A stretch of DNA of 64,000 bases from Selaginella moellendorffii (taxonomy: Eukaryota; Plantae; Lycopodiophyta): the NCBI RefSeq assembly GCF_000143415.4, contig NW_003314272.1, forward strand, positions 840,184-904,183, written 5' to 3'. The position numbers and the translations under genes were made by a program. How positions within the stretch are numbered: the stretch's first letter is position 1; the number at the start of each line of letters is the position of its first letter. Shown piece after piece: positions 1-64,000 of the stretch. The notes beneath the pieces are model-generated. The model made no database searches. It saw only the letters and a program-made list of their open reading frames with translations, and had not been told where the DNA came from.

Positions 1-366
1 GGCCTAACCACTAAGTTCCACTATCCTCTGAAACTTCCTCATCATATGACTATATCCTTGGTCACTACACTAGAGGATTATTCTTCTTCCTTTCTATAAT
101 CTAAGACTTTGAGATGATGTTTCAAAACACCATTGCCCTATGCGAGCTTCATGGGTACTCTCCCCACCTTCTGCTTTAGGTGCCCTAGCCATGTGGCTAG
201 AGTGAGGTTCTAATGGGCCATACTAAGTATCTAAGTAGGTAATGCTACCCACACTTGGATTAGGAGCATCAATCATTCAATCTCCTAGGGGAGCTAGAGT
301 TGGCTTTTGAACACTTCACTAAGCTACCCCGCTTGTCTGTCTGTATTCACTCTAGCCTTGGACTAC

Positions 367-1289
367 TATAGCGCACCTGAATTTGGAGCCGAACTCCAAG
401 CTCGTTGGGCTACAAAACAAGGGTCCAGTAGAATCCCACGAGCACCAGCTCCCCGTATCTAGCACCTACACGCAAAATGGTGTGAGATGGAGTCTGGCAC
501 AATTTTGGCATACAGGTGGCCTAACGTGAGGAGGAGGGTACCCCACCGACTAGAGCAGCGTGGAGCTTGGGCTTAGACCCAAGCCGGATGCAGAACAAAG
601 AGTGACACACCCCAGCAGGAGCCAAACTAGTGTCTCAGGTGGTCAGATATGCATTCCAACCACTATCCCTACTATACATTTGGAACCCCCCACAGCCCCC
701 CCCCCCCCCCCCCTTGAGGGACACACGCTTTGGGCTTTCACCCCAAGCTTCCCTTAGTACCAGGAGTTAGTCTTTGGGACAAGTCTGAAACTTACTAAAT
801 ATGGAATGGCCTTAGATTGTGAATTTGGACACAGGACGAACACCATTGTGTTCAAGCCGATCTTTACATTCCGTAAATATGCCAAATGAGCGAATCTAGA
901 CACTTTCCATAAATAGCATATGGGACCGAAATGAGACCAACACTAAGAGCATGATAGTGAGGGTGTTTGGCAGACACAATAAGCTATCATTCAGCGATAT
1001 TGAGGGACTAGTCTCAATACACGGGGGTTCTTGATACTAGCAAGTGCAAGCCAATGACAGGAGTTTCTCAAACTAAGCCGAGTATGCTTAGCAAGAAACA
1101 CATAGGTTTCCTACCTTATGTTTATCCGATTTAAGTACATGGCCATTGACCAGTTTCTCAACTAGCTCAAGTGGGAACAATAAACGGAACCAACTGTACC
1201 GACCTTCTGCCATTATGGCAGTAAGGAAAGAGTGTCCATAAGGACTAACCGACAAGTATCTTTCGATACCCGAAGTCACATTCACGACA
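367..1289 (-). repeat. 3' LTR of the chromovirus (LTR-A, 923 bp)
   Basis: Starts TATAGCGCAC (TG mutated to TA) and ends CGACA; about 90% identical to 6732-7648 in the first ~115 nt compared by hand. Confidence 0.92.
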
Positions 1290-1306
1290 CTCTCCCCCCC
1301 TTGGGG
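1290..1306 (-). other. Polypurine tract
   Basis: CTCTCCCCCCC next to the LTR reads GGGGGGGAGAG on the minus strand, directly before the 3' LTR. Confidence 0.85.
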
Positions 1307-1889
1307 AAGATCAACGTCCTCATCGATGCATACCCGAGTCTAGCAAACTGTCAAAGAAACAACTTCGAAAGTTAACGGAAAGCACACTATGTGGGAAATA
1401 CACCGACTTAAATGAGTTATGGAACAACCTCTCCTCTACGTCCAAAAACGTTAAGACTCAAACACCCTCCGGCCGTCGCCGACAAGGAAATGACTAACAG
1501 AGTTAGCCACCCCTGCTGCTTCGAGTACCACTCGGCTTACAAAGGAATGATACATCCCTGCCCGCAGGGATATAGGGAGAAGGCCAGAGGCCCAACTGCC
1601 CCTGAGCAAGAAATCAACCCCGTCAGGAAGATTTAGACAACTATTATAAACTAGCAGATTAAGTTGTTTACACGACCCCGCCCCTTTTTCGAAAATGAGT
1701 TATCGAGAGAGAGGTGGGGACTTGTGATCAGTCAATAATAGTTATCCCCATGGTTATGGATTGGACCCATGCACCGAAGTGCCGAAGTCAGCCTGCCAAA
1801 ACTGACCCAAGTACGAACAAACAAAAGAAACGACACTTTGTTTTATAGAAATATATTACTTTATTGATTTGCAAGATTGATTACAAAAA

Positions 1890-4800
1890 TTAGTCTTTAT
1901 TACTATTCTCATACTCCGTGACAAGCTCATGAGCATGTGTAAGATTCCTAAGAGGTTCCCAAGTTGATTCACAAGTTGGGTAACCTTTCCACTTAACTAG
2001 ATATTCCTTGGAACGACCACCATGAGCTTTGCGAGACAAGAGAATCACTTCGACCTCATACTCCATGTCACCATTCACAACTTCCGAAGGTGGACGAATG
2101 TCCACAGAGCGATCCACAGCAACCTGATATGGTTCTAGTAAACTGACATGAAACACATCATGTACATTGGACAACTCATCCGGAAGATCCAACTTATAGG
2201 ATACATCACCAACTCGCTTCACCACCCGATAGGGTCCAACATATCTTGGCAATAATTTCCGAGATAAACATCCCTTAATGTTCAAGTTCTGGGAAGATAG
2301 CCACACCTGATCTCCCACTTGATAGGATACATTCCGACGATGCTAATCCTTATCATGTCGATACCTATCCTGAGCTTTGCCCATCGCCGCAGTAGCCCTA
2401 GACCAACCTTGGCATAGCTGCTCTGCATAAGTCTCAACAGCCGGGACCAACATTTCAGACATAGGTTTCGGTACAACAATCTGTTGAGGGTCCCCACGAG
2501 CATTCCCTTGAGCATCTCCCATGGAGAACAGCCTATAGCACTATGAAATGTGTTGTTATAACAAATTTCTGCTGTATCCAAATGCTCAACCTAGTCGCGT
2601 TGGTCCGCCGCGACATAGTACCGCAGATAATCCTCAACTTGAGCATTCACGCGTTCGATCTGCCCATCGGTTTGAGGATGATAAGCCGTATTAAATTTCA
2701 ATGTGGTACCAAACAGCTGGAACAGTGTGCCCCAAAACTTCCCCGTAAACCTCAAATCTCTATCTGAGATCATCTCTTCAGGAAGACCACGAACCCGCAC
2801 TACTTCATGGAAAAAGAGCTTTGTTGCTTGTTTCGCATTCACTGTTCCCACAGTTGGAATGAAGTGTGCAATCTTCGACAATTGATCCACAACCACTATC
2901 AAAGTATCATAACCCTTAGACTTCGGCAAGCAAGTGATGAAATCAAGTGTCACACTTTGAAATGGCCATGCTGGTGCTGGAATGCATTGCAACTTCCCAG
3001 CCTGCTTCTCAGTTCTGCGCTTACATTGCTGGCATATAGGGCAGGAACGGACATAATCCGCTACATCACCTTCCATACCAGACCAGAAAAATCCCTTTTT
3101 CAACGAAGCTAGAGTCTTTCGCTGTCCACCATGTCTTGCTGCTGGAACATCATGATGTTTCTGCAGAAATAACTGTTGAAGATCCTTAGAGGGAAGATAC
3201 AATCTTTCTTGCTTATAGAATATAAACCCATCCCGAACTGAGAAGTGAAGCTTTGCATTAGTGCGACTAGCAACTTTCGCTGCTTCGCTACTAGGGCTCT
3301 GCTTCAACAACCCCGTACGGCATAAGATTGCCTTCGTCAATGGATCACTTCCATATGAAGCCCGAACGTCCTCTAACCAGTCCGAACTGATGGCTGATAT
3401 TGCCCGGAATTGAGCCTGATGACTCAATGCATCCGGGACAATATTGTCTTTACTAGGTTTATATATGATTTCAATATCATATCTAACAAGCTTCTCTTGT
3501 CAACGAGCTTGCTTCGGCGTAAGCTTAGGCTGCGTAGCAAAGTAGCTTAGTGTGTTATTATTTGTATAAACCTTGGTATGTCCACCCAAGTAGTGTCTCC
3601 AGTGTTCCAGGGCCGACACTATAGCAAACATCTCTTTCTCATGTGTTGGCCATCTTCATTGGGTCTCATCTAATTTCTTGAAATAGAATGCAACGGGACA
3701 ACCATGTTGCCTTAGCGTAACACCAACTGCTTTGTCACAATCTTGCTGTAACACGGCACTAATAGCATAACCAGATGCATCACAATGCACTTCGAAAGGT
3801 TTATCAAGATCTGGGATCCTGAGAATAGGAACCGTAGTCAAGATCTCCTTCAACCGTACAAAAGCATGCTGACAAGCTGGTGTCCAATGAAACGGAATAC
3901 TACTCTTCGTCAACTCAGTCAACAGAAGAGCAATTCTTGCAAAATTGAGAACAAACTTGCAATAGTATCCCGCCAAACCGAGAAAGGAAAGAACATCTGA
4001 TGCAGTGGTTGGGACTTCCCAAGACTTCACCGCTTCCACCTTCTTTGGATCGACCTCAATCACGCCACCACCAACTACATGTCCGAGAAATTTTACGCGC
4101 AATTGACCAAAAGCTCACTTACTTTCCTTAGCATATAGTTTGTGTTCACACAACTTCTGAAACACCAGCTCCAAATGTTCAAATGATCCTCCAACGTTTC
4201 ACTAAAGACTAGAACATCGTCGATATATAGGACAACAAATGTGTCCAAATAATCTCCGAATATTCTATCCATCATAGTGCTAAATATCACTGGAGCATTA
4301 CATAACCCGAACGGCATGACAAGGAACTCATAAGATCCGTACCAAGTCTTAAAGGCTGTCTTCTCCACATCTTGATCCGCCACCCGTATCTAATGATACC
4401 CGGACTGCAAATCAAGTCGCATAAAATACTTAGCCTTTAAGAGTTGGTCAAACAAGTCATCAATGCGAGGCAAAGGATAACTATTTTTAACCGTGATCTT
4501 GTTGAGTGCCCGATAGTCAATACACATCCTTATGGTTCCATCCTTTTTCATAACAAAAAGGATCGGCACTCCATAAGGTGGTCGAATATGACCTTTATCA
4601 AGAAGCTTCGTGAGTTGCTTCTTGAGTTCAGGCATTTCCTTGATGTTCAATCAATATAGAGCTTTCGTAGGTGGTTTAGAACTTGGAATAACCTCAATCC
4701 GATGATCAACCTCATGGCTAGGAGGTAGCCTTAGCGGCAAATCCTTCGGGAAGATATCCTAATTCCTTGCCAACAACTCCAATATCTTCTTTGGTACAGG

Positions 4801-5270
4801 ATCAACCCCGTTGCCAATTTGAATTGAATCACCAACACCCTCAACTTCCATCATTTTAACCCAAAAGGTCTGACATCCCTTCTTAGCTACTTTTTGCACA
4901 GCTCTTGCAGTCAGGAACTTAGCATCCCAATCCTTTGAGGAGTGCTTTTGCAATTGGAAAGACACATCGGGATGTCCTTTTGACTTCAATGTGATACAAC
5001 TTTGTCTAGCACCATAAATCCCTTTAATATATTTGTTGAAGAAATCTATACCAAACACCATTGGTATCTTTAACATTACCAAGTCCACTCTTTCTTTCCA
5101 CTTAGATATTTTTTATCGGAACATCACTCACAAATTTTTTGGCTACTTGTCCACCTTCCATAAATTGGAAGTGCATAGGTGACATTTGCTCAGCATTCGA
5201 TCCTAACAATTTAACTAAGTCTTCAAATATCACATTGTGGGTAACTCCCGTGTTAATCATCACTCGAATT
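1890..5270 (-). pseudogene. Gypsy pol (protease, RT, RNase H, integrase, chromodomain) with stops and frameshifts
   Basis: [38 protein letters not shown] (RT); CDAS (RNase H); HHDVPAARH..CPIC, LDFIT, ISDRD, AYHPQTDGQ (integrase); GPY motif; YEVE..YLVKWKGY..STWEP (chromodomain). Confidence 0.93.
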
Positions 5271-6601
5271 TAGTGTCTGCGGACAAAGCCTACCAGATAC
5301 ATCAATGGATCAGTGTTTGCATTGACTGCGAGAAAAGCTTGAGGAAAGTAATGAAAGTAATTCACCTCCTCTTCCTCATAGTCTGTATTGACCAATTCAT
5401 TAACCCCTTCAACTTCACCACCACCATCTTCCCTCATGACATTAACATGAGACCTTATCTTATATTTTGAGGACCTATGTCTTGACTCTCCACAATGGAA
5501 GCAATGACCCACACTACCCGTTCCGCTAGTAGGTTGCTACTGCTTGTACCCACTAGGAGGAGGAACAAAGGACCTAGATCCAGAAGAAGCTGCTAGTGGT
5601 TTCCAACCACCACCACCTTTGTTAACCGTAGCTTGTGAGCCTCCAGGGTAAAACTTGCCTTCCACCCTCTGTTTCCAATCACCTTGTTTATTCCCAAAAT
5701 TCTTATTCTTGTCCGAGGTACTAGCATATGGTTGTTGTTATTGTTCTATGAGTGAGTGACTAAAGGCAACTTGCTATGCTACCTCCTTACACTCTAGGTA
5801 CGTCTTCGGCTTAAACTTCAAAATCTCATTGCGAGAAAGTGAACTTAAACCCTCCAGAAAATAACTTCGAGCATCTTTGTCACTCATATTTGTAATCATA
5901 ATGCACTTTTGAGCAAACGCATTAATGTAATGCATGAGATCCACTCGTTGCTTTAACCGCCGCAGCTCCACGCAAAGTCTCAAACCAAGATCATCCGGCA
6001 AGTATTCCTTATGGATATGAGACTGCATCTTGGTCCAACTTCTAGTCTGCCCTTTTTCAGCACACACCTGGCACCACCAAGTTTTGGCATGATCGGTGAG
6101 AAAGGATTGCATGCATGCAACTTTCGTACGATCATCTACGTCTACCAATATAAAATAGTTTTCCATATTGTAGACCCAATCTTCCAAAACCTGATAATCC
6201 CACATGCCTCTGAAATTGGGTGGTTTAGGAGGCTTGAACTTTAAAACTCATGCAACTACAGAACTTCATCGTCCTCAGAATTTGAAGAGGAGTTCGATTG
6301 CTTAGGTTTAGCTGGTTTAGCTACCCCAACTTCTTTCTTCCTCTTTTTTTTCTCCTTCTTCAATTTGCGAATCTCCCTTCGCAAATTCTCAATCTCAACT
6401 TCCTGAGCAGTACGTTGCATCTGGCTCTTCCTCTTCTGACTCAGCCTTAGCCTCTTCTGCAACATCTCTAGCAGGAGTTTCCTCCTCTCGATTTGCCTGT
6501 CTAGAGGTTTCAGCGTCATCAGCATGGTTCCTCTTCACCATCTTGCTAGCTGCATGCATGCCTCTATCAGTAACTGAACATGCATACAACGTTCTTACCA
6601 A
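5270..6601 (-). pseudogene. Gypsy gag (Retrotrans_gag domain, degenerate CCHC knuckle)
   Basis: SFLTDHAKTWW..LRRLKQ..YFLEGL gag pattern; CFHCGESRHRSSKY knuckle with the last Cys changed to Tyr. Confidence 0.85.
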
Positions 6602-6718
6602 ATGGTGCTATCCAACTAATCCTACATAGGTCGCTTCGGATCTACTAGAAAAGTCTCTGCGTATGCAACTTGAGTTAGAAAATCCGACAAAAGTTGGATA
6701 GGAATCGCTGAGACAATC

Positions 6719-6729
6719 CTCTGATACCA
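6719..6729 (-). other. Primer-binding site for initiator tRNA-Met
   Basis: CTCTGATACCA reads TGGTATCAGAG on the minus strand, 2 nt inside the 5' LTR. Confidence 0.9.
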
Positions 6730-6731
6730 AA

Positions 6732-7648
6732 TGTAGCGCACCTGAATTTGGAGCCGAAATCCAAGCCCATTGCGCTACGAAATGAGTGTCCAGTACAATC
6801 CCATGAGCACCAGCTCCCTGTATCTAGCACCTGCACGCAAAATGGTGTCAGACGGAGTCTGGCACAATTTTGGCATACCGGTGGTCTAACGCGAGGAGGA
6901 GGGTACCCCACCGACTAGAGCAGCATGGAGCTTGGGCTTAGACCCAAGCCGGACACAGAACAAGGAGCGACACAGCCCAGCGAGAGCCAAACTAATGTCT
7001 CAGGTGGTCGGACATGCATTCCAACCACTATCCCTATTATACATTTGGAACCCCCCACAGCTCCCCCCCCCCTTGAGGGACACACGCTTTGGGCTTTCAC
7101 CCCAAGCCTCCTTTAGTACAAGGAGTTAGTCTCTGGGACAAGTCTGAAACTTACTAAATATGGAATGGCCTTAGATTGCGAATTTAGACACGGAACAAAC
7201 ACCATTGTGTTCAGGCCAATTTCTACATTTTGTAGATATGCCAAATGAGCGAATCTAGACACTTTCCATAAATAGCATATAAGACCGAAATGAGACCAAC
7301 ACTAAGAGCATGATAGCGAAGGTGTTTGGCAGACACAGTAAGCTATCATTCAGCGATATTGAGGGACTAGTCTCAATATGTAGGGGTTTTTGATACTAGC
7401 AAGTGCAAGCCAATGACAGGAGTTTCTCAAACTAGGCCGAGTATGCTCAACAAGAAACACATAGGGTTCCTACCTTATGTTTATCCGATTTAAGTACACA
7501 GTCATTGACCAGTTTTTCAACTAGCTCAAATGGGAACAATAAAGGAAACCAACTATACCGACCTTCTGCCGTCATGGCAATAAGGAAAGAGTGTCCGTAA
7601 GGACTAGCCAACAAGTATTTTTTGATACCCAAAGTCACATTTGCGACA
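6732..7648 (-). repeat. 5' LTR of the chromovirus (LTR-A, 917 bp)
   Basis: TGTAGCGCAC...GCGACA; direct repeat of 367-1289. Confidence 0.92.
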
Positions 7649-8789
7649 CTACCCCTACTATACTTTTGGAGCTCACCAAACCCCCTAGGGTCTGGGAGAC
7701 GAACACTTTGGGTTTTCATCCTTGGACTCGAAATCAGACTTGGACTCAGACTTGGATTCGGACTCGAACTTGGTTTTAGACTCAGTTTTGGTCTCGGTCT
7801 CAGTCTCGGTCTAGGTCTTGGTCTCAGTCTCGGTCCCAGTCTCGGTCTCTTTCTCGAACTCAACCTTGAACTCCATCTCGGTTCCATCTCGGACTCCAAC
7901 TCGAGTCCATCTTGGGTGTATCTCGGACTCTATCTTGAACTCTATCTTGGACTCCATCTTGGACTCCATCTTAGGTCCATCTCGAACTCCATCTTGGACT
8001 CTTTCTAGGACTCTTTCTCAGACTCCATCTTAAGCTCTATCTTTACACTTCCATATGTTATGTGTTAGTCCTCTTGTGTCTCTTTTCTAGGAACTCACTT
8101 ATTGCTTGTTTCATGCTCATTCCTCAAGCACTTCGTTGGGAGTTCCACTCTCACTCTCAAATTTTTAAGTCAGAGCTTTTATATGAGACATAGATTTCTA
8201 AGCCCCAAAATGGAGCCAAAAGGGTGCCATGTGGTAGTGGCCGAAGTAGAAGCCAAATGAGCATAACATATTTGGACTAAAAGCTCCAACTTGAAAAGTT
8301 GAAAGCAAGAATGGAACTCCCAACAGAGTGCTCAAAGAATGAGCACGAGGCAAGCAATAAGAGAGTCTCTAGAAAAGGGACACAAGAAGACTAACATATG
8401 ATACATGAAGGAGTCCGAGATGGAATCCGAGATGGAGTCCGAGATGAACCTGAGGTGGACTCGAGATGGAGTTTAAGATAGACCCGAGATGGAGTCCAAG
8501 ATGGATCCGAGGTGGACCCAAGATGGAGTCTGAGATGAACCTAATATGGAGTCCAAGATGGACCCGAGATGGAGTCCGAGATGGAGTCCAAGATGGATCA
8601 AGATGGAGTCCGAGATGGACCCAAGATGGAGTCCAAGATGGACTGAGATAGAGTCCGAGATGGACCCGAGATGGAGTCTGAGATGGAGTTTGAGATGGAT
8701 CCAAGATGGAATCCGAGACAAGACCGAGACCAAGACTGAGACCAAGTCTGAGTTCGAGACTGGATCTTTGGAACATGGGGATAAAATCA

Positions 8790-9410
8790 CCATTAAGGGC
8801 TCTCTCATCAAGCAATTGCCCCTTTTCCAGTTGACTTAAGGGGAGAGAGATAAGGTGCGCTATAGTTGATATTGGAGCAAATGGCACAAGTTCGATTCCC
8901 ATTGATTAGTGACTACCTAAAATATAATATACCCTTGAGCAAGGTATATTCCTACCCCTAAATTTGAAAATGGACATCATGCGTACATCCTTCCTCTTGT
9001 GGAGCATTCCAGACAAAGGTATCCATCTTAAGATTGTGGTATGGGTGGATGATTAGTTGCCTCATATGGAATAGCTAGTTTACATAATGGAAGGATTGGT
9101 AGATTGAGTACAGAAATGGAGGTGTTAGTTCCCCTTGGCCCGTGGAACCTTGGGGCATAAATAGGGATAAAATAGGCCACTAAGGGCTCTCTCATCAAGC
9201 AATTGCCCCTTTTCCAATTAACTTAAGGGGAGAGAAATAAAGTGTGCTACAGTTCCTTCGCTCCTTGGGTTATATGCTCGGAACTAACACCTTGGCCCGT
9301 GGAACCTTGAGGGATAAATAGGGATAAAATAAGCCACTAAGGGCTCTCTCATCAAGCAATTGCCCATTTTCCAATTGGCTTAAGGGGAGAGAGATAAAGT
9401 GCGCTACAAT
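8790..9410 (+). repeat. Three copies of a ~75-bp unit (two within a ~157-bp tandem repeat) ending in GTGCGCTA(C/T)A-like sequence
   Basis: CCA(C/T)TAAGGGCTCTCTCATCAAGCAATTGCCC...GGGGAGAGA..TAA.GTG.GCTA.A at about 8790, 9177 and 9334. Confidence 0.85.
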
Positions 9411-9677
9411 TCCTTCGCTCTTTAGGCTATATACTCGGAAGTTGCTCTGTGGTTCGGTTTTGTCACTCCCTAGCTCCATGCTTGGGAGTTTGGCTCCTTT
9501 CTTTCGTTTAGTGGCCCAAAGCCCTGAAACTCGGGTTCCACACCACTGTCCTTTGGACACATGGCATTTATCACGTGGCATAAAGAGGGTTTAGGTTCCG
9601 CTTCATGGTGTTATCCTATGGTAAATCACTATAGAATAAAGGGTAAAAACTATATGCGCTACATTTGGTATCAAAGC
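9410..9677 (+). mobile_element. 3' part of an LTR of a third family (LTR-C) followed by a Met-type PBS
   Basis: Ends GCGCTACA at 9663, then TT and TGGTATCAAAGC; reverse complement of about 63047-63300. Confidence 0.75.
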
Positions 9678-10419
9678 AATATAAGTTGTTGGGTGGAAGC
9701 ACAAAGTGATCATCCCCCCCGGGGGGGGGGGGGTGAGGTACAAAAGAGTATAGTAGGGAGAGTTCGGGGGTTGGACTCTAGTGGAATTAGTTTGGCCAAG
9801 AAAGGCTAGTGTGGCTAGAGTGAATATAGACAAACAAACAGGCTAACTTGGTAAAGTGTTCAAAAGCCGACTCTAACTCCCTTGGGAAATCAAATGGTTG
9901 ATGCTCCCAATGCAAGTATGGGTGGCACTACCTACTTGGATACCTAATGTGGCTTATTAAAACCTCACTTTAGCCACTTGGCTAATGCACTCAAAGGCGG
10001 ATGGTGGGGAAAGTACCTATAAGGCTTGTGCAAGGCCATGGTGTTTCGAAATATTATCACAAAGTCCCAGACTAAAGAAAGGAAAAGGAACAATCCTTTT
10101 GTATGGTGACCAAAGATGCGGTTATGTGGCAAGGAAATCTCAGAGGCAAGTGGGTGATAGTGGTCAGGTCTATGGGCTTTGACCCAGTGGTAGTGTTGGC
10201 AAACACGGACGTGGACAAAAAGAGACTTAGTGGGACTAAAAAAAGGTCCACAAGTGCCAAATCATGGTGACGTCTGCAATATTTGGAAACTATGATCATT
10301 TGAAGCATCCTGCAAGCTTGAGTAGCACAAGCGCCAGAATGGTCTGCTTCGTAATGTTTGTGCCACTTTGGAATTAATCTGGCACAAAGATCCTGGTGTT
10401 CGGAGAATAATCCACGTCC

Positions 10420-10625
10420 AGAGCAATGCATACGCCAAGCCAAAATTCCAAAGATGCTACTCCACAGGCTCGGGTCACTTCTCTGGATCGATGGCAAGCT
10501 GTGCTTGGCGGTGGATCCTATCCAGATACTAGAGATATTCCTCTGGAGGAGCAACGACACCATGGCCATCCCCAACCATTTCCAACGCTGGGATGCTTTT
10601 GAGGAGGCCAAGGCTGGCAAGATGG
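10420..10625 (+). pseudogene. Fragment of a DUF616 (MUCI70/TOD1-like) glycosyltransferase gene
   Basis: KIPKMLLHRL..LWIDGKLCLAVDPIQILEIFLWRSNDTMAIPNHFQRWDAFEEA matches the DUF616 core (KIPKLLLHRL..WIDGKL..VDP.Q.LE.FLWR). No other exons found. Confidence 0.7.
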
Positions 10626-11587
10626 AGTTCATGGTCTAGTGCCGTACAACAGCACTGCCAGGATGTTCTCGTGGCTGTGGTTCAACTCACCCCCGACATA
10701 TATGCAGTTGTGCGGGACAGGGTCATCACCGGATCCGTATGTTCCAAGATTGTGAGAGGCAGAACATAACCAAAACAAAGTTCTAGTCTTAGACTGAAGT
10801 GGACCTACAATAAACATGTTTATATGCCACTGTGGAACATATGTATAATCAAGTGCATGCAATGCATGAAAGAAAAAGTACATTTTAAAGCCGAAGCTGT
10901 CCACGCATTTTAGCTTTCAAATCTCTCCATCTTGTGTCTCATCTTTCTTGTTTCTTGCCCTCGTAACTGACAATGCACTCGGGAGGCCATATAGTGGTAT
11001 GATCCCCATCTCCGACCAGCATGACAACACACACAAGTTCGAGATGCCTCTGAAAGCCTGGGGCTCATCACCACACCTCAAGGAAGACGCCCAAAAGTTG
11101 ATGATCAGGGTGACGAAGCATCTAGAATCACCACCGCAAAGCTTGCTTCTTGGAGCATAGCAACGGGGAGCGACCAAACTGGACTTTTTCAGGGCCCAGT
11201 TCCAGGTAGCAGCAACAACGCTTTAGTGAACTTGATGAGCTGTGGCGCACTTGGATCCACTTGGAGTTATGTTGTAGATGGATTGCGATTGAATCCAGCC
11301 ATGTTTTGGTAGTTGAAGGCCTGGGATCTCAAACCAGTTTTTAAATTGATGATCGGCTCCTCCCTGCTTTACTCGGACAAACTCGAGCAAAGTGTTTTCG
11401 ACTGCGTCAAGCTTATCCAGCTTCTAAATCACCAAGGCTTGCGCCAGGGACCTGGAAATAGTTTGCGCCACGCATGCCAGTGCTGCGTTGGACCGGTAAA
11501 ATGAAAATCAAAGACCTGATGCTGCTTGCCAAAGATCGGAAGGGCGGGGAGAGCTCTCTGCTGATGAGTTGCAAGACATGGGCTCTA

Positions 11588-13332
11588 CTACTTGCTGGTC
11601 AGCTTTTTGCGAACTGCTTGAGTGACGTAGTCGATGTAAACCTGAGTGACAAACGGATGTTAGAAAGGAAGCTCTGTACAAATGAAAGACTTACATTGCC
11701 GTCGTATGATAAAGATGCAAACACCCAGGGGTCTCTAGCACTCCACGCGATGCCTGATTGACAAGCGGTTTCACAAAAGGAAGTACAAAGTGTGAGAAAC
11801 AAACCGTAAATGCTGTCTTCGTGCTCGTGATGAGAGCGAACAAGGGGATCCGAAATCTTTGGAGAACTCAGAGAACTGAAAAGAGATGTAACAACGAGCC
11901 AGCGTTTCAATCGAGAGGTTCACAAACCTTTTAGATTTGCCTTCGGCGGGAGGAGGTACGTACCAAAGGTTCACCATTGCATCGGTGCCTGCGCTCTTCA
12001 GCTCAACCAGTATAGGTTGCACATTCAGGAGTGACAACAAAAGCTTACGAGAATCAGTTCTTCGTACCGACGGTTGTATTGTACTCGCAATGTCCTACAA
12101 CTGAGAAGTTAGCACAACCCGAAGACTTATCGAGGAGCAAATAGTCACCAGTGTGCATGTCCAGGCAGTTCCGATAGTGGCATACCCGACATCCTCAAAT
12201 CCCATACTCGAACTTTTGAGTCGTCTCCAGAAGTAACCTGAGAAACCGACAGGCACTCGAATCCAGAGGACAAGTTTGATGATCATACTATTGTGTGCTG
12301 CCGTTTTGGATTGTAATCCAAGTCACGAACTTGTCCTGCATGAGCTTGATCCACAGTGCTCGCTTCTCTGGAACAAGACACACATCAAGTTTCAAAAAGA
12401 AAAAAACTTGCAGTAGGATCTTACCTCATAGTTCGCAGATCCCAGCACTTCAAGGAAGTTCCACACGCAGTGGCGACGATGTCTACGTCGTGAGGACTCC
12501 AACAGCCTCCGGCCATCTGCTGCAAGCCAGAAGAGACACGCCCCAGCTCCTGGCACACAAACGCAACACTAGTATCTCAGAAAATCTCGGGTTTACAAAC
12601 TCTTTACCTTTGCAGGCTTTCCAGACGGATCCAAATCCCAGACATATAAATTCTCAGCGTCGATGCTAACTATCTGGTGATGTTTTCCTTTCGGGAACCA
12701 AAGAGTGCTGCAAGGAAGGGAAACATGATCGGTGTAGAAGAGAGAATACACTCTACGTACCATTTGATGCGCTGTGTATGTCCGTCTAGAGAGGCTAGTT
12801 TTTGCAAAGGCGTGTTTGCAGCACCCCTTGCTCGCTCCGGTAACTTCCAGATTGCAGCACCGAATTCACCAGCTGCACAACGAAGAATCAATAAGAAACA
12901 GGGAGAAAACTAGTAGAAGTTGCAACCTACACCTTACCGGATGCATACACAGTGGACAAGATGCTCACATCAAACGGACAAGCCGAGAGTCCCCAGATCT
13001 CGGAAGGATGCGTGTATAGTCCATCGAAAGCTAGAGCTCCGGTCTTGTCTCCAATTTGCAAGAGGTGTATCTACATTCCAACCAAAAGGAAAACAAAACG
13101 AAGATAGCGAGCGAAAAAATCTCCACTCCACACCTCATTCTCCTCCCGCAGGCTCAGCGTACCAACAAGAAATCGCGTCCGCTGCGTGTCAGCTACAACA
13201 GCCGCGATGCATCTAGCCTGAAGAACAAAAATGATCATCCGCATTGTCAAGAGTCAGATCTGCGATCGATCCAGCGGAAGAAACAAATGGCACCTGGTAC
13301 TTGACGCCATAGGTGTTCTGCGAGCCTTGCAT
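11588..13332 (-). CDS. DWA2: WD40 protein of the DWA2/EIPR1 (TSSC1) family, multi-exon
   Basis: MQGSQNTYGVKYQ start; GAAIWKLPE; VRVWDLRMSGMPLSELPGHAHW; SAGTDAMVNLW; HEDSIYG, IAWSARDPWVFASLSYDG; last exon VYIDYVTQAVRKKLTSK*; short GT-AG introns. Confidence 0.88.
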
Positions 13333-14260
13333 CGCATCCTCCTCTCCTCCTGCCCTAAAATGATCGTAGAATATTCGAAGAATTTGATACGTTTCGGCTC
13401 CACATTTTAGGCACCTTCTCGTCGTGCTCGGGCGCGAGCTGGCGCATCTGGTACAAACGAGAAAATTGTTTCGAAGTTTGCAATGGAAGGATTCTTCCTG
13501 GAATACCATGGAGGGTTTCTTCTTGGTTTTCAAGAATAAAATTACAAGTCTTAGAAGGTGCTCTTTCGCGCTTTGAGCTAGAGACCAAGTTCATGAGCAC
13601 TGTGTTGGATTGTTACATGCTTGACATGGGAGAGGGATTCAGTTGCTCACTGTCGTCCCCGTAAGATCGAGAAGTTTGCCACTTTCATGCCTGGTTTTAC
13701 TTTCTTCCAGGACACCGACTTTGAAATCGCGGTCCGTTTTGAGGCGGTCAACGCGGTCAAGGGCTGGTAGTCAACGTGAGATGACGCCTCATGACAGATT
13801 TTTTATCAACTCGAGGCCACATGCAGACGCCGAATTAACGCTGCTTCGACTGAGGATCTAAAATACGTGGACGATGTACTATAGCATTAGGAAAATCTTC
13901 TTAAATTTCTTTGAATCTCAGGTGCTTTTACCTGATCATCTCGACAACTGGGCGCGTACGATCATGGTCTGGTCCGAGCCATTGATGCCATGGGTAATAG
14001 CTTTAAGTTGCTCCTTCTGGTTTTTGTCGAAATAATGCTTCTCATCCTCTGCTGCGAGTACGTGCTTCCGAGGGACAGGCCTTCTACGATCCGGACTTGA
14101 TGAGAAAACCAAATACACGTTGCGAGTTGAGTCGATTCTCATGATGGAATTCGCGACTTGATCCACAAGTGCCACGATCTGGCCAAAAGCTTACATCACC
14201 CAGAACGCATGCAATGGAAAGTAAAATAGAAGAGCTTGTTGCTAGTTTGGTTTGAACATG

Positions 14261-15088
14261 GACTCAAGCAGTTTGCAAGAAGCTGACCAGAAAATAGCCT
14301 CGCGTCAGTATCAAACGTAATCGATGTATACCTGAAGGTAGCAAGGGTTTTCTACCAGTAAAAGACATACATTCCCGTCGTATGATAGAGATCTCTTTCA
14401 CTTCAAGCGATGCCTGTTTGACAGATTAACAGACTGTAAAAGGATGGGACACAAACCAAAGATGCTGTCTTCATGCTCGTGGTAGGATCGGACGAGAGGA
14501 TCCGAAAGATTTGGAGGGCTCACAGCTGAAAGAGATGTAAGTCACACGCAAGTGTTTCGATCGACAGACCTGTTAGTTTTGCCTTCAGCCGGAGGAGGTA
14601 CGCACCAGAAATTCACCATTGCATCGGTACCTGCGCTCTTCAATAAGTTGCACATCCAGGAGTGACAACAAAAGCTTGCGAGAATCAGTTCTTCGTATCG
14701 ATGGTTGTATTGCACTCGTAATGTCCTGTGATCCACAACCAGAAGATACAGAAGTGTGCGTGCCCAGGCAGTACCTGACATCCTCAAATCCCACATCGAA
14801 CTTTTGAGTTGTCGCCAGAAGTTACCTGAAAATTCCGACAGGCATTGAAACCGAGACGAGAGATGAACAAGCACACTGTTGTGTGCTGCCATTTTGGATT
14901 GAAATCCAAGTCACGAACTTGTCCTGCATGAGCTTGGTCCACAGTGCTCGCTTCTCTGAAACAAGAGACATATCAGGAAGAAAAATGCAGCACTTGAGGA
15001 TCTTACTTCATAGTTCGCAGATCCCAGCACTTCAAAGAAGTTCCACATGCAGTGGCGACGATTTCTATGTCGTGCAGACTCCAACAGC
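14261..15088 (-). pseudogene. Partial duplicate of the 3' half of DWA2, frameshifted
   Basis: Exon and intron similarity to about 11590-12510; deletions break the VWDLR..LPGH exon; the 5' half is missing. Confidence 0.85.
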
Positions 15089-16123
15089 ATATTCTACAAT
15101 TCATCATTGTAACAGGCTAAGGTGATGCTAGTGACAATAGTGTCCAGTTTGGTCGAACCCCAACCGAGTGCTGACGTGGCAAGTGGGTGTGTGAGGGTTC
15201 TTGGTTTGTGCCCCAAAATCCGGAAGAGTCACCAAAAGCTCTGGAAAGTAACTCACCGCAAGCCATTCTTGGTATTGACATAACTACTGCAAGAGAAACC
15301 TGCCCAAAGGTACCAACAGGGTTTTTGTGGGGAAGATGGGAGGAAACAAGCAATAGGTGTTGGGTGTGAGCATGTTCGGTGTTCTTGTGTTTCAAAGGTT
15401 GATCTCTCTTGAGAAACTTTCTCTAGTTTCTTTGTTTGTGTCCATGAATGGAGAGCTGGTCCCTGTTATGGTGGAGATGAGGGGCAGCCACATTGCTGAA
15501 TGCTCTCACAAGCAGTGTGTGACTATCCATTCCTGGACTATTTACAGAAGATTGACAATTGCTAAATTAAGCATCATGAGTGAGCAATGTACACAAAGTT
15601 TGCTTTGTGTGGCATTGGAAACTTTCAGTGAGAACCTGAAGGGCATTGCTGGAAACTGATGCAGTAAATCTAGGCAAAGGCTTGGCATAACAAGAAAGCT
15701 AAACAAGAGAGCTGTTTGAACACTTTGTGCATGTGAGAGGAAATTTATTGTGGCTAGTGTTATAGCATGCTAACAATTCCTTCTTGGGGAATGGCAAATA
15801 TTGAGGCAAATGCTCTTTAGGTGTAAGGAATGAAAAAGAGAAAATCCCAAGGGTTGTGTTTGCTAAGCAAATTGTTGAAAGGCCAAATTCAATTGTAATG
15901 GCTTTGAGCTCAATAAGTTATAATGGCTCTAAATTCTCTAAGGATTGTAGAGAGTTGATTTTGATTCTAGTGGCTCAGATAAGAATGAATGTGACCTTAT
16001 GTCATAAGTGGATGTCAGCTTGGCTCAGAGCATGGAGGTTTGATTCTATAAATATGACGCAAATCCAAAAATGTAAGAGAGAATAGGTCCGTACATCTTA
16101 ATTAAGGGTTCTTCCTCTACATT

Positions 16124-17635
16124 TTAGGGTTCTTGCATTGGGGAGCGCCATTCTTTCGATCCTATCAACTGGATCCCAGTCGGTACGTCTTGGCAGCTGC
16201 GTACATTGGGCTCGAATCTTGGATCGCTGCGGCGCTTGCAATCGCATCCGTACGGCGCCGCGGCGTGGAAGCAGGGATCCATGGAAATCAGCCTGGAGCA
16301 ATTGGCGGTGGCGCCGCGATCGTCATTGTCAGCGAGGAGGAGCCACGGTTTGATCCCGGCCAGGCCCTGGGCGACGTACCCAAACGTGGATCCGGGGCTG
16401 GTGACGAGCTCGTCACACATCGACAGCAGTACCATCTCCGCCAGCGCCTTCTCGTCGTGCTCCAAGTTGTCTGTCCTCTGCGATTCTTCGTGGCCTGGGG
16501 AGAGAACTCTCACGACTCCATCCGATTCCAGGGAGAAATTTCGTAGCCTCTGGAAGAAGAACCGATCCAGCGATGTCACGAGCGCCGTGGTCTTCGATCT
16601 GGATCTGTTCGAGGGGAGATCAAAGAGGCTGTTTTGGAGGAGGCACTGGATCATCGCTTGGGCGAAGCTGGATTGCGAGTGCGGTCGCAGGCCCAGATTG
16701 GGCGCGAGCTGGCGCATCTGGATCCCGATCAGCTTGCTCGAGTCCGCCATGGAGGCTTTGTAGAATCTGGAAGCTTGATCCCACACGGAGTTGGATGGTG
16801 AGAACAAGTAGCGCCCAAGGTGGTGGAACACGACGGTCTCTTGCTCCGCCGGGAAGAGACAATCGAGCTCGGCCTTGAATCGCGGCACCGCGTACAAGCT
16901 GGGAGCGTAGTACTGGCTACTCCGGATCGACAGCCACGCCACTCGATCGCCCAGCGCGCGCTGCTGCCGCTCGCAGAAGAAATTCTCGCCCAGGCTTGTC
17001 TCGCTGATGATGTCGATGGAGAGGTGGCTGCCGAGCACCCGATCGAGATCGTCGGCGCAGAAGCGATGATCGAACTTGGGCTTGGGATCGCCGAGCGCGA
17101 ATTTGTTGAGGATCTCCCGCGAGACTAGCCAGGAGCTGCGAGGGAATGGCTCACAGAAGAGATTTGCCATGTCCTCGCCGGGATCGATGAGGAGCACCCT
17201 GTCCGTGAGGAGCGCGTAGAGGAAAGTGGCGGCGATGGACACCATCTTGTTGCCAAGGCCGCTGAAGTTGATCCACACCACGAATTTGCACTCGCTAGTC
17301 GTGAGATTCCCGCGGCGATCCCAGGATTGGGGATGATTTGGAGCGCAGCGCGCGTGGAGATCTTCGTACGAGCGCAGTCTTCTCGCGAGGCTTGTAGATG
17401 GGATGTTGCGATCGATCGCGGCTGCACGGTAGTATAGGTGCCGCTGGAGCCGGCTCTGGCATCGATCGTTCTCCCGGATGGGCAGCAATCCATGCAGCGA
17501 TTCTCTATCGCGAGAAGCTCTCGAGGAGGAGAAGTAACAAATTCCTTTGGCTACCTCCCAGATCCGAAACTCTAGAACCAGCAAGTAGATAGAAATCGCG
17601 AGAATTCCCGGCACTAGCATTTTCGTCGCGCCCAT
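16124..17635 (-). CDS. GT37 xyloglucan/galactoside 2-alpha-L-fucosyltransferase (FUT1-like), intronless
   Basis: N-terminal TM anchor; CKFVVWINFSGLGNK; FLYALLTDRVLLID; VFHHLGRYLF; IGIQMR; ALAEMVLLS..LVTSPGSTFGYVAQGLAG; SMDPCFH. The start codon is uncertain. Confidence 0.92.
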   Translation of the reverse strand: MGATKMLVPGILAISIYLLVLEFRIWEVAKGICYFSSSRASRDRESLHGLLPIRENDRCQSRLQRHLYYRAAAIDRNIPSTSLARRLRSYEDLHARCAPNHPQSWDRRGNLTTSECKFVVWINFSGLGNKMVSIAATFLYALLTDRVLLIDPGEDMANLFCEPFPRSSWLVSREILNKFALGDPKPKFDHRFCADDLDRVLGSHLSIDIISETSLGENFFCERQQRALGDRVAWLSIRSSQYYAPSLYAVPRFKAELDCLFPAEQETVVFHHLGRYLFSPSNSVWDQASRFYKASMADSSKLIGIQMRQLAPNLGLRPHSQSSFAQAMIQCLLQNSLFDLPSNRSRSKTTALVTSLDRFFFQRLRNFSLESDGVVRVLSPGHEESQRTDNLEHDEKALAEMVLLSMCDELVTSPGSTFGYVAQGLAGIKPWLLLADNDDRGATANCSRLISMDPCFHAAAPYGCDCKRRSDPRFEPNVRSCQDVPTGIQLIGSKEWRSPMQEP

Positions 17636-17922
17636 CCGGCCCAAAGTTTGGTGATCTCCAAACTCCCGAAGTTTGAAATTCCAAAGCAACGAATATTCTC
17701 TGATTTGTGCCAGGGTACGGAGACCCCATGCCGTCCGTACGTCTCCGAGCTCTCAGGAGCTATGCTGTGCCTCTACGCTAGGGTTTGTGGCAGCGCAGCG
17801 AAGATCCGGGGCGCTCTCCACATCGGTACGTCTTTCAAGCTGCGGGGATCCCGAGCTCCATTCTCCGCGGCGATCGCCTGATCCGGACGGAGCGGCGCGA
17901 GAGATCGGAGGGGAGCGACAAG

Positions 17923-19399
17923 ATGGACAAGGTCGCGGGATGGGTTGGAGGAAGCCTGGCGTCGGCATTCTTCGCGTCGCTGGAGCGATCGTCGTGCGTG
18001 ACCTTGTCGACCACGGACACGGACGACGAGGAGGATGTGCCGCTCGAGGTCCGGGTGGATACCGGGCACCAGAGCAGCGCGTCCTGCGCGGATCATCAGG
18101 GCTACAAGCTGGGGCTCGTCGGCCACGACAAGTTCGTGAGGAGCAATCCCATGTCCGATCGCTTCGGTGTTCTTGGCTTCCACCACGTCGAGTTTTGGTG
18201 TGGCGACGCCTCCAACACCTGGCGGCGATTCGCGTGGGGGCTGGGGATGCATCTGGTGGCCAAGTCGGATCACAGCACAGGGAATCACACGTACTGCAGC
18301 TACGTGATCAGCTCCCGTGAGCTCGTCTTCGCCTTCACTGCTCCTTACTCGTCCAAGAAGGCCGACCAGGAGCTCAGCCAGATGCCACACCCGGGCTTCT
18401 CATCGAGCGACGCACGGCGGTTCTTTTCCATGCACGGGCTGGCGGTGCGAGCGGTGGGGCTCCTGGTGGAGGATGCGGAGGAGGCTTTCCGGAAGAGTGT
18501 TCTTGGCGGAGCTCTGGCGGTGTTTCAGCCCCAGGAGCTCGCGGACGAGGCCACCGGTGCGAAGGCTGTGATATCAGAGGTGAAGCTGCTCGGGGACGTG
18601 GTGCTGAGATACGTAAGCTTGAAGGGATTCTCGGGAGCTTTCTTGCCGAATTACACGCCGGTGGAGAGCCTCCCGCTCACTTCCGGGTTTGTGAGGCTCA
18701 GCTACGTTGCGGCGAATGTTTACAACCTTCTCGACACCGTCAACCACATTGTCAAGTTTACGGGATTCCACGAGGTGGCCGAGTATACGACGGACGACGT
18801 TGGGACCAAAGACAGCGGCTTGAACACCATGGCTCTTGCGAGCAACAACGAGACGGTTGTTTTTTCGCTGAGTGAGCCGACTTACGGGACCAAGCGCCAG
18901 TCGCCCATTCAGACTTACCTGGAGCAGAATGAAGGCTCAGGGATCCAGCGCTTGGCTCTTCAGTGCGACGACATTTTTGGGACTGTGAATGATATCCGTG
19001 ATAGGATCGATGCTGGTGGCTTTGAGTTCTTGCCAGCTCCTGGTCCCGAGTATTATGATTCCATGCGCGGAAAGGTTGGCAGCGTTTTGACTGAAGAGCA
19101 GATACTTAAATGCCAAGAGCTCGGTATTTGGATCGACAAGGACGAGCACGGCATTCTCTTACAAATATTTACCAAGCCCGTAGGAGATAGGTACGTGTGT
19201 CGTATTTCCTTGGCACGACCTAAGTTGTTTTCTACGCAGGCCCACCCTGTTTCTAGAGATCATCCAGCGTTTTACTTCGATCGAAAGCCAGAGTTTTCAG
19301 GCGGACAAGTTCGATGTTGTTGGGAAGGATAACTTTTCGGCACTGTACCGATGCTTGGAAGAGTATGAGAAGACTCTGGATGCAACACGGCAGATTTAG
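17923..19399 (+). CDS. 4-hydroxyphenylpyruvate dioxygenase-like protein, predicted non-catalytic, with an extra N-terminal domain; intron 19191-19239
   Basis: FVRSNPMSDRF, FHHVEFWCGDA, AKSDHSTGN, FAFTAPYS, HGLAVRAV, IQTYLEQNEG, LLQIFTKPVGDR|PTLFLEIIQR, GKDNFSAL..EEYEKTL. A 49-nt GT-AG intron restores the frame. Confidence 0.9.
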
Positions 19400-19851
19400 C
19401 AATGTAACTTACTGGTTCGTCGACAAGCAGCAATGAGCTACTCAAGTAAACGCTGTGCATCCCCTTGGACGTTGGGTAGGATCGTTTGATTGGGAGGAGT
19501 ATTTCAAACTTAAATGCGGGGGTGGCAGTTCAGCGCGAATGAGCAGATGCAAATATGTGTTACGAAATTGAATCAGATGGTAATGTGGGATGTGGGAAGA
19601 ACAATCAGAAAAAAAGAAAAGAAAAGAAGGAAAGTCCTCTACGGAACTACGCAAGAAGAGAACTCAAGGACTGTGCGGGGGAAACTCATCTCGTACATTT
19701 AGCCATTTTTCTTCTTCATTCATCGGCGATGACTTGAAACGTTGGAGAACGAGTATCAACACGATAGTAGCTACTGCGCGACAAAAAAATTCACGAATAA
19801 TTTGGAACTTGAGCAGCGGCAGGCTGGGACGTAAAACCAATCGGTTTTCGT

Positions 19852-20648
19852 TCATGCTTTGATCTTCTTGGGAGCTGCTTGGTTGTCCAAGACGACGTAG
19901 CTTCCACACCTGGGACAGTGTGGATTCTTCGGGGACAGCATGACGTACATGAGGCAGCTCTTGCATCCGGTCACTATAATTCCAGACGAGGAGCAGTCGT
20001 CGCAAGAAGAGGTCCGTTTGTGGTCCAAGTTGGTCCCCTCGGCGGCCAGTTTTGATGAAGAAGAAACAGCTGCTAGATTGCGTGGAGAAGTCGGCTTGCA
20101 TCCTAAATTCAGTTCCAGGTCCAGGTGCTCTTCCAAGGTGGAAGTCGGGCTGTTGTTTTTCGCGTGGTGAGCTTTGACGGAGGTGGCTCGGCTGCTGTTG
20201 CTCTGGAGGAGATCGAGGCAGAGAGACGAGCTCCGATTCAACGAGCCGGACTGTAGGAGCCGGGGATCGTCAATGGTGCTCAAACCGGTGCTACAGTTGA
20301 CGAAAGTTATGGAGCCAGACTGCGGCAAGAGAAGAACTTTCAGCCAAGAGAAAGGAAGAGGAATGGACAGCAATGAGTTCTTGGTACCTTCAAGTCGAGG
20401 CGCTTCTCCCATCCGGTTGGAAGCGGTGGCTCTTTTTCGTGATCCAGATGGACAGTCTCCGAGGATTGGCACGGACGGATTGCTGGCGGAAGCGGTCCCG
20501 AGCTGTCGACCGGCTTTCCCATCATCAGGCTGAGGATCTTCTGGGGGTCCTCGCTCCAGGCGTGTGGCTCCTTGGCACTTGTCGTCTTGATCGAGCTTGT
20601 GCACAATTCAGCAGCCTGCCAGCCCAGCTCCATTGTTGCAACTGTCAT
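19852..20648 (-). CDS. CFL1 (CURLY FLAG LEAF 1)-like WW-domain protein with EAR motif and C-terminal Cys-rich ribbon; intron 20320-20387
   Basis: PLPTGWEKRLDLK|SGSITFVNCSTGLSTIDDPR (WW-like); LDLELNL; TGCKSCLMYVML..PHCPRCG. Confidence 0.85.
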
Positions 20649-20701
20649 CCGGAAGTGGAAGAATACGAGGCGAAGAGGTGGAAGGAAAGATGGGATAGGA
20701 C

Positions 20702-20741
20702 GAAGAAGAAGAAGAAGAAGAAGAAGAGCAGCAGCAGCAGC
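20702..20741 (+). repeat. (GAA)n/(GCA)n microsatellite upstream of the CFL1-like start
   Basis: Visible triplet runs. Confidence 0.9.
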
Positions 20742-21011
20742 TATAGATGGCTAGATAGAGTGGAGGAAACGGGGGAGAAGGGAAGAGCACAGGGAAAGGA
20801 AGATTAGTATAGAACGAGAACGTGAGGGACGTGCTTTGAATAGCAGCGGAGAAGCGTAAAGGATGCCAAGACTCTCCCATGAGCTGCATACAATGATAAG
20901 TAGGCGGGCGAGCTCTTTGTCCGGCCAGCCAGCCAGTATTTCTCTTCAGAAAGGTGGGGTCTGCAGCCCGTGCTTTGCATTAAATGCAGGTATCTTTAAG
21001 CAGCACTTCTC

Positions 21012-21216
21012 AGCAAGTAAGTATGCGATCTCTCCCCTCATTTTCTCCTTGCTTTCCGTTTTTTGCTAGTTGGCTTTCCTGGCTGCTGGTGGTGGTGGTG
21101 ATTGACTAAGCAAGCAAGTAAGTATGCGATCTCTCCCCTCATTTTCTCCTTGCTTTCCGTTTTTTGCTAGTTGGCTTTCCTGGCTGGTGGTGGTGGTGGT
21201 GATTGACTAAGCAAGC
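21012..21216 (+). repeat. 101-bp tandem duplication
   Basis: Two almost identical copies starting AGCAAGTAAGTATGCGATC, period 101. Confidence 0.93.
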
Positions 21217-21399
21217 AAGCATTCATGCTGGCATTTGCATTTGCATTGGCAGTGATTACATGCTCTTTGTTGAGATCTCGCCGATTTCAATCCCATCATA
21301 TACTGAAGTCCAAAAATCTCTTTAACCACCCGAAACAGGGAAGACGAGGGTGGGGGGGCCTCTCAAGTGGTGAAGTAGCTTGCATCAAGCCAAATCCAC

Positions 21400-23700
21400 C
21401 TGACGCTCAGCGGCAGCAACAGCATGAACGAGGTGAATTATGGAGAGGGTGTGTGGTCCAACAAAGGAAAGCAGCAATGACGGAAAGAAAAGTGAGCGAC
21501 TTTATCAGGCGTGCATTAAACGTAAGTAGTAGCCAATGCTGGTAAGTATATATTCGGGTTTTCTTTCCTTTATCTTCGTGTTGTTTCCTCCTCCTTGCTT
21601 GATTCCGCTTCCGTTTTTGTTTTCGTTATGGTTTGAGTTTAGCTGCATTAAGTTAGTCTAGATGCTGGTTCCTGAGAGTGCGGGTGGGATTTACAGGTGG
21701 TTCAGAGGAAGCACTGTTTCCCATGCCATCTATCAATTAATGCTCTCTGACAAGTACATTCATTGCTTTCCAGGTCGCCACCACATTTTCTTTGGTCAGC
21801 AGAAGGCGATCACAGCAACAAGCAGGAGAGAATTCGTAACGCAAAGCAGCTTTCGTTCCTCCTAATCGGTATGTTAAAAGCGGAGAGGGTGCTCCTGGCC
21901 TGGCTGCTTTAAGCTCGTTGAGGTATCACAATTCCTGGAACTATCTTTTGTTATGATCTCTCCCTTGTCCCTTTTTTTTATTCTTTCCCCTCCTCGACTT
22001 TTAGGCTTTTGAGCTTCTTTCTTTATTGCTTTAGCCTTTGGGTTTGATCGTGATGCCTTCACATTCTCAGCAGAATTCAATGCGTCGCGCTAACAAATTT
22101 GCTTTTTGCTACATTGCAGCCAGGCATCAAGTTGGGGGACGGGTACTTTGACATTACCTGGCATTTTTCCCGTCTATCGTTTTCCCGCTTGTGCTTGCTG
22201 GTTGGAAGCCTGTAAGTTAAGACATATCCAGTTACAGTTACCTAACTATTTCAGCAGGGACACCACCAGCGGACTCGCACTATTTGGCCAGTGCATATCA
22301 CTGGAAACGTTTGTTTGGAAGCATCCGCTTTTGTCAAGCTTCACGCTTAGACATTTGTTTACCCGCCTGCCAGGAGAGCAACAAGACTTTCGGGTGTCCT
22401 CCGAGGACATACAAGCTTGGACTTTCGGAGGTTATTTTATTCTGTTGAGATCATTATCACTGGCATTATCTCGTTGGAGTTGACCGGGTGAGTACGCTTC
22501 CCATGTTTTTTCTTTGTTTGATTCGTTTTCTCTTTCTCAAGCTTCCTAAGTGATTTCCTGGTTGGTTTGGTGTTTCAGACTTTGGGCGGTGGTGAATTAC
22601 ACCGTCCAGCTCTTAAGGCACATCCCAGAATCTATAATGGCTGCTGCAGTCTATTTCCTTCAGAGCACACATGCTGAAAAAAAGTACCTAGTGTCGCTCT
22701 CGGGATGCATACACCATGCAGCAGCAGTTCATTACTATCTACTAGCGACGATGTACAATGCTTCAATGGTTCGATTGAAAGCTTGGTAGGCCTTCAATGG
22801 TTCTGTCTGGCGTTCGTTCCTCTCTCCTCAATGCAGGTGTAAATTTCTTCAGAGCGGCCATGAAAGTTTTCAGGCCATGGAGAGCTTTCAGCCATCGTCA
22901 CAAATGCGAGGTTGCGTTTCTCTCTTTTATTTGCAATTGTTTCTTGCTGATACTTTATTGTTTCTTCCTTTGTTTTCTTTCTGCTTGAATTGATGCTGAC
23001 AGATGAACGCTATGATCGAGCAATGGTTGGTAGGACATTTCTCATGGAAGTTGCAGTGGTAAAGTAAGTTGTGCTTTGATCTCCTCATGAACTTTGTAGT
23101 ATTTTTTCTTCTTTTTCAGGTACGCTGATGCTTTGAGCTGCAAATTGCTCATTGTGTCGGCGTGAAATCAACATCCCACAGGTAAAAAAACGAGCAATTT
23201 CCTTCCAAGCTATTTGCTTTTGTGGCCGAGGTAAACTATTAGATTTGTTTCCTCATCCTTGAATGTTGACAGGGAGATGCATTCAAGGAAGGTGTTGGCA
23301 CAGCAGTTATTGAAAACGTTGAGCAATTCTGTCTGGTGTCTCTATTTGGGATCTTATCCTGTGTCTCTTCTCGCCAGAAGATATATCTCATGAACGGTGT
23401 GATGCTTCAATCAGGTTGGTTCTTCCTTTTTTTCCTTGATATTAATTCGTTTTAGAAACATTTTGTTTGTGCATCGGTAGTGTTGCTGGCTGTTGGCATT
23501 CTAGCCAGTGAATGCATCCTAGCTGTGTACTGCACTGGTGCGTGGCTGCTACTTGGAAATCTAGGATCATGGATTTCTGTCCATATTTTTCTCTTCGCCG
23601 ACTTCTGAAACGAAGACCGACTTTTTGAGTATGTTGAGTATGTCATCGACAACTGTTCTCAATATCACAGCACCGGGAAAAGCTACAAACGATAAAACAA
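21400..23700 (+). other. Probable spliced transcription unit of unknown product
   Basis: Repeated GTAAGT/GTGAGT donors and pyrimidine-rich CAG acceptors at intron-like spacing. I could not assemble a continuous recognisable ORF. Confidence 0.35.
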
Positions 23701-24058
23701 AGGTTTTCTGTCAATGTTTTCGTGGTTGGATACTGATTTCTTCCTTGGAACAAGACTCAAAGGATCACGAAGGAGCAGACAATGAATCTTTTATCCAGTC
23801 GAATCAAGTAAGAGCATTTAAGTTTGTGGATGTTCTCAAGCTCAATCCCGTAGCTTACAGACAGAGCTAGAGGTCATCGGACTTGAATGGTGCAAGCTTG
23901 TTACCAATAAATGCCCCGAACCCCTGCTCCTGTTCTGGCGATATACGAACCAAGTGAGATCAGATCTTTTCTCTTTCCTTTCTTTATGTAACAGGCTCAC
24001 ACACACTATTCACACAGAGCTGTCTATCCACAAGAAGATCGTGATCTTCGCTTTACTA

Positions 24059-24382
24059 CTAAGTGGAGCGAGCTCGCTTGAGGCCTTGCTCCGCTGGATA
24101 AGTTCCGGTAGCGGCAGTGACTTGCGAAGGGAGATTGCTGAAGCTGCGAATAAAAGAGGTGGGGAGGCCGGCGTAGAGCTCCACCACTCTCTTGATGTTG
24201 TAGTTGAGCTCCTTAATGAGCATCACATTTCGGGAGAGGCTCTCTGGGATCTGGGACTCCTGGTTGACGTTGATCTCCTTGATGAGCAGCCGGTTGTGGT
24301 CCAGTAGGAACTGGACCTGGTGGAAGGTTCTCTGGAACACACCCCATGCCTTGCCTTCTGCTCCACCCAAGCTGGACTCCAT
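24059..24382 (-). CDS. ELF4-like (DUF1313) circadian clock protein
   Basis: FQRTFHQVQFLLDHNRLLIKEINVNQES.IPESLSRNVMLIKELNYNIKRVVELY. Confidence 0.92.
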   Translation of the reverse strand: MESSLGGAEGKAWGVFQRTFHQVQFLLDHNRLLIKEINVNQESQIPESLSRNVMLIKELNYNIKRVVELYAGLPTSFIRSFSNLPSQVTAATGTYPAEQGLKRARST

Positions 24383-24831
24383 ATCTCCTCAAATCCTGTA
24401 ACAAATACTTCCAGCTTGTAAGCGGCCAGAAGAACAGAACTTGGGAATGAAAGCAACCCACCTTGACAGTGTTCTTGGTTTCTCTCCTGGATGGAAGACA
24501 CCGAGGCTCGAAGCAATGGGTTTTCTTCTGCGAGGAAAAACCTTTGTGAGCTCTGTCACTTTCTCGCTTGCCTGCTTTTATTCTTCGTTGCAAATCCGAA
24601 TGTAAATCCTAGACAGCCCAAACGCATGAGCATTTTCGTCTGAGTGACGAGAATAAAGTGGAAAAGCGACAACGTATGGGCACACCTTTCTATGCCCAGT
24701 TCTTGGCTCTGCAAAAGCCAGTTTTATTAGCACGCACTGGGAAAGGAAAATAGTGGCACGAAACATGGACGCCTGGACGAGGATGTTTTTTTACCGGTGC
24801 GTCGTGTGCTGGCGGTGGCTTTCGTCTTTGC

Positions 24832-26602
24832 TTACGAGCCTTTCTTGCCAGATAGGAAGTGCTCCGCCACGATCCGTCTCTGGATCTTCCCCGTCGCGGT
24901 TCTCGGCAGCTCGTCCGCGAAGAACGTCCGGCGTGGGAGCTTGAACTGCGCCAGGTTCTTTTTGCAGAAGGCAAGGATGTCTTGCTCGGTGGCGGACTCG
25001 CCTTTGTGTAAAACAACGGCCGCGTTCACCTGGAAAAGGAGGTCGTTTAATGAAACACTGCTTCTCAGGAGAAACGCTCTCACCACTTCTCCGTATTTTT
25101 CATCAGGCGCTGCAAATGCCACGGCTTCTGATACTGCCGGATGAGCGAGCAAGACGGCATCCACCTCGAGGGGCGAAATCTTTTCGCCTGCACAAAAGCT
25201 TTAGAGATGAAAAAAGAAAAGAACAAGGATCACACAAAGACGCACCTCCCTGATTGATGAGCTCTTTAATTCTCCCGGTTAAAGTTACGTAGCCATCCTC
25301 GTCGAGAAAGCCTCTATCTCCAGTATGAAACCAGCCGAAAGCGAAAGCCGTCTTGTTAGCCTCGGGATTGTCCTTGTACCCCGTGGTCACATTCGGGCCG
25401 CGGATGCAAACCTCTCCCTGCTTCGTCTTCTCCTGCTTCTCGCCATTGTCATCCAGAATAGCCAGCTCTATCCCCGTTGGCTTGCCTACAGTCCCCGGCT
25501 TGTGAGGCCCGTGAGAAGGTAAAGGATTGGACGTCATCTGGTGGCTCGCCTCCGTCATCGCATACGCCTCCAAAACCGGAGCCGAGAAGGCCTCTTCCAA
25601 GTTCGCAAGCACCGCCGGCGCCAGCGACGCGCTACAGCTCCGGATGAATCTCAGCTCCGGATACTCCGCCTCCGGATTGCTCCTGTGACGAGCCAGCAAA
25701 ATCTGATGGACCGTTGGCACCGCCGAGTACCACGTAGCTCCATACTCCTTCACGTCCTTCCAAAAGGTGGCGGCCGAGAAGCGTCCAGCGGCTGGGAGAA
25801 TGGCTGTCCCACCCGATGCCAGCGTCGAGAGCAAGCTACACATGAGGCCGTGGACGTGGAAGAGCGGCAGCACCACCACCGTCTTGTCCGTCACCGAGAG
25901 CTCGTAAGTTCCCACGATATTCTTCACGGAGGAGGCGAGGTTGAACTGGGTGAGTGGCACCCCCTTGGGTCTGCTCGTAGTCCCGGAGGTGTGGAGGAAG
26001 AGGGCCACATCGCTTCCAACCGGATGTGGGAGATCCAGATCTTCCTTCTCGGAGTTTAGCTCGAGCCTGTTCTTGGGGGTGACTTCCACGATCAGAAGGC
26101 CCGTCTCTTCCTCTTTCCCCCAGTGGATTCCTGCCACTGGCAAGCCGAGCTGGTCGGCAGCCTCCTCGGCGCTCTTGTTTCCTTCCAGCCCTGGGATTAG
26201 CAGCAGCGACGATCCAGCATCTTGCATAGAGAATCGAAACTCCTCCGGTGTGTAGGCCGAGTTCAAGGGAGCTGCGACGCAGCGGAGCTTGGCCACGGCC
26301 AAGAACACCACGACGAACTGCCAGAGAAAAAGAAAATGCGAAATTTCGACACAGGATTGGCCCTATCCTCACGCGCTTACCTCGATCGTGTTGGGGAATG
26401 CGAGCGAGACGAGGTCGCCAGGATTCAATCCGGTGCGCTTGAGCTTGGACGCCGTGCGGAGAATCGCTGCCTGGAGCTCGGCGTGCGTGAGGCGCGGGCC
26501 GCCGGAGGCGATCAATGCATCGCTGTCCGGCTCCAGTGAGGCGCCGTCGACGAGGAGTTCGATCAGCGTGAGATTTCCATCCGAGGGAGTTGTGGCGGCC
26601 AT
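24832..26602 (-). CDS. AAE3: Oxalate--CoA ligase (acyl-activating enzyme 3), 4 exons
   Basis: LFLHTSGTTSRPKGVPLTQ AMP-binding motif; LPLFHVHGL; EAYAMTEASH; WFHTGD; GRIKELIN; LPRTATGKIQRRIVAEHF. Confidence 0.9.
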
Positions 26603-26772
26603 TGCTAGATCGAAGAGACGAACACTACACGTGTCACGCAAGAACCTATGTTCTAAAAGGGTGAAAAGTAAATAAACCCTATGTGACGGCATATACCATG
26701 AATATGACAGAATATACTACAACAGCGATTTTAGGGTTCTATAGATTTAAAAATTTGAATGATACTTTTTAG

Positions 26773-28386
26773 ATGCTCGATCGCCATGCGTGCTTGGACC
26801 TCGTAGATCCTCCCAATTCTTCCTTGCATGGTCTCCACCCGCGCATCGATCCATCCAATCGATCTCGCCCTGACGCCTTCGCGGGCAACAAGCTCATCCA
26901 GATGCACGGCAAGCGCGGCAGCGTCGAGGAGGCGCGCCGCGTCTTCGATTCGATCCAATCCAAGGATGATTACTCCTGGGCGATGATGATTCACGCCTAC
27001 GCGCGCAACGCCCGCATGGATCACGCGCAGCAGCTCTTCGACGCGATGCCGCGGCGCAACCTCGTGTCCTGGACCGCGATGCTCAGCGGCTATGCCCGGA
27101 TCGGTCATCTCGAGCGCGCCAAGGGATTCTTCGATTCCATGCCGGAGCACGGCCTCCACTCCTGGACGGCGATGCTCACAGCCTACGCGATCCACAGCCA
27201 GCTCCTCGCGGCCGCCAAGATCTTCGCGGCCATGGAGGAGCGCGATCGGGTCTCGTGCACGGCAATGCTCTCGGCGTACGCCAAGAACGGACGCCTCCGC
27301 GAGGCGAAGAAGATCTTCGACGCGATGCCCGAGTGGGATCTGGTGACGCGCGACGCGATGCTCGCGGCATTTGCCGACGCTGGGCAACTGGATCGCGCAG
27401 AAATTCTGTTCGAATCCATGGAGGAGGCCGATCTTGTGGCCTGGACGTCGATTCTCACTGCGGCAGGAGCCACGGGGCGCGTCGCTAGCGTCAAGAAGAT
27501 CTTCGATCAAATGCCCGAGAGCGATCTTATCTCTTGGACCGTGATGCTCGATGCATTTGCCCAGAACGGGCATTTGGAGGAGGCCAAGCTCTTCTTTGAT
27601 AGAATGCCCGAGCACACGATCTTCGCGTGGACGACAATGCTCAACGCGCTCGCCCAGCATAGATACCTCGACGAGGCAAAGCTTCTCTTCGATCGAATGC
27701 CACACAGAGATCGCTTCGCCACGACCTCGATGCTCGTCGCGTATGCCCACAACGGGCATCTGTGCGAGGCGCGCGAGATATTCGATTCCATCCACGGCAA
27801 ATCGCTCGTCCCGGAGACGGCGATGGTGTCCGCCTACGCGCGCGCCGGCAAGCTCCGCCTCGCCGAGCGCCTCTTCGATCAGATGCAAGAGCGCAGCATC
27901 GTCTCCTGGAACGCGATGCTCGCGGGCTACTCCCACAATGGCCGCTCCATCGCCCTCTTCGCGGCGATGAATCTCACGGAGTTCCCAGACGAGATGTCGC
28001 TGTGCTGCGCGCTGCTGGGTTGCGCCCACCTCGGAGATCTCCATCGCGGTTGGGAGTTCTTCGTGGCTATGGCAATGGATTTTGTTCTAGCGCCGCGCAA
28101 GGAGCACTACTGCTGTATGGTGAGCCTCCTGGGGCGCGCCGGGCATCTCGCCCACGCCGAGGAGCTCCTCCACTCCATGCCCTTTGTGCCCGAGGCGCTG
28201 GATTGGACGTGTTTTCTCAGCGCTTGCCACGCCCACCGCGACGCCGAGCTCGGGGCTAAAGCCGCCAAGCTCGTGATTGACATGGATCCACACCATGGCG
28301 CTGCCTACGTGCTCCTTACCAACACGCATCGATCGAGGGCGCTTAGAGGGCGATTGGATTCTTGTTCGATCGATCAGGTGGATTGA
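26773..28386 (+). CDS. PLS-class PPR protein with SS-motif array and E extension, no DYW domain
   Basis: About 12 repeats of 31 aa (e.g. NLVSWTAMLSGYARIGHLERAKGFFDSMPEH); HYCCMVSLLGRAG..MPFVP..W..FLSAC..YVLL (S2-E1-E2 start). Confidence 0.93.
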   Translation: MLDRHACLDLVDPPNSSLHGLHPRIDPSNRSRPDAFAGNKLIQMHGKRGSVEEARRVFDSIQSKDDYSWAMMIHAYARNARMDHAQQLFDAMPRRNLVSWTAMLSGYARIGHLERAKGFFDSMPEHGLHSWTAMLTAYAIHSQLLAAAKIFAAMEERDRVSCTAMLSAYAKNGRLREAKKIFDAMPEWDLVTRDAMLAAFADAGQLDRAEILFESMEEADLVAWTSILTAAGATGRVASVKKIFDQMPESDLISWTVMLDAFAQNGHLEEAKLFFDRMPEHTIFAWTTMLNALAQHRYLDEAKLLFDRMPHRDRFATTSMLVAYAHNGHLCEAREIFDSIHGKSLVPETAMVSAYARAGKLRLAERLFDQMQERSIVSWNAMLAGYSHNGRSIALFAAMNLTEFPDEMSLCCALLGCAHLGDLHRGWEFFVAMAMDFVLAPRKEHYCCMVSLLGRAGHLAHAEELLHSMPFVPEALDWTCFLSACHAHRDAELGAKAAKLVIDMDPHHGAAYVLLTNTHRSRALRGRLDSCSIDQVD

Positions 28387-28392
28387 GAATTG

Positions 28393-30114
28393 ATGACTCT
28401 CTCGCAGGGAATGACGATCATCGAGCCTAACAACAGCATTCCTGTCGATCGGGATGCCTGCATTGAGCTCATCCAGTCGTGCCGGAGCGTTGCCATGGCA
28501 TCGATCGCGCATTCTAAATCCCAGCATCTCTTCCACAGCGATTCCTTCGTGAGGAATCAGATGATCCGGGCGTATGGGCGGTGCGGCGACGCATCGCGCG
28601 CTCGAGATATCTTCGATTCCACGCCGGCAAACAGGGATCGATTCTCGTGGGGTCTTCTTCTCGCAGCATATGCCCATAATGGGCATCTTGAGCTTGCGAA
28701 AGAAACCTTTGATTCCATGCCCCGGCACAACCTCGTCGCCTGGACGACGATGCTAGCAGCGTTTTCTAATCGTGGACACGTGACAGAATCTAAGCGGTTG
28801 TTTGACTCAATGCTAGAACGAAATATTCTGTCGTGGACCGCTATGCTTTCTGCATATGCCCAGGCCGGAAATCTGGAAAGCGCCAAGTCCTTGTTTGATT
28901 CCATGCCCGAGCACGATCTAGTCGCTTGGAATGCCCTTCTTTCGGCATATTCTATCAACGGGAATCTTCACGGCGCAAAGCGCATGTTTGATTCTATGAA
29001 GGAGAAAGACGTCGTGTCGTGGAACGCGATGCTTCACGCATATGCCCAATCAGGGCATATTGATCAAGCAATAGGGATCTTTAAGAACACTCCAATGCAA
29101 TCCTTGGTATCTTGGACGACGATTCTCGTGGCATATTCACAAACCGCGCTCTTGGATAAAGCAAAAGGGCTGTTTGACAAGATGCCGGAGTGGGATATAG
29201 TCTCTTGGAATGCTATTCTGTCAGCATATGCCCGGAGTGGGCGTGTCAAGGAGGCAAAGAGGCTGTTTGATGGAATGGAGGAGAAGGATCTAGCGTCGTT
29301 CATAACCATGGTGACGGCATATGCTGGTAACGGACATTTGGAGGAGGCCAAGGTCTTTCTTGACGGAATGGCACAATGGGACATTGTCACGGTGACGGCG
29401 CTGCTAACGGCATATGCTGAGAGAGGGTATCTGGAAGATGCTAAGCGCTTGTTCGATGGCATTGAGAATCCAGACCACATTCTCTGGGCAGCAATGCTTA
29501 ACGCATATTCCCAAAACGGGTATCTCGCTGAAGCGCTAGAGCTCTTTCGAATGATACCCGAGCACAACAATTTCCTCTCCATTGCGATGCTCGTAGCATA
29601 TGCCCAACGTGGGCATCTAAATCTCGCGATCTCTATATTTGATCGCCTACCGGAGAGGAACTTGATTGCCTGGAACGCGATCCTGGCATCATGCGTCAAC
29701 AACGGACGATGCGAGGTTGCGGTTGAAAGCTTTCACTCGATGAAGCTCGTGGATCTCCCGGATGAGATGAGCTTCATGTGTGTTCTTGCGGGTAGTGAGC
29801 TCCAGTCGAGCGTCAGCTCCTTCCTCTCGATGATTACGGACTTTAACGTCGTGCCGAGCAAGCAGCACTATTCTTGCGTCATTGATCTCCTCGCGCGATC
29901 CGGGCACTTGAGCCACGCCAAAGATCTCATCACAAACATGCCATTTGTTCCAGACGCTCTCGACTGGAGATCTTTACTCGCTGCTTGCAAGAGCTCCAAC
30001 AATCCGGGACTGGGAATCCACGCCACGAAACAAGTCGTGAGTTTGGAGCCTAGAGATTCGTCGCCTTACATGCTCCTGGCAAACTTGACCACCGAAAACC
30101 AGGAACTTCTCTAA
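28393..30114 (+). CDS. PLS-class PPR protein with SS-motif array and E extension, no DYW domain
   Basis: 31-aa repeats (DVVSWNAMLHAYAQSGHIDQA...); HYSCVIDLLARSG..MPFVPDALDWRSLLAAC..YMLLAN. Confidence 0.93.
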   Translation: MTLSQGMTIIEPNNSIPVDRDACIELIQSCRSVAMASIAHSKSQHLFHSDSFVRNQMIRAYGRCGDASRARDIFDSTPANRDRFSWGLLLAAYAHNGHLELAKETFDSMPRHNLVAWTTMLAAFSNRGHVTESKRLFDSMLERNILSWTAMLSAYAQAGNLESAKSLFDSMPEHDLVAWNALLSAYSINGNLHGAKRMFDSMKEKDVVSWNAMLHAYAQSGHIDQAIGIFKNTPMQSLVSWTTILVAYSQTALLDKAKGLFDKMPEWDIVSWNAILSAYARSGRVKEAKRLFDGMEEKDLASFITMVTAYAGNGHLEEAKVFLDGMAQWDIVTVTALLTAYAERGYLEDAKRLFDGIENPDHILWAAMLNAYSQNGYLAEALELFRMIPEHNNFLSIAMLVAYAQRGHLNLAISIFDRLPERNLIAWNAILASCVNNGRCEVAVESFHSMKLVDLPDEMSFMCVLAGSELQSSVSSFLSMITDFNVVPSKQHYSCVIDLLARSGHLSHAKDLITNMPFVPDALDWRSLLAACKSSNNPGLGIHATKQVVSLEPRDSSPYMLLANLTTENQELL

Positions 30115-30299
30115 GATCTCGACGGAGCCGCTTTCATTATTATCCAGGTGATGAGCTGAAACGAGCTCGATCCACTTATGGAGAATCGAAGTGTTGCAAC
30201 TATCTCTTTTTGTTGATGCTGTTAAGAGGCAAAATTCGGCGAAACAAACAAAGCTTTCTTCTTCTGAGCAATGGCTGGGACATTTTTTTCTCTTCTCCT

Positions 30300-30417
30300 G
30301 TACAAGAGGAGGTGAAGCTGACACTGAACAACATTTGAAACGGGGCCTGGCACATCACCCGCAGGTAGTTGTCGTCCTCCAGCCGGTAGCATGACTTCTT
30401 GTGGAGAACTTTGTCCA
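30300..30417 (-). pseudogene. Duplicated 3' fragment of gamma-carbonic anhydrase
   Basis: DKVLHKKSCYRLEDDNYLRVMCQAPFQM aligns with 35165-35250. Confidence 0.8.
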
Positions 30418-30899
30418 AGGAGTGGAGTTTAGATTAGAAAGAGAACATCAAACTAACAATCTCAACATCGAAACGACAGTTAAGTCCAGAACACAAGAAT
30501 ACAGGCCGATGAACACAGGAAGTTAATGGAAACACAGACCTTGGATCATTGGTGCAAGCTGGCGCGGACCTGTAGCAAAGTGTAGCACTTAAAAATAAAG
30601 GAGAAACAAAAATAAACCTAATTTAAAAGGTGCTCCAGACATTCTCTTAAGACCTTCTGGGACTTGGGAATCACAGCCATAAAAACACTCATCATGTGCA
30701 CAGTTTGCACTCTCGATATATAGATCTCATCAAATTCACAACCACGTTTCAATAAGTCCAACACCTTAATGTTAGCATTGTATATAAACTAGCTAGATTT
30801 TCAAATAGCTTTATCATTTATCAAGGGTGTCCAACTTCACCCTGGCTCAGTAGTTCCACATTGGTAGAAATTCTCTAGGCAAGTCTTCATTTTTATGGC

Positions 30900-33340
30900 A
30901 AAAATTATACACATATATGTTCATGGGATGAATGAATATAACTATATATATAGGTGATCTTAAGTTTAAGTTTCTATTATTATAAATGGTGTTGAGTCAA
31001 GTTTTTAACCTCATGCTTAGTATAGATTGGTTGTAACACAATCATGCCAAGTGTGATTTTGAGGTGTCTCTCTTTTGTTTTATACTTACTTATTTTATAT
31101 TTTTTAAAATTTTATTTTACTTCATCCCTCTACTTTTACTTTTGATTTTATCACTTTTGTTTCTTTATTACTTTTTCCTGTATTTCCATTTTACTCCTTT
31201 ATACCATTTTTAGATCCTTCAACAATCTTTATATTGTAGTAGTTCATCAAGTTAATAAATAGTATGCTAATCTTTTTTACTTTAACCTATTATCTAAGGC
31301 CAAGATTGTAATGCATCATACTATTTCAACTGAGGATAGTTGTCCAATTAAGATTCTTGTTTAGCATCAGTCATTGAAAGAGATCAAAATTTTATGCATA
31401 AATGTTAAAGAAATGTTAGAGAAAGGTGTTATCTGAAATTTTCAAAGTCATTGCTCGTATGAATTTCATCTTATGACAAAGTGTAATGGGAGTATTTGAT
31501 TTTACATTAACCATTGTCCATTAAACAAAGTGATTATCTTGGATGTGTACCTTCTTGTTCATATTATTAATTTATTGAATCATTTGAATTGGTTCACTAA
31601 GTTGAATTTTTTTTTTAGATCCTTAGAAGTATTAATAGTTAAGGAAGATGTTCCTAAAACTACTTTTTATATATCATTTAATTTGTATAAATTGTTGGTG
31701 ATGTTATTTGGTTTAAACAATACTCTAATGACTTTTTAGTGGATGATGGATGAAATTCTTTGCGATATGCTAGAGGATATTACTGACTTCATTAATAATG
31801 TTTTGATCCATTTGAAGGGGATATGGGAGAAACATATTTATGATGTTTACAAAGTGTTGAATTGATTGTAAAAAGTTGGTTTAAAGTTGAAGTAATCAAA
31901 ATATGTATTTGGGTTTAAAGATATAAAATACCATATTACTCATGAAGATTTGTAAGTTGATCTTAAAAAACTTATGGCTATTTTGAAATTCCCTACTCTG
32001 AAGTGTGTAAATGATGTGCAATGCTTCATCAGTAAGGTGCAATATCGTAATCATTTTATTGATCATCTTTCTAATTATATTACACCATTATGAGTATTGC
32101 TGAAGCTATCAACATTGTTTTTCATTTAGAAAATTTTAAGTAAATATTTATGGCTCTCAATGAGCTATTTACAACTCCACCAATTTCAGCATATTTGAAA
32201 TTCATACTCAACATTTTATTATATGTGTAGGATGTATTGATACAAAAGAGCACAAGTATGTATAGTTAACATCATTCTATTGATTGGATATGTGTAGTGC
32301 ACTTTATTTATCTCCCATTAAACCAACTAAAAAAGGGGTAATTACATCTTAAAAGGTTTTAGTGTTTATTTTACCGCCATTTATCAATTAAGGTTTCAAG
32401 GATCCATAGTGACAATATATCTAAATATCATCTCATAATTATATATATTACAATATGCAACATAATGTTATTTGGTATGTGCATAGTTACATAATAATAC
32501 TCATAATACTCTCCCTCATGTTGCAAAAGGATAATTAAAATTAATTGTAATTTCCTATTTATTTGAGTTAATAGTGTTTGATTTAATATTTGTAATCAAC
32601 TACTAGTAATGAGTATGTCATTTTTACTTATAACTATTTGATTTGTTTGGTGAAAGTTGATACTTTTGCAAGTGTATCTGCAACTATTATTAAATACTTC
32701 CTCCTCAATCAAATGGTGTTTTAACATTTTGTCTGGGGTAGATTTTCTCAGATAATAGTCTGTGTTTATGGTTGAGGCATTTCACATTTTACATCTCGAT
32801 TAGGAATGTGTTATAATTTTATGAATGCTTATCATCCACAAATGGATAGTTTGATAAAACCACTTGTTTAAACCTTCAGAGGGATGATCATGAAGTACAT
32901 GCATTTATAACATTCCAATTGGGATAATTATTTACCATTTTTTTGGTATGTATATGTTATAGGGGTATAAAGTTCTATTGATGCTTCACTATATAAACTA
33001 TTATATGATCATGATTTAACACTGCTAACATGAGGTCACTTTTACAATTGTCAAGAGTTGCTAATACTAGGTTTTGGAATTAATATTTGATAAATAATCT
33101 TCCACTACTTTGAGTAGAGTTTATTGAACACTTTGGCTATGTATAAGTGGGATAACAATAATGCTATAACTTCTATCATCTTCTAACTATGGAGTATAAA
33201 GTGAATAACATAATATTAGTTTCATTTTCCTAATTTTATGATATATAAAGGGGCTCTTTACTTAATGAAAGGGAAGAAATTCTGATCGTTTCCAATCTCT
33301 TGAAGGTGGGAGAAGGTGTAAGGCATGTGAAGAAAGGGAG
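30900..33340 (+). mobile_element. Heavily decayed, AT-rich Ty3/gypsy pol remnant
   Basis: EDVPKTTF..LVMLFGLNNT..F*WMMD (RT); NAYHPQMD (integrase); PPT-like GAAGGTGGGAGAAGG followed by TGTAAG at 33317. Confidence 0.8.
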
Positions 33341-34339
33341 GCTATATGCAACTGGTAAATGTGAAAAACATTGTTCTTGCTTGATTTAAGTTTTTCTCTG
33401 CCACTGCTAGGGCAATCCGTATGCAATGTATGATCCTAACAACGAGGTTTTCAATCCCTTGACGCCACCCAACATTGATACGTGAGTAGAGAAGCCATAT
33501 CCATGAACTCTGAGTGTTCTCTAACTTTGCGTTCTGTGCAGCCTCAACGCAGCATATATTGTCATGCACGAGCCATTTCTCGTCGGGCGGCATCTATCGC
33601 TCCCCTGGCTTATTAAACTAAATTTTATAAACTTGTAGTCCAACTTATCACAAATGGTATCCTTTAGAAATTTTATATGTGTAATAATTAAAGGGCTTCA
33701 TACAAGAGATTAAAAATAATTGACACCATCTACAAATACATTAATGCTTTTTCTTGATGTTTTTTCAAATCTTGGACAATCAATTAAAGAACTTTAACTA
33801 CCTTCTATCCTTCTAAAAAAGAAGGGATGATATAAGGTTCAAATGTACAATTACAATGGTATATATTAATATGAGTAGCTATTGAATTAGTTTTAATTTG
33901 GACCATTTACTGTTATATATAAACTAAGGTATTTAGGTTAATTAAAAATGCATATTTTTAAGCATCTAAATCTCATAATTTCTATATAGAAATTTAATCA
34001 TGGAGTGCAATCCTAGCATCCTACATGAACAATGAATATTCTCCAAGATCTTTTAGAAATGGCTAACACTCTCTATACATTCTACCTTAAAATGTGTAAG
34101 AACCCATTACCCACAATAAAATTGTTTGCCTCTCACTCCTGTAAAACCATTGTGGAGGAAAAATAATTAAATCCACTACCAAGAATGATGACACTTTTTG
34201 CTGAGATGGCTTAATCTTATTTCAATTTTGATGATTTGTATTTTGTTAAATATGTTTTAAGTGCTATATAAACACAGAAGCGCAAGTGAAAATATAATCA
34301 CAAATATATTAGGAGAAATTTTGATGGTTTGGAGGGAAT

Positions 34340-34865
34340 GTCAGTGGGTATCTGGAAGGTTCCAAGCATCTGTTTGATAAACGGGTATCTTGCTGAGAGC
34401 ATGAGAGGGTATCTGGATGGTTCCAAGCATCTGTTTGATAAACGGGTATCTTGCTGAGAGCATGATACCTTTGCGATATATGCCCCACACGGGCATCTAG
34501 ATCTCGCGATTTCCACGTTTGATTGCCTACTGGAGTGCGATCCTGGCATCGTGTGTCATCAATGGACGATGTGAGGTCGCGATCGAAAGCTTCGATCTCT
34601 CGGATCGTGTGCTCGTGGGGAGTGGGCGCCGGTCGTGCATCTCGATGAACTTTAGCCGAGCAAGCAGCACCATGCGTGATCACACTTGGGCCAGGTTAAA
34701 GATCTCATCACAAACATGCCATTTGTTCCAGACGCAGATCCTTGCCTGCACGAGCTCCAACTGGGAATCCACGCCACGAAACAAGTCGTGAGTTTGGAGC
34801 CTGGAGATTCGTCGCCTTACATGCTCCTGGCGAACTTGACCACAAAAACCAGGAGCTTCTCTGAG
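34340..34865 (+). pseudogene. Deleted and frameshifted duplicate of the 3' part of the second PPR gene
   Basis: Aligns with about 29420-30115 (KDLITNMPFVPDA..HATKQVVSLEP.DSSPYMLLANLTT); internal ~62-bp tandem repeat at about 34345-34465. Confidence 0.88.
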
Positions 34866-35122
34866 ATCTCGGAGGAGCCCGAGTGGATTCTTTCTTCTCT
34901 TTCGTTATTATCCAGATGAATGGATCGAACTGAGCTGAAACGAGCTCGATCCACTTATGAAAAATCGAAGTGTGCTGACTGTGTCTCTTTGTGTTGATGA
35001 TGTTGGGAGGAAAAATTCGGCCAAACAAACAAAGTTTTCTTCTTCTGAACAATGGTGGGACTGTTTTTTCTCTTCTCCTGCAAAAGAGTAATCTCGAGAG
35101 AAAAATAGCGAAGCTCTCGAGC

Positions 35123-36205
35123 TTACCCAGTGGCTGATCTCTTGACGGCCTTGACGCCGAATGGCATTTGAAACGGCGCCTGGCGCATCACTCCGAGGTA
35201 GTTGTCTTCCTCGAGCTGGTAGCACCACTTCTTGCGGAGAACTTTGTCCTCCTCGATCTCGTCCGAGTACTTCTCATTCTCCTGCGCGTGCACGATTGCC
35301 AGGTTGCTGTAGTTTTCGGCCGACTTCGTGATAAACGAGGTCTCCTCCTCGGTGAGGTTCCTCAGGAACCTGGCCGGGTTTCCAGCCCAGATCTGCGAGG
35401 ACGAGTAGAATCAATCAAAACAAAGTTTTGTTTCTTCTTTTCTGTGACTTACCTCTCCAGAAGGAATGCGGGTGTTTTGCGTGACCAATGAACCAGCTCC
35501 CACCATCGCGCCCTTCTCGACGTAAACTCCATCGAGCAAAGTCGCGCCCATTCCCACAAAGGACTCGTCGTCGACAGTGCAGGCATGAAGCACCGCATTG
35601 TGGCCTAGAAACAAACTTCTCACAAACTTTGGCGATGAAAGGAAAAAAAAAAAGAATAGACGTGCTCACCGATTGTCACTGCGTCGCCTATAATCGTTGG
35701 AGCAACTTTGCCACTCATGCCCGTTCTTGCTACGTGAACGAGAGTATTATCCTGGATATTTGTTCCATAGCCGACTCTTATCTCATTCACATCACCTAAG
35801 TAGCAAAGAACTTAAACACAGGGAAGAACACCAAAAAAAAAATCTCTTTTAGTACCTCTTAGAACGCAGCCATACCAGATGGACGAGCCTCCGGCAACGC
35901 TAACATCCCCAATAAGCGTGGCACTGGGAGCTATAAATACATTCTCCATCACTTCCGGCTTCTTGTCGTAGAGATTCATGAGCGTCCGATGCCTATTCAC
36001 TGCGGCGCGCACCGATCAGTCCCTAGAAATCACTGCGCAGCTAGAACCCTAGCGCGAGAGCCGCAAATATTTCCTGGGAATCGAGTCGAGACTTACATTG
36101 CTCCCGGAAGATGTAGTTGCCTTGAATCCTGCATCCCAGCCGGTCCAGCGCCTGGCCAGTCTCGCGAATCCAGAAGCCGATCTGGTAGAGCGCCCTCCCC
36201 GCCAT
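35123..36205 (-). CDS. Mitochondrial gamma-carbonic anhydrase (complex I subunit), multi-exon
   Basis: [29 protein letters not shown]; NRHRTLMN; [11 protein letters not shown]; LVHVA; [10 protein letters not shown] (all three Zn-ligand His present); hexapeptide repeats. The 3' end could be alternatively spliced. Confidence 0.92.
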
Positions 36206-36379
36206 CGCTCGCCCGCTCCACAGGCTCTGGAAAACCCCTTGAACCTAGACATTCCCGAGAATATGCCAAATCGGGAATGATTCCGTGCACATTCTGTCAG
36301 TCCACAAACGGCGTGCCGTTTGTGGCATATTCTGTTACTCGTAACAGGAATCGAACGCGCGTCATTTACAAAACCGTTT

Positions 36380-36410
36380 GAGCGGTGACGTGGCCCCCTG
36401 GTTATAAGCC
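36380..36410. promoter_or_regulatory. Candidate shared promoter between the divergent gamma-CA and CDI genes
   Basis: TGACGTGGC (ACGT box) followed by TTATAAG within a 322-bp head-to-head spacer. Motif match only. Confidence 0.35.
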
Positions 36411-36527
36411 GTCTCTCTTTGTTTTCTCGCTCGAGTGCTCTTTTGCGTGAGCTCTCTAGCTCTATAGCGGCGATATTTCGGCCGCCGCGATCGATCGATC
36501 TAGCGGGGGGGAGTGAGCGGCGGCGCA

Positions 36528-37361
36528 ATGGCGGCTGGATCCGGATCGCCGACGAGCATTGTGCCCAAGCTCCAGATCTTCATCGGTTACGACCCTAGGG
36601 AGCACGACGCGTTCGAGGTATGCCGCCACTCCATCCTCCGCCACGCCACAATGCCGGTGGAGATCACCCCCATCAAGCAATCCCAGCTGCGCGCCAGCGG
36701 GCTCTACACCCGGACCAAGGATCCCACCGAGAGCACCGAGTTCTCCTTCACGCGCTTCCTCACGCCCTTCCTGGCGGGCTTCCACGGCTGGGCGATGTTC
36801 GTCGACTGCGATTTCCTCTACACGGCCGACGTCCGCGAGCTGGCCGCCCTCATCGACGATCACTACGCGGTGATGTGCGTCCAGCACGACTACACCCCCA
36901 AATCGGCCACCAAGATGGATGGCGTCGTCCAGACGAGCTACCCGCGCAAGAACTGGTCGTCCATGGTGCTCTACAATTGCGCGCACCCCAAGAACAGGAT
37001 CCTGACGCCCGCGCTCGTCAGCTCCCAGACCGGGGCATTCCTCCATCGATTCCTCTGGCTCGACGACGCCGACATTGGATCCATCCCCTTCGTGTGGAAC
37101 TTCCTCGTCGGCCACAACAAGATGGGCGATGGCGCCGGGCTCCCAAAGGCGATCCACTACACATCCGGGGGGCCGTGGTTTGAGGCGTGGAAGGATTGCG
37201 AGTACGCGGAGCTGTGGCTGCGCGAGAGGGAGGATCTCCGGCGCGCCCAAGCGATGATCCACAAGAACGCGGCCGCGATGATCCACAAGGCGGACGATTT
37301 GCTCAAGCTGGAGATGGATGGGAAGGCGTTGGAGGACCGAGTGGCGGAGGTGAGCGCGTGA
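36528..37361 (+). CDS. CDI: CDI-like nucleotide-diphospho-sugar transferase (RG-II galactosyltransferase candidate), intronless
   Basis: IFIGYDPREH; ESTEFSFTRFLTP; WAMFVDCDFLY (DxD); YPRKNWSS; GAFLHRF; WNFLVGHN; AIHYTSGGPWF. Confidence 0.9.
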   Translation: MAAGSGSPTSIVPKLQIFIGYDPREHDAFEVCRHSILRHATMPVEITPIKQSQLRASGLYTRTKDPTESTEFSFTRFLTPFLAGFHGWAMFVDCDFLYTADVRELAALIDDHYAVMCVQHDYTPKSATKMDGVVQTSYPRKNWSSMVLYNCAHPKNRILTPALVSSQTGAFLHRFLWLDDADIGSIPFVWNFLVGHNKMGDGAGLPKAIHYTSGGPWFEAWKDCEYAELWLREREDLRRAQAMIHKNAAAMIHKADDLLKLEMDGKALEDRVAEVSA

Positions 37362-37511
37362 GAGAGATTTTCCCCCCAAATCTAGCGATGGGGAACAAGG
37401 ATTCTTTTCTATGCTCTAGAATAAGCGCTGTTCTTCGTGTAAAATATATTTATACATACACATTGTTTTGGTCTCTAGTGGCTAGGGTTCCTCGCGAAAT
37501 ATTTCGAGGCG

Positions 37512-38390
37512 ATGACGACGATCCGGCGCTTCACCTGCGCGGATCTCTTCCGGATGACGCACATCAACTTCGATCACTTGACGGAGACGGTAAGCTTGTC
37601 CCTCCTCGCAGCGCTACCTAGCTTTGCTTCGATTGGAAGAATGGGATCGATTGATTCTGGCCCTTGTGCTTGTTGCCAGTTTAATATGCATTTCTATCTC
37701 ACTTATCTCTCGCAATGGCCCGACTACTTCCATGTCGCGGAAGCTCCCAATGGACATCTGATGGGATACAGTGAGAACTTTGTTTTTTTTTTTTTTTTTT
37801 CCTCGGAGATGTCTCATTCTTCTTTGTGGCAGTAATGGGGAAAGTGGAAGGCATCGGTGAATCGTGGCATGGGCATGTAACAGCAGTGACTGTAGCTCCA
37901 GAGTACCGCCGGCAGCAATTGGCGATGAAACTCATGAACATTCTGGAGGAAGTCACTGAGAAAACGTGAGTTCTTTCCTTTCTTTTTTTTCTTTTGTTTT
38001 TCCTGCTGTTTTGCTTGCATTGTTCATTGACGAATGATCAACCATGGTTCCAGCTACAATGGCTACTTCGTGGATTTGTTCGTGAGAGCATCCAATACTC
38101 TCGCCATAAGGATGTACAAGAAGGTAACGAGTTTTCTCTTAAAAACCTCCATTGCTCACCGGAAAATCGTTCCTTTGCAGCTGGGATACGTAATATACAG
38201 AAGGGTGATCAAGTACTACTCCGGCGAAGAAGACGCGCTAGGTGCGTTGCTTTTCATTTTTTAAGGAGATGGCCTTCTCTAATTTCTTGCGTTTGCAGAT
38301 ATGCGGAAGCCTATGCCGAGAGATGTGGAGAGAAAATCCATAATCTCGCCTAAGCAGATGGTCACTCCAGAGGAGCTGGAGTACGACTAG
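37512..38390 (+). CDS. NAA20: N-terminal acetyltransferase B catalytic subunit, 6 exons
   Basis: MTTIRRF..NFDHLTET|F..YLSQWPDYF|MGKVEG..WHGHVTAVTVAPEYRRQ|FVDLFVRASN..AI.MY|LGY..YRRV..YYSGEEDAL|DMRK..PEELEYD*. Confidence 0.95.
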
Positions 38391-38426
38391 CAGCTTGCAT
38401 GACCTAATGCAATAGAGTAATAAAAG

Positions 38427-40136
38427 ATGGCGGCCTTTCTGGGGTATCCGAAGCGGAGGGTCTTTATCCATGCAGCGAGCGAGCAGGGGAGCGATGCGCA
38501 AATTCTGGCTACGAAGGTGGCGTTCGTGCCGCCGCCTGCCGAGATCAACGACATTTCGGGTTTGTTCAACTGGTTAGAAGCCAGGCACCAGGTGGAAGAT
38601 GTGCTTACGGTGCGCGGTTGGATGCGGCTTGCGCAGCAAGAGGGGAGTCTGCCGTCCGAGTTCGACTTGCACGCCAGGAGAGCAAAGCAGGAAGTCGTGC
38701 CGACAGGAGTTTGTGAGTGGGGCGATAGCTTGGCCCTCAAAATCGCCCCGTCCAGCATCAACAACGAGAACTATATGCTGCTACAAGGTATAGATCCTAC
38801 AACAGGTCTCCGGCTGCCCAAGATCCCGGCGTTTTCCAACTATCGCCCTCAGCATGCCAAGCCGCCAATACCCTTGACGCTCGCTCATCCAGTGTTTGCA
38901 AGGTTTAAGGATGTTTTCCATGGACAGGGCCAGCAACCGGATAGGAACGATTACAAGTTCTACCTGAAGATAGCAAGTGCGTTTTCAAGCTGTTACACAG
39001 ATGAAGCGGACTACAAGGACGAAGCAGCTGAACTTTGGAAGCAATACACGGGCATCGAATTCACCAACGAGCTTAATACCGGGGGTGGCACTTTGGGGGC
39101 GCGGCTTTTCGCTCTGAAAGCTATTCTGGCAGCACTGGAGGCGAAGTTGGGACCTTTCCGCAGCAAAAGTGATCCGGGAGCACAAGCTCCGCAGTACGTG
39201 CGCCTGTGGAAGGGTAACAGGAAACGATTCTACAACACTTGTTACCCCGCGATTTCCATCGAGCAGCTCGGTACTCTTGTCCGGGTGACTGCTGTAGCAA
39301 CTCTGGATCGCTTCTGCTGCATGCCGCTTACGCCTTTCGTCAACTTCCTGCAACTCCAAGGTGACGATGTCCGAACAGCTGAGCAAGGCGTCCGGTTAAT
39401 CTTGGCTGTGAAGGTTGCATTGACGGAGCTCGCTGCTTTCTACACCAACTTCGAAAGCGGCCCACCGAGGGACTTGTTCTTCAAGAGGAGCACTCCGTAT
39501 CCGCTCCAGAACTGCGCAGCTGTGCCGAGACGTTTCGGAGATAAGCTTGTCTACCTAGTGCAGCATCCTGAAAGGCTTGTTGTCGTCAAGTTCGTGCAGC
39601 GTCCTTATGGGGAAGACGTTCACAGGGCTTGGGCTGCAAGAGGTTATGCCCCTGAGCTCTACGGGGTCTCTCTGCTTCAAGGAGGCTGGTGGCAGGTCAA
39701 GATGCAATATCTGGGAGAGGGTGACGGGTGGAAAGTCTTACAGGCGTGCCCGGATGCGGATGTGCTGAGGCCCAAGGTGCTTGAGGCTCTTGCTGCTGCG
39801 CAGCAGATTCCCGTGACTTCTTCTTCAGCTTCAGGTGAAGTTGGCGTTGGCGGTGGCGTACATGGTGACATGAGGGACGTCAATGTCATGGTGCGCCGCT
39901 CGGCAGATGGTACACTGGACGTGAAGTTCATAGACTTCGACTGGGCTCGGGCCGAGGGATCGACGTCGGCTTACTACCCGCCGTTTATGAATCACCTGCA
40001 GGTTAACTGGCAAGGTGGGGAGGATGGCAAGCCGATGAAGCAGGAGCATGATACTGCTCTGCTGTCGCTGAAGCAAGCGGCCCAGTCGCTCGACGCTATG
40101 GCAAGTCCACCATCGAGTTCGTGGGGACCTTTCTAG
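38427..40136 (+). CDS. Intronless 569-aa protein with a putative restriction-endonuclease-fold region and a C-terminal atypical (fungal/Crinkler-type) kinase-like domain
   Basis: VVVKF, YGEDVH, GYAPELY, GGWWQVKMQYL, VHGDMRDVNVMV, FIDFDWA, YPP..N..VNW, KQEHD; upstream LEAK..SDP..Q..Y and CYPAISI motifs. Confidence 0.8.
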   Translation: MAAFLGYPKRRVFIHAASEQGSDAQILATKVAFVPPPAEINDISGLFNWLEARHQVEDVLTVRGWMRLAQQEGSLPSEFDLHARRAKQEVVPTGVCEWGDSLALKIAPSSINNENYMLLQGIDPTTGLRLPKIPAFSNYRPQHAKPPIPLTLAHPVFARFKDVFHGQGQQPDRNDYKFYLKIASAFSSCYTDEADYKDEAAELWKQYTGIEFTNELNTGGGTLGARLFALKAILAALEAKLGPFRSKSDPGAQAPQYVRLWKGNRKRFYNTCYPAISIEQLGTLVRVTAVATLDRFCCMPLTPFVNFLQLQGDDVRTAEQGVRLILAVKVALTELAAFYTNFESGPPRDLFFKRSTPYPLQNCAAVPRRFGDKLVYLVQHPERLVVVKFVQRPYGEDVHRAWAARGYAPELYGVSLLQGGWWQVKMQYLGEGDGWKVLQACPDADVLRPKVLEALAAAQQIPVTSSSASGEVGVGGGVHGDMRDVNVMVRRSADGTLDVKFIDFDWARAEGSTSAYYPPFMNHLQVNWQGGEDGKPMKQEHDTALLSLKQAAQSLDAMASPPSSSWGPF

Positions 40137-40256
40137 CCTCTCGTATGCCTTTCAGAGAATTCTGGTGAAGGAGTTTACTCCACTTGCTACTGCTCCGTTA
40201 GACTTTGGAATCCGCAATATCCAGGACAGCCTTTACGCCCTTTTGTTTGTCTAGCT

Positions 40257-41486
40257 ATGGCGGCCATTCACGTCTTCTGGCATGATGGGATGCTCAAGCA
40301 CGAGCCGCTTCGTGGGATCTTTGACTCACTCAGCTGCGCAGGGGGTTTGTTGGCTGTCTTGGATCAGCACCCAGAGAACGCAACCCGGGTCCTTAACATC
40401 AAATCCATTCTCGAGAAAGGACCCATCTCTCCTCGGATCGTGTGGCACCAGGGAAGGATGGCAACCATTCAGGAACTTCACCTCTTCCATGACCCAGGTG
40501 GGTTTTTCGAGTCTCATCTCATCTCTTGCAACTCTTACTTAGTTTCTCTTATCACAGATTATATCCAGAAGCTGATCGACGCTGACAAAGCTGGTGGCAC
40601 GACGATCTTTGCTCCTGGAACCTGCTTCAATCCCGGCTCCTGGGAAGCGGCTCTTTTAGCTGCCGGATCCACACTTGACGCTGTGAAGCACGTCCTGGAA
40701 GGTAAGTCGAAGCTGGCCTACGCACTGGTGAGACCTCCAGGCCATCACGCGCAGCCTTCTCGAGCCGACGGCTACTGCTTCCTCAACAATGCCGGACTCG
40801 CCGTCCAGTTTGCTCTCAGCTCCTCTTCTGTAAAAAGAGTAGCAGTGTTGGACATCGACGTGCACTATGGAAACGGAACCGCCGCTGGATTCTACTCGAG
40901 AGACGACGTCTTGACGATCTCGCTCCATATGGATCACGGCCCCTGGGACGAGTCTCACTCCGCCGAGTTCGGGCAGCCGGAAGAAGCTGGCACAGGGAAG
41001 GGAGTCGGATACAACGTTAACATTCCTCTTCCAAACGGGACCGGCGATAGAGGATACCAGCACGCGATGGAGAAACTTGTGGTTCCAAGGCTGGAGAGCT
41101 TCGAGCCGGAGCTGATCGTTGTCACCATGGGCCAGGATTCTAGTGCTGTAAGAGAGCAAGCTTCCTTTTCAGCTAGCTACTAACATTTTCGTTCTTCGCA
41201 GTTTGATCCAAATGGAAGGCAGTGCCTGACAATGAAAGGCTACCGTGTCCTGGGAAGGATGATCCGCGAGCAAGCCGAGAAGCATTCGAGTGGCCGGATG
41301 GTGCTCGTCCAGGAAGGAGGATACCAGCCATGCTACACGGCCTTTTGCGTCCACGCGACGCTCGAGGGTGTTGCGGGGGTGGACGAGGCGCTGCTGGACG
41401 ATCCCATTGCCTACTATCCAGAGGACGAGACATACGCCATCCTCAAAGTGGCCGAGCTCGAGAAAAGACTCCATCAACTTGGTTGA
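40257..41486 (+). CDS. HDA8: HDA8-type histone deacetylase family protein, 3 exons
   Basis: VFWHDGML.H; HPENA.RV.N..SIL.KGPI; RPPGHHA; GYCFLNN; DIDVHYGNGT; GQDSSA|FDPNGR; QEGGY. Confidence 0.92.
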
Positions 41487-41703
41487 AAGATCCAAGAAAA
41501 ATGGAGGTACATTACCATTTCGTGATCTAGAATGCAGCGCTTCCATAACCCTCGTGATCTTGTGCGCTAGGATTGTCAGCAAAGATTGCAAGAGCCTAGA
41601 ACACACCGAGAAGAAAAAAAATACAAAGATTCCAAGTCCGCGCGGCGAGAGCTTATTCCACAGGCAAAATGTGGCCAAAGAGATCTTACTCTCTCTCTCT
41701 CCC

Positions 41704-42207
41704 TCACGCCGAGGCCTCCGCCGCCGCCTTGGACTCCGCCGGCGCTGCCTTGGCTGCCGCCGCCTTGGCTCTAGCTTCTCGGGCCTCCCGGGCTCCGCCG
41801 ACCTGGTATCCCCCATCTGGGCGATCCTTCTCCTCCTCCCAGATGCCGCGCTTGGGACCTAACACCCACGCCCGGGGCAGGGGCATCTCGTCGATAAACT
41901 TCTTGACGAACTGGATGTGCTCGGGGTTGTGGGGATCGTACTCGTAGTCGAGCTTGACGGGCGGCGCGACGCGGTGGGTCTCGCGAGTGTGGTACCTGAT
42001 GTCGAAGATGCGGTCGGGCTCCGTCTGCGGTATGATGGGCGTCACGTCGGGCGTGGCGGGCGACATGCGGCGGTACTCAGTCGCCTTCTGGTTCGCCTCC
42101 ACGTACTCGGGGTGCGATGTCGGCCCCGTGAACTCCCACGGCTTCTTGACGACCTTACGGATCATCTTCCATACCGTCTTCCCTATCTCCTGGGCCTTCT
42201 CCTTCAT
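41704..42207 (-). CDS. Mitochondrial complex I subunit B14.5a/NDUFA7-like
   Basis: KKPWEFTGPTSHPEY....KATEYR..SPAT....IIP...P..IFDIRY matches plant B14.5a. Confidence 0.82.
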   Translation of the reverse strand: MKEKAQEIGKTVWKMIRKVVKKPWEFTGPTSHPEYVEANQKATEYRRMSPATPDVTPIIPQTEPDRIFDIRYHTRETHRVAPPVKLDYEYDPHNPEHIQFVKKFIDEMPLPRAWVLGPKRGIWEEEKDRPDGGYQVGGAREAREARAKAAAAKAAPAESKAAAEASA

Positions 42208-42208
42208 C

Positions 42209-42209
<1 letters not shown>

Positions 42210-42243
<34 letters not shown>
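42210..42243 (+). repeat. (TC)n microsatellite directly upstream of the B14.5a start codon
   Basis: About 17 dinucleotide units. Confidence 0.92.
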
Positions 42244-42250
<7 letters not shown>

Positions 42251-45200
42251 TCTCTCGCCCTAATTATAAATCTTCATAAAATATTTTAATCACAATGCAA
42301 AGGTAACGAACAAATAATAAAGAACTATGGTGGTGCAAACCATTAATTTAAGTGTGTCTTACATTTAACAATAATGTAAATACTCTTTTCATGTAAAAGG
42401 ATATTTCTAAATAAATTAAATATTTAATAAGAATAATTATCATTCAATACACATATGGCCAGGGCTCCAAAGAAGGATGGCATATCATTGCTATATCAAT
42501 ATATTGATATAGTTAAATTCATTATAAACTAGGTAAAATTTAATTTAAATCTCAAACAATGAATATATAATTGCATAAAGGTGCATCTTTTATTTACAGA
42601 TGTGTGGATATATATTTTTTCAATTGCACACACTATTATAATCTATATAATCACTATAATAGCAATCAAAACATGATTATGTATGCATTATAATATTTGC
42701 ATTGGCCATGCTATGCATATAGGGGCCATGCAATGTGAACACTTCATCCATGTGTGAAACCATGTCATCCCCTGTTTTATGACAGCAGGATTGCATGCTT
42801 CCAACATGCTATACACCACAATCTTTGTCAATCTGTTAGTAACCTTATTTACTGTATATTGTTGCTGTAGGATTTTACTCCTCTAGATCATTCTTGGTGT
42901 AGAGCTTGAGTGCCAATTGTAATATGTGTGGCATTTGCAATTCTTTCTATTATGAGGTAGAGATTGGTGAAACTCTAGATCAACACCCAACTGCATTTAA
43001 CTGTTGAAACATTGCAATTATATGCTCAATGCATTAAAAGGCTTAATCACATGCTCTAGTGCAGTAGTGGTGTCATTGAACTGGCATAACTTGTAGTGGA
43101 TAATAACTAGTGCATGGAGGCTTATGGCCAACATTATTTTAGCAGGCAATGTCTATAATGCTCGGTTTAAGTGCATTTCTAATCCAATTGAATTTCACCA
43201 TGCATTTTTGCCATTTTTGCCAAACTTAAAAGGCAAAGAAGAAGATGCTTATATAGCAAATAAACTGATGTAGATTAGGAATTCACATATGGCTATGTAT
43301 GCTAATATATATATATGCCTTGAACAAAAGGTAATATCCAAAAGATTATTTTATAAGTCACATATTGTGTTTAAACAATTCAAGCACACATGTCTTTTAA
43401 ATTTATAAATCTTACAAGATAATAAACTTTTTTGCCAAGATGCCCACATTAGGTATACCTCCTTTGGGAAATATACCTCCCCCCAAACATGCAATCACAA
43501 ATTTCTTGTTATATGACATGGCAACACAAAGTTTAATATTTATCCTTTATTATAAAATTGAATAAAGTTTTGGTTTGCTTAACCAAACCTATGGTAGTGG
43601 ATATACCTAAGATATGATTGAATATTCTAGGATATTCTACCATCTTATTCATTTAGATTAATCTTGTATTTATAATTTATAAACATGTTTATAACTTATA
43701 ATCTTTCTTAAACCCTTTCAAGGATATTCTTTTTTATATTACATCTCAATAAGATTAATCTTGTGTTTATAAATTACAAAGACACTTATAATTATAAACT
43801 TTAGTTGATCAATTGAATTAATAAGTAAAAATAACACTACTATTAAGCAAACCAATGCTTAAAAATTTATTTATTGTGATAGGTAAACTTAATTTCAAAA
43901 GAATTAGAGAAAAGTTTAAGAGAAAATATGATTATGTGCATTATAAAATTATGTAAAATCGAAACAAAATATATCTGTATATATGTAAATAAAGGATGCA
44001 CCTATGTGCAATCACATATTTATTTCCATAAACATCTAAGTATTGGACATTGCCATGCGTATAGGGCATGCCACATGCACAAACACTTTATGCCACATAT
44101 GCAACCATGTCATCTCCCCTCTTTTGATAGTAGGATCATGCACTTCTAGCACACTAGAAGGATAAGTAATAAACTTATATATATATATAAATTTTTTAAA
44201 GGTTTTCTAGTTTACAAAACTCTTATAAAAGAAATTATATATAAGTTAGTAAGATGGTAAGAAATAAAACTAATGTGATTCCTAATCAAGGGAATTACAA
44301 TATGATAATAATGCTAATAGTTATCCATTCTAAACAATTAGAAGATCCATAAACCCTTTATCATAATTTTACTATTATCTAAACTTTAATTAAATTTAGA
44401 ATTAGTGTGAAATATAAAAATATTTTAAAAGTTCTAATTAAGAAACATAATAAACTTATTCTATTATTTAAAATTATAGAAATTAATTTGTTGATATCAA
44501 GTGTTTCTAATTATTTATAAAACAAATACTTAGTTATTCTTTTTTAAGTACTTATAAACAGTATTTAGAATCTTATCTATTTTTTATTTTTTACACTTGA
44601 TAAGTTTATTTGATTATCAAGGATGATATGAGTCTAAATAAACTCTTTTGGTCAAATAATGATCAACCCCAAAGTGGTTGATAGTGATGCTAATTTATTT
44701 GCACATAACAACATTGAAATAGATTTGACAAAGTTTTCAATGATGATCCATTTTATGTAAAACTTTAATTGATACCTTAGAGTTGCACATTGAATTTTGG
44801 AAAAGGTCTTGCTATGGTTTGTTAGTTTAACATTAGCACTTGAAGTAAATTATTGGATGGAAATAATTGAGGTATTGACGTTTTTAGCACTTGTGTTAGT
44901 AAAAGTGGCATTATTATGTTGAGTGATGAAGAATTTTCCTTAGAGCTTGATTTTTCATATTATTTTTCTTATTAATGTTTCAATTCCACATTTGATCTTA
45001 AAGATGATTGAAAAAGATTGTTAATGCAATATGGATATCTGAAGTTATGGTTTTTGTGATTAAGATTTTGGATATTTATTTTGTATTTATGATGTCAGTT
45101 TTAGATATTGAGTATATAGGCATTTTGGTAAACGCTCATGTATTTTATTAGGTCATGAGAACTTGTGTTGAAGTGAACCTATATGAATTTGTAAGTAGGA

Positions 45201-45661
45201 GGAAGTTGATTGAGTCTTGAAAATTTACATTTCTAAACTAAGAGTGATTCTTTCTTTAAGTTGGAAAATTTTCTACAAATTTTTTTAGACTTTTTCAATG
45301 GTTAATCTATTAATCATTTTGCTTGAAAACCATTCTATTTTTGTGAGCCATTGCAAGCTAGTAAAAGGGTTAGAGTTAACTTCAGTTGGATTAAACATTA
45401 GTAGATAGTTTGTATGTTGCAGCCTAAAAAGGATGCCAACTTTTAAGGCTAAAATAGCTAAGCTAAATAAAAGGTAGAGTTAGTGTAGAAAAATAGTTGT
45501 TGTGCTTTTTTAAAAAGTGACATTTATACCTTTTTTTTGTAGTGTTATGTTTGGTGGCAAGTTGCACTTTGCATTTTATTAAACTCTAAGAGTAGTGAAC
45601 TTTCACTAATCTTGACTTGGTTTTAGTGGTATTGCACCTTGGTTTGGTTGAGGATGATGAT

Positions 45662-47188
45662 TGTAAGTGACTAAATTTTTCATTCTACTTTAGTTACTTA
45701 ACCATACCTTTGACCATTTGAAGAAATTTCACTCACAACCTTCATAAGTTCTATTCTTGACTTGAAAACATGCTAGCCCCGTGAATGGCATCTATGCCAC
45801 TCAACCATTTTACTTAGTCTAAATGCTCCACGTATTTGATCCCATGATATACACCTTAAAAGTACCATTGACAAATCAGCCCATTACACTAAAGTTATAT
45901 CCATTTACCTTATCTCATTAGTAATCCAAAACCATTTATGCCATAATCTCATCTCTCAAAGACTAAACCATTTATTTATAAGTGGTCATCCTAAAACCAC
46001 ACTTTAGCATCCTTAGGATGTCTAGAGATGTGGGTAACACCCTTTCCCAGTATCCTTTTTTCAATCCCTACTAAATCCCTCTCCATCCACTATTGTGCTC
46101 GTTAACACCACCATTGGGTCAGAGTTTGAAGGCTTGACCACTAAATCCCATTGACCTTTGGGACTTCCTCACCACGTGACCATGCCTTTGGTCACTATAT
46201 AAAAGGATTGCTCCTCATAGTCCAAGACTTTGGGACAACACTTCAAAACACCATAGCCATACACGAGTCTTATGGATACTCTCCCTACCTTTTGTCTTTC
46301 AGTGCCTTAGCTATATAGCTAGAGTGAAGTTCTGATGAGCCACGTTAGGTATCCAAATAGGTAGTACCACCGACACTTGAATTGAGAGTATTGACCATTC
46401 AATCTCCTAAGAGAATTAAAGTTAACTCTTGAACACTTGGCTAAGTTACCCTGCTTGTCCATCAGTATTTACTCTAGCCTTGAACTCTTTAGTGGTTATA
46501 TCATCACCTAACACGTGGGTATAGCCTTCTTGGGTCATATTGGCCTTTCCTAGCCAAATTGATTCCATTAGAGTCCAATCCCCACACTCTCTCTACTATA
46601 CTTTTGGAATGGAAACCCTTTGGAATGGAAAGGCTGAGTGGCATAGATGCCATTCATGGAGCTAGCAAATCCCTAAGTCTAGAATAGGACTTATGAAGGT
46701 CATGAGTGAGACTCTCGAAGGTATGATTAAGTGACTAAAGTAGAATGGAAAATTTAATCGCTTACAATATTAGTATTCAAATTTGGACTCGGACTCGAAC
46801 TTGGTCACGGTCTTGTTCTTAGTTTCGATCTTGATCTTGGACTCTGGTCTTGGTGTCCATCTCAGACTCTTTTTTAGACTCCATCTTGGACTTCATTTCA
46901 AACTCCATCTCTGACTCTATCTTAAATTCCATCTCAGACTTAGTTTTTATACTTCCACATGTTATATATTGGTCCTTTCATTTCTTTTTTCTAGAGACTC
47001 ACTTATTGATCACTTCATGCTCATTCCTTAAGCACTTCATTGAGAGTTCCATTTTCACCCTCAACTCTTCGAGTTGGGGCTTTTAGTCCAAATATTAATA
47101 TTACATTTGTTTAGCTTCCACTTTGGCCACTACCATATGATACCCTTTTAAGCTCTATTTTGGGACTTAGGGATTTGTGTCATGGACA
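45662..47188. mobile_element. Old decayed LTR-B copy carrying an inverted copy of its own terminus (about 46622-46766)
   Basis: Begins TGTAAGTGACTAAATTTT like 52863 and is colinear to its end; CpG-depleted. Confidence 0.82.
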
Positions 47189-50100
47189 AAATTCAATAAA
47201 CAATAAACCATTTTATAAAGTAACCTTATCATGGATTACCATTTTCATCCTTAGCACTAAACCAATATTCATCAATGGTTTGACACTAAAGGCTCACCAT
47301 GCCTTGCCCATCTTTTAAGAAGCATAGTGTTTCAAACTTAAAGTTTCATTGGATCACCAATAGTAGTTCTTTATATTCGTTCTTTTAGTTCTCAATAAAC
47401 TTGTTGGAGACACCTTCTCTATTCTAATTTTACTACTCATTTCAAAATAATCTTAGCCTCTACTAACATAATCATTGGACTCTAGAACTTTAATATTGAT
47501 ATCTAGAGTCAATTTCCTATATATGTTCACCGTGCATTACATCAGTTCTACAAACTCCACTTCCCCATCTTAGGAAGTTCTTTACTTGAGGGTATCATCA
47601 TCCTTTTTTTTATTTCATACCACCTTTAGCACTAAGTTCCATTCATTTATAATTCATGCTAGGGTTATCCATAGCCCTATCATTTGGCTACTTTACCACT
47701 TTATCTCTTTTGGAGCTTTTATATTTGCCAAATTAGAGCATTTGGGAATCCCATCTTTGGAAATATATTTCTTTTCCCACAATCCATTAGAAACCACCAT
47801 ATAGTGGTTTCTTGCCTAACTTGTCATTTGGATTTCTTCTAATAATTTCCAAGGCCCATTTTCAGCCACTAATCTTTCACTTATATCCTTTGATTGTTGC
47901 ACCAAAAAACATAGGATCATTATCTCCAACTTTAAGGTATCTTTTCAACTCCATAATAAAGGCTTTGTTTTGCTAAGTGTAAGGGGTGTTAAGTCTCTCC
48001 AGCATTTTCTACTATGGGCTCTATCTATGGCCCCACCTTACAACTCTCCTATATGTCTTTTCTTTAAGACTACTTTCTTAAACTCACAATATCATTGTAT
48101 TGTTATAACTCATTTCCCCTAGGTATCTTGCCTCCCCAAAAACAGCTTGTGCTGGGAGGAGGAGGAGAAAGAAGAAAGGTTGAGTAGCAAAACACACACA
48201 CTCTTCTCTTCACTTCTGTGCATGCTCCCTTTGTCAAGTGGGTGCATAAACATTGATAATCCCAACCCGCCCAAAGTGTAGGTACTAACAGCTACACTTT
48301 CCCTAGGACCAGCACCATGTGGTCATGTACTTGTGCTGACCACTTGGTAGAGACAATGATCGCCATACCTCCTTTATGGTGTACTCTTGCTCATGTGGCT
48401 AGATTCCACTAGAGCCTCCCTCGCATGCCCAAGTTGAAGTTTGGTGCCTTCACCATCTTGTGCTCTTGAATGCACTATATGTCAATCCTCCCCTCCATGC
48501 CAATCTCCCAAATGTGGGACTTGAGTTGTATTCTCTTGTTGAGTATGCTATTGTTAGATCTCAATCCCCATAGTTCCATGTTAGGATTGAGAGTGTAGTC
48601 ATAGAGCAATATATTTCTAGGAGAATACTATGTTGCTGGGCTTAGCCCTCCATTTTGTGGAGATTATCCACACTATAGTGAGCTTCCCCTTATACTTGGT
48701 CCAATAAAAGCCATGCACTACATATTTTGCAAAGCCCATCCACTCTATGATGGCATGTTCCATATGAGTTTAGCAATCTCCCAGCATGATGACCTCTGGG
48801 AATGCCATGTGTCCCTAGTACATCAATCAATCACCAACCTCTATGGTTGTTAGCTCTCAGTTGGGTGGGATCCATCTAACTACCATGTTCACCGTTCGAG
48901 GAAGAATCAATTGAAAACCTTCGCCATCCTTTTTAGCAATCGGGTGGAGTTTGGCTTTGAGTCTTAACCCTTTAGTGCTTGGGTTCAAGTTCAAACTCAC
49001 TAAGGTGTGGTGATGGTTTAGAATATGAAAATATTCATTTTTGGTGGTTATAAACTCTCAGTAAAGAGACTAGCTTAGGCACACCACTAAGCAGAGGATG
49101 CCCTAGAGTCATGATGCATGATTAGATTATTTAATGTAAAACAACTTAAAGGTTTGACAATCTTAGTACTTATTGGTAAACTCACTAAAGTGTCAATATG
49201 AAATCACTAGGTGATCTTATGGCTAAAGAAAGATAAAGTTTTTGTTAGATTGAAGAATAAAGTTCTTATTCAAAGCGTTGATTTGAACTATTAGTAATGA
49301 TGTAACTTAAGTTAGGTGACCAAATGGCAGATGTGGGTAGAAATTAAGTGGTGGATGAGTGGCTCATGGTAGGAGACTTCAACATGGTTGAGGATTTGAG
49401 TGATCATCAAGGCTCACTGGGAACCATTTAGGGGTGAGAGAGGAAGAGTTGTACAGCGCTAATGGAAGCCTTGGGAATACTAGACCTCCAGCATGTAGAA
49501 GGCTTCGCTGCTCATTCCCACCCGTTCACAAGATGGCAACTGACGGGGAGCCAAGCACACTTGGACAGGATTTATGCTTCCACCAGGCTGCGACAAGATG
49601 GAGGGAGGCTCAAAACATGGCCTGCATTTGGCACCTTTTAGGACCATGACCCACTCCGAGGCATCCTTAAGCTATAGGCAGATAAGGGAATGGCAGTGCA
49701 ACGAAGGATCACCAAGGCTACATTAGTTGACTAGGTAGTGTTGGAGCTCGTTTGAGAAGCACTGGACGAGTGTAAAGGGGAACTTGTCTTGGCTCTGAAT
49801 ACCTGCTCTACTAAGCTTCGGGAAAGGCAAACAATGCTCAAGGGGGAAGTCCTGAAAGAGGTGAGGCTAGCAAGGCAAAAGGTGGCGGTGGCCTAAAGAA
49901 TGGTACTGAACACAAACGATGTGGATAGATGGTAGCAACATTGGACAAGAGGGAAGCTGAGCTGCGAGACAAGAAATATGCAATGTGGAGTGCTGGACTC
50001 TGCACCATGGAGGATAAATGGGTGATGAATGAGAGGCTCCTTAATAAAGCTTTCTACAAGGGGATTCATCTAGTCACCAACACTCCCCCAATCCTGGGAC

Positions 50101-52862
50101 TAAGGAAGGATGATGGAGAAGTAATAGAGGACTAACAAGGGATGTAGGGGTTAGCATAGGAGTTCTACCAAAAGCTATATACTGCATAGCCCTGGTCCTA
50201 GGATAGGAGAGATGTGGCAAGTAGGGTGTTGTCCTCTCTCCCGCATAGAGTTTCCGATGGGTACCTAGAGATGTTGATGGCAGATTTTTCATTGGAAGAC
50301 CTTTACCAGGCCCTAGAACAGCTGAATGATGACAAGATGTTAGGTACAGATGACCTTCTCTCAATGTTCTATGAGGATTACTGGGACAAGATAGGCCTAA
50401 TGCTCTTGGAGGCATGGTAGGGTGCACAGCAAATGGGGGCATTGCCTAGAGAGGTATTGGAGGGACAAATCACACTGATCCCAAAATGTGGAGACCTCTA
50501 GGAACTTAGGAATTGGTGCCCCATAACCATGCTTAACACATTGTGCAAGTTATATACAAAGGCAATGGCACTAAAGTTGCAGTCGGTCATGCCTCTCATA
50601 ATCAAGGAACAATAGACATGATTTGTGCCGGGAAGACAGATTGCAAAAAACATCTGGACATACCTTCTTGCACAAAAGTGGGCAAATATTTCAAACCAGT
50701 AGATGATGGCGTGGCTGCTAGACTTCAAGAAAGGATACGATCAGGTAGACTAGGACTTCCTAGAGGACTACATGTGGAGGGTAAGGATCCCAGCAATGGC
50801 TATAGTGCACATCTCATTATTGTATAGTGGAGCATCAAGTCGGCTCACACTGAACAGAGAGTTTGGTCCAACCTTCCATTTAGGATGTTCAATCCACTCA
50901 CCCCCTACTTGTTTCTGATTGTCGTAGAGACACTAGGCTCTTTTCTTGCACACAGAGGAGATATCAAGGGACTGGTGTTACCTGCTAAAAGACTATAGCT
51001 TCCGGGAACATAGGAGCTGTAGGATAGGGCATTTGTGGATGACACTGCAATATTCCTACTTGCCACCCCAAGGAACCTCAATGTAGTGAAATCCAAATTG
51101 GAGATTTTCAACATGGCAGTAGGAGCCACTATCAACTGGAATAAGTCAGTTGGGGTGAACTAAGGAAAGCCAAGCATTGAAGCCTAGGGACAAGAGATCG
51201 GTTTTCAGTGGGTTCAATTGGGCGAAGACACCCGCTACCTGGGCATCCAGGTAGGGATCTAGTACAGTGCAACCACACAAGATGATATACTACTTAGGAG
51301 GATTCAAACTGCAATTCAGAAGTGGGCCTCAAGGAAACTTGGGCTCCCAATGAGGATTGTAGTAGTTAAAAGTGTGATCCTCCCCAGCATCTAGTATTAC
51401 CTCTCGATTTGGCCAGTGCTGGAAACCACACTGTAAAAGGCTAAATAGATGGTGAGGACCTATGTATGGCAGGGAACCTTGGCCTTAGGGTGGGCCATGG
51501 CTAAGGTGGCATGGCAATCCACAGCACGGCCATAGATCCTAGGGGGGTTCGGGATCATAGACCCTAACAACATGGTGAAGGTGAGATATAAGATCATCCT
51601 CATGGATTTGCAATCAAGGAGGCTAATGTTTTGATAGAGTCTCCTAGTGATACAACCCAAGTACAATGCGGCCAAACCTTGGGAGGAGGACCCCTAGTGG
51701 CTCTTTGCAAACAGGCTGATTTAGGTAGTGAAAGGGGGCAACATCATCCAAAGTATACACAAATTGTGGAAAGTTTTTCCACTGGAACAAGTGTCGCCAA
51801 GTAGAGCCGAGGAGTGGCTCAACCAACCCCTGTTCTTTAATGCACTATTCCAACTGGGAGATGTCACACTAGGTTGGAAGATACAGCACACAATCTGGAG
51901 AAAAATGCATTCAAATGGTTTTCAAACTATGAAGTAATTGGTTGGAGTGATCAATAAGGATTAGTGGCAAATAGAGAGGAAGACAAGTGTTTAGACTATG
52001 ATGGTGGCATAACATCCAATTGAACATTCTACAATTCCTACAAGTTCTGAATAGAGCTAAAGGAGGGATGAACTGGCCAAGGAGATGCCTCAAAGTAGAA
52101 GACTTTGTGGCAATCCAACAACAAATGGAGCGGAAGGAGTAGGATACAATGTGCCGTCCATTGGGGACATAGACTCGAGCATTCACAGCACTTACACTAG
52201 CGTGGGTAGAAGGGGACTTCAAGGTGTGGTTCGTCGCTTCACTGGAGCACAACACAGGACGACCTCTTCACGTTACCAGAGGAGATACACTTCTCCCAAC
52301 GAGTGACACAAAAGTGATGTTGGATATCATTGATGACAAGGTACATGGGAGGATCTAAGTTCTTAGGCAAACGCCCAAGAGGCTGGACATGGTGGAGTTA
52401 GAGGGCTTACTAGAGGGTGTTGGAACACTGCTATGGTGGCACCAACAACTGATAGAAGATTCAGACTAGGACCTTGCTGTATGGTGACAAGGGGCGAAAA
52501 GCTTCTTCTCCTATGAGGTCAAGGAAGCATGCAATGGACTGCTAACATCTAGAGAGGAGGCACGGGAGGAGATTCTAAGGCTGTGGCAGAAGTGGATAGA
52601 ACAAGGGGTGGATGTGGAGTAGGTGGTGGACAACACGGTTCACTTCTAGAAGTTGCCTGTGTAGGAGAAAGTGAAGGTCACTTCGTGGCTGGTAGCCAAT
52701 AACGATCTCTCGGTTGGACAGCATTTTCAATATGATGTGAGTTGCACATGCAAGGAGTGTGGCAGGATTGAAACAGTCATGCATGCACTGTGGGAGTGCA
52801 ATATTGCAAAGGAGGTATGACAATAGATTGTCAAGGACATGAAGGAGTTAGGGGTTACACAG

Positions 52863-53964
52863 TGTAAGCGACTAATTTTTCCATTTTACTTTAGTCACTT
52901 AACTGCACCTCCGACCACTTGGAGGAGTCTCATTCACAACCTCCAAAAGTCCAATTCGGGACTTGGGGCTTGATAGCCCCGAGAATGGCATCCATGCCAC
53001 TCAACCTTAGCACTTGGTCCAAGTGCTCCACGTGTCCGATCCCATGACCGACACCCCAAGGTACCACCGACATATCGGCCCGTTACACTAAGGCCATGCC
53101 CATTCACCTTGGTCACACCGGTGGTCTAACGCCACCTACCTCACAGTCCCATCTCTCAAAGACGGGGCCATCCGTCCATGAGTGATCATCCTAGATCCAC
53201 TTCTCCGCATCCTTAGGATGCTCACAGACATGGGGAATAGCCTTCCCCAATATCTCTCTTCCAGTCCCCACCAAGTCCCTTTCTGTCAGTGGCCGTGTTC
53301 GCCAACACTGCCACTGGATCAAGGCCCACAGGCCCAACCACTCAGTCCAACTGTCTTCTGGGACTTCCTCACTGTGTGACTGTGTCCTTGGTCACCACAC
53401 CAGAGGGCTACTCCTCTTCCTTTCCACAGTCTGGGACTTTGGGGCAACATTTCGGAACACCGTGGCCCTACGCGGGCCTCGTGGGTACTCTCCTCGCCTT
53501 CTGCCCTTGGGTGCTCTAGCCATGGGCTTAGAGCGAGGTTCTGTTGAGCCACACCAGGTATCCAAGTAGGTAGTGCCACCCACACTTGGACTGGGAGCAT
53601 CGGCCAGTTGATCTCCCGGGGGAACTAGAGCCGGCTTTTGAACATTTCACCAAGCTACCCCGCTTGTCGGTCCGTGTTCACTCTAGTCTTGGACTTCCCA
53701 GTGGGCAGCTCATCACCCAACACTGGGTCTGGCCTTCCTGGGCCAAACTGGCCTTTCCTGGCCAAACTGGCTCCACTGCAGTCCTCCCCCTACTATACTT
53801 TTGGAGCTCACCAAACCCCCTAGGGTCTGGGAGACGAACGCTTTGGGCTTTCACCCTCTCAGACTCGGACTCGGACTCGGACTCGGATTCGGACTCGGAC
53901 TTGGACTCGGACTCAGGCTCGGGCTCGGTCTCGGCCTCGGCCTGGGTCTTGGTCTCGGTCCCGA

Positions 53965-54014
<50 letters not shown>

Positions 54015-54479
54015 CCGGTCTCGGTCTCGACTTCGGACTCCATCTCGGACTCCATCTCGGGTCCATCTCGGACTCCATCTCGGGTCCATCTCGGACTCCA
54101 TCTCGGGTCCATCTCGGACTCCATCTCAGGTCCATCTCGGACTCCATCTCGGACTCCCTCTCGGGTCCATCTCGGGTCCACTTCGGACTCCATCTCGGGG
54201 TCCTTCTCGGACTCCACTTCGGACTCCACCTCGGGTCCATCTCGGACACTTCCACGTGTCATGTGTTAGTCCTTTTTGGGTCCCTTTTTGGAGCCTCGCT
54301 TATGGCTCGCTTCATGCTCATTCCTCAAGCACTTAGTTAGGGGTTCCACTCCCACTCTCGACCTTTCAAGGCGGAGCTTTTAGTCCAAACGTGTTACGCT
54401 CGTTTGGCTTTCGCTTTGGCCACTACCACGTGGTGCCCCTCCAGCTCCACTTTGGGGCCTAGGGATTTTGTGTCTCACA
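52863..54479. mobile_element. Young solo LTR of family B (1617 bp)
   Basis: TGTAAG...CTCACA termini; perfect 5-bp TSD CACAG at 52858-52862 and 54480-54484; no internal domain. Confidence 0.93.
53860..54250 (+). repeat. Compound 6-mer and 11/12-mer array inside LTR-B
   Basis: (TCGGAC)n, then (TCGGTC)n, then (CGGACTCCATCT/CGGGTCCATCT)n. Confidence 0.93.
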
Positions 54480-55149
54480 CACAGGAGTTTGAGGCTCATA
54501 GTGGGGACATTCTCCACTAGTTTGAGGGAAGGGCCCAACCCTGCGACATATCAAATGTAGAGGATGACATAGCTAGGGGATCCAGGTCCACTGGGATGCG
54601 ATTGGGGCAGAGATAAGAGTTCCTATGTGGGAAGCTCTTGGCCATGCTCGATGGGCAATATGGCAAGTGACAGGGGTCCAAGCCTTGTGGGAAGCACGTA
54701 ATTGGGTGCACTTTGATGGGATATAGGTTAGAGTATCATAGATGATGGTGGAGTGGTGAAGACTTACACTAACAGCTCCACCATGCTATCCTTTGAGATA
54801 GGGGGAAGCTAGAGTGGCTAGACAAGTGGCAAAGAACATGTTTTGGTGATGGCGACCAAAAAGGAGTTCAATAGAGATGGTGCCCCCTAGAATCGATCTT
54901 GCAGTCTGCACAAAGGGGGGACTTGAACCTAGATGTGGTATGATAGCAACGACTGCAGCCACTTCTACTTCAGACTTGGTGTCACTTGGGATGAGGGAGA
55001 GCTCCATTAGGTAGTGTGAGTTCAGGGTGGCATGCCCAATTTTTGTATTAGTCCCTATAGGACATTGGAGAATGTACATACACATTTCATCAAATGTAAA
55101 CTCTACATATGTATCTATAAACGGCATCATCTAGGATGTTTGGCATGAC

Positions 55150-57500
55150 TCCCCATGTTGATGCACTAACTTATATCCAATGTGTATTACAGGTCACAGC
55201 TTGGGAACCTAGTTCCTTTGAGCTTCCAAATCCTCTCACTTGACAAACTAGTTGATAAGTCTATGATCATGTATGGACTCCTCTATATTTGGCCCTTTGG
55301 GCCATCCTTTTTGAAGTCAACACCTATAACTATGTTCTTCCGACTTGCCAATTTTGCTTAACAAGTCACTTGATTAGTGTAATTCTATGCATAAGCTTGA
55401 AAGTCCTCAAACATTGACTTTCGTTCAAAGGCATATCTTTGAATGCTTGGGAACTATTTCCCCAACATTGATAGCTTTACCTCATGGCAAACTTCAAGGC
55501 CACATTTTTGTTACGCCACTTTGATTTGCATATTCCTGTGAACCATTCATATTTATATTTCTAAGTACCAACCTACCCAGAATTGTTTTTAGGAACATTG
55601 AAGGGACTTTACTCTTTAGTTTGTCAAGGCTTTCGCAAGCTTTTTAAGTGCCATATGGTTTAACATAGGCAATTTTATACTTTAAACTCACAATACGCTT
55701 TCGAGCACTTATTTGATTCTCCACCCCTAACTTATATAACCACCTTTGGTGATGCCTTTTGAATCCTATAGTTTAGTTTTATCCCTTTATTACTTGCTTT
55801 TGGCTTTACATATTCCCTTTGGTTATTCTCTTCCAAGCTAGAAGGATTTTTTAAAATGCTTTAGTAATTATTCTTAGGGATGAACCTACTTGATGGCTTA
55901 GGGAATGGTTCCTCTATTTAGATATGCTCATTTTGCAATCCTATAGACCAGGATTAATGTTGCTACTCATAGGCTTCTATATACTTGACATTAGCCTTGT
56001 TAAAATCTTTTTAGCTTTGTTCAATTTAGATAACCGAACTTCTCTCATCTCTAGTTTTCCATAACCTTGGATATTGGATAACACCTCCTATCTATTATTC
56101 TTTAGGGACTTAGTCCTTTAGGCCTTATCTAATGCTTTTATGATACCAAACACCACTTCCTAGTGTTTTAGAGTTTTTATGTATCCTAATGATGGACTTT
56201 GTTTACAATGAGCATTTCTTTTTACCACATTGATTAATTATATTGCAACATAAGTAATTTATCCTCTAAGGGATATCTTTAGCCTCCTTTTTATCCCAAT
56301 AAAAAATTTTAAGAAGTTAACTTTTACCAATATAATTAATTATGCCACACTTTTTGCTTAATTGCCTTATAGTCGTGAAATTCTATAACCCAACCTACCA
56401 ATCCTATTTCCGTTGGGATTCCTTTAGTAAGGGGTTCCCATGAACCCACCAACTTGACTTTAAGGCAACATCCCTTGAGACATTTAGGGTCTCCACCCTA
56501 TCTGCTCCACAAGCCTATCCTCAAGACACTATATGTCTAGGTTTTGCCAATACAAAAGTAATCATTTCTTATATTAACTATTGGTTAACACTACTTTATA
56601 ATGTTTACACACAACTCTTTGTCAAAGTTGTTGTCTTTTGTAAACACCTTTTTACGACTTTAGTATAATATTTTCTGCCATCAATGAAATACCTATTATT
56701 TTTATACTTGGATTTCATGATCCTCTCAGTCCTTCATAAAGTATAACACACATCCATCCAAATAAGATTCCTCTAAGCCTTTAGGACCATCTTTTAACTC
56801 TATTAAGTCATCTAACTTTTGGACTTTGTTAATCTAACGTCCCATAAAGTCTTAGCCTTTTGACTATTTTTGAAGTGCCACCACACTTGAATGCAATTTC
56901 TTATATTTGCATCTTATTCATAAAGACTATCTTTGCAAATGTTACTCTGACACTTATTAATCCTTTGTTCTACATGGGCTATTTTTGCCCTTTAGAATTA
57001 TTTTTCTATATGATAAGAATACCAAATCATCCTTTTAGTACACCCCCCAATTCCTTAGGTTATTCCGACCTTTATTAAAAGTAGCCCTAGCTACCTATAT
57101 GTCCTTCTCCATATTTAACCTTTTATAGTCATTAGCTTTAATGAGCACCATCCTCAACCATATGAGGATAATCCTGTGACTCCTTTATTCTCTTAGAGTC
57201 TTTATCTTTCCCATGATCTCAACTATAATTTTTTTTATCACAACCACATTAACCAATTAACTAAGTCAAAGGTTCATATAGATCACATCCTTAACCCTCT
57301 AAGGAAAACCTTTTTATTGTTCCCAAAATCCCAAAATCATTTTTTTATTAGCCCCTTTCTATCCACCACATTACCTACATATTCATGTATGAATTAAAGT
57401 GGAGAGTCATACTTTCTCGACATGCTACTCCTCAAGTATAACCCCACTCCTAAGACTTTCAAATGTCAATATCAAATAGTGATATACTTAATTAACAATA
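55150..57500 (-). mobile_element. Very decayed LTR-retrotransposon pol-like remnant
   Basis: Weak RT-like traces on the minus strand (e.g. DVLYF..EDHE near 56700-56760); adjoins an LTR-B start. Confidence 0.35.
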
Positions 57501-57516
57501 AGAGTCAAACCAAATT

Positions 57517-58120
57517 GTATGTAACTAAATTTTCCATTCTACTTTAATCACTTAACCACACTTTTAACCACTTAGAGGAGTCTCACCCACAACCTCCATA
57601 AATCCTATTCCTGACTTGGGGACATGCTAGCCCCATAAATGGCATTTATGCCACTCAGCCTTTGCAATTAGTCCAAGTGTTCCATGTGTTTGATCCCATG
57701 ATAGACACCTTAAAGGTACTACTTACATATTAATTCGTTACACTAAAGCCATGCCTATTTACCCTTGTCTCATTAGCAGTTCAAAACCACCCATATTATA
57801 GTCTTGTTTCTCAAAGAATGAGCCATTTGGTCATCCTAGGACCACACTTTAGCATCTTTAGGATATTTGGAGACATGGGAAACACCCTTCCCCATTGTCC
57901 TTTCTTCGATCCCCATCAAATCCCTCTTCATTCACGGCCGTGCTCGCTAACACCACCACTAGGTAAAGCCCCAAAAGCTTGACTACTAAGTCTTATTGAC
58001 CTTTGGGATTTCCTCACCACGTGACCATGCTTTTGGTCATTATATAAAAGGATTGTTCCTTTTCTTTTTTACAATTTAGGACTTTGGGACAACATTTTGA
58101 AACACCATAACCCTACTTGG
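57517..58120. mobile_element. Truncated LTR-B fragment
   Basis: Colinear with about 52863-53470. Confidence 0.82.
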
Positions 58121-58149
58121 GTGGCATTACTTTGTGTGCCACATCCACC

Positions 58150-60900
58150 ACTTAGAAATATAGTTTGGTCGAAGGATGTTCCAAGATAGAATGTCACCTT
58201 GTAAAGGGGCAACCCATTAGGCAAGTCAAAGAACTTGAGATTGATGTTGAAGGTATTGTTCATTCCCAATCCTCACATCCATTTATGGAACATAAAGACT
58301 CTCGATTCACATCGTTGGGAAGTTGAGAGTAGTCCCCAATAACTATTTCCACATTGCCAACACTTCCTATAGGAGAAAGAGGGCAAACTTAAATAGTGTT
58401 CAAAACCAAGAAGTATTAAAGTTAATACATGTTTTATTTCATACTTGTTTGTGTGAAGCCAATGAAGACAACTCTTAGAGGTCATCCTTTGTAGCAATGG
58501 GGAGGGATGGAAAAAATGCATTTGTACATCAGCATATAGAGTGCTAGCTATTTTCTTTGACATCTACAATCAAATTACAATAAGCAAGGTCATTGGAAAT
58601 CAAGTTCTTACTCTCTTGAACATCCTCGGTATGGAGTTGTCTTCGTACATTTCAAGCTGTTGGGGCTGGACGAGCAGTGGCAATAGAACCTGGGGAATGA
58701 GCAACTGTAGTAGGATGAGATGGGGCAAGAGAGTTTTCAATTGGGTTCTCCACTTGTCCCTCTTCGGTTTGCTCAATATGAATCTCCTCCTTGTCCTAAA
58801 GCATCTCCACTCCCTCCAAAAGTGCCTCTACAATAAAGTAGAAACATAAATTACTGCAAGGAAGTTTTACTCATCAAACCTAGATGACACTTGAGGTAGA
58901 GATCAAGCTCAAAAGGTGACAATGGCATTTGCCTCCACAACTCCAAGTACTATGGACAAAATTCTCACTCCCATGCAATGGTACAATGGAACTCCAACTC
59001 ATACATGCTAAGCTTCTTTCTATTAGTTAAGAGCTTGAGAAAAACACTTGCTATGTATACTAGATCACCTGGGCAATGATTTAAACAGCTACAAAAGAGC
59101 CATGATTAAATAAGCAAGTCAATTTCTTGCAATATATCTATATGCCATGTGGCGTGAGAAAAATGGTTGGCCTGGCTAGTTCTTGAACCCCATGGAGCAT
59201 AAGCTACCATCAGGAAGCCATCCATCCCCAAGCTCTTGAAAGAAAGTTTGGACATATTCCTAAAGTTTTATGCCAATGCGAGCATTGGTAAGAAACTTCG
59301 TATCCCATGCTTGAAGTAGCTTCTCAGTAGCCACAATACTCTGAGTGATATAAAGTTTCTCCTTCATCACATTCTCAAGCTTGCTCTCTAGCTTCATGTT
59401 ATTGTTACAATGCCAAGTATTGAAGAACTCCAAGTAAAAGTTCATTGAAGGAGAGCTTTATTTTTGTGATGTTATAGATCAATTCTTCAGGTGCTTTACC
59501 ATTTTTTACAAGGACAAGAATTTCAAAGTGGAATGAGAAAGATAAAAGAGACTTACTACTATGAGAGTATATCTTTGCAATATAATCTAGCTAATCTTTA
59601 TCGCATTTTATATCCACAATCACAAGTAGCTTCTTCACCTTTAACTTCTTCAAGTTCAAAATATGCAGCTCAATTTGTCACAGTTTAAGGTTCTTTTGCC
59701 CCTCATCGCATAATTTTCAGGTATGAGTTTTGCTCTACCTTGACAATTGGCTAAAAGGAAAACTTGTATATAGAAAACACAAGTTCATGCAAGAGAAGAA
59801 TACCTTTGCCCAAACCGCAACCAAAAAATCCATAGGCACTTGATACCAAGTAAACAACTCTTAGCCTTTACGTGTTACAAGCTTTGCTTAAACTACTTCT
59901 ATAACCTCACAACTATATAGCATCTGGATTTCTCAAGAGAGAGCATACCAACATATCGAAGGTGCTCGATATCATGAACAAGGTATGTGCTTGGAAAGCA
60001 AACTGATTAAACCTGTAATATAAGTGGTGAGAACAAAGGCTACTAATAAGGGATTCTTACATGTTGATCTTGTGACATTCCAAGTTGAGCCTCCAGGTTG
60101 GTTTTGATCCTCTACCTCCACAAGTATCACTAGAACACAAATATATTACTTATCATCATCTTGGAACTTCTCTTGGATATCCTCCAAAACACTAGCCACT
60201 GGTGGTTTCCATCAATAATGAAGAATAGCTAGCCTACAAAGGCTTATGTCTCCTTGTAGCACACCATCAAAATATCAAACTCTTGAGATTTCCTTTGTTA
60301 TATCTAATCCCAAGTCTACTTGATCTTGTGAGTAACCATGTCTATGCAATTTGTTCTAGGGAATGATGATGACACAATAAATGATCCACCAGTGTGCCCA
60401 AGTCCAACCTCTGTGAAAGAGGTATAAATAGCCATGTTGAGGTTGTAGGCTAAGTGCATCCAATGACTCTGCTTGAGACAGCAAAGTGGAATTTGAAGAT
60501 TTTGGGATCCTTTCCAACCTATTTCACCTAACACGTTGTTGATAGGTCATTCTTGAGCCTGGACAATAGTCTCACGTACTCGCTCATTCAAGATCATATC
60601 AGCCTCTAGCATAGTTACCACCTCATTTTTATAACCTTCAACACTAGTGATATGTTTGCCATTTCTACCACTAAGATCTACCCCACCACCTATGGCACCA
60701 GGTGTTGCATTTTCACCACCACCACCAACTTCTCCTATGCTATAGGTAGGTTTTGCATTTCCACGCTCTCTAGAACCATATGGCTTTTGCATGTTGACAT
60801 CTAGATCAGGATCAACCATTACTTAGATTTGGACACCACTGCTCCCACTATGGTTTTCCTCTGAAAAAACTCCTTGAACTTGTGAAGTGTTCTTAGTGAA
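58150..60900 (-). mobile_element. Degenerate hAT-like transposase remnant
   Basis: In the expected order on the minus strand: IGWK (DGW-like, ~60515), AHTL (~59985), ELARP (~59175), LLS..S..CE.R.F dimerisation-like motif (~58310). Confidence 0.5.
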
Positions 60901-61034
60901 TCTAGCACAATGATCTAGTCTTTTTCCTAGAGAACAGGTCTATTAAGGTTGACCAGCACGCTTCTTTTGTTATGGCATGATTTATGTGTTTACATAAAAA
61001 TGACAAAAACACTTGAGTAAACATTTAAAAAACA

Positions 61035-61360
61035 TTGGGAAGAAAAAATAGGAGTGATTTCTTTAGCACTGGATAGATTAATTCACCACTGAACCAATCT
61101 TCTAGCACCAAGGGAACAAAAGAAAAAAAAAAAGGAGCACCTCCCTTAGTGCTAGGAAGATCAATTTAGCAGTGAACTAATCTTTCAACACCAAGGGAAT
61201 AAAAAAATAGAAAAAAAGGAATAGTTCCCTTAGCACTAGGAAGATCCATTCACTACTGAAATAATCTTAAAGCACCAAGAGAATAACAAGAAAAAAAAAA
61301 GCCCAAAATTTGATGTGTTGGGAAGATCGGTTTACCGCCAAACCGATCATTCCAGCAAGA
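61035..61360. repeat. Three to four imperfect ~80-85-bp tandem repeats with A-tracts
   Basis: CTTAG(C/T)(A/G)CT.G.AAGAT...CTGAA..AATCTT...CACCAAG.GAA.AAAA units. Confidence 0.75.
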
Positions 61361-61806
61361 AGAAGCTATGAGATGCAAGTTGTTGGCAAGCTAGGAGCAA
61401 GAGATAAGGAGATGGAAAAGCAGTAGGTAGGGAGATTGAGAGGCATACCTCGATTGAGGAGTGTCTTTCTAGTGTCTTGAAGAGCATCTAACGTCTAAAT
61501 TGAGGAGCATCTTGAAGCACATTGCGAGATTCAAGTGCTTTTCTCTCACCCTTCCTTGCTCAAACCCTAGCCATAAAACCCTAAAAATTAACGGTCACGA
61601 TCAATAGTCACAATCAATAGTCATGATCAATGGTTATGATTTTCATTCAGCAATTGCTTCCTAGATTCTAGTGATAAGTCAATTTTTTAACAGTACTTTA
61701 ATTTCCCAAATGGTAGGATATATTTATTGAATAAATCCACTATAAACATAGATTTGACATGTTCTTTCCAAGGACACAATCATTCAATACTTTAGATATT
61801 AAAATA

Positions 61807-62178
61807 TGTGTAATTGATTGTGAGATGTTGAAATGAATGGGGTTATAAGCAAGAGGTGTTGATTAATCACGAGTTGTAACATTGATAACTTGTTCTCCCT
61901 CTCATCTTCCCTTCAAGAGAGTTTTTTTGTGACAAGTGAGAAAGAGGTGAGAGTGATAAATGAGATAAGTGAGAGAAAAAACTGCTTATGAACCAACCTC
62001 TCTAAGCTTGGCTCTCTCTCACTTGTCACAAAAGAATGAAACTCTCTTGAAGGGAAGAGAACATGGAGATGAGAGAAGAACAAATTATCAACACTACAAC
62101 TCTCGTGATTAATCAGCACCTCTCGCTCATAACCCCATTCATTTCAACAGTATTATTCCTTTCACAATCAATTATACA
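61807..62178. mobile_element. Fold-back/MITE-like long inverted repeat
   Basis: Arms about 61807-61945 and 62013-62178 are reverse complements with a few indels; loop about 65 nt. Confidence 0.85.
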
Positions 62179-63046
62179 ATTAATATGGGTGGCTCTTTAA
62201 GATTTTCATATATCTCTAGATTCTTAACAGTTATATATTTTGTTAAAATAATTAACTCATCCTTTGTAAGGACATAGCTAATTAAAGTTCACAATATAGA
62301 AGAATATCTTTATTCTTTCTTCTAAGTTTCTCCTTAAATGTTTTCTAAATGCTTGAGCAAGGAGAAGATATAAGAGAATTTAGTTCGATCAAAAGCCTCC
62401 AATTTTTTAATTTAAGAGTGTTATTGGAAAGGGCTTCCTTTGCAAAAGATTTAAGCTAAAGCCAAGATCAGTTAGTTTGGAGAATATATATCACAATAAG
62501 GGTAAGCAAATAGAGAAATCCATTATTCTCGGTAGTGTTGTGGGAAAGAATGGGATTTAGTGGGATCTTGATAGATGTATAAGTTAGGAGGTTCTAATTG
62601 TAGAATCTTCGAAGTGAGGAGAGGAGAAGATATCAATTTCATAGCCAATTGCATAAGGAGTGAAGGATGAAGTTGTTATTCTCTCTAGCAATGAAAATAA
62701 AGAAGATGAGTTTTTAGACTTCCATATAAGGAGGTGCATTCTTTCTAAATTGGTTTTTGATACAATAAATAAGGCATTTTGGCAATCTTAATCATTATGG
62801 CTGAAATTGAAGGAGTTTGAGTACATGAAAGGTGAGGAGCTTTTGTCTTCCTATAATGGAAATATATACTTCAAATTTCCACTGGCCAGTTCATCAAACA
62901 AGAAGAAGGGCATGGAGACACATCTTGATCCACATAATTAGTGTAGAGTAAAGACGACCAATTTATCCCATTTTGACAGATCCATGTCTATAGTCCATTG
63001 TGGTGGACAACTTGAGTGTATCATTGAGAAATACATTTCTAATCAT

Positions 63047-63580
63047 GTATAGTGCACGTGGTTTTTACCCTTTACCCTATGGTGATTTACCATAAAATAA
63101 CCATGAAGCAAAATGTAAACCCTTCATATGCCATATGTCGCATGCCACATGTCCTAAGGACAGTGGTGTGGAACCCAAGTTTTAGGGCATTAGGCCATTG
63201 AATGAGAACGGAGCCAAACTCCTAAACATGGAGCTAAAGAGCAAAAAAACTGGAGCATGGAGTGACTCCCAAGTGTTTAGCTCAAGAAGCAAAAGGATAG
63301 GAGTACGGAGTGACTTGGAATAGTCCTAGAGCATCTAGCATCCCAATGCTAGGACCAACACGCAAAATGGAGCCAAATGGAGTCTGACGCTATTTCAGCA
63401 TCCGGGGGCTTAACACAAGGATATATGTACTCCACCAATTGGTATGGTGTGAAATTTGGGTTTAGACCTAAGCCAAACGCAAAACAAGGATAAACAGGAG
63501 CTAAGCTATGCCTCAGGTTAGTTAGCCATACCCAACCTACCCACTATCCCTACTATATATTTGGAACCCCCCACAGCCAT
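63047..63580. mobile_element. LTR-C fragment
   Basis: Left part is the reverse complement of 9410-9663; right part resembles LTR-A at about 560-700 (CCACTATCCCTACTATA..TTTGGAACCCCCCACAGC). Confidence 0.75.
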
Positions 63581-63682
63581 CTGTAAGGAACCAACTCCCT
63601 GAGGTGTCAAATGCTAAAGGATCCCTGAAAGCATGACCAAAATGATAAAGAATTCATCGGATGAAACTGAGTCCAAGATCAA

Positions 63683-64000
63683 GTAAGCAACTAATTTTTC
63701 CATTCTACTTTAGTCACTTAACCGCACCTTCGACCACTTGGAGGAGTCTCATTCATAACTTCCATAAGTCCCATTCAGGACTTGGGGCTTGCTAGCCCTG
63801 AGAATGGCATCCATGCCACTCAACCTTTGCACTTGGTCCAAGTGCTCTATGTGTCTGAACCCATGACCGACACCCCAAGGTACCACCAACCTCTCAGCCT
63901 GTTACGCTAAGGACCTTGGTCACACTAGTGGTCCAACACCACCTGCATCGCAGTCCCGTCTCTCAAAGATTAGGCCATCCGTCTATGGGTGATCATCCCA
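63683..64000. mobile_element. Start of another LTR-B copy, running off the window
   Basis: GTAAGCAACTAATTTTTCCATTCTACTTTAGTCAC colinear with 52864 onward. Confidence 0.88.

Follow-up and report, generated by a model that had tools for sequence, protein, structure and literature searches.

4-Hydroxyphenylpyruvate dioxygenase (HPPD) opens the route to tocopherols and plastoquinone and is a major target of herbicides and drugs. Among its paralogues, bacterial hydroxymandelate synthase and animal HPDL have moved off the homogentisate reaction; both keep the iron site and are still oxygenases. Bleomycin-resistance proteins, which are not derived from HPPD, share the VOC fold; they are dimers of a single module and work as metal-free binders. 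In the structure of Arabidopsis HPPD (AtHPPD) with its substrate, the facial triad consists of His226, His308 and Glu394 (PMC6750108). Replacing residues of the catalytic hydrogen-bond network of AtHPPD by alanine lowers its efficiency ~12-fold (S267A), ~160-fold (N282A), ~99-fold (Q307A) and ~3722-fold (Q293A; PMC6750108). The N-domain of HPPD has been linked to how stable the dimer interface is, while the domain's complete function is said to be unclear (PMC13260116). Our literature search found no account of a plant HPPD pseudo-enzyme, of the HPPD paralogues of Selaginella, of the gene SELMODRAFT_91092 or of the N-terminal motif that its product carries.

SELMODRAFT_91092 lies in the window analysed here, a stretch of 64,000 nucleotides from the lycophyte Selaginella moellendorffii. 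The gene comprises two exons on the plus strand (17923–19190 and 19240–19399) with 475 codons and zero internal stops, and its exon-1 translation is 100% identical to SELMODRAFT_91092/XP_002968708 of S. moellendorffii, which RefSeq and UniProt name 4-hydroxyphenylpyruvate dioxygenase. A preliminary description, made from the letters of the window alone, had drawn attention to positions 18690–19399, which correspond to the catalytic C-terminal domain, and had noted a stop-free frame of ~475 codons with a canonical intron between DR and PT. The gene model bears this out: the frame has 475 codons, the intron is of the GT..AG type and its removal is confirmed by RNA. Position and phase of the intron are the same as in the canonical paralogue, and the transcript contains no upstream ATG. 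The features of the locus are collected in Table 1.

Table 1. Features of SELMODRAFT_91092 with their positions in the window; corresponding residues follow AtHPPD numbering.
Feature	Positions	Strand	Basis or remark
5' UTR	17879..17922	+	contigs of three RNA runs begin at 17879
Exon 1	17923..19190	+	codons 1-422 and two bases of the Arg423 codon
N-terminal motif, residues 7-38	17941..18036	+	WVGG..AFFASLE..SCV.LS.TD.DDEED
N-terminal VOC domain, ~residues 65-245	18115..18657	+	model pLDDT 94-99; 0/25 near-invariant columns altered
C-terminal (formerly catalytic, as predicted) VOC domain, first part, residues 250-423	18670..19190	+	alignment, AF2 model
Tyr261 (TAC) at Fe ligand His226	18703..18705	+	alignment
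Thr302 at Ser267 (catalytic H-bond network)	18826..18828	+	alignment; PMC6750108
Ser317 at Asn282 (catalytic H-bond network)	18871..18873	+	alignment; PMC6750108
Pro328 at Gln293 (switch residue)	18904..18906	+	alignment; PMC6750108
Arg343 (CGC) at Fe ligand His308	18949..18951	+	alignment
Trp403, bulky, at pocket residue Leu368	19129..19131	+	alignment
Intron, 49 nt, GT..AG, phase 2, between GDR and PT	19191..19239	+	absent from RNA contigs of four runs
Exon 2	19240..19399	+	codons 423-475 and TAG stop at 19397-19399
Glu429 at Glu394, sole Fe-triad member left	19256..19258	+	alignment
Rewritten gate, KFDVVGKDNF vs GCGGFGKGNF in the family	19307..19336	+	alignment; low model confidence
3' UTR region	19400..20321	+	exact 3' end undefined, as RNA contigs continue into the convergent gene on the minus strand

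Residues were placed by aligning the protein with Arabidopsis HPPD 1sp9 in phmmer (E 9e-116) and by a MAFFT alignment. The iron triad of SELMODRAFT_91092 is incomplete, with Tyr261, Arg343 and Glu429 at the three positions and two of the three ligands replaced. Gln342, which adjoins Arg343 and corresponds to Gln307, is retained, and the Ser267-Asn282-Gln307-Gln293 network reads Thr, Ser, Gln and Pro (3/4 changed). The gate carries C416F, G417D, G418V and F419V and keeps Gly420, Lys421, Asn423 and Phe424; further differences from AtHPPD are V228A, V269A, P280S, M335L and L368W. Each exchange listed in the preliminary description (H>Y, H>R, N>S and Q>P), the rewritten gate and the retained Glu were all seen in comparison with AtHPPD. 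The combination of His226, Asn282 and His308 was found in all of the other top homologues (119/119), which come from green algae, oomycetes and land plants, and our protein database searches returned no second protein with Tyr and Arg at the ligand sites. We infer from the alignments that SELMODRAFT_91092, whose 2-His-1-Glu site is not intact, would be unable to bind Fe(II) there and so would form no homogentisate.

The distribution of these changes was analysed over 104 near-invariant columns, defined by at least 97% conservation across 162 HPPDs. SELMODRAFT_91092 is altered at 17 of the 104, and the canonical paralogue of the S. moellendorffii genome, SELMODRAFT_165961/174278, for which the preliminary description had suggested a search, at none (0/104 for SELMODRAFT_165961). 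All 17 altered columns lie between At225 and At428, and by domain this amounts to 0/25 in the N-domain vs 17/79 in the C-domain (Fisher p 0.010). Within the C-domain, the changes cluster further: substitutions affect 9 of the 16 residues that PMC6750108 assigns to the pocket vs 14 among 77 conserved columns elsewhere (odds ratio 5.8, Fisher p 0.003), in agreement with the concentration in the active site that had been proposed before. Still conserved are the other seven pocket residues, namely Glu394, Gln307, Gln379, Phe381, Phe392, Asn423 and Phe424. In the AF2 model of SELMODRAFT_91092 both barrels are kept, with pLDDT values of 94–99 in the N-domain, ~82–96 in most of the C-domain (local dips to 60–75) and 46–69 in the gate and the C-terminal helix. 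A Foldseek comparison of this model gave TM values of up to 0.94 on rice and Arabidopsis HPPD, the 0.94 being that for rice. Structure modelling, which had been recommended earlier, supports the kept fold that was claimed at the time. The protein also passes the NCBIfam equivalog TIGR01263, scoring 278.2 bits vs a cut-off of 277; the paralogue reaches 339 and the Marchantia protein 355.

SELMODRAFT_91092 shares ~50% identity with AtHPPD and 54–58% with its Selaginella paralogue. Measured against the HPPD of Diphasiastrum, the N-domain of SELMODRAFT_91092 is 74% identical and that of the catalytic paralogue 65%; for the C-domain the values are 55.5% and 75%, respectively. Unique changes, counted with the same reference, behave likewise, with 15 in the N-domain of SELMODRAFT_91092 and 31 in that of the paralogue (p 0.026), and 56 and 15 in the respective C-domains (p 1e-6). 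With Marchantia, Ginkgo or a moss-like sequence as reference, the direction of the reciprocal rates was the same. The C-domain of SELMODRAFT_91092 evolves 3–4 times faster than that of the paralogue, and GC3 falls along the C-terminal half of its gene. Constraint on the two proteins is reciprocal: SELMODRAFT_91092 conserves the N-domain and the motif, and the paralogue conserves the catalytic domain. The N-terminal domain, described beforehand as well conserved, is even better conserved than in the catalytic paralogue. The two N-termini also differ in composition. Among its first 60 residues the paralogue has 23 Ser and Thr and 2 Asp and Glu, giving a Ser/Thr-rich, acid-poor and transit-peptide-like leader, and SELMODRAFT_91092 has 11 Asp and Glu in an acidic, motif-bearing N-terminus. 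Judged by this N-terminal composition, the paralogue is probably plastid-directed and SELMODRAFT_91092 probably cytosolic. We had not expected constraint to be reciprocal between the paralogues.

The N-terminal motif, with a helix predicted at residues 11–22, aligns with N-terminal sequence of HPPDs from liverworts, mosses and Spirogloea, all of them catalytically canonical; the catalytic Selaginella paralogue is without it. Since the motif shares an exon and an RNA contig with the HPPD body, its fusion to HPPD in SELMODRAFT_91092 is real. A profile search with the motif recovered 216 representative plant proteins (E <=1e-3), nearly all of which are stand-alone proteins of 56–180 amino acids. 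The named ones come from ferns, monocots and eudicots, all are uncharacterised and the motif family is unannotated there; for the free-standing proteins, such as Ceratopteris KAH7283147 and Brachypodium XP_010231628, profile E values go down to 1e-14. Pfam contains no family for the motif, and a feature search of the ESM Atlas with it yielded no more than leads at the 0.80 level, to small proteins of streptophytes.

Transcription of the gene is documented by Logan contigs from four runs belonging to four studies, which lie on SELMODRAFT_91092 from 17879 and lack exactly the 49-nt intron. The same contigs are also spliced for the intron of the neighbouring minus-strand gene, and because the introns of both genes are absent we accepted them as RNA (cDNA). 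Across the four studies, the contigs have no listed difference at 18703–18705 or 18949–18951, the two ligand codons. One of them, X13, covers 17879–19188 and differs at just two other positions, 17917 and 18004. In three runs, six variants at 18541–18613 that distinguish the alleles account for ~40–55% of the depth; RNA from both alleles is thus present. In the S. moellendorffii assembly, the allele of the other haplotype is found on GL377675 (L001:6001-7477). Its product is identical at 468 of 475 residues and contains all active-site substitutions.

Between the two SELMODRAFT_91092 alleles we counted 11 synonymous and 7 nonsynonymous differences (pS 0.033, pN 0.0064, pN/pS 0.19), a nonsynonymous count that is low against neutrality (binomial p 6e-4), based on only 18 allelic differences. 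The alleles of the canonical HPPD, used as a control, differ by 7 synonymous and 5 nonsynonymous changes (pN/pS 0.22, likewise small numbers). Within this small sample, recent constraint on SELMODRAFT_91092 equals that on true HPPD. Compared to the paralogue, overall pS is 0.65, and in the C-domain it can no longer be corrected; a long-term dN/dS ratio is not meaningful because dS to the paralogue is saturated and no orthologue is available. Judging by this pS and the saturated C-terminal half, the divergence between SELMODRAFT_91092 and its paralogue is old.

For the orthologue hunt, made by word-index search of the protein database, the exon-1 protein, the canonical paralogue and, to catch fragments, a 173-aa catalytic piece served as queries. 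Nothing closer than 66% to SELMODRAFT_91092 was found in other species. The canonical Selaginella HPPD, as a control, was likewise without a close orthologue in the database (best match 69%, Diphasiastrum), and because the databases are without other Selaginella HPPDs, this absence is uninformative on age or spread. In the tree, a polytomy at the base of the land plants contains both Selaginella HPPDs, each on a long stem, and the two are not sisters when unconstrained. Constraining them together costs 5.5 lnL and is not rejected (AU p 0.25), and the duplication can be neither dated nor placed. A tblastx comparison between the two HPPD loci, searched for a segmental duplication, matched nothing but the HPPD bodies themselves and PPR repeats of a generic kind.

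We consider SELMODRAFT_91092 to be, probably, a transcribed and selectively maintained but catalytically dead HPPD whose retained role would reside in its N-terminal half. An old duplication may have divided up what an ancestral HPPD with the motif did. Catalysis would have passed to the other, probably plastid-directed copy, and SELMODRAFT_91092, probably cytosolic, would have been kept for a non-catalytic role of the N-terminal motif and the N-domain. This role might be a protein–protein contact or dimerisation, and the dead barrel might serve as a scaffold or ligand-binding module; the link of the N-domain to the dimer interface (PMC13260116) fits a contact or scaffold role.

Several other readings were weighed against this one. 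That the substitutions are a sequencing or assembly artefact, or that RNA editing restores the His codons, is extremely improbable: two independently assembled haplotypes carry the same substitutions and the contigs of four studies match at both ligand codons. The concern over sequencing errors raised in the preliminary description is thereby removed. Editing back to His is excluded in the sampled RNA, in which the Tyr and Arg codons are unchanged. A gene inactivated recently and decaying into a pseudogene, transcribed but functionless, would be in line with the occurrence of SELMODRAFT_91092 in one species only, with its accelerated C-domain and lower GC3 and with a TIGR01263 score so near the cut-off (278.2 and 277, respectively). 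We nevertheless regard this as very unlikely, as neither haplotype has a broken ORF despite a stem branch of ~0.84–1.1 changes per site, pN/pS resembles that of the functional paralogue, and the N-domain, with none of its 25 conserved columns changed, has a lower rate of evolution than that of the real enzyme. Moreover, the 17 near-invariant changes place the loss of the active site far back in time, yet no stop or frameshift has appeared since. Absent expression and a dN/dS near 1 had been put forward as the marks of a recent pseudogene, and neither was observed: the gene is transcribed and its allelic pN/pS is 0.19. An assignment as unprocessed pseudogene was tried and rejected on the intact ORF in both haplotypes, the expression and the same ratio. 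The protein has the features of a pseudo-enzyme, being an enzyme-family homologue without essential residues that is transcribed, spliced and, in a small sample, under purifying selection.

A further possibility, to which we give a minor share, is that the C-terminal barrel has become a new metal-independent site for ligand binding or catalysis that is itself under selection. Such a repurposed pocket, which might for example sense or sequester an aromatic metabolite, is compatible with the dead-enzyme reading that we prefer. The conservation of 7/16 pocket residues, the confident modelling of the C-domain as a closed barrel and the precedent of metal-free binding in the VOC fold of bleomycin-resistance proteins all suit it; the replacements, too, are specific and do not look random (Tyr and Arg for His, Trp for Leu368), and both alleles share them. 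However, the entire C-domain evolves 3–4 times faster than that of the paralogue, the gate is rewritten and poorly modelled, the drop of GC3 in the C-terminal half fits relaxation better than new constraint, and no ligand is pointed to by any of the data. We find it unlikely that, as the preliminary description suggested, the dead copy heterodimerises with true HPPD and thereby tunes the flux to tocopherols and plastoquinone. Plant HPPDs are dimeric, with an N-domain associated with their dimer interface (PMC13260116); no part of SELMODRAFT_91092 is better conserved than this domain, and both genes reside in one genome. Yet the differing N-termini, transit-peptide-like in one protein and acidic and motif-bearing in the other, make different compartments likely, and the N-domain of the true paralogue is the more diverged one, a poor fit to a co-evolving interface. 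On these sequence grounds, the heterodimer-regulator model appears somewhat disfavoured.

If the ancestral land-plant HPPD combined the enzyme with a module of motif and N-domain that had a role independent of homogentisate synthesis, SELMODRAFT_91092 would be a natural separation-of-function allele. The roles of the N-terminal half of HPPD and of the pan-plant microprotein family would then become directly testable. Reciprocal constraint, in a case that comprises one species, points to a function of the HPPD N-domain and the conserved motif that is independent of catalysis. Such an ancestral HPPD could have had two functions, which Selaginella might have split by duplication and ferns and seed plants by a free motif microprotein; we hold this to be possible rather than probable. 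For annotation, the consequence is that automatic procedures overcall the enzyme, as SELMODRAFT_91092 passes TIGR01263 by ~1 bit. In lycophyte pathway reconstructions, only the other paralogue should be taken as the enzyme.

How does SELMODRAFT_91092 compare with the known systems? Like canonical HPPD (EC 1.13.11.27; Arabidopsis 1sp9), it has the fold of two VOC domains, a single intron between GDR and PT and the residues Glu394, Gln307, Gln379, Phe381, Phe392, Lys421, Asn423 and Phe424. Unlike its canonical paralogue, it combines a faster C-domain with a slower N-domain and bears the motif in place of a transit-peptide-like leader. The HPPDs of bryophytes (Marchantia polymorpha, Riccia fluitans and the moss-like P0003, P0004 and P0007) align over the full length including the motif, with 59–62% identity, but they retain all catalytic residues, in contrast to SELMODRAFT_91092, and are presumably active. 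The microproteins with the (I/V)NLSTTD-acidic motif (11 preceding residues not shown) share the ~35-residue motif with residues 7–38 of SELMODRAFT_91092; at 56–180 amino acids they are, unlike it, without an HPPD body. Hydroxymandelate synthase (2r5v) matches SELMODRAFT_91092 in a phmmer search (E 1e-11), but the iron site, which that enzyme and HPDL keep, is lost here, which makes a comparable shift in function unlikely. The bleomycin-resistance proteins provide a precedent for a metal-free VOC barrel and have no specific sequence relationship to SELMODRAFT_91092. By its sequence, SELMODRAFT_91092 belongs to the HPPD family, but, as judged from its aligned residues, it fails the defining catalytic features and ought not to be classified as an active enzyme of that family.

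Within the HPPD-like coding sequence (17923-19399), GC3 is 0.83 over the first 180 codons and declines to 0.53-0.57 over roughly the final 115, whereas that of the canonical paralogue (SELMODRAFT_165961) stays at 0.72-0.98 along its entire length; relaxed constraint in the C-terminal half may be the source of this drop. The two haplotypes differ at codon 326 (18898-18900), which corresponds to the near-invariant Lys291 (Arabidopsis HPPD numbering, as below): Gln is encoded in the window, while the HPPD-like allele of the other haplotype carries the canonical Lys.

At 19400-20690, RNA contigs connected the HPPD-like gene, at its 3' end, with the convergent GIR1-type gene, whose intron (20320-20387) was spliced out. 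Transcripts of this convergent pair thus have a tail-to-tail overlap. RNA contigs covered the divergent fucosyltransferase-family neighbour at low depth only.

Coordinates of neighbouring genes, the N-terminal motif and a related exon
Feature	Position	Strand	Description
Convergent gene 3' of HPPD-like gene	ORF 19852-20604	-	GIR1-type Zn-ribbon
Xyloglucan fucosyltransferase-family gene, divergent upstream neighbour	16124-17689	-	PF03254 on L001 (allelic locus, other haplotype)
N-terminal motif	window 17941-18036		protein residues 7-38
HPPD-like exon 1, intact	L004:3431-5093		JGI metagenome contig, angiosperm-like DNA

Pfam has no family for the N-terminal motif. Liverworts, mosses, Spirogloea and the Selaginella HPPD-like copy carry it as part of an HPPD fusion. 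In ferns, monocots and eudicots it constitutes a free, uncharacterised microprotein of 56-180 aa, with 216 representatives (E<=1e-3) and the consensus ..WVG.[36 protein letters not shown]... This distribution suggests gene fission or fusion during land-plant history.

The HPPD-like exon 1 on L004 retains both His ligands and carries N282S, Q293P, Q307H and F424I; exon 2 is present there in a further copy, which lies upstream. L005, another JGI metagenome contig of angiosperm-like DNA, bears a comparable copy that contains frameshifts. HPPD paralogues that are degenerate or repurposed may thus be a repeated occurrence among plants.

Follow-up and report, generated by a model that had tools for sequence, protein, structure and literature searches.

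4-Hydroxyphenylpyruvate dioxygenase (HPPD) stands at the entry to vitamin E and plastoquinone synthesis and is targeted by herbicides, and where it resides and how it is regulated in plants are matters of debate. A locus of the lycophyte Selaginella moellendorffii encodes an HPPD-like protein that has lost two of the ligands of the catalytic iron and that begins with a segment foreign to the canonical plant enzyme. Where does this segment come from, and what might it do on a protein of this kind? We addressed these questions for the window, by which we mean the whole stretch of 64,000 nucleotides that was analysed, starting from an earlier sequence-only reading in which the segment was taken for a small, normally free-standing plant protein that had become joined to the HPPD-like body.

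Gene Model and Divergent Core of SELMODRAFT_91092

The open reading frame that begins with the ATG at 17923 is SELMODRAFT_91092 of Selaginella moellendorffii (100% identity over 475 amino acids), and its stop codon, TAG, occupies 19397–19399. The features of the gene are as follows.

17879..17922, + strand: minimum 5′ untranslated region, from the starts of RNA-derived contigs; no upstream ATG
17923..17925, + strand: start codon ATG, in the alignment column that holds a conserved Leu in almost all relatives
17923..19190 + 19240..19399, + strand: coding sequence of SELMODRAFT_91092, 475 amino acids
17926..17988, + strand: predicted single helix, residues 2–22, rich in Gly/Ala/Ser, with W7, F16, F17, and L20 (AlphaFold2, pLDDT 55–73)
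17965..18018, + strand: conserved core of the module, residues 15–32, A-F-F-x-S-L-E-[RK]-x-S-C-[VI]-x-L-x-T-x-D, with Cys25 invariant (column statistics)
18016..18036, + strand: acidic Ser/Thr-Asp/Glu tract, residues 32–38, D-T-D-D-E-E-D (sequence and alignment)
18037..18105, + strand: predicted disordered linker, residues 39–61 (AlphaFold2, pLDDT <50 for residues 26–57)
18106..19190, + strand: exon 1 portion of the HPPD-like body, with the iron-binding His residues replaced (H261Y, H343R); core pLDDT >90
19191..19239, + strand: sole intron, 49 nucleotides, GT..AG, near the 3′ end; joint seen in contigs of four runs
19240..19399, + strand: exon 2, with the kept Glu ligand (F-L-E-I-I-Q-R) and a diverged C-terminus (sequence and alignment)

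Contigs assembled from four public runs, which belong to four studies, skip the intron and therefore derive from RNA. Their 5′ ends lie at 17879 (runs X1 and X5) or at 17918 (runs X4 and X7), and the interval from 17655 to 17836 is free of any aligned RNA-derived contig from the four runs. Since the stretch from 17879 to 17922 contains no ATG, the codon at 17923 (context gacaagATGg) is the first AUG of the assembled message. The window sequence and the RNA contigs agree in placing the module in frame, 5′ of the HPPD core and on the same exon, and neither a stop codon nor an intron interrupts the path from 17923 into the HPPD body, just as the sequence-only reading had stated. That reading had also proposed looking for a message across the junction; such messages are present in all four studies, their contigs joining the ATG at 17923 and the motif to the HPPD body, and a single unbroken contig record (17918–19188/19238–19577) has motif and body on one spliced message. 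The intron of SELMODRAFT_91092 occupies the position of the 3′ intron of the Marchantia gene in our exon map.

The body of the protein has the two-domain vicinal-oxygen-chelate fold, as judged by Pfam matches to the Glyoxalase and HPPD N-terminal domains and by the AlphaFold2 core. In this two-barrel architecture, and with a body identity of 52%–66%, it resembles both canonical plant HPPD (EC 1.13.11.27, of the Arabidopsis and Ginkgo type) and a second Selaginella HPPD, SELMODRAFT_165961. The N-termini, however, differ: the canonical enzyme starts at a short M-G or M-A N-terminus, and SELMODRAFT_165961 has a Ser/Pro/Arg-rich extension that resembles a transit peptide and lacks the motif. SELMODRAFT_91092 also lacks the 2-His-1-Glu iron site of active 4-hydroxyphenylpyruvate dioxygenase, carrying H261Y and H343R and retaining the third ligand, the Glu of F-L-E-I-I-Q-R. 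(The Glu of N-F-S-E-L-F was considered as the third ligand and rejected, because active algal HPPDs have Ala there; the ligand is the Glu of F-[IL]-E-I-I-Q-R.) The divergence is not confined to the iron site. Of 171 core columns with a conservation of 90% or more among 67 other HPPDs, the Selaginella protein deviates at 31 (18%), whereas ordinary HPPDs deviate at 0%–4% of such columns. A motif-bearing copy from Calypogeia is likewise divergent, differing at 40 of 172 conserved columns. Despite this change in the core, the near-invariant residues of the module are all intact in the Selaginella protein, a contrast that is descriptive and carries no statistical test, the near-invariant positions numbering about ten.

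Relatives of the N-Terminal Segment

To the sequence-only reading, the segment belonged to a family of small uncharacterised land-plant proteins. A profile constructed from ten HPPD N-termini and scored against 1.8 billion representative proteins bears this out. It matched 224 proteins at E ≤ 1e-3 and 32 at E ≤ 1e-10 (lowest E, 1e-17), most of them stand-alone and most of them 56–180 amino acids in length, with a median of about 100. Stand-alone proteins of 65–100 amino acids gave E values from 1e-14 to 1e-10, and thus the likeness to small plant proteins is far above chance. A second profile, constructed from 38 of the small proteins, matched 916 proteins. In a direct comparison by BLASTP, residues 1–38 were 66% identical to an 81-amino-acid protein of Ceratopteris (pairwise E, 1e-18). 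A word-index search with residues 1–70 had returned no relatives; we regard this blank as a false negative, because the profile searches yielded hundreds of relatives that share long identical stretches. Within the window itself, a six-frame scan with the module profile detected a single copy, at 72.6 bits.

The named members of the family come from angiosperms (Amborella, Nelumbo, monocots, and eudicots), Ginkgo, Welwitschia, Ceratopteris, and Adiantum, and are called "uncharacterized" or "hypothetical" throughout, apart from a few names that seem to have been mis-transferred. Examples are KAH7283147.1 of Ceratopteris, XP_014509645.1 of Vigna, XP_010231628.1 of Brachypodium, and LOC105421079 of Amborella. 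On sequence comparison, ferns and seed plants have hundreds of stand-alone proteins, about 60–130 amino acids long, in which nothing but the module is conserved. These mini-proteins share with the Selaginella segment the same module of about 35 residues, with its near-invariant residues, its helix prediction, and its acidic tract. Unlike it, they stand alone and usually possess an additional Cys (C-S-C), together with a [DK]-R-P-L-[MI] box and, at the C-terminus, L-P-V. The Selaginella segment departs from this stand-alone format (a length of about 60–130 amino acids, the box, and the C-terminal L-P-V) on each count: it is fused to an HPPD-like body of 410 residues, reads S-S-C, has a weak counterpart of the box in V-P-L-E-V, and is without L-P-V. 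The arrangement recalls that of microProteins, small stand-alone families homologous to one module of a larger protein, the resemblance here being one of sequence relationship alone. We also observed, in Netrium, an open reading frame of 125 amino acids that contains the motif and has no HPPD part.

The sequence-only reading knew of no HPPD that carries the segment, and on this point it was mistaken. Ten of the 120 best HPPD matches have the module at the N-terminus: those of Marchantia, Riccia, Calypogeia, a Sphagnum cluster, moss-like transcripts, a GC-rich sequence, Spirogloea, and another algal sequence. The carriers that can be named are Marchantia polymorpha, Riccia fluitans, Calypogeia fissa, Sphagnum spp., and Spirogloea muscicola (SM000008S22170). 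The search for the same fusion in other species, which had been suggested as a check, thus had a positive outcome in liverworts, in Sphagnum and other mosses, and in Spirogloea and other algae of the zygnematophyte grade. In these extended HPPDs the module occupies the same place as in the Selaginella protein. They differ from it in that most keep the His/His/Glu iron site (both iron-binding His residues are present in nine of the ten) and in that an in-frame Met at the canonical start is mostly kept. In the Marchantia genome, motif and HPPD core lie on one exon, and first-exon fragments of moss HPPDs among the profile matches likewise combine the motif with the beginning of the core in a single exon; Marchantia, mosses, and Selaginella are alike in having no intron between module and core. 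One moss HPPD that seemed to be without the motif proved to be a 5′-truncated transcript with its frame open through the motif. The HPPD gene of Marchantia is apparently single-copy.

In a tree made from the HPPD core alone, the carriers were paraphyletic, comprising a zygnematophyte grade, mosses, liverworts, and Selaginella, and the HPPDs of ferns and seed plants were without the module. The Diphasiastrum HPPD gene has, upstream of its annotated start, a relic of the module, split over two frames and without an in-frame ATG, that scores in both frames of a six-frame profile scan (E, 2.5e-4 and 0.015); the frameshift could be an assembly error. For the active Selaginella HPPD and the canonical Calypogeia HPPD, the 3 kb upstream showed no relic. 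Because liverwort, moss, and algal HPPDs carry the same module, the fusion in Selaginella is the ancestral state and not a new event. The simplest reading of these sequences is that HPPD would already have had the extension in the ancestor shared by Zygnematophyceae and land plants, that HPPD later lost it, and that the divergent Selaginella copy kept it. We hold the homology and the ancestry of the module with high confidence.

Conservation and Predicted Structure of the Module

Column statistics were computed from 36 HPPD-linked and 263 stand-alone sequences. Near-invariant A, F, F, S, L, E, S, and C fall on consecutive positions, and the pattern is identical in the HPPD-linked and the free forms. 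The Selaginella segment conforms to the pattern of the module core, A-x-W-[VLI]-G-x-x-[VIL]-[AS]-x-A-F-F-x-S-L-E-[RK]-x-S-C-[VI]-x-[LVI]-x-T-x-D, with all near-invariant residues in place, and the acidic Asp/Glu tract directly follows.

Is it the peptide that is conserved? We compared 25 central codons of the module among Selaginella, Marchantia, two mosses, and one further locus (L005). The differences were concentrated at third codon positions; between Selaginella and Marchantia they numbered 8, 1, and 17 at the first, second, and third positions, 15 of the 25 codons differing synonymously only and 6 of the 25 in the amino acid encoded. RNA showed a single polymorphism in the segment, T18004C, and it is synonymous. 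This pattern of substitution shows selection on the encoded peptide, which points to a constraint at the level of translation.

AlphaFold2, given an alignment of 94 rows, modelled the Selaginella protein with a helix at residues 2–22, disorder at residues 26–57, and a core of pLDDT >90 (pTM, 0.84). The helix was not docked onto the HPPD core. For the stand-alone Ceratopteris mini-protein the prediction was a helix at residues 4–29 (pLDDT 75–89) and a disordered remainder. As modelled, then, the module is a single helix on a flexible acidic tether, outside the dioxygenase fold. The mean Kyte–Doolittle hydropathy of the best 18-residue window was 1.0–1.4 in four representatives, short of what is expected of a transmembrane segment or signal anchor (a mean of at least 1.6 over about 19 residues), and the hydrophobic moment was 0.15–0.37 over 18 residues and 0.44–0.55 over 11 residues. 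By its hydropathy the module falls outside the class of classical transmembrane segments, and by its moment it is probably not strongly amphipathic either. The earlier description of the segment as an amphipathic helix with a Cys thus holds in part: helix and invariant Cys, together with the acidic tract, are upheld by AlphaFold2 and the column statistics, but the amphipathicity, at a hydrophobic moment of 0.29–0.45, appears weak. In the mini-proteins the module sits 15–60 residues from the N-terminus, and this position and the acidic tract argue, by eye, against both a plastid transit peptide and an endoplasmic reticulum (ER) signal peptide.

We looked in Pfam, the PDB, and the searchable literature for earlier accounts of the module, of HPPDs that carry it, or of the mini-proteins as a family, and found none. 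Pfam gave no match for the Selaginella segment, for the Marchantia N-terminus, or for four of the five mini-proteins scanned, and for protein P0271 and the Netrium open reading frame (P0222) it gave solely matches below the gathering cut-off. A profile search against all PDB chains yielded chance-level matches alone (E at least 0.29), and a feature search of the ESM Atlas produced nothing beyond "hypothetical protein" clusters from Streptophyta. Full-text searches for the motif strings matched no paper in the library covered, and searches of the HPPD and bryophyte literature returned nothing relevant to the module. To judge from the sources searched, there is no earlier account of this conserved N-terminal module, which is under selection and occurs on HPPDs of bryophytes, a lycophyte, and algal relatives. 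For a mini-protein family that has about 900 database members and no name, Pfam entry, or known function, the link to HPPD provides a first concrete functional hypothesis.

Possible Functions of the Module

The reading that we favor, with a probability of roughly 0.55, is that the segment is an ancestral N-terminal module of streptophyte HPPD that acts as a tethered docking peptide, independently of catalysis. Residues 1–38 would form a helix that ends in S-L-E-[RK]-x-S-C and is followed by the V-x-L-x-T-x-D stretch and the acidic tract, and some 25 disordered residues (39–61) would tether this module to the folded dioxygenase core. A putative conserved protein partner would recognise the module, and recognition would bring HPPD, or an HPPD scaffold without catalytic activity, into a complex or to a particular place in the cell. 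We infer a docking peptide from the conservation of residue identities over several hundred million years, from the layout of a helix followed by disorder, and from the survival of the module on a copy that lacks iron ligands. That its function may have no need of catalysis is suggested by its complete preservation in a protein from which two iron ligands are gone and which deviates at 18% of conserved core positions; indeed, the dead Selaginella copy may have been retained to present the module on an HPPD-shaped scaffold. Identities fixed on consecutive positions, a hydropathy of 1.0–1.4, and a low moment lead us to prefer a specific protein partner over lipid as the probable target. The sequence-only reading had supposed that the segment might target or dock the dead enzyme and that the fusion might hint at the function of the small family, and both suppositions remain reasonable as conjectures. 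Against docking counts the AlphaFold2 model, which gives the helix a pLDDT of no more than 55–73 and leaves it off the HPPD core. Taken by itself, within the reading of homology and ancestry, the docking mechanism has in our estimate a little less than an even chance.

A different use of the same helix would be as a membrane anchor, in which the Gly/Ala/Ser-rich helix lies in or on a membrane with its Cys S-acylated and so holds HPPD, scaffold, or mini-proteins at an envelope or ER surface near the membrane-bound homogentisate prenyltransferases. Prenyltransferases that use homogentisate are proteins of the plastid envelope and seed-plant HPPD is largely cytosolic, circumstances that we count in favor of an anchor, as are the 17 uncharged residues between charges in the helix, the small-xxx-small spacing of G6, G10, S14, and A18 that is typical of packed membrane helices, the position of the invariant Cys next to a weakly hydrophobic helix, which would suit lipid modification, and the fact that AlphaFold2 leaves the helix undocked. 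The mean hydropathy, however, lies under the usual threshold of 1.6, the moment for 18 residues is smaller than one would expect of an in-plane anchor, the algal versions have a Gln and an Asp within the helix, and the C-terminal flank is strongly acidic. Moreover, identities are fixed on consecutive positions, whereas helices that bind lipid tolerate exchanges among hydrophobic residues. On balance we consider an anchor rather unlikely. Less likely still is that the module is a regulator within or between HPPD subunits, the helix folding onto the HPPD core or zipping together the N-termini of the dimer and the mini-proteins binding HPPD in trans, after the manner of a Rosetta-stone pair. Among the proteins examined, HPPD is the sole family that is systematically fused to the module; the distribution so far is complementary, the module being fused in bryophytes, Selaginella, and algae and free where HPPD is without it; and the conserved residues form a seam with heptad-like spacing of three to four. 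Against these points stand the undocked helix and the linker of pLDDT <50 in the AlphaFold2 model, the retention of the module on a copy whose core surface has strongly diverged, and the locus tags of the Ceratopteris mini-protein and HPPD genes, which are those of different chromosomes. A complex prediction for the Ceratopteris HPPD with the Ceratopteris mini-protein gave a score of 0.02, which counts neither way.

Two further alternatives concern the stretch after the helix and the reading frame as such. The [CV]-[VI]-x-L sequence, followed by S/T and a run of Asp/Glu, could be a SUMO-interacting or kinase-regulated motif with CK2 sites, for which the helix would serve as presenter. This stretch resembles phospho-regulated SUMO-interaction motifs of the PIAS and Daxx type, and its pattern is conserved in the HPPD-linked and the stand-alone classes alike; but it offers two to three hydrophobic positions and no more, and the strongest conservation, A-F-F-x-S-L-E, falls in the helix, outside any such motif, so that we judge this explanation quite improbable. 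We give hardly any credence to the idea that the segment is an untranslated leader and that the real start is Met77 (M-S-D-R-F), even though the NCBI models of the Sphagnum and Diphasiastrum HPPDs do begin downstream of the motif. The Selaginella contigs have their first AUG at 17923, in good context and in frame, the substitutions bear the mark of selection on the peptide, and a start at Met77 would delete the conserved segment L-V-G-x-x-x-F-V-R-x-N-P. Nor did the two observations that the sequence-only reading had named as telling against itself, a downstream transcript start or a lack of homologues, materialise: the contigs begin at 17879 or 17918, and homologues exist.

In the column where canonical HPPDs begin, an in-frame Met (M-G-Q or M-G-L) is retained by most of the HPPDs that carry the motif, and hence one gene might make a long and a short isoform, as the single-copy HPPD genes of bryophytes may do. 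An in-frame upstream extension of this kind could yield two isoforms from one gene much as in soybean, where HPPD reportedly occurs as a long plastid-targeted and a short cytosolic isoform; unlike a transit peptide, though, the module is acidic and helix-forming. The Selaginella gene has Thr (codon 47, ACC, 18061–18063) in the column of the canonical start Met, and the second Selaginella paralogue has Val; without that Met, the long form alone would be possible from SELMODRAFT_91092. Selaginella has a canonical copy without the motif and a divergent copy with the module, and Calypogeia is split alike, its canonical copy being free of the motif even upstream. This division between copies suggests that the isoforms may have been partitioned between gene copies after duplication.

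Extending the docking reading to the small proteins, we can imagine that the mini-proteins are a detached copy of the HPPD extension that works with the same partner or in the same pathway (the supply of homogentisate, tocopherol, or plastoquinone, or the degradation of tyrosine), that a bryophyte gene gives rise to two isoforms, in Sphagnum by way of a CUG start, and that in Selaginella and Calypogeia the long form resides on the diverged copy; as a whole this scenario is tentative and, in our view, doubtful. In Sphagnum troendelagicum, ATG is absent from every frame of the approximately 200 nucleotides from upstream of the motif to the annotated Met, yet the motif is conserved and in frame, and the NCBI models of the Sphagnum HPPDs omit the extension. 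A CTG in strong context in this stretch aligns with the ATG of Selaginella and with the conserved Leu of the other relatives.

Sequence 5′ of HPPD in Sphagnum and Diphasiastrum, and an algal reading frame

The N-terminal module of the HPPD-like protein, a predicted helix with an A-F-F-x-S-L-E core and an invariant Cys followed by an acidic tract, can also be discerned in Sphagnum troendelagicum, where the motif lies upstream of the annotated start Met of the HPPD locus (L008:2300-2503) and in the same frame. No ATG is found in any frame across the roughly 200 nucleotides from 5′ of the motif to the annotated Met, and a CTG (L008:2342-2344, in the context AGG-CTG-G) aligns with the column of the Selaginella start codon. 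The in-frame motif, the ATG-free stretch, and the position of the CTG suggest that this HPPD might be translated from a non-AUG start and made as two isoforms. The NCBI models for Sphagnum HPPD (435-438 amino acids) leave the extension out.

A relic of the module is located immediately 5′ of the annotated HPPD ATG in Diphasiastrum complanatum (L001:3838-4003). It is split, with the C-x-x-L-x-T-T-D and acidic half in the HPPD frame and the helix half in another; an ATG in frame is lacking, and immediately 5′ of the relic there is a short repeat. The relic represents either ongoing decay or an assembly indel.

The algal form of the motif occurs without an HPPD part in a transcriptome open reading frame of 125 amino acids from the zygnematophyte Netrium digitus (P0222), which also has a D-P-L-P-V box and a long, acidic, Ser-rich tail. 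It may be a genuine free copy of the module, or else an isoform of the HPPD transcript, either partial or alternative.

Paralogues and haplotypes

The Met at which other plant HPPDs begin is absent from both Selaginella paralogues (window 18061-18063; residues 59-63 of P0029), which read V-D-T-G and V-D-V-G at this site. Being common to the two, the change hints that they are lineage-specific duplicates, although they are not united in the tree. RNA contigs from three runs revealed two versions of window 18511-18643, differing at six positions; these are probably both haplotypes of the sequenced strain, each expressed.

A second, independent, and strongly divergent HPPD paralogue that has kept the module is represented by P0037 from Calypogeia fissa and by P0057, a related sequence from Logan. 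It shows changes at 40 of the 172 conserved columns in the core, and an insertion precedes its N-P motif; the His/His/Glu ligands are still present. The canonical Calypogeia copy (P0021) is without the module.

Genes flanking the HPPD-like gene

Two genes flank the HPPD-like gene (+ strand):

16127-17689, minus strand: xyloglucan fucosyltransferase gene, intronless (PF03254, E 4e-98)
19855-20604, minus strand: GIR1-like zinc ribbon gene (PF24747), with an L-D-L-E-L-N-L repression-type motif

The fucosyltransferase gene and the HPPD-like gene are divergently transcribed, and only about 250 bases (17628-17878) separate their RNA contigs. The zinc ribbon gene is convergent with the HPPD-like gene. 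Since RNA contigs that start within the HPPD-like gene extend beyond 19900 and into the zinc ribbon gene, the 3′ ends of the two genes probably overlap.
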